From assembly GCF_000014785.1 (NCBI RefSeq), contig NC_008340.1, forward strand, positions 1,650,001 to 1,682,000: a stretch of DNA of 32,000 bases. Direction: 5' to 3'. The notes beneath the pieces are model-generated. The model had not been told where the DNA came from and ran no database searches. It saw only the letters and a program-made list of their open reading frames with translations. The translations under genes were made by a program, and so were the position numbers. Of the stretch, positions 1 through 32,000 are shown piece after piece; the stretch's first letter is position 1; every line of letters starts with the position of its first letter. Origin of the DNA: Alkalilimnicola ehrlichii MLHE-1 (GTDB lineage Bacteria > Pseudomonadota > Gammaproteobacteria > Nitrococcales > Halorhodospiraceae).

Positions 1-1
1 C

Positions 2-664
2 TGGGTCTTTGAGTCCGCCGGACGCCACGGCATCAAGGTGATCGCCATGGAGGTGACCCACGATGGCCACCTGGAGGAGATCCATGACGCCCTGGAGGCG
101 GCCGGCCGACCGACCGGGGTGATGCTCCAGATCGGCACCCGCAATACCCAGAACTTCGAGTTGCTCAAGCACGTGGGCCGGCAGACCGACTTTCCGGTCC
201 TGCTCAAGCGGGGCTTTGGGATCACCCTTGAGGAGTCCTTGAACGCCGCCGAATACCTGGCCAGCGAAGGCAACAGCCGGGTCATCTTCTGCCTGCGCGG
301 CATGAAGACCCATCTCGGCGACCCGCACCGCAACTTCGTTGACTTCACACACATTCCGGTAGTGAAACGCCTGACCCGGATGCCGGTCTGTATCGACCCC
401 TCCCACTCGGTGGGGTCCCGGGCCGCCTCACCCGATGGCATCATGGATATGATGCACGCCACCGCCCAAGGGGTGGTCGCCGGCGCCAACATGATCCTGC
501 TGGACGTGCACCCGGCGCCACAAAAGGCCCTGGTGGACGGGCCCCAGGCCCTGCGGCTCGAGGAACTGCCCTGGTTCCTCGAGGACGTCCGTCTGGCGCG
601 CGAGGCCTACGAACGGCGCCGTGACCTCGCGCAGCGCTTCCTGGCCGAGCAGAATAGGCAGTAA
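2..664 (+). CDS. 3-deoxy-7-phosphoheptulonate (DAHP) synthase, type I-beta family, C-terminal part (5' end lies outside the window)
   Basis: The frame is open from the window edge (WVFESAGRHGIKVIAMEV...), so the listed ORF 38..664 is only the tail of a longer CDS. The motifs LLKRGFG, FCLRGMKT, CIDPSHSVG and LLDVHPAPQKALVDGPQAL are typical of the DAHPS/KDO8PS I-beta fold. Confidence 0.75.
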   Translation, partial: WVFESAGRHGIKVIAMEVTHDGHLEEIHDALEAAGRPTGVMLQIGTRNTQNFELLKHVGRQTDFPVLLKRGFGITLEESLNAAEYLASEGNSRVIFCLRGMKTHLGDPHRNFVDFTHIPVVKRLTRMPVCIDPSHSVGSRAASPDGIMDMMHATAQGVVAGANMILLDVHPAPQKALVDGPQALRLEELPWFLEDVRLAREAYERRRDLAQRFLAEQNRQ

Positions 665-721
665 CCGCCGCCGCCGGCCCGGGCCGCCCGGCCAACGAGG
701 GCACAGGCGCTCGGGCGGCTG

Positions 722-751
722 TGTCATTCCGCCATTTTTCCGGTTAGAATG
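722..751 (+). promoter_or_regulatory. Candidate sigma70 promoter for infA (GTGTCA - 18 nt - TAGAAT)
   Basis: The -35-like GTGTCA is at 722-727 and the -10-like TAGAAT at 746-751, about 90 nt upstream of the infA ATG. This is a hexamer match only. Confidence 0.3.
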
Positions 752-838
752 CCCGACGACTTGAATTCGGCGCCCCTGGCACCCGCTGCCGGGGGCACCC
801 CGACACCGGTTTTGTCAGGCAACGCAGAGAGAGGCTGA

Positions 839-1057
839 ATGGCAAAGGAAGAGTCCATCAAGATGAACGGCACGGTCATCGAGACCCTGCCGAACACCAT
901 GTTCCGCGTTGAGCTGGAGAACGGTCACGTGGTGACCGCCCACATCTCCGGGAAGATGCGCAAGCACTACATCCGCATCCTCACCGGCGACAAGGTGACC
1001 GTGGAGTTGACGCCCTACGACCTGAGCAAGGGCCGCATCACCTACCGCGCCCGTTAA
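839..1057 (+). CDS. infA: Translation initiation factor IF-1
   Basis: The 72-aa product [70 protein letters not shown] has the canonical IF-1 length and sequence pattern. A purine-rich SD (AGAGAGG) sits just upstream. It converges on clpA as in E. coli. Confidence 0.97.
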
Positions 1058-1061
1058 GGCC

Positions 1062-1120
1062 GGCCCCGTGCCGCGCACGGCCCGCGAACGGTGAAACGGG
1101 CAGGCGCCTGATCAGGCGCC
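1062..1120. terminator. Two GC-rich hairpins in the infA/clpA convergent gap (possible bidirectional termination, no U-tract)
   Basis: CCGTGC-cgc-GCACGG lies at 1066-1080. A perfect 18-bp palindrome GGCGCCTGATCAGGCGCC at 1103-1120 overlaps the clpA stop codon. Neither has a T-run, so the function is uncertain. Confidence 0.3.
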
Positions 1121-3382
1121 CGCCGCGTCCGCCTCCCGGACGTTGATCTTCAGCTCGCCGTCCTCCACGCTGACCTCAACCTCGCCGCCGTCAGCAAGCT
1201 CCCCGAACAGCAGCTTCTCGGCCAGCGGCTTCTTGACGTGCTGCTGGATGATCCGGGCCATGGGTCGGGCGCCCATGCTGGGATCGTAGCCCTTCTCGCC
1301 CAGCCAGCGCCGCGCCGCACCATCGACCATGAGCGTAACCCGCTTTTCGGCCAACTGCACCGAGAGCTCGCGCACGAACTTGTCGACCACCCGCTGCACG
1401 TTGTCCTCGTCCAGCGGGTTGAACTGGACCACGGCATCCAGCCGATTGCGGAACTCCGGCGTGAACTGGCGCTTGATGGCCTCCAGCCCGTCGCTGCTGT
1501 GGTCCTGCGGCATGAAGCCGATGGAGCGACGGCTCATGTCCTCAGCGCCCGCGTTGGTGGTCATAATCAGAATGACATTGCGGAAGTCCGCCTCGCGACC
1601 GTTGTTGTCGGTGAGGGTACCGTGGTCCATCACCTGTAACAGCAGGTTGAAGACGTCCGGGTGGGCCTTCTCCAGCTCGTCAAGCAGGACCACCGAGTGC
1701 GGGTGCTTGATGACCTCCTCGGTGAGCAGGCCGCCCTGGTCGTAGCCCACGTACCCCGGGGGCGCACCGATGAGCCGCGAGACCGTGTGCCGCTCCATGT
1801 ACTCCGACATATCGAAGCGGATCAGCTTCACGCCCATCAGCTCGGCCAGCCGGCGGGAGACCTCGGTCTTGCCCACACCGGTGGGGCCGGAGAAGAGGAA
1901 GCTGCCCACCGGCTTCTCCGGCTGGCCCAGCCCGGCGCGGGAGAGCTTGATGGTGGAGGCGAGGGTGTCGATGGCCTCGTCCTGGCCGAAAATCAGCCCC
2001 TTGAGGTCCTTTTCGAGATTCTCCAGCACCTGCATGTCGGTGGCCGAGACCCGCTTCGGCGGGATGCGGGCGATCTTGGCCACAATGCCCTCGATGTCCT
2101 GCACCCCCACCGTCTTGCGCCGGCGGGACTTTGGCCGCAGCCGCAGCCGGGCGCCGGCCTCGTCGATCACGTCGATGGCCTTGTCGGGCAGCCGCCGGTC
2201 GTTGATGTAGCGGGCCGACAGCTCCGCGGCGGCGTTCAGCGCCGGCTCGGTGAAGCGCACCCCGTGGTGCGCCTCGAAACGGCTCTTCAGCCCCTTGAGG
2301 ATCTGCACCGTCTCGCTGACGCTGGGTTCACCCACGTCGATCTTCTGGAACCGCCGCGCCAGGGCGCGATCCTTTTCGAAGATGCCGCGGTACTCCTGGT
2401 AGGTGGTGGAACCGATGCACTTCAACTCGCCGCTGGCGAGCATGGGCTTGATGAGGTTGGAGGCATCCATCACCCCGCCCGAGGCCGAGCCGGCCCCGAT
2501 GATGGTGTGAATCTCATCAATGAACAGCACCGCATGCTGGTCGTTGCGCAGTTGTTGCAGCAAGGCCTTGAGCCGCTTCTCGAAATCACCGCGGTATTTG
2601 GTGCCCGCCACCAGCGCGCCCAAGTCCAGCGAATAGATGGTGGCATCGGCGAGGACCTCCGGCACCTGGCTGTCCTCGATCATCTTGGCCAGGCCCTCGG
2701 CGATCGCCGTCTTGCCGACGCCGGCCTCGCCCACGTAGAGCGGATTGTTCTTGCGCCGGCGGCAGAGGACCTGGATGGTCCGCTCGACCTCGTGCTCGCG
2801 GCCGATCAGGGGGTCGATCTGGCCCTTACGCGCCTTGGCGTTGAGGTTGGTGGCGTACTGATCCAGCGGCGAGTTACCCTGAGCCGGCTCCGCCTCCTCC
2901 TCCACGTTGCCGGTTCCGCCGGCGTCCTCGCCCTCCTCCGGGTCGTTGGCGACGCTGGAGGTGCCGTGGGAGAGGTAGTTGACCACGTCGAGACGGGAGA
3001 CGTTCTGCCGATGCAGGAAGTAAACCGCCTGCGACTCCTGCTCACTGAAGATGGCCACCAGGACGTTGGCGCCGGTCACCTCGCGTTTGCCGGAGGATTG
3101 CACGTGCAGGATGGCGCGCTGCAGGACCCGCTGGAAGCCCAGCGTCGGCTGGGTCTCGCGGGTGTCATTGGCGGGCAGCAGCGGCGTGGTCTCGGCCAGG
3201 AAGCCCTCCAGATCGCGGCGAAGCTTGTCCAGCTTGACGCCGCAGCCTTTCAGCACGGCCACGGCTGCCGGATTGTCGGTGAGGGCCAGCAGCAGGTGCT
3301 CCACGGTGAGAAACTCATGCCGTTTCTCCCTGGCATCCTTGAATGCCATGTTCAGCGTGAACTCCAGCTCTTTACTCAGCAT
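1112..3382 (-). CDS. clpA: ATP-dependent Clp protease ATP-binding subunit ClpA
   Basis: The 756-aa product starts MLSKELEFTLNMAFKDAREKRHEFLTVEHLLLAL. It has two AAA+ modules with Walker A motifs GEAGVGKT and GPTGVGKT. It appears collinear with E. coli ClpA (758 aa) and lies downstream of clpS. Confidence 0.97.
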   Translation of the reverse strand: MLSKELEFTLNMAFKDAREKRHEFLTVEHLLLALTDNPAAVAVLKGCGVKLDKLRRDLEGFLAETTPLLPANDTRETQPTLGFQRVLQRAILHVQSSGKREVTGANVLVAIFSEQESQAVYFLHRQNVSRLDVVNYLSHGTSSVANDPEEGEDAGGTGNVEEEAEPAQGNSPLDQYATNLNAKARKGQIDPLIGREHEVERTIQVLCRRRKNNPLYVGEAGVGKTAIAEGLAKMIEDSQVPEVLADATIYSLDLGALVAGTKYRGDFEKRLKALLQQLRNDQHAVLFIDEIHTIIGAGSASGGVMDASNLIKPMLASGELKCIGSTTYQEYRGIFEKDRALARRFQKIDVGEPSVSETVQILKGLKSRFEAHHGVRFTEPALNAAAELSARYINDRRLPDKAIDVIDEAGARLRLRPKSRRRKTVGVQDIEGIVAKIARIPPKRVSATDMQVLENLEKDLKGLIFGQDEAIDTLASTIKLSRAGLGQPEKPVGSFLFSGPTGVGKTEVSRRLAELMGVKLIRFDMSEYMERHTVSRLIGAPPGYVGYDQGGLLTEEVIKHPHSVVLLDELEKAHPDVFNLLLQVMDHGTLTDNNGREADFRNVILIMTTNAGAEDMSRRSIGFMPQDHSSDGLEAIKRQFTPEFRNRLDAVVQFNPLDEDNVQRVVDKFVRELSVQLAEKRVTLMVDGAARRWLGEKGYDPSMGARPMARIIQQHVKKPLAEKLLFGELADGGEVEVSVEDGELKINVREADAAGA

Positions 3383-3532
3383 GCCCTGGTCCTCAGTGAT
3401 CTGACGCCCCGGTTACGTCTGATGAATCAGACCGGGTGGGGGCGGGTCGGGTTCCCGACTGGGCGGCCCCCTTTCGCTCTATAGTAGCGTAACTGGGTAC
3501 GACGGGTGGCGCTTTCAAGGCACCGCCGCCGC

Positions 3533-3853
3533 TCAGGCCTCCTTCAGGGTACACATCAGCGGGTGCTCGTGCTGGCGGGACCAGTCGTTGACCTGGTTTA
3601 CCTTGGTTTCCGCCACGTCACGACTGAAGACCCCGCAGACGCCCTCTCCCCGGGTGTGGACATGCAGCATCACCTGGGTGGCCCGGGCGCGGTCCATGTG
3701 AAAGAACTTCTGCAGGACCTCCACCACAAAATCCATCGGGGTGTAGTCGTCGTTCAGGATGATGACCTTGAACAGGGGCGGCCGCTTGACCTGGGGCGGC
3801 GCCTCCTCCACCTGTGGGCCATGCTCCTGCCAGTCTCCTGCCTTGTCCGTCAT
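3533..3853 (-). CDS. clpS: ATP-dependent Clp protease adaptor ClpS
   Basis: The 106-aa product has the ClpS core [48 protein letters not shown] and lies directly upstream of clpA. Confidence 0.95.
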
Positions 3854-4093
3854 GGTTGATGATGTCCTGCTCGCTTGCGGTCAACGAAGGGTTTCCCCCT
3901 ATTTTAGGCCGAAGGTGGGGCCCGGCCAATGGTGAAAAAGGGCCTGGGCCACCATGAAGCGGCCCGGCCCCCTTACTGGAACCCATTGAAACCTCGTTAA
4001 AATCTCAGAACTGCTCCGCTTCGGTGGAACCGGTCAATGCCGTGACCGAGGATGCAAATATAAGTGGGGCATTGCAGCAATTGACAATCAATA

Positions 4094-5161
4094 ATGGTCG
4101 ATAAGACCATTGGCCTTATCAATACTGGCCGAGAGGGACCGGAAACAATCGTGGCGGGCAGTGGCAGGCTCTACTATAAACACAACCGACTCAAGCAGTT
4201 GCGGGCGTTTTGTCATGCCGCCCAGGAGGGCAGCATCTCCCGGGCGGCGCAGCGACTGGAGTTGAGCCAACCCTCGGTGTCGCTCCAGATCCAGGCCCTG
4301 GAGCGGGAACTGGGCATCGCGCTGTTCGAGCGCCGGGGCCCGCGCATCCGGCTGACCCCGGATGGCGAGACCCTGTACGAACTGGCCCAGCCTTTGGTGG
4401 AGGGCGTGGACGCCTTGCCCGAGCGGTTCGCCGCCCGCCACCAGCGGCTGCAGACGGGACGGCTGGACATCGCCGCCGGCGAGTCAACCACGCTCTACAT
4501 CCTGCCCGATCTGCTCAAACAGTTCATGGCCCGCTACCCCGGGGTCCATGTCAAGCTGCACAACCTGATCGGTCGCGACATGATCTCCGCCCTGCAGCAC
4601 GACGAGGTGGACCTGGCCGTGGGCTCCACCCTGGATCTGCCCGAGGACCTGAGCTACCGCGCCATCTATACGTATGACCTGCGCCTGATCCTCCCGCTGG
4701 GGCACCCGCTGGCGGAGAAATCCGAGCTCACCCTGGCCGATCTCGCCTCCGGCGAACTGATCCTGCCTCCCCGCCACCTGACCACCTGGCGGCTGGTGAA
4801 CCTGGTCTTCCAACAGCACAACATTCCCTACCGGGTGCGCCTGGAGGTGGGTGGCTGGGAGATCATCAAGCGCTACGTGGAGTTGGGGTTTGGCATCGGC
4901 ATTGCCAGCAGTATCTGTCTCAGTGGCTCGGAACGCCTGCACGTCAGGTCCCTGCCCGAGGTCTTCCCGCAGCGCACCTACGGGGTCATGCTGCGCAGGG
5001 GCCGCTATCTTTCGCCCCAGGCCAAGCGTTTCCTGGAGGTGATGGCGCCGGATATCTTCTCCGGCGAGGCGGACCTGGACGGCGAACGCCGCAAGGATGT
5101 CGCCAGCGAATCGGTCTTCATCCCCCGGGCCAGCGAGCATGCCCCGGACAAGGAGCGCTGA
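4094..5161 (+). CDS. LysR-family transcriptional regulator (start uncertain; an in-frame GTG at 4151 is an alternative)
   Basis: The N-terminal wHTH is LKQLRAFCHAAQEGSISRAAQRLELSQPSVSLQIQALERELGIALFERRG, followed by an LTTR substrate-binding domain. The ATG at 4094 has no SD and adds about 25 residues ahead of the usual LTTR start. There is a C-terminal tail of about 30 aa beyond the typical length. Confidence 0.85.
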   Translation: MVDKTIGLINTGREGPETIVAGSGRLYYKHNRLKQLRAFCHAAQEGSISRAAQRLELSQPSVSLQIQALERELGIALFERRGPRIRLTPDGETLYELAQPLVEGVDALPERFAARHQRLQTGRLDIAAGESTTLYILPDLLKQFMARYPGVHVKLHNLIGRDMISALQHDEVDLAVGSTLDLPEDLSYRAIYTYDLRLILPLGHPLAEKSELTLADLASGELILPPRHLTTWRLVNLVFQQHNIPYRVRLEVGGWEIIKRYVELGFGIGIASSICLSGSERLHVRSLPEVFPQRTYGVMLRRGRYLSPQAKRFLEVMAPDIFSGEADLDGERRKDVASESVFIPRASEHAPDKER

Positions 5162-5631
5162 TGGTCTGGAAACCCCATGTCACGGTGGCGGCCGTGGTCG
5201 AGTGGGAGGGCCGCTTTCTGATGGTCGAGGAGCGGCCCGAGGGGGACGCCGTGGTCTACAACCAGCCCGCCGGCCATCTGGACCCCGGCGAGAGCCTGAC
5301 CCACGCGGTCATCCGCGAGACCCGGGAGGAGACTGCCTGGGGCTTTCAGCCGGAAGCGCTGGTGGGGGTCTACCTCTGGCAACCGGACCCGGCGGACACC
5401 GAGCGCAGCTTTCTGCGCATCGCCTTCACCGGGTCGCTGACCGAGCACGACCCAAATCAGGCGCTGGATCAAGAGATTATACGCACTTGCTGGAAGCGTC
5501 CTGAAGAGCTGGAGGCCCACGCGGTGGGGCTGCGCAGCCCGCTGGTCATGCGCTGCATCCGCGATTACCAGGCCGGCCATCGCTACCCGCTGGCGCTATT
5601 GGGGCATCTGCTCCCGCCCGGCTGCCCATGA
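5161..5631 (+). CDS. nudJ: NUDIX hydrolase, NudJ-like
   Basis: The Nudix box is GHLDPGESLTHAVIRETREETAW. The N-terminus (KPHVTVAAVV) and C-terminus (LRSPLV..CIRDYQAGHRYPL) resemble E. coli NudJ. It sits directly upstream of mnmA as in E. coli. An AGGAG SD lies 5 nt upstream, and the ATG overlaps the LysR stop (TGATG). Confidence 0.85.
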   Translation: MVWKPHVTVAAVVEWEGRFLMVEERPEGDAVVYNQPAGHLDPGESLTHAVIRETREETAWGFQPEALVGVYLWQPDPADTERSFLRIAFTGSLTEHDPNQALDQEIIRTCWKRPEELEAHAVGLRSPLVMRCIRDYQAGHRYPLALLGHLLPPGCP

Positions 5632-5666
5632 TAAACTACCGGGTTTTGGGCATCCTCGGTTGACCT

Positions 5667-6767
5667 ATGGGCAAAACGGACAAGGTCGTGGTGGGCCTCT
5701 CCGGCGGGGTGGATTCCGCCGTGGCGGCGATGCGCCTGCTCGAGGCAGGGCATCACGTCGAGGGCTTGTTCATGAAGAACTGGGAGGATGACGACACCCT
5801 CACCCACTGCGCCGCCGAAGAGGACCTGGCCGAAGCCCAGGCCGTGGCCGATCACCTGGGTATCCGCCTGCACCGGGCCAACTTCGCCGCCCGCTACCGG
5901 GAGCAGGTCTTCGAGGTGTGCCTGCGCGAGTACCGGGCCGGGCGCACGCCCAATCCCGACATCCTCTGCAACCAGCGGATCAAGTTCCGCGCCTTCCTGG
6001 ACCACGCCCTGAGCCTGGGGGCATCGAAGGTGGCTACCGGCCACTATGCCGGGGTTGGCGAGCAGGGGGGGCGATTCACCCTGCTCCGGGGCGAGGATCC
6101 GCACAAGGACCAGAGCTACTTTCTCTACACCCTGGGCCAGGCGCAGCTCCGCCACAGCCTGTTCCCGCTCAGTGAGCTGCCCAAGCCCGAGGTGCGCCGG
6201 CAGGCCGCTGCAGCGGGGCTGCCCAACCACGCCCGCCGGGACAGCACCGGCATCTGCTTTATCGGCGAGCGCGACTTTCGCGCGTTTCTGAGCCGCTACA
6301 TTCAGCGCAGCCCGGGGCCCATGGAGACCCCCGAGGGGCAGGTGGTGGGTGAGCATCAGGGGTTGGCCTTTTACACCCTCGGCCAACGCCGCGGTCTGGG
6401 CCTGGGCGGCCTGCCCGATCACGACGAAGGGGCCTGGTACGTCGCCGACAAAGACATGGCGCGCAACGCCTTGATCGTCGTGCAGGGCCACGCCCACCCG
6501 CGCCTGCTGTCCACCGCGCTGGTGGCGGATGAGCTCTCCTGGGTGGCGGGTGCTCCCCCCACCCTGCCCCTGCGCTGCACGGTCAAGTCACGCTATCGTC
6601 AACAGGATCAGCCCTGCGCCCTCGAGGCAGGCCCGTCGCCAACCAGCGTGGTGGTCCGCTTCGATACCCCGCAGCGGGCCGTCACCCCGGGCCAGTCGGT
6701 GGTCTTCTACCAAGGCCGGGTCTGCCTGGGCGGCGGCATCATCCAGACCCGAACCCCTGTGGAATAA
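5667..6767 (+). CDS. mnmA: tRNA-specific 2-thiouridylase MnmA
   Basis: The 366-aa product has the PP-loop motif [12 protein letters not shown], then NWEDDD, CN and ATGHYA motifs. The nudJ-mnmA-hflD order is conserved. Confidence 0.95.
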
Positions 6768-6781
6768 GGACCTCATCACCC

Positions 6782-7399
6782 ATGCGAGACCGTTTCGAGG
6801 AACAGGCGCTGGCGCTGGGGGCCGCGATGCAGGCCCTGGGTCTGGTGCGCGAACTCGCCACCGCCGGGCGCCTGGACGACGCCCAGGCCGAGCCGCTGAT
6901 GAGCAGCTTGGTCAAGCCCTACGAGGGCGACCTGGATCGGCTCTATGGCGGCCCCACTGCCCTGGCGCCCGGCCTGCGCCGGCTGGTCACCCAACTGACC
7001 AATCCGCAGAGTATGGAGTCCACCCGCTATCTGGCCGGTGTCATGCACCTGGAGAAAAAGCTCTCCAAGAACCGGGCCATGCTGGGGCAACTGGGCGAGG
7101 GCCTGGAGGCGGCACGCCGGCAGGCCGATTATTTCCATCCCCTGCATGAGAACGTCCTGCGCAACCTGGGCGCGCTCTATGGCGAGACCATCAGCCAGTT
7201 GGGGCCGCGCATCATGGTGCGCGGTGATCCCGGCCATCTCCAGGACGAGCGCATCGCCGCCGGCATCCGCACCATGCTGCTGGCCGCCATTCGCGCCGCC
7301 AGCCTCTGGCGGGAGTGTGGCGGCGGCAAACTGACCCTCATCCTGCGCCGCCAGCGGCTGGTACAGGCGGCCCATGCCCTTCTGGAACGCGTGGACTGA
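6782..7399 (+). CDS. hflD: High-frequency-of-lysogenization protein HflD homolog
   Basis: The 205-aa product starts RFEEQALALGAAMQALGLVRELATAGRLD, which is typical of HflD. It sits immediately downstream of mnmA as in enterobacteria. Confidence 0.85.
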   Translation: MRDRFEEQALALGAAMQALGLVRELATAGRLDDAQAEPLMSSLVKPYEGDLDRLYGGPTALAPGLRRLVTQLTNPQSMESTRYLAGVMHLEKKLSKNRAMLGQLGEGLEAARRQADYFHPLHENVLRNLGALYGETISQLGPRIMVRGDPGHLQDERIAAGIRTMLLAAIRAASLWRECGGGKLTLILRRQRLVQAAHALLERVD

Positions 7400-7430
7400 G
7401 CCGCGCCCGCGGTGAGGCGACAGCCGCCGT

Positions 7431-7493
7431 AAAAAACCCCCGATGGCCAGCCAGCCACCGGGGGTTTTTTCGGGCCCACCCCGGGGGTGGGCC
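7431..7493. terminator. Bidirectional intrinsic terminator between hflD and acnB
   Basis: A6 (7431-7436) is followed by an 11-bp stem with one mismatch, CCCCCGATGGC/GCCACCGGGGG (7437-7464, loop CAGCCA), then T6 (7465-7470). A second 8-bp GC hairpin, GGCCCACC/GGTGGGCC, lies at 7473-7493. The A-run and T-run flanks let it work on both strands. Confidence 0.8.
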
Positions 7494-7517
7494 GTCACTA
7501 CTCACCGCGCGCCCCTA

Positions 7518-10097
7518 TCAGGCGGCGGAGAGCCGCTCCGCGGCCTTGGCGGCGGCGGCACGGTACTCCTCGATGCGATCAAAGTTCATGTACCGATAGA
7601 TCTCACCGGCCATGGTGTTCAACTCACCGGCGTAATCCAGGTACTCCTCCGGGGTCGGCAGCTTGCCCTTGATGGCGGCCACCGCTGCCAGTTCCGCCGA
7701 CGCCAGGAAGACGTTCGCCCCGTCACCCAGACGGTTGGGGAAGTTCCGGGTGGAGGTGGAGACCACCGTGCTGTTGGGTGCCACCCGGGCCTGGTTCCCC
7801 ATGCACAGCGAGCACCCCGGCATCTCGGTGCGGGCGCCAGCCTTGCCGTAGATGCTGTAGTAGCCCTCCTCGGTAAGCTGCGCCTGGTCCATGCGGGTGG
7901 GCGGCGACAGCCACAGGCGAGTGGGCAGGCTGCCCTGGTACTTCTCCAGCAGCTTGCCGGCGGCCCGGAAGTGACCGATGTTGGTCATGCAGGAGCCGAT
8001 GAAGACCTCGTCGATGTCCTGGCCGGCCACGTCGGAGAGCAGGCGGGCATCGTCGGGGTCGTTCGGGGCGCAGAGGATGGGCTCCTTGATCTGATCCAGG
8101 TCGATCTCGATCACGTGGGCATACTCCGCATCCTTGTCGGCCCGCATGAGGCTCGGGTTCTCCAGCCAGTCCTCCATCGCCCGGGCGCGACGCTCCAGGG
8201 TGCGCGGATCGCCGTAGCCGTTCTCGATCATCCAGCGCAGCATGGTGATGTTGGAGCGCAGGTACTCGGCCACCGAGTCCTCGGACAGGGTGATGGTGCA
8301 GCCGGCGGCGGAGCGCTCGGCGGAGGCGTCGGAGAGCTCGAAGGCCTGCTCCACGGTCAGGTCCTCCAGGCCCTCGATCTCGAGGATGCGGCCGGAAAAG
8401 CAGTTCTTCTTGCCCTTCTTCTCCACGGTGAGCAGCCCGTCCTGGATGGCCTGGTACGGAATGGCGTGCACCAGATCGCGCAGGGTGACGCCGGGCTGGC
8501 GGGTGCCTTTGAAGCGCACCAGCACCGACTCGGGCATGTCCAGGGGCATCACGCCGGTGGCGGCGGCAAAGGCCACCAGACCGGAGCCGGCCGGGAAGGA
8601 GATGCCCATGGGGAAGCGGGTGTGGCTGTCGCCACCGGTGCCCACGGTGTCGGGCAGCAGCATGCGGTTCAGCCAGGAGTGGATGATGCCGTCACCGGGG
8701 CGCAGGGAGACGCCGCCACGGGTCATGATGAAGTCCGGCAGGGTGTGGTGGGTGTTCACGTCCACCGGCTTCGGGTAGGCGGCGGTGTGACAGAAGGACT
8801 GCATCACCAGGTCGGCCTGGAAGCCCAGGCAGGCCAGGTCCTTCAGCTCGTCCCGGGTCATCGGGCCGGTGGTGTCCTGGGAGCCCACGGTGGTCATCCT
8901 GGGCTCGCAGTAGGTGCCGGGGCGCACGCCCTCGACGCCGCAAGCCTTGCCCACCATCTTCTGCGCCAGGGTGAAGCCCTTGCCGGAGTCGGCCGGGGCC
9001 TGCGGGCGGCGGAAAATGTCGGAGGCGGCCAGGCCCAGGCTCTCGCGGGCCTTGTCGGTGAGCCCACGACCCACGATCAGCGGGATGCGGCCACCGGCGC
9101 GCACCTCGTCCAGCAGCACCGGGGAGCGCAGCTCGAAGGTAGTCAGCACCTCGTCGGTGCCGTGCCTGCAGACCTTGCCCTCGTAGGGATAGATGTCGAT
9201 GACATCGCCTGTCTCGAAGGCATCCACGTCCATCTCGATGGGCAGAGCGCCGGAGTCTTCCATGGTGTTGAAGAAGATGGGCGCGATCTTACCGCCGATG
9301 CAAACGCCGCCGGCGCGCTTGTTGGGGACGTAGGGAATGTCGTCGCCGATGTACCAGAGCACGGAGTTGGTGGCGGACTTGCGCGAGGAGCCGGTACCCA
9401 CCACGTCACCCACCAAGGCGACCGGGTGGCCCTTCTCTTTCAGCTCGTTGATCTGCTCCTCGGCGTTGGTAACGCCCTCCCGGGGCATCTTGTACATGGC
9501 CTTGGCGTGCAGGGGGATGTCCGGGCGGCTCCAGGCGTCGGGGGCCGGGGAGAGATCGTCGGTGTTGGTCTCGCCGGGTACCTTGTAGACGGTGACGGTC
9601 AACTTCTCCGGCACTTCCGGCTTGGCCAGGAACCACTCGGCATCGGCCCAGCTCTGCACCACGGCCTTGGCGTGTTCGTTGCCGGCCTTGGCCTTCTCCT
9701 CCACGTCGTGGAAGGCGTCGAACATCAGCAGGGTGTGCTTCAGCTGCTCGGCGGCGACCGGGGCCAGCTCGGCGTCGTCCAGCAGCTCCACCAGGGTGGC
9801 GATGTTGTAACCGCCCTGCATGGTGCCCAACAGCTCCACCGCGCGCTTGCGGTCGATCAGCGGGCACTCGGTCTCGCCCTTTGCCACGTCGGACAGGAAC
9901 GCGGCCTTGACGTAGGCGGCCTCGTCCACGCCGGGGGGGACACGGTAGGTGATGAGATCGAGCAGGGTCTGCTCCTCGCCGGCCGGCGGGTTTTTCAGCA
10001 GCTCGACCAGTTGCGCGGTCATCTCCGCATCCAGGGGCTTGGGCGGCACGCCCTCGGCGGCCCGCTCCTCTACATGCTTACGGTAGGCTTCAAGCAC
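7518..10097 (-). CDS. acnB: Aconitate hydratase B (bifunctional aconitase / 2-methylisocitrate dehydratase)
   Basis: The product appears collinear with E. coli AcnB from (V)[24 protein letters not shown] onward. Fe-S ligand regions [12 protein letters not shown] and [10 protein letters not shown] are present. I trimmed the 943-aa track ORF to the GTG at 10097 (859 aa, against 865 in E. coli), which has GAGGGTGA upstream. Confidence 0.95.
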
Positions 10098-10191
10098 TAG
10101 GTTCACCCTCGCTGTTGATGTTCCGCCGGGCCGCCGGGCGACGACCCTCACGGGAACTTGTCGGGTTGTTTCATCTTTTTGAGGCGGCGCT

Positions 10192-10220
10192 ATTCTAGGG
10201 TAAGGAAGGGAAAAAGTTAA
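10192..10220 (-). promoter_or_regulatory. Candidate sigma70 promoter for acnB (TTAACT - 17 nt - TAGAAT on the minus strand)
   Basis: The reverse complement of 10215-10220 is TTAACT and of 10192-10197 is TAGAAT, with a 17-nt spacer. It sits about 95 nt upstream of the acnB GTG. This is a hexamer match only. Confidence 0.3.
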
Positions 10221-10228
10221 GCGGGCTG

Positions 10229-10248
10229 CATGGGGCAAAAGCCCCATG
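10229..10248. promoter_or_regulatory. Perfect palindrome CATGGGGC-AAAA-GCCCCATG between the acnB and acnA promoter regions (operator or hairpin)
   Basis: It has 8-bp perfect arms and a 4-nt spacer. It lies just upstream of the acnB -35 candidate and upstream of a TTGACT hexamer (10257-10262) that faces acnA. Confidence 0.3.
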
Positions 10249-10336
10249 GCGGCCGGATTGACTGAAAAAACAAGGCACTCATGCCATACTCCTCTGGTCA
10301 GACATGACCATCCCAAAAAGAAGGCAGGGAGGTACG

Positions 10337-13081
10337 ATGAGCGATTCATTCAACGCCCGCGGCACTCTGGAAGTCGGAGGGAGATCCTACGAGATCTTCC
10401 ACTTCGACGGCCTGAGAAAGCACTTTGATATTGATCGCCTCCCCTATTCCTTGAAGGTTCTGATGGAGAACCTGTTGCGCAAGGAAGATGGAGTCAACGT
10501 CACCCGAGAACACATCGAGGCCCTGGCCAACTGGGACCCGAAGAGCAAACCCAAGGACCAGATCGGCTTCACCCCGGCCCGCGTCGTCCTTCAGGACTTC
10601 ACCGGCGTGCCGGCGGTGGTGGACTTGGCCGCTATGCGCGATGCCATGAAGTCCATGGGGCGCGATCCCAACCTGATCAATCCGCTGTCCCCGGTGGACC
10701 TGGTCATTGATCACTCCGTGATGGTGGACCACTTCGGCAGCCCCGAAGCGCTGGGGCTCAACACCAAGATCGAGTTTCAGCGCAACGGCGAGCGCTACGA
10801 GTTTCTGCGCTGGGGCCAGAAGGCCTTTTCCAACTTCCGGGTGGTGCCCCCGGGTACCGGCATCGTTCACCAGGTCAACTTGGAGTACCTGGGCCAGGTG
10901 GTCTTCACCCGCGAGGAGGACGGCGTCCTGCGCGCCTATCCGGACACCCTGGTCGGCACCGATTCCCACACCACCATGATCAATGGCCTGGGCGTACTGG
11001 GCTGGGGCGTGGGCGGCATCGAGGCCGAGGCGGCCATGCTCGGGCAGCCCATCTCCATGCTCATCCCCGAGGTGGTGGGCGTGCGCCTGACCGGCAAGCT
11101 GGCCGAGGGGGCCACTGCCACCGACCTGGTGCTTACCGTCACCGAGATGCTGCGTAAGCACGGGGTTGTGGGCAAGTTCGTGGAATTCTTCGGCGACGGC
11201 TTGGACCACCTGCCGCTGGCCGACCGGGCCACTATCGGCAACATGGCGCCCGAGTACGGGGCCACCTGCGGCATCTTCCCCATCGACCGGGAGACCCTCA
11301 ACTACCTGGAGCTCTCCGGCCGGGACGCCGAACAGATCGAGCTGGTGGAGGCCTACGCCAAGCGGGTGGGCCTGTGGCGTGAGACCGGAGCCCGCGAGGC
11401 GGAGTACTCCGCGGTGCTGGATCTGGATCTCAGCTCCGTCGTACCCAGCATCGCCGGCCCCAAGCGCCCGCAGGACCGCATCCCGCTGGACCGGGCCAAG
11501 GTGGCCTTCCTCGACACCCTCGACCAGTACCTGGAGCAGCACCACTCGGCGCCTGCCAACAAGGACGAGGAGCGCTTCGAGGGTGAAGGCGGCCACGCTG
11601 CACCGGGGGTGGACGACGCCCACGAGAAGGGCGCGGTCGAGTACGAGATGGATGGCGAGAAGCACCTCCTGAAGCACGGCTCGGTGGTCATTGCCGCTAT
11701 CACCTCCTGCACCAACACCTCCAACCCGGCGGTACTGCTGGCGGCGGGGCTGGTGGCCAAGAAGGCCGCCGAAAAAGGCCTGAAGCCCAAGCCCTGGGTG
11801 AAGACCAGTCTGGCGCCCGGCTCCCAGGTGGTGCCCGCCTACCTGGAGCGGGCCGGTCTGCTCAAGCCGCTGGAGGCCCTGGGCTTCCATGTGGTCGGCT
11901 TTGGCTGCACCACCTGTATCGGCAACGCCGGTCCGCTGCCCGAGCCGATCCAGAACGCCGTCCGCGAGGGTGACCTGTGCGTCTCCTCGGTGCTCTCCGG
12001 CAACCGTAACTTCGAGGGTCGCATCCACGGCGATGTGCGCACCAACTACCTGGCCTCGCCGCCGCTGGTGGTGGCCTATGCCCTGGCCGGCAACATGGCG
12101 GTGGATCTTTACAAGGAGCCGCTGGGCCATGACCAGGACGGCAACCCCGTCTATCTCAAGGACGTCTGGCCGTCCCAGCAGGAAGTGGCCGAACTGGCCC
12201 AGAAGCACATCACCTCGCAGATATACCGCGACAAGTACGCCGATGTCTTCAAGGGTGATGAAACCTGGCAGGCCATCAAGGTGACCGGTGGTGAGCTGTA
12301 CGACTGGCAGCCCTCCACCTACGTCAAGAACCCGCCCTACTTCGAGGGCATGGCCGCCGAGGCCCAGGGTTCGGCGGCGATCGAGGATGCCCGCTGCCTG
12401 GTCTACGTGGGCGATTCCATCACCACTGACCACATCTCACCCGCCGGCGCCATCCACCCGGAGAGCCCCGCGGGCCACTACCTGCGAGAGCAGGGCGTGG
12501 AGCCGAAGGACTTCAACTCCTATGGCTCCCGCCGGGGCAATCACGAGATCATGATGCGTGGCACCTTCGCCAACGTGCGCCTGCGCAACAAGATGGCCCC
12601 CGGGACCGAAGGAGGGTGGACCACCCATGTGCCCAGCGGCGAGCAGATGTTCATCTACGATGCCGCCATGAAGTACAGGCAGGAGGGGACCCCGCTGGTG
12701 GTCCTGGCCGGCAAGGAATACGGCACCGGCTCCTCCCGTGACTGGGCGGCCAAGGGCACCAATCTGCTGGGTATCCGCGCGGTTATCGCGGAAAGCTTCG
12801 AGCGTATCCACCGCTCCAACCTGGTGGGCTTCGGCGTCCTGCCGCTACAGTTCAAGGAGGGCGACAGCGCCGAGGGCCTGGGTCTGACCGGCCAGGAGGC
12901 CTTCTCCATCAGCTCCCTGGAGGGCGACCCGGAGACTGTGGAGGTGAAGGCCGAGGGGGCGAACGGAACCACCACCTTCGAGGCGTTGGTTCGCATCGAC
13001 ACCCCGAAGGAGTGGGACTACTTCCGCAACGGCGGCATCCTGCATTACGTTCTGCGGCAGCTGGCCGCCAAGGCGGCTTGA
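10337..13081 (+). CDS. acnA: Aconitate hydratase A
   Basis: The product is 914 aa from [21 protein letters not shown], with GGAGG 5 nt upstream of the ATG at 10337. The IRP/AcnA family motifs [12 protein letters not shown] and [13 protein letters not shown] are present. The track ORF start at 10304 adds 11 residues with no SD. Confidence 0.95.
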
Positions 13082-13148
13082 CCGCCCCCTGCATGGCGGG
13101 CCCTCTCCGGCCCGTCCCGCCTGACCGCCCATAAGGTGTGTCAACACA

Positions 13149-13172
13149 GGGGCCCTTCGGGGCCCCTTTTTT
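13149..13172 (+). terminator. Intrinsic terminator downstream of acnA
   Basis: The 7-bp stem GGGGCCC-TTCG-GGGCCCC is followed by TTTTTT (13167-13172). Confidence 0.85.
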
Positions 13173-13217
13173 CCACGCTCCCCTCAACCCGGCGGCCTGC
13201 CGGCCGATAGTGGGGGT

Positions 13218-14192
13218 ATGAATACCCGTTCTCCGATCCGTTCCCTGGTTTGCGCTGCACTGCTGGTGGCACCCCTCGCCGTGCCGGCCACGGCCCGGGC
13301 GGGGAGCGACTACCTGGCGACCCCCCACCAATCCCGCTGGAATGCGGTCTCCGCGACCCATGGCTGCCATCTGGTCCACCGGATCCCGCGTTTCGCCACC
13401 GTGCTGGTCAGCCAGTCAGCGGAACAGCGGCTGGTGCTCAGTCTCTACTTGGAGCGCCCCCTGACCGAGTCCCGCACCGCTGAACTGGCCGTCCGCAACC
13501 CCGCCTGGCGGGATGACTACGAGGAGACCCTGGCCACGGTGGAACTGCAACCGGGGCGGCGGGCCATCACCTTGGGGCATTACGACACCCAGCACCTGTT
13601 GACCCGATTGGAGCAGGGCCGGCAGCCGGCGCTGACCCTGGTCGGCTGGTACTCCGAAGACCCGGTGCGCGTCGGCCTCTCCCCGGTGGCCTTCCGGAAC
13701 GCCTATGAGGATTTCCTGGCCTGTACCGCGCACCGGGACGGGGACGCCGCCATGGCAACCGGAGACGCCGCGGGGCCCCTGCCGGACTGGGCCCGCCAGG
13801 GCCATGAGACCGCCGGCACCGGCGCCCCGGACGACGACACCGTGCCACTGCCTGCCGCACCAGGGGCCACCGTCTACTTCGGTTTCGATCACGCCGGCCT
13901 GACCCGCACCGCGAAGGACGCCCTGGCGCGGTTCGCCAACCAGGCCGGCGATGATCCGCACCTGCAGGTCATCGTGGCCGTGGGCCATACGGACAGCGCC
14001 GGCCCAGCCGATTACAATGAGCGCCTGGGTGCCCGCCGGGCGGAGGCGGTCCGAGCGGAGCTGATGCGCCGGGGGATAGCGGATGAGCGCATCCGGTTGC
14101 GCAGTCTGGGTGAGCGCCAGCCGGCCATGGCCGAGGACGATGGCTACGGCCGGGCCGCCAACCGACGGGTGGAGGTCAGAGCCGAGTACTGA
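13218..14192 (+). CDS. OmpA-family peptidoglycan-binding protein with a MotY-like N-terminal domain (putative flagellar stator-associated protein)
   Basis: The signal peptide is MNTRSPIRSLVCAALLVAPLAVPATARA. The N-terminal domain pattern Y-x-A-T-P-x-x-S-x-W...C-x-L-x-H-x-I-P-x-F matches my recollection of MotY_N. The C-terminus is a classical OmpA_C domain (VYFGFDHAGL...NERLGARRAEAV...NRRVEV). The OmpA call is firm (about 0.85) and the MotY assignment is about 0.5. Confidence 0.8.
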   Translation: MNTRSPIRSLVCAALLVAPLAVPATARAGSDYLATPHQSRWNAVSATHGCHLVHRIPRFATVLVSQSAEQRLVLSLYLERPLTESRTAELAVRNPAWRDDYEETLATVELQPGRRAITLGHYDTQHLLTRLEQGRQPALTLVGWYSEDPVRVGLSPVAFRNAYEDFLACTAHRDGDAAMATGDAAGPLPDWARQGHETAGTGAPDDDTVPLPAAPGATVYFGFDHAGLTRTAKDALARFANQAGDDPHLQVIVAVGHTDSAGPADYNERLGARRAEAVRAELMRRGIADERIRLRSLGERQPAMAEDDGYGRAANRRVEVRAEY

Positions 14193-14209
14193 ATCTGCAA
14201 GGAGCCGCC

Positions 14210-14635
14210 ATGCCGCGCATCCACATCGACTTGCCCGATACCTTCGTCTACTCGACCGAGATCTCGGTGCGGATCACCGACATCAACTACGGCGGTCACC
14301 TGGGTAACGACAGTCTGGTCTCGCTGCTGCATGAGGCACGGGCCCGGTTTCTCCAGCAGCACGGATTCAGCGAGCTGTCGGTAGGCGGCGCGGGGATCAT
14401 CGTGGCGGATGCCGCCGTGGTCTACCAGGCGGAGGCCTTTTTTGGCGACCGCCTGCGGGTGGAGATCGGCGGGCAGGACTTCTCCCGGGTGGGCGGCGAC
14501 CTGGTCTACCGGGTCAGCAACGTGGAGGGCGGCCGGGAGGTGGCCCGCGCCAAAACCGGCATCGTCTTCTTCGACTACGGAAAGCGCAAGGTCCGCGGGG
14601 CACCGCCCGAGTTCCGGGCGCTTTTCGAGGCCTGA
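14210..14635 (+). CDS. Hotdog-fold acyl-CoA thioesterase (4HBT/YbgC-like)
   Basis: At 141 aa its size and pattern are typical of 4HBT-type thioesterases (ISVRITDINYGGHLGNDSLVSLLHEAR ... VVYQAEAFFGDRLRVEI). An AAGGAG SD lies upstream. Confidence 0.75.
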   Translation: MPRIHIDLPDTFVYSTEISVRITDINYGGHLGNDSLVSLLHEARARFLQQHGFSELSVGGAGIIVADAAVVYQAEAFFGDRLRVEIGGQDFSRVGGDLVYRVSNVEGGREVARAKTGIVFFDYGKRKVRGAPPEFRALFEA

Positions 14636-14656
14636 TCCGCCGCCGCCCGGGGGCAG

Positions 14657-15448
14657 TCAATCGGGCTTGGACTCGTCCGCCTTAACCGCCTGCCAGTGGG
14701 CCTCCAGGCGATCCAGCCCGACGCTAGCCGGGTCCTCGGTATCGTGTCCCAGGGCCTCCTCCAGGCTGCGAAACCGGCGCTCGAACTTATCACCGGCCTT
14801 CTGCACCGCCGTCTCCGGGTCCACCTTCAGGTGGCGGGCCAGGTTGACGGTCGCGAACAGCAGATCACCCAGTTCCTCCTCAAAGCGCTCGGGCCCCGCG
14901 CCCTGCGCCATCTCCTCTGCCAGTTCGTCGGCCTCCTCCCGCACTTTGGCCAACGGCCCGGCCGGGTCGTCCCAGTCAAAGCCCAAACGCGCGGCGCGCG
15001 ACTGCAGCTTGCGGGCCCGTACCAGCCCGGGCAGGCCGGAGGTGATGCCGTCCATTACGCTCTGGTGCTCCGGCTCCCCCTTTTCGGCCCGCTCCTCGGC
15101 CTTGATCGCCTCCCAGGACCGGCGCACCGCCTCCGGATCGTCCGCCCGATCTTCCCCGAAGACGTGGGGGTGGCGGCGCACCAGCTTGTCGCTGATGCTG
15201 CGGGCCACATCCTCGAAGGTGAAAAAGCCCTCTTCCTCCGCCATGCGGGCGTGAAACACCACCTGCAGCAACAGGTCGCCCAGTTCATCCTGCAGATCGG
15301 CCATGTCCCCGCGGCGGATGGCCTCCGCCACTTCATAGGCCTCCTCCAGCGTGTAGGGGGCGATGGAGGCAAAGTCCTGGGCCAGATCCCAGGGACAGCC
15401 GCGCTCCGGATCGCGTAACGCGGCCATGATGGCCAGCAGACGGTTCAT
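14657..15448 (-). CDS. mazG: Nucleoside triphosphate pyrophosphohydrolase MazG
   Basis: From MNRLLAIMAALRDPERGCPWDLAQDFASIAPYTLEEAYEVAEAI the product is 263 aa, the same length and start as E. coli MazG. It has two MazG repeats with EExxE motifs. The track ORF start at 15535 would add 29 residues not seen in homologs. Confidence 0.9.
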   Translation of the reverse strand: MNRLLAIMAALRDPERGCPWDLAQDFASIAPYTLEEAYEVAEAIRRGDMADLQDELGDLLLQVVFHARMAEEEGFFTFEDVARSISDKLVRRHPHVFGEDRADDPEAVRRSWEAIKAEERAEKGEPEHQSVMDGITSGLPGLVRARKLQSRAARLGFDWDDPAGPLAKVREEADELAEEMAQGAGPERFEEELGDLLFATVNLARHLKVDPETAVQKAGDKFERRFRSLEEALGHDTEDPASVGLDRLEAHWQAVKADESKPD

Positions 15449-15534
15449 CGGTTCCAACGTGTTACCTCCCGTGAGGGTGGCGCGGGACTGCTGCGACATG
15501 GCCAAGGGACGCGCCCCCTTTCCGTGCTGCAGCA

Positions 15535-15563
15535 TTGACAGGCTGCTGCGCCCCCCCTAGCTT
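15535..15563 (+). promoter_or_regulatory. Candidate promoter for the TetR gene (TTGACA - 17 nt - TAGCTT)
   Basis: A perfect -35 lies at 15535-15540 and a weak -10 at 15558-15563. Confidence 0.3.
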
Positions 15564-15579
15564 CCAAGTAAAGAACAAT

Positions 15580-15600
15580 TTACAGGTGACTCACGTGTCA
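15580..15600. promoter_or_regulatory. Candidate TetR operator: 21-bp imperfect palindrome TTACAGGTGA-C-TCACGTGTCA
   Basis: 8 of 10 positions are symmetric around C15590. It lies 24 nt upstream of the TetR start codon and just downstream of the candidate promoter, the typical position for autoregulation. Confidence 0.35.
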
Positions 15601-15623
15601 GGCCGCCGCCAGGAGATCCGATA

Positions 15624-16253
15624 ATGAATCAACGTATAGGCCCTGTCACCGCCCGTGGGCAGAAGACCCGCCAGGCACTGTTGGATGCCGCCTGCGAGGA
15701 GTTCGGCACCAAGGGATTCTACAACGCCTCCATCAGCAGCATCACCCGCCGGGCCGGGGTGGCCCAAGGCACCTTTTATCTCTATTACCGCTCCAAGGAA
15801 GAGATCCTCCGCGCCCTGGTCGAGCACATGAACCGCAGCATGCGCCGCACCCAGAGTGAGGCGGTGCAAGACGCCAGCGACCGAATCAGCGCGGAGATCC
15901 AGGGCTTCCGCCACTTCATGCGGTTTGCCCTGCGCCACCGTTCGCTCTACCGGGTGGTGATGGAGTCCCAGTTCGTCGACCCGCGCATCCACCGCGATTA
16001 TTACCAGACGTTGGCCGAGCGTTATGCCAGGCACCTGGCGAAGGCCCAGGCCAACGGCGAGATTCGGGAGGGAGATCCGGGCACGCAGGCCTGGGCGCTC
16101 ATCGGCATCGCCTACTTCATGGGATTGCGCTTTCCGGTCTGGGAGGAGCGCGAGCCACCCGATGAGGTCATGGACACCCTGGAGGATTTCATCACCGCCG
16201 CCCTGCGCCCCGACCCCGCGGCCCCCTCCGCGGAGGAGCGGCCGCCGGGGTGA
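15624..16253 (+). CDS. TetR/AcrR-family transcriptional regulator
   Basis: The N-terminal HTH is RQALLDAACEEFGTKGFYNASISSITRRAGVAQGTFYLYYRSKEEIL. The product is 209 aa and an AGGAG SD lies 9 nt upstream. Confidence 0.9.
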   Translation: MNQRIGPVTARGQKTRQALLDAACEEFGTKGFYNASISSITRRAGVAQGTFYLYYRSKEEILRALVEHMNRSMRRTQSEAVQDASDRISAEIQGFRHFMRFALRHRSLYRVVMESQFVDPRIHRDYYQTLAERYARHLAKAQANGEIREGDPGTQAWALIGIAYFMGLRFPVWEEREPPDEVMDTLEDFITAALRPDPAAPSAEERPPG

Positions 16254-16259
16254 CAACGG

Positions 16260-16295
16260 CCCCTGAGCCGGCCCAGGCCGGGCCAGGCTCAGGGG
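16260..16295. terminator. Strong GC hairpin in the TetR/GST convergent junction (possible bidirectional terminator, no U-tract)
   Basis: The 10-bp perfect stem CCCCTGAGCC / GGCTCAGGGG has a 16-nt loop that can pair further (GGCCC/GGGCC). It overlaps the GST stop codon. Confidence 0.45.
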
Positions 16296-16975
16296 GCGTC
16301 GCGCTTGAAGAGATGATAACGCGCCTCGTCATCCAGCTCCTCCGGGGCCCGGCGCCTGTCCTGCAGCACAGCCATGCCCCGTTGCACCGCCAGACGCCCA
16401 TCCAGACGTGCCTTCCAGGCTGACAGGGCCGGGTAGTCCGCCACCGCCAGCCCCTGGGAGGCGTGGCTGCAGACCCAGGGGTAGATGGCGATATCCGCAA
16501 CGCTGTACTCAGCACTCATCCAGTCGCGCCCGGCCAGGTGACGGTCCAGCACCCGGTAGAGCCGCTGCGCCTCCCGGGTATAGCGCTGCACCGCGTAGTC
16601 GATCCGCTCCGGGGCATACTGCCGGAAGTGGTGGGCCTGGCCCAGCATGGGGCCCAGGCTGCCCATCTGGAACATCAACCACTGCAGGGTCTCCCAACGT
16701 GCCCGTGGCGCGGCGGGGATCAGCGCCCCCGCCTTCTCGGCCAGGTAGAGGAGGATGGCGCCGGACTCGAACAGGCGCAGCGGCTCGCCGTCGGGGCCGT
16801 CGGGGTCCTCGATGGCGGGGATCTTATTGTTGGGGCTGACCTGGAGGAACGCCTTCTCGAACTGCGCCCCGGCGGTGATATCCACGGGGATCACGCGGTA
16901 CGGCAGACCCAATTCCTCCAGGGCGATATGCACCTTCTGCCCGTTCGGGGTGGGCCAGGTATAGAGATCGATCAT
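16289..16975 (-). CDS. yfcG: Glutathione S-transferase, Nu-class, YfcG-like
   Basis: The sequence MIDLYTWPTPNGQKVHIALEELGLPYRVIPVD...VSPNNKIPAIEDPDGPDGEPLRLFESGAILLYLAEKAG...LQWLMFQMGSLGPMLGQAHHF closely parallels E. coli YfcG. Confidence 0.85.
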   Translation of the reverse strand: MIDLYTWPTPNGQKVHIALEELGLPYRVIPVDITAGAQFEKAFLQVSPNNKIPAIEDPDGPDGEPLRLFESGAILLYLAEKAGALIPAAPRARWETLQWLMFQMGSLGPMLGQAHHFRQYAPERIDYAVQRYTREAQRLYRVLDRHLAGRDWMSAEYSVADIAIYPWVCSHASQGLAVADYPALSAWKARLDGRLAVQRGMAVLQDRRRAPEELDDEARYHLFKRDAP

Positions 16976-16984
16976 GGGGACACC

Positions 16985-17004
16985 TTTCGTCTTGTTTCGT
17001 CTTG
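16985..17004. repeat. Perfect tandem duplication TTTCGTCTTG x2 in the GST leader
   Basis: The units lie at 16985-16994 and 16995-17004. On the minus strand the repeat abuts the SD (AAAGGTG) of the GST gene. Confidence 0.9.
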
Positions 17005-17020
17005 CGCGGCAGCGACGGGC

Positions 17021-17428
17021 TCAGGGGGTTGCCGGGCGCTCCGCCCCGTCGTTCAGCCAGGGCCGATAGAGGGCCCGGAGCAGTGGCGCCGGGTCCGGGG
17101 CCCGGGGGTCGGCCGCGGCCGCTTCACTGAGCGCTTCCGCCGAGAGCCGGGCGTGGACCAACCCGAGGTTGTGGCGGGCACGATAGTGCCCCGGATCAGC
17201 CACCAGCGCCTGCCGGTAGGCGGCCGCCGCACCGGGCCAGTCCCCCCGGTTGACCCGATGATTACCCAGCCGATACCAGAACGGCGCCTCGTCGGCGGCC
17301 TCTGGAACGGCGCCCGCTGGTCCGTCCAGTGGTGCCGGCGCCGGGGCCATTGTCGTGCACCCGGCCAGCAACCAGCCCAGGGACAACAGGCAGAGCACGC
17401 TGCGCGCACGGCGCTGATGCTTTATCAT
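17021..17428 (-). CDS. Small TPR-motif lipoprotein
   Basis: The internal start gives [24 protein letters not shown], a signal peptide with an L-A-G-C lipobox. A TPR-like segment follows ([43 protein letters not shown]). The upstream part of the 271-aa track ORF is antisense to ispG and was discarded. Confidence 0.6.
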
Positions 17429-17468
17429 CGGGATCCCCGCTATTTTTGCAGACCGCAACCAGAACACT

Positions 17469-18716
17469 ATGCCTGAGACCAGCAGCCAGCACCCGAGACG
17501 CCGCAGCGTGCCCGTGCCCGTAGGCCCGGTCACCATTGGCGGCAACCACCCCATCGTGGTCCAGTCGATGACCAACACCGATACCGCCGATGACATCCGC
17601 ACGGTGGTGCAGGTGGCCGAGCTGGCACGGGCGGGCTCGGAAATTGTCCGGCTCACCGTCAACAACGACGAAGCGGCGGCGGCGGTTCCGCACATCCGCG
17701 AGCGGCTGGATGCCATGGGCCTGGAGGTGCCCCTGGTCGGTGACTTCCACTTTAACGGCCACAAGCTGCTGGCGAAACACCCCGCCTGTGCCGAGGCATT
17801 GGCCAAGTTCCGCATCAACCCCGGCAATGTCGGCAAGGGCCGTCGCCGGGACCCGCAGTTTGCCGAGATGATCGAGTTCGCCTGTCGCTACGACAAGCCG
17901 GTACGCATCGGCGTCAACTGGGGCAGCCTGGACCAGGATCTGCTGGCCGCGATGATGGATGAGAATGCGGCTCTCCCCCGCCCGCTCCCACCGGAGCAGG
18001 TGATGAAGCAGGCGGTGATCGCCTCCGCACTGCAGAGCGCGGAGAAGGCCGAGGCCCTCGGCCTGCCACGGGAGCGGATCGTGCTCTCCTGCAAGATGTC
18101 CGGCGTCCAGGACTTGATCGAGGTCTACCGCGATCTCGCGGCCCGCTGCGACTACGCTCTGCACCTGGGCCTCACCGAGGCCGGTATGGGCTCCAAGGGC
18201 ATTGTCGCCTCCACTGCCGCGCTGGCGGTCCTGCTGCAGGAGGGGATCGGCGACACCATCCGGGTCTCCCTCACCCCGGAGCCGGACCAGCCCCGCACCG
18301 ACGAGGTGGTGGTTGCCCAGCAGATCCTGCAGACCATGGGCCTGCGCGCCTTCACCCCCATGGTCACCGCCTGCCCCGGCTGTGGCCGGACCACCAGCAC
18401 CTACTTCCAGGCGCTGGCCCGCGACATCCAGGCTCACGTCCAGCGGCGTATGCCGGAGTGGCGTCGTACCTATCCGGGGGTCGAGAACCTGACCCTGGCG
18501 GTGATGGGTTGCGTGGTCAACGGTCCGGGCGAGAGCCGGAACGCCGATATCGGCATCAGCCTGCCCGGTACCGGAGAACGGCCCGTGGCCCCGGTCTACG
18601 TGGATGGCGAGAAAACAGTGACCCTGAAGGGCGAGCGTATCGCCGAAGAGTTCCAGGCCATCGTCGAAGACTATATCGAGGACCGCTTCGGGCAGCAGCG
18701 GGCCGGCGACCGCTGA
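17469..18716 (+). CDS. ispG: 4-hydroxy-3-methylbut-2-en-1-yl diphosphate synthase (flavodoxin) IspG
   Basis: The motifs [24 protein letters not shown] and GCVVNGPGE (Fe-S cysteines) are present in a 415-aa product. Confidence 0.95.
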
Positions 18717-18736
18717 ACGCCGCCCCTACCACGGCA

Positions 18737-18770
18737 GAACGCCCGGGACCGGGCCGGTCGCCGGGCGTTC
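18737..18770 (+). terminator. Long GC hairpin downstream of ispG (terminator candidate, no U-tract)
   Basis: The outer 10-bp stem GAACGCCCGG / CCGGGCGTTC encloses an inner 5-bp stem GACCG/CGGTC with one bulge. Confidence 0.4.
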
Positions 18771-18829
18771 CCTGGCTGATGGCCCGCGCTGGTCCGGCAT
18801 TGGGGCGCCGGGCCAGCGGGAAGGGCCGA

Positions 18830-19276
18830 TCAGTAGCTGAAGAAGCGGGTGTCCCCCTCCATGAAGGCGCCCACATCGTCGGGGGTGGCCACGCCCACGC
18901 CGTCGATCAGGTCCTCTTCGGTGAAGTCGGTGTTGGGCAGGAAGATGGCACAGACGTCCACCTGGACACCGGCCTGCATCAGGCCCTGCATGATCTGCTG
19001 GGCGGTGGCGTCGGGACCGGCCAGGGTCGGGCCATCGAAAGCGTTGGTGCCCATCACGCCGCCGTCACAGCAGAGCAGGATGCGGACCTCGGTACCCTGC
19101 TCCACCAGCTGCCGGGTCAGGATCATGGTCATGGCCTGGGCCTGCGGGCGATCGGTGTTCACGGTCACCAGCACCCGGTCGGCCTTCTCGTCCCCGTGGG
19201 AGGCGGCCGGCAGCGCCAGTGGGGCCAGGGCCAGGGCGAAGGTGGCGGCAATCAACAGACGTTTGATGTGTTGCAT
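18830..19276 (-). CDS. DsrE/DsrF-like sulfur-relay family protein with an N-terminal signal peptide
   Basis: The Sec-type leader is MQHIKRLLIAATFALALAPLALPAAS. The layout is DsrE/YchN-like (VLVTVNTD...GTEVRILLCCDGGV...MQAGVQVDVCAIFLPN...EDLIDGVGVATPDDV). The family call rests on pattern recognition only. Confidence 0.55.
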   Translation of the reverse strand: MQHIKRLLIAATFALALAPLALPAASHGDEKADRVLVTVNTDRPQAQAMTMILTRQLVEQGTEVRILLCCDGGVMGTNAFDGPTLAGPDATAQQIMQGLMQAGVQVDVCAIFLPNTDFTEEDLIDGVGVATPDDVGAFMEGDTRFFSY

Positions 19277-19377
19277 GGCATGACTCCTTTGGAGTTGCAG
19301 CTGAAGAAAGTTCGAGACCCGGTCAACCTATCACGATTCGGGAATAAATCCGAAGCCCGGTTGTCTGCCGCCGGTCC

Positions 19378-20400
19378 TCAGTGCTCGGGCGCCACCGCCT
19401 TGAGCAGCTCCTCCAGCAGGAGCGGCCCGCGGTAGATGAACCCCGAGTAGATCTGAAGCAGGTCGGCGCCTGCCGCCATGCGGGCCTGGGCATCGGCACC
19501 GCTCATGATGCCGCCGACACCGATCAATGGCACCCGGTGACCGAGCCGCTGTCCCAGCTCCTCGAGCACCGCCTGGGCGCGCGGCCGCAAGGGGGCGCCG
19601 GAGAGCCCGCCCTGCTCCCGGGCCAGCGGGTCATCCTCCACCCCGTCGCGGGACAGGGTGGTATTGGTGGCCGCGACGCCGTCGATGCCGTAACGCAGCA
19701 CCTGTTGGCAGAAGTGGGCCCGCTGGGCCTCATCCATATCCGGCGCGATCTTGACCACCAGGGGCACGTAACGGCCGTACTCCCGGGCCAGCACACCCCG
19801 CAGGTGAGTGAGTCGGCCCAGCAACGCTTCCAGCAACTCGCCCCCCTGCAGGTCGCGCAGCCCGGGGGTGTTTGGCGAGGAGACGTTCACCGCCACGTAA
19901 TCGGCGTAGGGGTAGACCTTCTGTAAACAGCTCAGGTAGTCGTCGGTGGCCCGTTCGGTGGGCGTGTCCTTGTTCTTACCGATATTGACGCCCAAGACCC
20001 CCTGGTAGCGGGTCACCCGCAGGCGCTGGACCAGGGCGTCCACGCCCTGGTTGTTGAAGCCCATGCGGTTGATGATGGCCTCGTGGGCGGGCAGGCGAAA
20101 GAGCCGGGGCTCCGGGTTGCCGGGCTGCGGCCTGGGGGTCACCGTGCCCACCTCAATAAACCCAAAGCCCACGTGCCCCAGGGCCTCCAGGTGCTCACCG
20201 TTTTTGTCCAGCCCCGCGGCCAGACCCACCGGATTGGCGAACGTCAGGCCCATGACCCGGCGCGGCATGTCCGGCAGGCGGTGGCCGCACAGCAGACGCC
20301 CCAACCCCAGCCGGGCCAGCCGGTCCATCCAGGCCAGGGAAAACTCATGGCTGCGCTCGGCATCCATGCGCATCAACAGCGGTCGAATCAGTGAATACAA
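19378..20400 (-). CDS. pyrD: Dihydroorotate dehydrogenase (quinone), class 2
   Basis: From (TTG)YSLIRPLLMRMDAERSHEF the product is 340 aa, against 336 in E. coli, and appears collinear with it. Motifs include GLAAGLDKNGE, TVTPRPQPGNPEPRLFRL, GFNNQGVD, NVSSPNTPGLR and IGVGGI. The track ORF start at 20523 adds 41 non-homologous residues. The start is a TTG at 20400 with GGGGGA upstream, and the ATG at MRMD is an alternative. Confidence 0.92.
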   Translation of the reverse strand: MYSLIRPLLMRMDAERSHEFSLAWMDRLARLGLGRLLCGHRLPDMPRRVMGLTFANPVGLAAGLDKNGEHLEALGHVGFGFIEVGTVTPRPQPGNPEPRLFRLPAHEAIINRMGFNNQGVDALVQRLRVTRYQGVLGVNIGKNKDTPTERATDDYLSCLQKVYPYADYVAVNVSSPNTPGLRDLQGGELLEALLGRLTHLRGVLAREYGRYVPLVVKIAPDMDEAQRAHFCQQVLRYGIDGVAATNTTLSRDGVEDDPLAREQGGLSGAPLRPRAQAVLEELGQRLGHRVPLIGVGGIMSGADAQARMAAGADLLQIYSGFIYRGPLLLEELLKAVAPEH

Positions 20401-20580
20401 GGTCGATCCCCCCGATCGGCTCATGGGCCGGTGTGGTGACCGGCATCGCAAGGCGCAGATTGTAACGCGACCGGCCCGTGATGGGGCGGCCGGAGGCCCT
20501 GGTGTACGCCTCGACCCACCCACCGCGCTGCATTACACTCCAGAGCCTGTGCAATGGAACCGGTCGGATGAGGGCAGCGC

Positions 20581-21354
20581 ATGCGTCGAGTGGTATTCAA
20601 CCAGAAGGGCGGAGTCGGCAAGTCCACCATCACCTGCAACCTGGCGGCCATTGCGGCGGCCCGCGGGCAGAACACCCTGGTGGTGGACCTGGACCCGCAG
20701 GGCAACACCAGCCAGTACCTGCTGGGCGAGGACACGGAGGCCATGGAGGACACCCTGGCCGGGTTCTTCGACCAGATGCTCAGCTTCCGGCTCTACCCCC
20801 GCGACAGCACTGAATTTATCCATGAAACGCCCTATGAGAATCTGGCTGTCATGCCGGCCCATCGCGAGTTGGGTGAGCTGATGGGCAAGCTGGAGAGCCG
20901 CTACAAGATCTACAAGCTGCGCGAGGCGCTGGCCAAGCTGGGCGCGCATTACGACAGCATCTGGATCGATACCCCGCCGGCCCTCAACTTCTATACCCGG
21001 TCCGCGCTCATCGCCGCCGATCGCTGCCTCATCCCCTTCGACTGCGACGATTTCTCGCGCCGGGCGTTGTATGAGCTGCTGTTCAACGTCCGCGAGATCC
21101 AGGAGGATCACAATGCGGATCTCGATGTCGAAGGGATAATCGTCAACCAGTTCCAGGCCCGGGCCAGCCTACCGCGGCAGGTGGTCGACGAGCTGGTGGC
21201 CGAGGAGCTGCCAGTGCTGGACGCCTACCTGTCCGCATCGGTGAAGGTCCGGGAGTCCCACCAGCAGGCCCGACCGCTGGTCCATCTGGCCCCTCGGCAC
21301 AAACTGACGGGGGAATTCGAAGCCCTCTTCGATCTGTTGCACCGGCCCGGCTGA
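20581..21354 (+). CDS. ParA/Soj-family ATPase (orphan, no adjacent ParB)
   Basis: The deviant Walker A motif is FNQKGGVGKSTITCNLA, followed by VVDLDPQGN and IWIDTPPAL. The product is 257 aa and a GAGGG SD lies upstream. Confidence 0.9.
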   Translation: MRRVVFNQKGGVGKSTITCNLAAIAAARGQNTLVVDLDPQGNTSQYLLGEDTEAMEDTLAGFFDQMLSFRLYPRDSTEFIHETPYENLAVMPAHRELGELMGKLESRYKIYKLREALAKLGAHYDSIWIDTPPALNFYTRSALIAADRCLIPFDCDDFSRRALYELLFNVREIQEDHNADLDVEGIIVNQFQARASLPRQVVDELVAEELPVLDAYLSASVKVRESHQQARPLVHLAPRHKLTGEFEALFDLLHRPG

Positions 21355-21387
21355 CGCCGGGCCGTAACCTCCGGAGACCGCGCCATA

Positions 21388-22590
21388 ATGCTGCCCCGTC
21401 TGGTCCTGCGCACCACCCTGCCCCTGCTGCTGGCGGTCCCCGCCCTGCTCCATGCCGGTGACGACTTCCAGCGCTGCGTGGCCACCCTGGGCGATCAGGC
21501 CCGGGAGGCAGGGCTGTCCGAGTCGGCGATCGAGGCGGCCCTGGCGGACATCACCCCACTGGAGCGGGTGATCAGCAGCGACCGCCGCCAGCCGGAATTC
21601 GTGCAGACCTTCTGGACCTACCTGGACCAGCGGGTGACCGACCGACGGGTTGAGCGTGGGCGGGCATTGCTGGACGAGCACCAGGACCTGCTGTGGCGCA
21701 TCCACGCGGATTACGGGGTCCGGCCCCAGTATCTGCTGGCCCTCTGGGGCATGGAGACCAATTTCGGCGGTTATTTCGGTGATGTGCCCGTCATCGACGC
21801 CCTCGCCACCCTGGCCTGCGACACCCGGCGCAGTGCGTTCTTCCGCACCCAGGTGGTGGAAGCAATCCGAATTATCGACGAAGGGCATATGGATCGCGAC
21901 GGCATGGTGGGCTCCTGGGCCGGAGCCATGGGCCACACCCAGTTCATGCCCTCGACCTTCACCGCCTACGCGGTGGATTACGACGGCAGCGGGCGCATCG
22001 ACCTGTGGAACAGCCTGCCGGACGCCTTTGCCTCCTCGGCCAATTACCTGCGGGCCCTGGGTTGGCGGGACGGCCACCGCTGGGGCCGGGAGGTGATCCT
22101 GCCGGAGGGCTTCGATTATGCCCTGGCGGCGCCGGAGGCACGGCGCAGCGTCGCCGCCTGGCGGGAATTGGGGGTGCAACGGACCGACGGCCGGCTTGTG
22201 CCCGACAGCGAGATCGAGGCGGAATTGCTGCTTCCCGGCGGGTACCGCGGCCCAGCCTTCCTGGTCTATGACAACTTCCGTAAGATCATGCGCTGGAACG
22301 CCTCCACCTCCTACGCCCTGGCGGTGGGCATTCTGGCCGACCGGATCGCCGGGACGGGGGACCTCAAGACCCGCCCCGCCGAGCCGCCGGAGGCGATGCG
22401 CATCGAGGCGGTGAAGCGGCTACAGGAGACGCTGAACGCCCTGGGCTATGAGGCGGGCCCGGTGGACGGCCAGCCTGGCCGGCAGACCCGGAAGGCGGTC
22501 CGCGCCTTCCAGCAGGATGCGGGGCTGCCTGCGGACGGTCACCCCTCACCCCGGGTGCTGCAAGCGGCCGAGGCGCGGACCGGCGATTAG
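21388..22590 (+). CDS. Lytic murein transglycosylase (MltB/SLT_2 family) with a C-terminal peptidoglycan-binding domain
   Basis: It has a signal peptide and the catalytic motif LWGMETNFG, then GAMGHTQFMPSTF. The C-terminal PG_binding_1 repeat is LQETLNALGYEAGPVDGQPGRQTRKAVRAFQQDAGLPADG. Confidence 0.9.
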   Translation: MLPRLVLRTTLPLLLAVPALLHAGDDFQRCVATLGDQAREAGLSESAIEAALADITPLERVISSDRRQPEFVQTFWTYLDQRVTDRRVERGRALLDEHQDLLWRIHADYGVRPQYLLALWGMETNFGGYFGDVPVIDALATLACDTRRSAFFRTQVVEAIRIIDEGHMDRDGMVGSWAGAMGHTQFMPSTFTAYAVDYDGSGRIDLWNSLPDAFASSANYLRALGWRDGHRWGREVILPEGFDYALAAPEARRSVAAWRELGVQRTDGRLVPDSEIEAELLLPGGYRGPAFLVYDNFRKIMRWNASTSYALAVGILADRIAGTGDLKTRPAEPPEAMRIEAVKRLQETLNALGYEAGPVDGQPGRQTRKAVRAFQQDAGLPADGHPSPRVLQAAEARTGD

Positions 22591-23081
22591 CCCTCCACCC
22601 GGCTGAGCACAGCCTCCCAGCGGATGGCGCCATCGCCATCCACCTCGAAGGCGAAGATCGCAGCGCCGCGAATATGCCCGTCCTCGAACACGGCATAGAC
22701 CCAATGATCGTTCAGGACCGCCATCTCCTCGGCCACGAAGTAATGGGTGCCGCCCAGTACCGGCTCCTCCGGGATCAAGTCCGGCCGCCCCTGGAGGTCG
22801 TCCAGCAGGCCCTGTTCCGGGTCATCACCAAGGCCCGCCTGCTCCAGCTGCCGGATACCGAAGGTGCTCAGGCCCAGGGCGCGGGGGCGGGCAGCGGGTG
22901 CAGGTGCCTCCGGCGCGGCCTCCCGTTCCGCCTGCATGCGGGCCAGTTCCTCCTCCGCCGCCTCGCGCTCGCCCACCTGCTGGAACAACAGCACCGTCAG
23001 CCACCCCACCAATACGATCAACATCAGCGCCACCAGGCGCCACATCAGCCGATCCCGGATATCCCGGTTATTCCTTGTCAC
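22587..23081 (-). CDS. Hypothetical single-pass membrane protein (no family recognised)
   Basis: I prefer the GTG at 23081 because GGAGGGAGGA lies 4-8 nt upstream. The track start is a GTG at 23099. The N-terminus is positively charged and is followed by the TM helix WRLVALMLIVLVGWLTVLLF, a charged coiled segment and a C-terminal domain of about 90 aa. It is last in the minus-strand gene array. Confidence 0.55.
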   Translation of the reverse strand: MTRNNRDIRDRLMWRLVALMLIVLVGWLTVLLFQQVGEREAAEEELARMQAEREAAPEAPAPAARPRALGLSTFGIRQLEQAGLGDDPEQGLLDDLQGRPDLIPEEPVLGGTHYFVAEEMAVLNDHWVYAVFEDGHIRGAAIFAFEVDGDGAIRWEAVLSRVEG

Positions 23082-23095
23082 GCGTCCTCCCTCCG

Positions 23096-23686
23096 TCACC
23101 GGCGGTCCCCGGCCAGCATCTCCCGCAGCGGCGCCTCGTCCAGCAGGCGCTCCAGCATCCGGGTGACCACTTCATTGATCATCTGTTCGTTCTCAGTCTG
23201 ACTTGGCGAGTGCACCAGCCGTCGTTCCGAGCGGGCGCGGGCCTTGCCGGTGTACCGGTCCCCATCCCCCCGCTCCACGCGGGCCGACATCCGGCCCTCC
23301 AAGTGGATCCCCCGGGTGACCACCCCGGCCTGGCGTTCGTATTGCAACGCCTCCAGGGCGATGTGCAGGCGCCGGTCGGCGGGAACGCCGGCCGCCACCA
23401 CCTCAAACCCGCGCCGCTCCAGCGCGCGGGTCACGCCGCGACGAATGCCCAGCGCCGGGTCCTCGTAGGGCTCGATGCGCGCCTCACCGCCGCGCTCGCC
23501 GTCGCGGAAGCCGATCACCGGGTCATCGCGCCGGTCCTCGACCGTCAGGGCGACGGTAATGCCCTGCCCTTCATCGCTCCGGGCCACGTCCGGCCGCGGC
23601 TCCAGCCGCACCGTTTGGGATCCCGGGGCGCAGCCGGCCACCAGCAGGGCCAGCATCAGAACTGCGATAACGGCTCGCGGTGCCAT
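23096..23686 (-). CDS. YajG-like lipoprotein
   Basis: The internal start gives MAPRAVIAVLMLALLVAGC, with a V-A-G-C lipobox. The 196-aa length and segment order resemble E. coli YajG (Lipoprotein_16 family), from memory. The first 42 residues of the track ORF are Arg/Pro/Ser-rich junk that overlaps the lemA 3' region. Confidence 0.6.
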   Translation of the reverse strand: MAPRAVIAVLMLALLVAGCAPGSQTVRLEPRPDVARSDEGQGITVALTVEDRRDDPVIGFRDGERGGEARIEPYEDPALGIRRGVTRALERRGFEVVAAGVPADRRLHIALEALQYERQAGVVTRGIHLEGRMSARVERGDGDRYTGKARARSERRLVHSPSQTENEQMINEVVTRMLERLLDEAPLREMLAGDRR

Positions 23687-23723
23687 GGGTTGGGTCACTC
23701 CAGGTCGCTGTTGGCGGCACGGT

Positions 23724-24311
23724 CTATTGGAAGGAGACCTGCGGGACCTCTCGCTTGGCGGGGTCCTCGATCTCCAGCAGGGCCGCCGGACGGAAGTTGA
23801 AGGTGTTGGCAATCAGACTGTTGGGAAAGACCTCGCGCGCGGTGTTGTAGGCCATGACCGCGTCGTTGTAGGCCTGGCGTGCGAAGGCCACCCGGTTCTC
23901 GGTGGAGGTGAGCTCCTCGGAGAGCTGCATCATGTTCTGATTGGCCTTCAGATCCGGGTAGTTCTCCGCCACCGCGAACAGCCGGCCCAATGCGCCGCTG
24001 AGCCCGGACTCGGCCTGGGACAACTGTTGCATCCGCGACGGGTCGGTGGGGTCCCCTGCGGCGTTGCGCAGGCCCTGTTCCGCCTGGTTGCGCGCTTGCA
24101 CCACGGCCTCCAGGGTGTCGCGCTCGTGGCTCATGTAGGCGCGCGCCGTCTCCACCAGATTCGGGATCAGATCGTGGCGTCGGGTGAGCTGGACGTCGAT
24201 TTGGGCGAAGGCGTTCTTGAACCGGTTGCGCAGCTTGACCAGGCGGTTGTAGATCACCACCACGCCGGCCACCAGCAGCAACAGAACCACCAGAATAATG
24301 ATCACTTCCAT
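23724..24311 (-). CDS. lemA: LemA family membrane protein
   Basis: An N-terminal TM helix is followed by YNRLVKLRNRFKNAFAQIDVQLTRRHDLIPNLVETAR and FAVAENYPDLKANQNMMQL, both typical LemA signatures. The AGGGGA SD lies inside the 3' end of the upstream patatin gene. Confidence 0.9.
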   Translation of the reverse strand: MEVIIILVVLLLLVAGVVVIYNRLVKLRNRFKNAFAQIDVQLTRRHDLIPNLVETARAYMSHERDTLEAVVQARNQAEQGLRNAAGDPTDPSRMQQLSQAESGLSGALGRLFAVAENYPDLKANQNMMQLSEELTSTENRVAFARQAYNDAVMAYNTAREVFPNSLIANTFNFRPAALLEIEDPAKREVPQVSFQ

Positions 24312-24314
24312 GCG

Positions 24315-25286
24315 TTATCCCCTTGTTGGCAACAGGCCTTGCAAGGCGGCCCGGAAGTCCATTGTAGCCTGATAACCCTGCTCGATGGCCTCTGCCCCCC
24401 GATCGAACTCCAGCAGGCCCAGGTGGCCGAGCCGGGGGCTGATGATCACGTCGGGGGGATCGCCGGCCATTCGGCTTCGGGTGATGCGGTCCTGCATGAC
24501 GTTGATCGCGGAGGCGGCTACGTCCAGCATGCCCGGCCGTTCCGGATCCGGATCCTTCTGCGGCACCGCGCGCGCCGGCAGCCACTGCTTAAGCAGCGCC
24601 GTGGCCTTTTCGGCGACACCGTCAGGGAGGTACTTGATCCAACCGGAGGGCCCACGCTGGCGGGGTCCCTTGGAGGGCGTCCCGGTATGGAGACTGTCGC
24701 CGGTGTGACGGCCGTGGCGGCTCAGCAAGTCGCCGTTGAGGTTGACAGCGATAATGCGGTCGGCGCCCAGCGCCCGGCAAACGGAGACCGGCACCGGATT
24801 GACCAGGCCACCGTCGACCAGCCAGCGATCACCCATGAGCACCGGCGCCAGCAGGCCGGGTACGGCTGAAGAGGCGCGAAGGGCGGGGGCCACCGGCCCT
24901 TCCTGGAGCCAGACTTCGGTGCCGTTGTCCACCTCGGTGGCAAGCGCCGCAAAGGGGATGTCCAGGTCCTCGATGCGGGCCTCCTGCAACCAGTCGGCAT
25001 AGAAGGCCTCGAGCTTGCGCCCCTCCACCAGCCCACTGCCAACGGTGATGTCCACCAGGCTCATGATCTCGCGCCGGCCGAGCTGCTGGACCCAGTCGTG
25101 GAAGGGGGCAAGGCGCCCCCCGGCATAGAAGGCCCCGACAATGGCGCCAATGGAGGTGCCGGCCACCACCTGCGGCCGGATCCCCAGCTCCTCCAGGGCG
25201 CGGATCACCCCGATATGCGCCCACCCCCGGGCCGCACCGCTGCCCAGGGCCAGGCCCACCGTGGGTTCATGCCGCCGCCCGCTCAC
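24315..25286 (-). CDS. rssA: Patatin-like phospholipase, RssA/YchK type
   Basis: It has the oxyanion motif GLALGSGAARGW, the nucleophile elbow GTSIG and the catalytic Asp in LVDGGLVNPVP. The C-terminal RMAGDPPDV matches E. coli RssA. It starts at a GTG 6 nt after the nrdJb stop. Confidence 0.88.
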   Translation of the reverse strand: MSGRRHEPTVGLALGSGAARGWAHIGVIRALEELGIRPQVVAGTSIGAIVGAFYAGGRLAPFHDWVQQLGRREIMSLVDITVGSGLVEGRKLEAFYADWLQEARIEDLDIPFAALATEVDNGTEVWLQEGPVAPALRASSAVPGLLAPVLMGDRWLVDGGLVNPVPVSVCRALGADRIIAVNLNGDLLSRHGRHTGDSLHTGTPSKGPRQRGPSGWIKYLPDGVAEKATALLKQWLPARAVPQKDPDPERPGMLDVAASAINVMQDRITRSRMAGDPPDVIISPRLGHLGLLEFDRGAEAIEQGYQATMDFRAALQGLLPTRG

Positions 25287-25292
25287 CGCCGC

Positions 25293-25982
25293 TCACCCGC
25301 ACTTGGACTCGCCGCAGTTCAGGCAGGTGAGGCAGCCGTCCATCTGCACCATCGCCTTGGTGTTGCACTTGATGCACAACTCAGCGTTCTCCGGAAAGCC
25401 GCCGCGCTCGCCGTCACCATCGTTGGCCGGGGCGCCACCGCCCTCCACTTCGGCACGCTTCTGCTCGATAAAGCGCTTCTGGTGCTCGTCCAGCTCCTCG
25501 CTCTCGAGCATGCCGATGGACTTGAGGTGGGTCTCGATGACGTCCCCGATCTCCGCCACCAGCGAAGGCATGAACCGGCCCCCGCGTTTGAAGTAACCGC
25601 CGCGCGGATCAAACACCGAACGCAGCTCCTCGGCCAGGAAGGTGCAGTCGCCCCCCTTGCGGAACACCGCGGAGATAATACGGGTCAGCGCCACGATCCA
25701 CTGGAAGTGGTCCATGTTCTTCGAGTTGATGAAGATCTCGAAGGGCCGGCGCACCTCGTGCTCGGTGCCCGGGTTGAGGACCACGTCGTTGATGGTGACA
25801 TAGAGCGCGTGCTCCGAGAGCGGGGTCTTGATCTTATAGGTCTGCCCCTCCAGCGCCTCCGGGCGCTGGATGCGTTCGTGCATGTGCTCGATGTCGACCT
25901 TGTTCCCGCTCTCGGCCGGCTTTTCGTCCTCCGGCTTGACCACGCCGTAGTCGACGATCTTGGATTGGATCTTCTTCACCAT
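25293..25982 (-). CDS. nrdJb: Class II (adenosylcobalamin-dependent) ribonucleotide reductase, small C-terminal subunit NrdJb
   Basis: The 229-aa product corresponds to the C-terminal portion of unsplit NrdJ (TSCPD-like region LYVTINDV...PFEIFINSKNMDHFQWIVALTRIIS). It has a Cys-rich tail, CIKCNTKAMVQMDGCLTCLNCGESKC. It starts 47 nt after the nrdJa stop with a GGGAGAG SD. Confidence 0.85.
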   Translation of the reverse strand: MVKKIQSKIVDYGVVKPEDEKPAESGNKVDIEHMHERIQRPEALEGQTYKIKTPLSEHALYVTINDVVLNPGTEHEVRRPFEIFINSKNMDHFQWIVALTRIISAVFRKGGDCTFLAEELRSVFDPRGGYFKRGGRFMPSLVAEIGDVIETHLKSIGMLESEELDEHQKRFIEQKRAEVEGGGAPANDGDGERGGFPENAELCIKCNTKAMVQMDGCLTCLNCGESKCG

Positions 25983-26029
25983 GGGTCTCTCCCGCCCCGG
26001 CGGGGCTGTTGTCTGCCCGTCGGGGTTGT

Positions 26030-29000
26030 TCAGAACTTACCGTAGTAGCCTTCCTTGAGGGCGTCATAGAGGTTGGCGGCGGTGTGGGTCTCGCCGTCGT
26101 ACTCCACCTCCTCGTCGCCCCGCAACTCCACCTCGGTGCCGTCTGCCAGCTTGAACTTGTAGAAGGTATTGGTCAGGTCCTTCTCGGTGACCAGCACCCC
26201 TTGGAACGCCTCGGGGTTGAAGCGGAAGGTGGTGCAGCCCTTCAGCCCCTGCTGATAGGCATAGCGGTAGATGTCCTTGAAGTCCTCATAGGGGTAGTCC
26301 GTGGGCACGTTGGCGGTCTTGGAGATGGAGGAGTCCACCCACTTCTGGGCCGCCGCCTGGATGTCCACGTGCTGCTTCGGGGTCACCGAGTCGGCGGTGA
26401 TGAAGTAGTCCGGGAGGTTGCGCGTCTCCGGGTCGGTGGACGGGACCGCCTCCGGGTCAATGAAGTGGCGGTAGGCCAGCAGCTCGAAGGAGAAGACATC
26501 GACCTTCTCCTTGGACTTGCGCCCCTCGCGGATCACGTTGCGAAAGTAATGATGCGCAAAGCTCGGCTCAATGCCGTTGCTGGCGTTGTTGGCCAGCGAC
26601 AGTGAGATCGTGCCGGTGGGCGCGATCGAGGTGTGGTGGGAGAAGCGCGCGCCCTTCTCGGCGATGGCCTCCACCAGCTCGGCGTCCACCTCGGCCACCC
26701 GCTGCATGTAGTGGCTGTACCTGGCCAGCAGCACCCGGCCCTTCACCTTGTCGCCCACCTTGTAGCCGTCCACGGCCATCTCCGGGCGCTTGGCCAGCAT
26801 GGCCTCGTCCACGGTGTAGGTCTCGTCCATGATCGGCGCCGGGCCCTTTTCCTCGGCCAGTTCCACACCGGTGCGCCAGCCGGCCAGGGCCATCTCGCGG
26901 GAGACCTTCTCGGTGAAGGCCAGCGATTCGGCCTCACCATACTTCATGCGCAGCATGGTCAGGGTGGAGCCCAACCCGAGAAAGCCCATGCCATGGCGGC
27001 GCTTGCGCTCGATCTCCCGGCGCTGCTCATCCAACGGCAGGCCGTTGATCTCTACCACGTTGTCCAGCATGCGGGTGAAGACCGAGACCACCTCGGCATA
27101 CTCCTGCCAGTCGAAGCGCGCTTTCTCGGTGAAGGGATCGCGCACGAACTTGGTCAGGTTAACCGAGCCCAAAAGGCAGGCGCCGTAGGGGGGTAAAGGT
27201 TGCTCCCCGCAGTTGTGGGCATGAAGGCCATTGGCATCGAAGGTGTTGATACCGGGTACCTGGACGTCGTAGACCTCCTCGGTGCCGGCGGCCTCCACCG
27301 CCACCACGCGGGCCACAAACCGCTCGCGATTGAGGGTGCGCTGGTAACGGTCCAGCAGCGCCTCGAGGCGTGCCTGCTTGTCACTATTGGCAAAGCCGAT
27401 GAGGTCGCGGAACCGCGCAAGGTTCTCACCACTGATCACCAGCTCGTGCTGAGCACGGGTGGCGTACTCAGCGCTCCCGCCGTTGCCGTCGGGCAACACG
27501 GTGTTGCCGGCCGGACGACGATCACGGTAGAGGGTGGAGGCGATACCCAGGCGCAGCAGCATGCGCTGCGCCGCCTCCAGATTGTCGCTGTCGGACTGGG
27601 CCAGGCGCACCGACACGCCCTTGCGCTGGCTGCCCTGGACGGAGCCGTCGGCGTCGTACAGGCCGCGCAGGAAACCCTTGTAGAAGTCGCTGGAACCCTG
27701 CTCCACACCATCGGTGATCCGCTTGCTGCCTGGCCGTATGCCCAGCTCAAGGGCGAGATCGCGGATCGCGGAGGTGGCCAGGCGGTACTCGCCACGGCCC
27801 GGGACCTCACACCAGCCGGTGAAATCGGCCCGGTGCGGCAGCGAGCGGGCGGCCTCGAGGCCCTCGGCCATCACCTCCTCGACGCCGCCCGGCAGTCCGG
27901 CCGGCACCCCGTTGGCCGCAGCCGCGGTGCGCCAGACCGACAGCACGGCCTTATCCGATTTGAGGGTGCCGTCACCCAGCAGCAGCCCCATCAGGTAGCC
28001 TTCATTCCGGCCATGGCGGCCGGCCCACTCGGCGTTGGTGCGGTGGTCGTTGAGCAGGACGCGATCACCGGCCTGGAGCTGCCCCGCTTCGCACCATTCG
28101 GTCTCAGTGCGGTAACGGGTAAAGGCACTGACCCGGCGTACACGGTGGTCGGCGGTGAGCTTGAGCCGATAGCCCTCGGCCGTACGCAGCTCGACTACCT
28201 CTTTGGTCGCCGTCCGGAAGAACCCTTCGTCACCACTGGGGTGGTCCGTGCCGTCGACCCGGGCAGAAAAGCGCCGACCGACCAGCGCGGCCACCCGCCG
28301 CGGCCCGTCGGCGGTCTGCACCCAGGTGTCGGCGGTGACGCACGGGTTGGTGGCGCGGATGTCCTCGCAGAACCAGTTGTTGTTCATCTCGTTGACCCGG
28401 TCGATCAGGATGAACCCCGGCTCCGCGAAGTCGTAGGTGGAGGTCATGATCATGTCCCACAGCCGCCGGGCCTTGACGGTGCGGTAGATGCGGCAGGCCA
28501 CCAGCCCCTGCTCGTCGCTGATATAGGGCTCGGTGGTCGGCCACTCGCGCCAGATGACCTGCTCGCTGTCGGTGAGGTCGATGTTGTCCGTCTCCGCCTC
28601 GTGCTTGGTGAGGGGGAAGGCCAGCGGCCACTGGGCATCATCCTCCACCGCCTGCATGAACTCCTCGGTGATCAGCAGGCTGAGGTTGAACTGGCGCAGC
28701 CGGCCGTCCTCGCGCTTGGCGCGGATGAAGTCGAGCACGTCCGGGTGGCCCACATCGAAGGTGGCCATCTGCGCCCCGCGGCGGCCGCCGGCGGAGGAGA
28801 CGGTGAAGCACATGCGGTCGTAGATGTCCATGAAGGACAGCGATCCGGAGGTGTAGGCGCCGGCCCCGGAGACATAGGCGCCGCGCGGGCGCAGGGTGGA
28901 GAACTCGTAGCCGATACCGCAGCCGGCCTTCAGGGTCAGGCCCGCCTCGTGCACCTTCTGCAAGATGTCGTCCATGGAGTCCTGGATGGTGCCGGAGACC

Positions 29001-29317
29001 GTGCAGTTGATGGTGGAGGTGGCGGGCTTGTGCGCCCAGGCACCGGCGTTGGAGGTAATGCGCCCGGCGGGAATGGCGCCGCGGCGCAGGGCCCAGAGGA
29101 AGCGCTCGTACCAGTGCTCACGCAGCTTCTTGGTCTTTTCCACCTCGGCCAGGGCACGCGCCACGCGCTGCCAGGTGTGATCGACGGTCTCGTCGATCAC
29201 CTGGCCGTCCTTGGACTTGAGGCGGTATTTCTTATCCCAGATGTCCGCGGACGCGCTCTGTAACGGAATGTCGGCCGTGGCATTCGGCAGGGCGCGCACC
29301 TTGGCTGCTGTGGTCAT
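26030..29317 (-). CDS. nrdJa: Class II ribonucleotide reductase large subunit NrdJa, interrupted in frame by an intein (precursor 1095 aa; predicted spliced extein 718 aa)
   Basis: RNR motifs are present (TINCTVSG, GCGIGYEFSTLRPRG, SSAGGRRGA). After removing residues 326-702, the active-site loop reads ATNP|CGEQPLPPYGACLLGSVNL. Confidence 0.95.
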   Translation of the reverse strand: MTTAAKVRALPNATADIPLQSASADIWDKKYRLKSKDGQVIDETVDHTWQRVARALAEVEKTKKLREHWYERFLWALRRGAIPAGRITSNAGAWAHKPATSTINCTVSGTIQDSMDDILQKVHEAGLTLKAGCGIGYEFSTLRPRGAYVSGAGAYTSGSLSFMDIYDRMCFTVSSAGGRRGAQMATFDVGHPDVLDFIRAKREDGRLRQFNLSLLITEEFMQAVEDDAQWPLAFPLTKHEAETDNIDLTDSEQVIWREWPTTEPYISDEQGLVACRIYRTVKARRLWDMIMTSTYDFAEPGFILIDRVNEMNNNWFCEDIRATNPCVTADTWVQTADGPRRVAALVGRRFSARVDGTDHPSGDEGFFRTATKEVVELRTAEGYRLKLTADHRVRRVSAFTRYRTETEWCEAGQLQAGDRVLLNDHRTNAEWAGRHGRNEGYLMGLLLGDGTLKSDKAVLSVWRTAAAANGVPAGLPGGVEEVMAEGLEAARSLPHRADFTGWCEVPGRGEYRLATSAIRDLALELGIRPGSKRITDGVEQGSSDFYKGFLRGLYDADGSVQGSQRKGVSVRLAQSDSDNLEAAQRMLLRLGIASTLYRDRRPAGNTVLPDGNGGSAEYATRAQHELVISGENLARFRDLIGFANSDKQARLEALLDRYQRTLNRERFVARVVAVEAAGTEEVYDVQVPGINTFDANGLHAHNCGEQPLPPYGACLLGSVNLTKFVRDPFTEKARFDWQEYAEVVSVFTRMLDNVVEINGLPLDEQRREIERKRRHGMGFLGLGSTLTMLRMKYGEAESLAFTEKVSREMALAGWRTGVELAEEKGPAPIMDETYTVDEAMLAKRPEMAVDGYKVGDKVKGRVLLARYSHYMQRVAEVDAELVEAIAEKGARFSHHTSIAPTGTISLSLANNASNGIEPSFAHHYFRNVIREGRKSKEKVDVFSFELLAYRHFIDPEAVPSTDPETRNLPDYFITADSVTPKQHVDIQAAAQKWVDSSISKTANVPTDYPYEDFKDIYRYAYQQGLKGCTTFRFNPEAFQGVLVTEKDLTNTFYKFKLADGTEVELRGDEEVEYDGETHTAANLYDALKEGYYGKF
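27212..28342 (-). mobile_element. Intein (377 aa) with a LAGLIDADG homing-endonuclease domain, inserted before the catalytic Cys of NrdJa
   Basis: The N-terminal splicing block is C-VTADTWV (Cys1 = TGC at 28342-28340). Block B is LKLTADH. The LAGLIDADG motifs are YLMGLLLGDGTL (27962-27997) and FLRGLYDADGSV (27638-27673). The C-terminal blocks are EEVYDVQVPGINTFDANG and LHAHN (Asn at 27214-27212), followed by the +1 Cys (27211-27209). I checked both junction codons directly on the sequence. Confidence 0.9.
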
Positions 29318-29475
29318 GTACCGAGTCCTCCTGCTTGGTCTCTTTACCTTATATTCGACAGTCGGGCGCGCGAGGGTACGCCATCACCTCGCCCGGACGC
29401 CCCGGACCTGCCAGGTCGGGATGGCCGCCTGTCGAAAACGAATCTGTAGTGCCGTCAACGGGTTGCCCCAGTTAT

Positions 29476-29522
29476 CCACAACATCTCCACCGCTAATCCA
29501 CCGCAGACACCAGATGTTGTGG
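29476..29522 (-). promoter_or_regulatory. Candidate tandem NrdR boxes upstream of nrdJa
   Basis: Box 2 on the minus strand is CCACAACATCTGGTGT (29522-29507) and matches 12/16 positions of the NrdR consensus acaCwAtATaTwgtgt, as I recall it. Box 1 (29476-29491, CCACAACATCTCCACC) keeps only one half-site. The centre-to-centre distance is 31 bp, about 3 helical turns. The two share a perfect 11-bp inverted repeat, CCACAACATCT / AGATGTTGTGG. Confidence 0.4.
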
Positions 29523-29534
29523 TTGATGGGGAGC

Positions 29535-29563
29535 ATCGTAGACTACTGGTTGGGGTGTCGCAA
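29535..29563 (-). promoter_or_regulatory. Candidate sigma70 promoter for nrdJab (TTGCGA - 17 nt - TACGAT on the minus strand)
   Basis: The reverse complement of 29558-29563 is TTGCGA and of 29535-29540 is TACGAT. This would place the NrdR-like boxes just downstream of the transcription start. The match is weak (4/6 and 4/6). Confidence 0.25.
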
Positions 29564-29686
29564 GGCTTGACGGGCCAACCGACCTGTGCCCCGCAGGTCG
29601 CCCAACCGCAACATGTAGGGGCGGCACAGCGCGCCATCGCCGCCCGCCCGGGCCGTTTCGCCGCGCCGGGACCGGGGCGCGGTCGG

Positions 29687-29715
29687 CTGGCAACGACCGA
29701 TCGCTCAGGTATCAT
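29687..29715 (+). promoter_or_regulatory. Candidate sigma70 promoter for tex (CTGGCA - 17 nt - TATCAT)
   Basis: The hexamers lie at 29687-29692 and 29710-29715, about 47 nt upstream of the tex ATG. Confidence 0.3.
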
Positions 29716-29761
29716 GCCGGGCCTGAATCAGGCTCAGCGCAAGAGGGAACCGCAAGCACCC

Positions 29762-32000
29762 ATGACCGATATCCCCCATCAGATTGCCGAAGAACTCGGC
29801 GTCCAGCCGCGCCAGGTGGAGGCCAGTGTGGCGCTCCTGGATGGCGGCGCCACGGTCCCGTTCATCGCCCGCTACCGCAAGGAGGCCACCGGCGGCCTGG
29901 ACGACAGCCAGTTGCGCCGCCTGGAGGAGCGGTTGACCTACCTGCGCGAGCTGGCGAGCCGGCGGGAGACCGTCCTCAAGACCATCCGGGACCAGGGCAA
30001 GCTTACCCCGCAACTGGAGACGGACATCCGCGCCGCCGACAGCAAGACCCGGCTGGAGGACCTCTACCGCCCCTATCAGCCCAAGCGTCGCACCAAGGCC
30101 CAGATCGCCCGGGAGCTCGGCCTGGAGCCGCTGGCCGACAGCCTGCTGGAGGACCCCTCGCAGGCGCCGGAGGCGCTGGCCGCGGACTATCTGGTGCCCG
30201 CGGGCCCGGACGGCAAAGGCGGCGTCCCCGATGCCCAGGCGGCACTGGACGGCGCCCGTCAGATCCTGATGGAGCGCTTCGCCGAGGATGCCGAGCTGGT
30301 CGGCCGGCTGCGCGAGTGGGCCTGGGGCAACGCCCGGCTGCGCAGCCGGGTTATCGAGGGCAAGGAGCGGGAGGGCGCCAAGTTCCGTGACTACTTCGAG
30401 CACGAGGAGCCGCTGGCCCGCATCCCCTCCCACCGTGCGCTGGCCCTGTTCCGCGGCCAGAGCGAGGATATCCTGCAATTGAGCCTGATCTGGGAAGGGG
30501 AGGACGGCGAGAGCCCCACCGCGGAGGGCATGATCGCGCGCCGCTTCGGTATCCGTCATGGGGACCGTCCCGCCGACGACTGGCTGGCCCGCACCGTGCG
30601 CATGAGCTGGCGCGTCAAGCTGTCGCTGCAGCTGGAACTGGCCCTGAAGCGCCGGCTGCGCGAGGCCGCCGAGGAGGAGGCCATCCGCGTCTTCGGGCGT
30701 AACCTCAACGACCTGCTGCTGGCCGCCCCGGCCGGTGCGGTCGCCACCATGGGGCTGGACCCGGGCATCCGCACCGGGGTCAAGGTGGCCGTGGTCGACG
30801 GCACCGGCAAGGTGGTAGACACCGCGACGGTGCACCCCTTCCCCCCGCGCAATGACCGCAACGGTGCCCTGGCCACCCTCGCCGGGCTGGCCAAGCGGCA
30901 CGCCGTCCGCCTGGTGGCCATTGGCAATGGCACCCATTCGCGCGAGACCGATGCCCTGGTGGCGGAACTGATGCAGGCCATGCCGGAACTCCCACTCACC
31001 CGGGTCACCGTCTCCGAGGCCGGGGCCTCGGTCTACTCGGCGTCTGAGTACGCCAGCCGTGAACTGCCGGAACTGGACGTGGCCCTGCGCGGGGCGGTCT
31101 CCATCGCCCGGCGCCTGCAGGACCCGCTGGCCGAGCTGGTGAAGATCGAGCCCAAGGCCATCGGCGTCGGCCAGTACCAGCACGATGTCAGCCAGGTGAA
31201 GCTGGCGCGCACCCTGGACAACGTGGTGGAGGACTGCGTGAACGCCGTGGGCGTGGACGTGAACACCGCCTCCGCCCCGCTGCTCGCCCGGGTCGCCGGC
31301 CTCACCCCCGCGCTGGCCGAGAACGTGGTCAGCCACCGCGACCGGCACGGGCCCTTTCCCGACCGGAAGACCCTGCTCGAGGTGCAGCGCCTGGGCCCCA
31401 AGGCCTACGAGCAGTGCGCCGGTTTCCTTCGGATCCGCGGTGGCCGCAATCCCCTGGATGCCAGCGCCGTCCACCCGGAGGCCTATCCGGTGGTCGAGCG
31501 GATCCTCAAGGACAGCGGCAAGTCCATTGACCAGCTCATCGGCGACAGCCCATTCCTGCAGCGGCTCGAACCGGCCCGCTACACCGATGACCAGTTCGGC
31601 GAGCCGACGGTGCGCGACATCCTCGCCGAGTTGGACAAACCCGGTCGTGACCCGCGCCCGGAGTTTCGCACCGCCCGCTTCCGCGAGGGGGTGAACACCC
31701 TGCAGGACCTGGCGCCGGGCATGGTGCTGGAGGGAACGGTCACCAACGTGACCAACTTCGGCGCCTTCGTCGATATCGGTGTCCACCAGGACGGTCTGGT
31801 GCACATCTCGGCGCTGGCCGAGCGCTTCGTGCGCGACCCGCACGAGGTGGTCAAGGCCGGCGACATCGTCAAGGTGAAGGTCATGGAGGTGGACCTCGAG
31901 CGCAAGCGCATCGGCCTGTCCATGCGCCTGGATGACGAACCCGGAGAGGGCCGGTCGCGCCGCGGCAGCAAGCCGGCCGATGGCGCCGCGGCCCGGCGGG
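29762..32000 (+). CDS. tex: Transcription accessory protein Tex (YhgF family, S1 RNA-binding domain); 3' end outside the window
   Basis: This is my own translation from the ATG at 29762. It gives [64 protein letters not shown], then ...[30 protein letters not shown], and the C-terminal S1 domain [65 protein letters not shown]. The ORF track omits it because no stop codon falls inside the window. Confidence 0.93.

Follow-up and report, generated by a model that had tools for sequence, protein, structure and literature searches.

A split class II ribonucleotide reductase with an in-frame insertion

The window analysed here is a 32,000-nucleotide stretch of Alkalilimnicola ehrlichii MLHE-1 DNA. 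On its minus strand lies a 1095-aa ORF, nrdJa, for the large fragment of a class II, B12-dependent ribonucleotide reductase (RNR), which matches TIGR02504 NrdJ_Z (4.3e-168, 560.6 bits, cut-off 399.95) as well as PF02867 of Pfam (5e-125), and the exact sequence is that of A. ehrlichii MLHE-1 ABI56820.1 / WP_011629215.1 / Q0A8L7 in RefSeq and UniProt. The small ORF that follows it, nrdJb, carries a TSCPD domain and matches the C-terminal part (580-759) of the NF006417 profile. With an NrdJ profile match above cut-off in one ORF and the TSCPD domain in a separate downstream ORF, this is the split NrdJa/NrdJb arrangement, and nrdJb is the second piece of the reductase; the same gene order is found at an intein-free locus (L081). 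The features of the locus are as follows.

26030..29317, minus strand: nrdJa precursor ORF, 1095 aa including the intein (ORF call, profile matches, exact database match)
28343..29317, minus strand: N-extein, residues 1-325, ending in IRATNP (NWFCEDIRATNP), with Pro at -1 (translation)
27212..28342, minus strand: intein, 377 aa, 41.2 kDa, residues 326-702 of the precursor (translation, profiles, model)
28013..28342, minus strand: N-terminal splicing (HINT) region, intein residues 1-110 (TIGR01445; alignment with the Mtu RecA mini-intein)
27353..28012, minus strand: LAGLIDADG homing-endonuclease domain, intein residues ~111-330 (PF14528 at 1.6e-26, model, Foldseek)
27212..27352, minus strand: C-terminal splicing region, intein residues 331-377 (RecA block F/G alignment, family conservation)
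26030..27211, minus strand: C-extein, residues 703-1095 plus stop codon, starting with Cys+1 (translation, alignment with T. maritima)
25293..25982, minus strand: nrdJb, 229 aa, TSCPD domain, 47 nt downstream of nrdJa (PF12637 at 2.4e-7)

Upstream of nrdJa we found no riboswitch, as an Rfam scan of the window gave 0 matches, and no NrdR box, even with a tolerance of up to 3 mismatches to the consensus; a crude regular expression for the NrdR box, run over 16 related loci, likewise returned nothing conserved.

The insertion site at the radical cysteine

The first-pass annotation had described a 377-aa in-frame insertion that begins with CVTADT, ends with HAHN and is followed by Cys, and translation places these boundaries exactly where it had put them, to the base. 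Its further claim that removal of the insertion restores the RNR active-site loop also holds: the resulting 718-aa protein contains a contiguous ATNPCGEQ. The computed masses are 122 kDa for the precursor, 41.2 kDa for the intein, in line with the ~41 kDa expected earlier, and 81.1 kDa for the spliced product, for which the earlier figure of ~79 kDa was too low.

The spliced loop aligns with STNPCGEI of T. maritima NrdJ (1xje), a chain that is contiguous across the insertion site, and Cys+1 (codon 27209-27211) falls opposite its Cys322, as had been proposed in placing the insertion directly before the thiyl-radical cysteine. Cys322 is reported to be the thiyl-radical residue of the T. maritima enzyme (Larsson et al. 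2004). On this alignment a single residue, Cys+1, provides the splicing nucleophile and also the thiyl-radical cysteine in the N-P-C-G-E loop of the RNR. Cysteine is the nucleophile at either junction, and the N-extein has an additional Cys at -9. From work on the Mth RIR1 intein, a Pro at -1 is reportedly unfavourable for the first splicing step.

Comparison with intein-less nrdJ genes, which had been suggested as a check, gave a clear picture of the empty site. Intein-free NrdJ alleles (P0121-P0151) reach 82% identity and run through a contiguous ATNPCGEQ; in these orthologues the segment is precisely absent. At the DNA level, the empty site of L081 reads TTCTGCGAGAACATCCGCGCGACCAACCCC/TGCGGCGAACAGCCGCTGCCGCCCTATGGC (the slash marks the insertion point), with 49 of 60 bases matching the flanks in the window.

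Catalytic residues and predicted fold

All the blocks expected of a class 1 intein are present in this insertion at a conserved site. Block A is represented by Cys1 (28340-28342), block B by T63-A-D-H66 (TADH, 28145-28156), block F by VYDVQVPGINTFDANG with D359 in the C-terminal splicing region, and block G by His376-Asn377 (27212-27217) followed by Cys+1; the earlier statement that the block B T-x-x-H and the terminal H-N are intact can thus be extended to blocks A and F. The roles of these catalytic residues have been reviewed, and the Asp and His positions of block F are there called 'less conserved' (PMC4031507). Where the RecA intein has its block-F His, our alignment shows Asn366, and 68 of the 73 relatives described below have Asn there as well. 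Between the splicing regions lie two LAGLIDADG motifs, GYLMGLLLGDGTL at 27962-28000 with catalytic D124 (LLGD124G) and GFLRGLYDADGSV at 27638-27676 with catalytic D232 (YDAD232G), and translation bears out the claim that both acidic residues are kept.

Profile searches with the intein alone (residues 326-702), another of the suggested checks, gave matches above cut-off to Pfam LAGLIDADG_3 (PF14528; 1.6e-26, 92.8 bits, cut-off 22.5), Pfam Intein_splicing (PF14890; 6.3e-12, 46 bits, cut-off 35.8), and NCBIfam TIGR01445 intein_Nterm (1e-6, 29.6 bits, cut-off 24.5). A sequence search of the PDB yielded weak matches, none better than E = 5e-4, and a fold search was therefore needed. AlphaFold (AF2) predicted the intein with high confidence (pLDDT 93.5, pTM 0.92), and the model contains a two-lobed helix-and-strand endonuclease fold of the alpha-beta-beta-alpha-beta-beta-alpha type: DSSP assigns a helix at 112-124 followed by strands and a second at 218-232 again followed by strands, each helix ending in one of the catalytic acidic residues. 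The best PDB matches found by Foldseek were endonuclease-bearing inteins, namely TliVMA (3e-18), PI-PfuI (2e-14) and PI-SceI (4e-14), and I-DmoI was matched at ~3e-7 with a TM-score of ~0.6 on the target. Sequence and model together make it very probable that the insertion is a canonical class 1 HINT intein that harbours a double-motif LAGLIDADG homing endonuclease and lies immediately N-terminal to the radical Cys in NrdJa. It is probably able to splice and to cleave; Asn366 and the Pro at -1 are points against this reading.

Conservation, distribution and selection

Among the 80 best genome loci, 73, from at least 73 other species, carry an intein of the same lineage at the same site, and we refer to these 73 inteins as the family; homologous inteins also occupy this site in at least 31 RNR genes on viral contigs. 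C1, T63, D65, H66, D359, H376, N377 and C+1 are invariant in all 73 members. The endonuclease aspartates are slightly less so (D124 is present in 67 of 73 and D232 in 66 of 73), and their loss in seven relatives indicates that endonuclease decay does occur in this lineage. The endonuclease domains across the family are under purifying selection, with dN/dS values of 0.03-0.2 in family pairs that are similar to those of the splicing domain and the exteins.

The distribution of the intein is sporadic and decoupled from host phylogeny. Identity between inteins does not correlate with identity between exteins (r = -0.19), the site is occupied by another intein lineage in the closest host relatives, and no other copy found exceeds 71% identity to the one in A. 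ehrlichii.

Composition and context of the window

The third-position GC content of the intein (0.83) is lower than that of the exteins (0.91-0.94). We considered recent acquisition as a source of this difference and rejected it, as the remaining genes of the window have values of 0.82-0.91; composition thus does not point to a recent arrival. Codons ending in A or T cluster from codon ~681, within the intein, to ~722, in the C-extein (including CAA CCT TTA ... CTT TTG ... GTT). A co-conversion tract was also considered for this cluster and set aside: it gets no further than the 3% tail when compared with 40-codon windows taken elsewhere in other genes and is not significant, the intein itself contains a stronger cluster, and the unusual flank is common to no other locus compared.

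As far as the roughly 30 ORFs of the window can be assessed with Pfam (they are housekeeping genes, with 3 ORFs lacking a Pfam match), none is a transposase or integrase, which agrees with the view that the intein is the only mobile element here. A scan of the window found no tRNA genes.

A model for splicing and homing

These features suggest the following sequence of events. The 122-kDa precursor would be translated first, and Cys1 would then undergo an N-S acyl shift at the Pro(-1)-Cys1 bond, helped by T63 and H66. Attack of the thioester by Cys+1 would give a branched intermediate, cyclisation of Asn377, with help from His376 and Asp359, would free the 41-kDa intein, and an S-N shift would leave a native peptide bond, restoring the ATNP-CGEQ finger loop in an 81-kDa NrdJa that would act with NrdJb. 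Before splicing, the precursor should lack activity, since its loop is interrupted and splicing itself uses the radical Cys as a nucleophile. The free intein, or its endonuclease domain, probably cuts a sequence of ~20-40 bp in intein-free nrdJ that spans ACCAACCC/TGCGGCGAGCAGCC, after which recombinational repair would copy the intein in. Such an enzyme would have a new LAGLIDADG specificity, directed against the highly conserved codons of the nrdJ active site, and might serve as a rare-cutting enzyme or as a splicing tool.

It is possible, although we would not bet on it, that the intein still splices and yet has become immobile, fixed in A. ehrlichii with an endonuclease that no longer cleaves or no longer has a target, its domain being kept as a folding scaffold or simply not yet decayed. 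The two A. ehrlichii strains on record each have the intein, with 2 amino acid differences, and neither offers an empty nrdJ target, so homing may be dormant in this species. The fully ameliorated composition of the intein fits this reading, as does its similarity to the family consensus, by which it ranks 52nd of 73, and the seven relatives lacking catalytic aspartates show a path by which decay could proceed. The window copy, however, keeps both of those residues and departs from only 4 of 120 family-conserved positions, each time conservatively; family-wide, selection on the endonuclease domain is as strong as on the splicing domain; and a distribution decoupled from host phylogeny also speaks against immobility. 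A much more drastic alternative, that the segment is no intein at all, can practically be dismissed, whether one takes it for a structural domain that NrdJa has in some lineages or for a Hint domain, bacterial intein-like (BIL) or other, that only cleaves: beyond the bare fact of an insertion nothing speaks for it, all of the intein blocks are present, including the HN and Cys+1, there is a LAGLIDADG domain, the segment interrupts the catalytic finger loop, and orthologues lack precisely this segment. BIL domains are Hint domains of variable, non-conserved host proteins and usually lack both a +1 nucleophile and an endonuclease; we rejected this assignment for a conserved, catalytic site at which Cys+1 and an endonuclease are both found.

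The intein might instead benefit its host, with conditional splicing acting as a regulatory switch by which redox state (for example a disulfide between Cys1 and Cys+1 or a nearby one), temperature or a ligand gates NrdJ. Conditional splicing has been documented for other inteins (PMC4513877, PMC11409957). Here both junction nucleophiles are Cys, with another at -9, NrdJ is an O2-independent reductase, and the intein has long been retained under purifying selection. On the other hand, nothing specific to the A. ehrlichii intein supports conditional splicing, intein-free alleles are common in close relatives, implying that the host has no need of the intein, and the loss of catalytic endonuclease residues in 7 of 73 relatives, together with the sporadic distribution, fits the homing cycle of a selfish element; we consider such a switch unlikely. 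Redox-controlled splicing is conceivable because the splice nucleophile is the radical Cys and both junction residues are Cys. The specific proposal of a post-translational gate on this O2-independent reductase, in which redox-, B12- or substrate-controlled splicing would render NrdJ active only under reducing, low-O2 conditions, strikes us as a shade less plausible again; were it true, the benefit could help to explain how the intein has persisted with an intact endonuclease in an arsenite-oxidising haloalkaliphile. The class 1 intein with a homing endonuclease is our preferred reading.

Relation to known inteins

The intein in A. ehrlichii NrdJ is already known, and its protein is annotated as intein-containing. 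RefSeq names the identical sequence WP_011629215.1 'intein-containing adenosylcobalamin-dependent ribonucleoside-diphosphate reductase', a name that records the presence of the intein without boundaries, endonuclease state or experiment. InBase reportedly also listed an 'Aeh RIR1' intein. Among class I and II RNRs, inteins are inserted most often at the thiyl-radical Cys site (Dassa et al. 2009, PMC2677866), and the A. ehrlichii intein is the same in kind as the radical-site inteins described there, directly N-terminal to the radical Cys that provides the +1 nucleophile. Given the RefSeq name, this site preference and the many species involved, the earlier judgement that the intein belongs to a known class was, if anything, too cautious. 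As a clean and well-preserved representative of the commonest RNR intein, it will not surprise a specialist and matters little beyond correct annotation. The family data, with at least 73 copies in genomes and at least 31 on viral contigs, two lineages competing for one site, and seven copies with a dead endonuclease, are a modest resource for study of the homing cycle.

A similar case is a LAGLIDADG_3 intein reported in 2015 in nrdJa of Azotobacter chroococcum NCIMB 8003 (Achr_580, aa 321-690; PMC4465626), which likewise has a split nrdJa/nrdJb host, begins at position 321 rather than 326, and is 370 rather than 377 aa long; it is not among the 80 best genome loci. The structural matches TliVMA (7qsu), PI-PfuI from a Pyrococcus furiosus RNR (1dq3) and PI-SceI (1vde) all combine HINT and double LAGLIDADG modules as here, with TM-scores of ~0.6 despite only 13-16% sequence identity. 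At 377 aa the A. ehrlichii intein is shorter than PI-PfuI and PI-SceI (454 aa each), and it lacks any additional stirrup or DNA-recognition domain. A phage-carried counterpart is the RNR LAGLIDADG intein of bnrdE from Bacillus phage SPbeta, which tblastn detects at E = 6e-18 over 81% of the query, with ~21% identity to the A. ehrlichii intein and a class Ib nrdE as its host gene.

An intein interrupts NrdJa

The class II ribonucleotide reductase genes and the insertion are arranged as follows:

26030..29317, minus strand: nrdJa ORF, 1095 aa, class II reductase
28342 down to 27212, minus strand: intein, residues 326-702 by translation, 377 aa
25293-25982, minus strand: nrdJb, TSCPD-domain ORF, 47 nt downstream of nrdJa

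Translation reproduces exactly the coordinates and residues that the first-pass annotation had assigned to the 377-aa insertion, which follows the N-extein end NWFCEDIRATNP, begins with CVTADT at residue 326 and closes with HAHN at residues 699-702. Its removal in silico leaves a 718-aa protein in which the loop is contiguous. The computed masses are 122.3 kDa for the precursor, 41.2 kDa for the intein and 81.1 kDa for the spliced product, the last replacing an earlier estimate of ~79 kDa, the sole numerical slip. The full protein scores 560.6 bits against TIGR02504 NrdJ_Z (cut-off 399.95), and its PF02867 match (5e-125) is split around the insertion; since a TSCPD-domain NrdJb lies directly downstream, the reductase is of the split NrdJa/NrdJb type.

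Profile searches with the insertion alone agree with its earlier description as a full-size LAGLIDADG intein: LAGLIDADG_3 (1.6e-26), Intein_splicing (6.3e-12) and TIGR01445 intein_Nterm (1e-6) all match above their cut-offs, and there are further matches to the intein-bearing parts of NCBIfam models for Pyrococcus-type RNR, DnaB, GyrA and RecA. Given a 34-sequence alignment, AlphaFold2 returned a very confident model of the intein (pLDDT 93.5, pTM 0.92), whose top Foldseek matches in the PDB are endonuclease-bearing inteins (TliVMA, 7qsu, 3e-18; PI-PfuI, 1dq3, 2e-14; PI-SceI, 4e-14), with I-DmoI and other free-standing LAGLIDADG enzymes ranking below them. A sequence search of the PDB gave weak matches only, to the Mtu RecA and DnaB mini-inteins.

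The spliced sequence aligns without gaps across the junction to Thermotoga maritima NrdJ (1xje), whose corresponding segment is INSTNPCGEIGLS. Cys+1, the first C-extein residue, falls on chain residue 322, the thiyl-radical residue, and the alignment in this way upholds the proposal that the splicing nucleophile is the radical cysteine itself. According to Dassa et al. 2009, inteins of class I and II RNRs are inserted here more often than at any other point (PMC2677866). Judged from the sequence, the finger loop could not be intact in the unspliced precursor. The Pro at -1 is dictated by the host motif; in the Mth RIR1 intein, at the same site, Pro(-1) reportedly slows the first splicing step.

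The protein is an exact sequence match to A. ehrlichii MLHE-1 ABI56820.1 / WP_011629215.1 / UniRef100_Q0A8L7, and the RefSeq name of WP_011629215.1 already records an intein. A further A. ehrlichii strain carries this protein as well, differing by 2 substitutions, of which one falls in the intein. Among bacterial proteins RNR ranks second in intein richness, with 211 inteins (PMC4760082), and a LAGLIDADG_3 intein spanning aa 321-690 of A. chroococcum NrdJa was described in 2015 with the Azotobacter genome; according to that paper, A. vinelandii and Pseudomonas lack it and Rhodanobacter has it, as do a small number of other proteobacteria (PMC4465626). The A. ehrlichii NrdJa intein is already known: RefSeq labels the identical protein as intein-containing, inteins of RNRs canonically sit at this site, and the literature has one at about the same position of nrdJa.

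Two intein lineages at one site

Relatives were sought by scanning one genome per GTDB species, and all 80 of the best 80 of 598 carry an intein at the radical site. The lineage of the window copy, CVTADTW[VI]...HN/CGEQ (slash, splice junction), accounts for 72 of these 80 loci, or 73 inteins with the window copy; members measure 352-389 aa and share 47-71% identity with the window copy, whose own length is modal. C1, T63, D65, H66, D359, H376, N377 and C+1 (intein numbering) are invariant across all 73, and the endonuclease residues Asp124 and Asp232 are kept in 67/73 and 66/73, respectively. Seven copies with lost Asp residues or deletions (loci L048, L053, L055, L056, L057, L071 and L072) are at the stage of decay that the homing cycle predicts. 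The window copy departs from family-conserved positions at 4 of 120 (R16, K61, Y229, N319), each time conservatively. The block-F His of the Mtu RecA intein aligns with its Asn366, an Asn in 68 of the 73 members, at a position described as "less conserved" (PMC4031507).

L051, from a Dokdonella sp. MAG (match 3001-7575), has a 1553-aa nrdJa open frame with two inteins: besides the radical-site copy, an upstream one ending ...HN/CGIGYEFS sits ahead of a conserved Cys, residue 132 of the window protein, in the motif GCGIGYEFS. L047, from an assembly labelled Bacillus subtilis subsp. subtilis SK7B5 (contig00013), has an nrdJa of gammaproteobacterial type containing this intein (66% identical); contamination or mislabelling of the contig is the probable cause.

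A second lineage sits at exactly NP/CGEQ in 8 species among the best 80 loci (L059 3973-5094; also L063, L064, L068, L069, L073, L076 and L074), ~28-31% identical to the window copy. Seven of the eight end ...VTGQ/C, with a C-terminal Gln and penultimate Gly rather than His-Asn, and the Crenothrix copy (L074) ends VTGN; atypical inteins with C-terminal Gln are known (Amitai et al. 2004, cited in PMC4031507). Hosts include Halorhodospira and Arhodomonas, the latter from the source's own family, Ectothiorhodospiraceae. One homing site is contested by two intein lineages.

Mobility and selection

Intein-less nrdJ alleles, with which the first-pass annotation had proposed a comparison, are frequent: numerous metagenomic fragments of NrdJa, 70-82% identical, run through ATNPCGEQ without an intein, and L081, an ENA metagenome contig, has an empty site with 49/60 nt identical to the window's joined flanks. 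The L081 junction region is intact; its intein-free nrdJa (3451-5608) is called as three consecutive fragments of 202, 324 and 112 aa, probably a long-read assembly frameshift error and not a real split.

Identity to the window shows no correlation between intein and extein (r = -0.19), and the closest or near-closest exteins include those of Arhodomonas sp. SL1 (84%) and Halorhodospira neutriphila (79%), which hold the other lineage at the same site, only ~30% identical. For several pairs of close host relatives, dS is higher in the intein than in the flanking extein (~1.0-1.4 vs 0.36 for L004/L006; ~0.8 vs 0.26 for L045/L046). Of 80 IMG/VR contigs, predicted to be viral, at least 31 have homologous LAGLIDADG inteins at NP/C...N/C[GS]E of RNR genes (L085/L086 and at least 30 others, L087-L146), which are 30-60% identical, with one copy at 60%, so phages are plausible vectors for this family. 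Empty alleles, intein/extein decoupling, dS excess and viral copies all point to mobility.

For the A. ehrlichii intein, in which all catalytic residues and the fold are present, we infer splicing, cleavage and current mobility: most likely, standard class 1 splicing comes first, and the endonuclease then drives homing into nrdJ alleles with an empty site. Cys1 would make an N-S acyl shift, Cys+1 would carry out trans-thioesterification, Asn377 cyclisation would release the intein and an S-N shift would restore the peptide bond. Both known A. ehrlichii strains are occupied, and therefore the endonuclease may now lack a target in this species; an intein fixed and dormant there is the main rival reading, which we consider rather unlikely. 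Across family pairs, dN/dS is 0.03-0.2 in the endonuclease domain, close to the values of the splicing domain (0.04-0.17) and of the extein flanks; the low endonuclease values thus suggest that the enzyme is generally maintained by selection, a family-level argument and not proof for the window allele. A regulatory role through conditional splicing appears improbable; nothing specific favours it.

Genomic surroundings

By Pfam, the genes of the window are, apart from the intein, of housekeeping type: clpA, clpS, a LysR regulator, a NUDIX hydrolase, mnmA, DUF489, acnB, acnA, motY, a thioesterase, mazG, a TetR regulator, GST, ispG, pyrD, a ParA-like ATPase, mltB, a lipoprotein, LemA, a patatin-like protein, nrdJb, nrdJa and tex. 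A Pfam scan of the ORFs found no transposase or integrase, and the window has no tRNA genes or Rfam matches. Three ORFs lack a Pfam match (18830-19276, 22587-23099 and 428-727, all minus strand) and, with GC3 of 0.80-0.89, resemble genes in their codon composition. As far as Pfam reaches, and leaving these three ORFs aside, the scan supports the claim that the window contains no mobile element besides the intein.

The GC3 dip of the intein lies within the background of other window genes and was discarded as a signal. A/T-ending and rare codons (GTA, GGT, GAT, AAT, CTT, CAT / CAA, CCT, TTA, CTT, GTT) run across the 3' splice junction (window 27150-27300, intein codons ~681 to C-extein ~722); GC3 at the 5' junction is 1.0. 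We set aside a possible co-conversion footprint at the 3' junction, the A/T-ending run lying only in the 3% tail of background. Upstream of nrdJa, neither an NrdR box (consensus, <=3 mismatches) nor a riboswitch (Rfam) was detected. An inverted repeat, CCACAACATCT-N25-AGATGTTGTGG, lies ~160-205 nt upstream of the start codon (window 29476-29522, minus strand) and showed no conservation in a rough comparison with 16 related loci; read as two 16-mers with centres 32 bp apart, it is reminiscent of tandem NrdR boxes.
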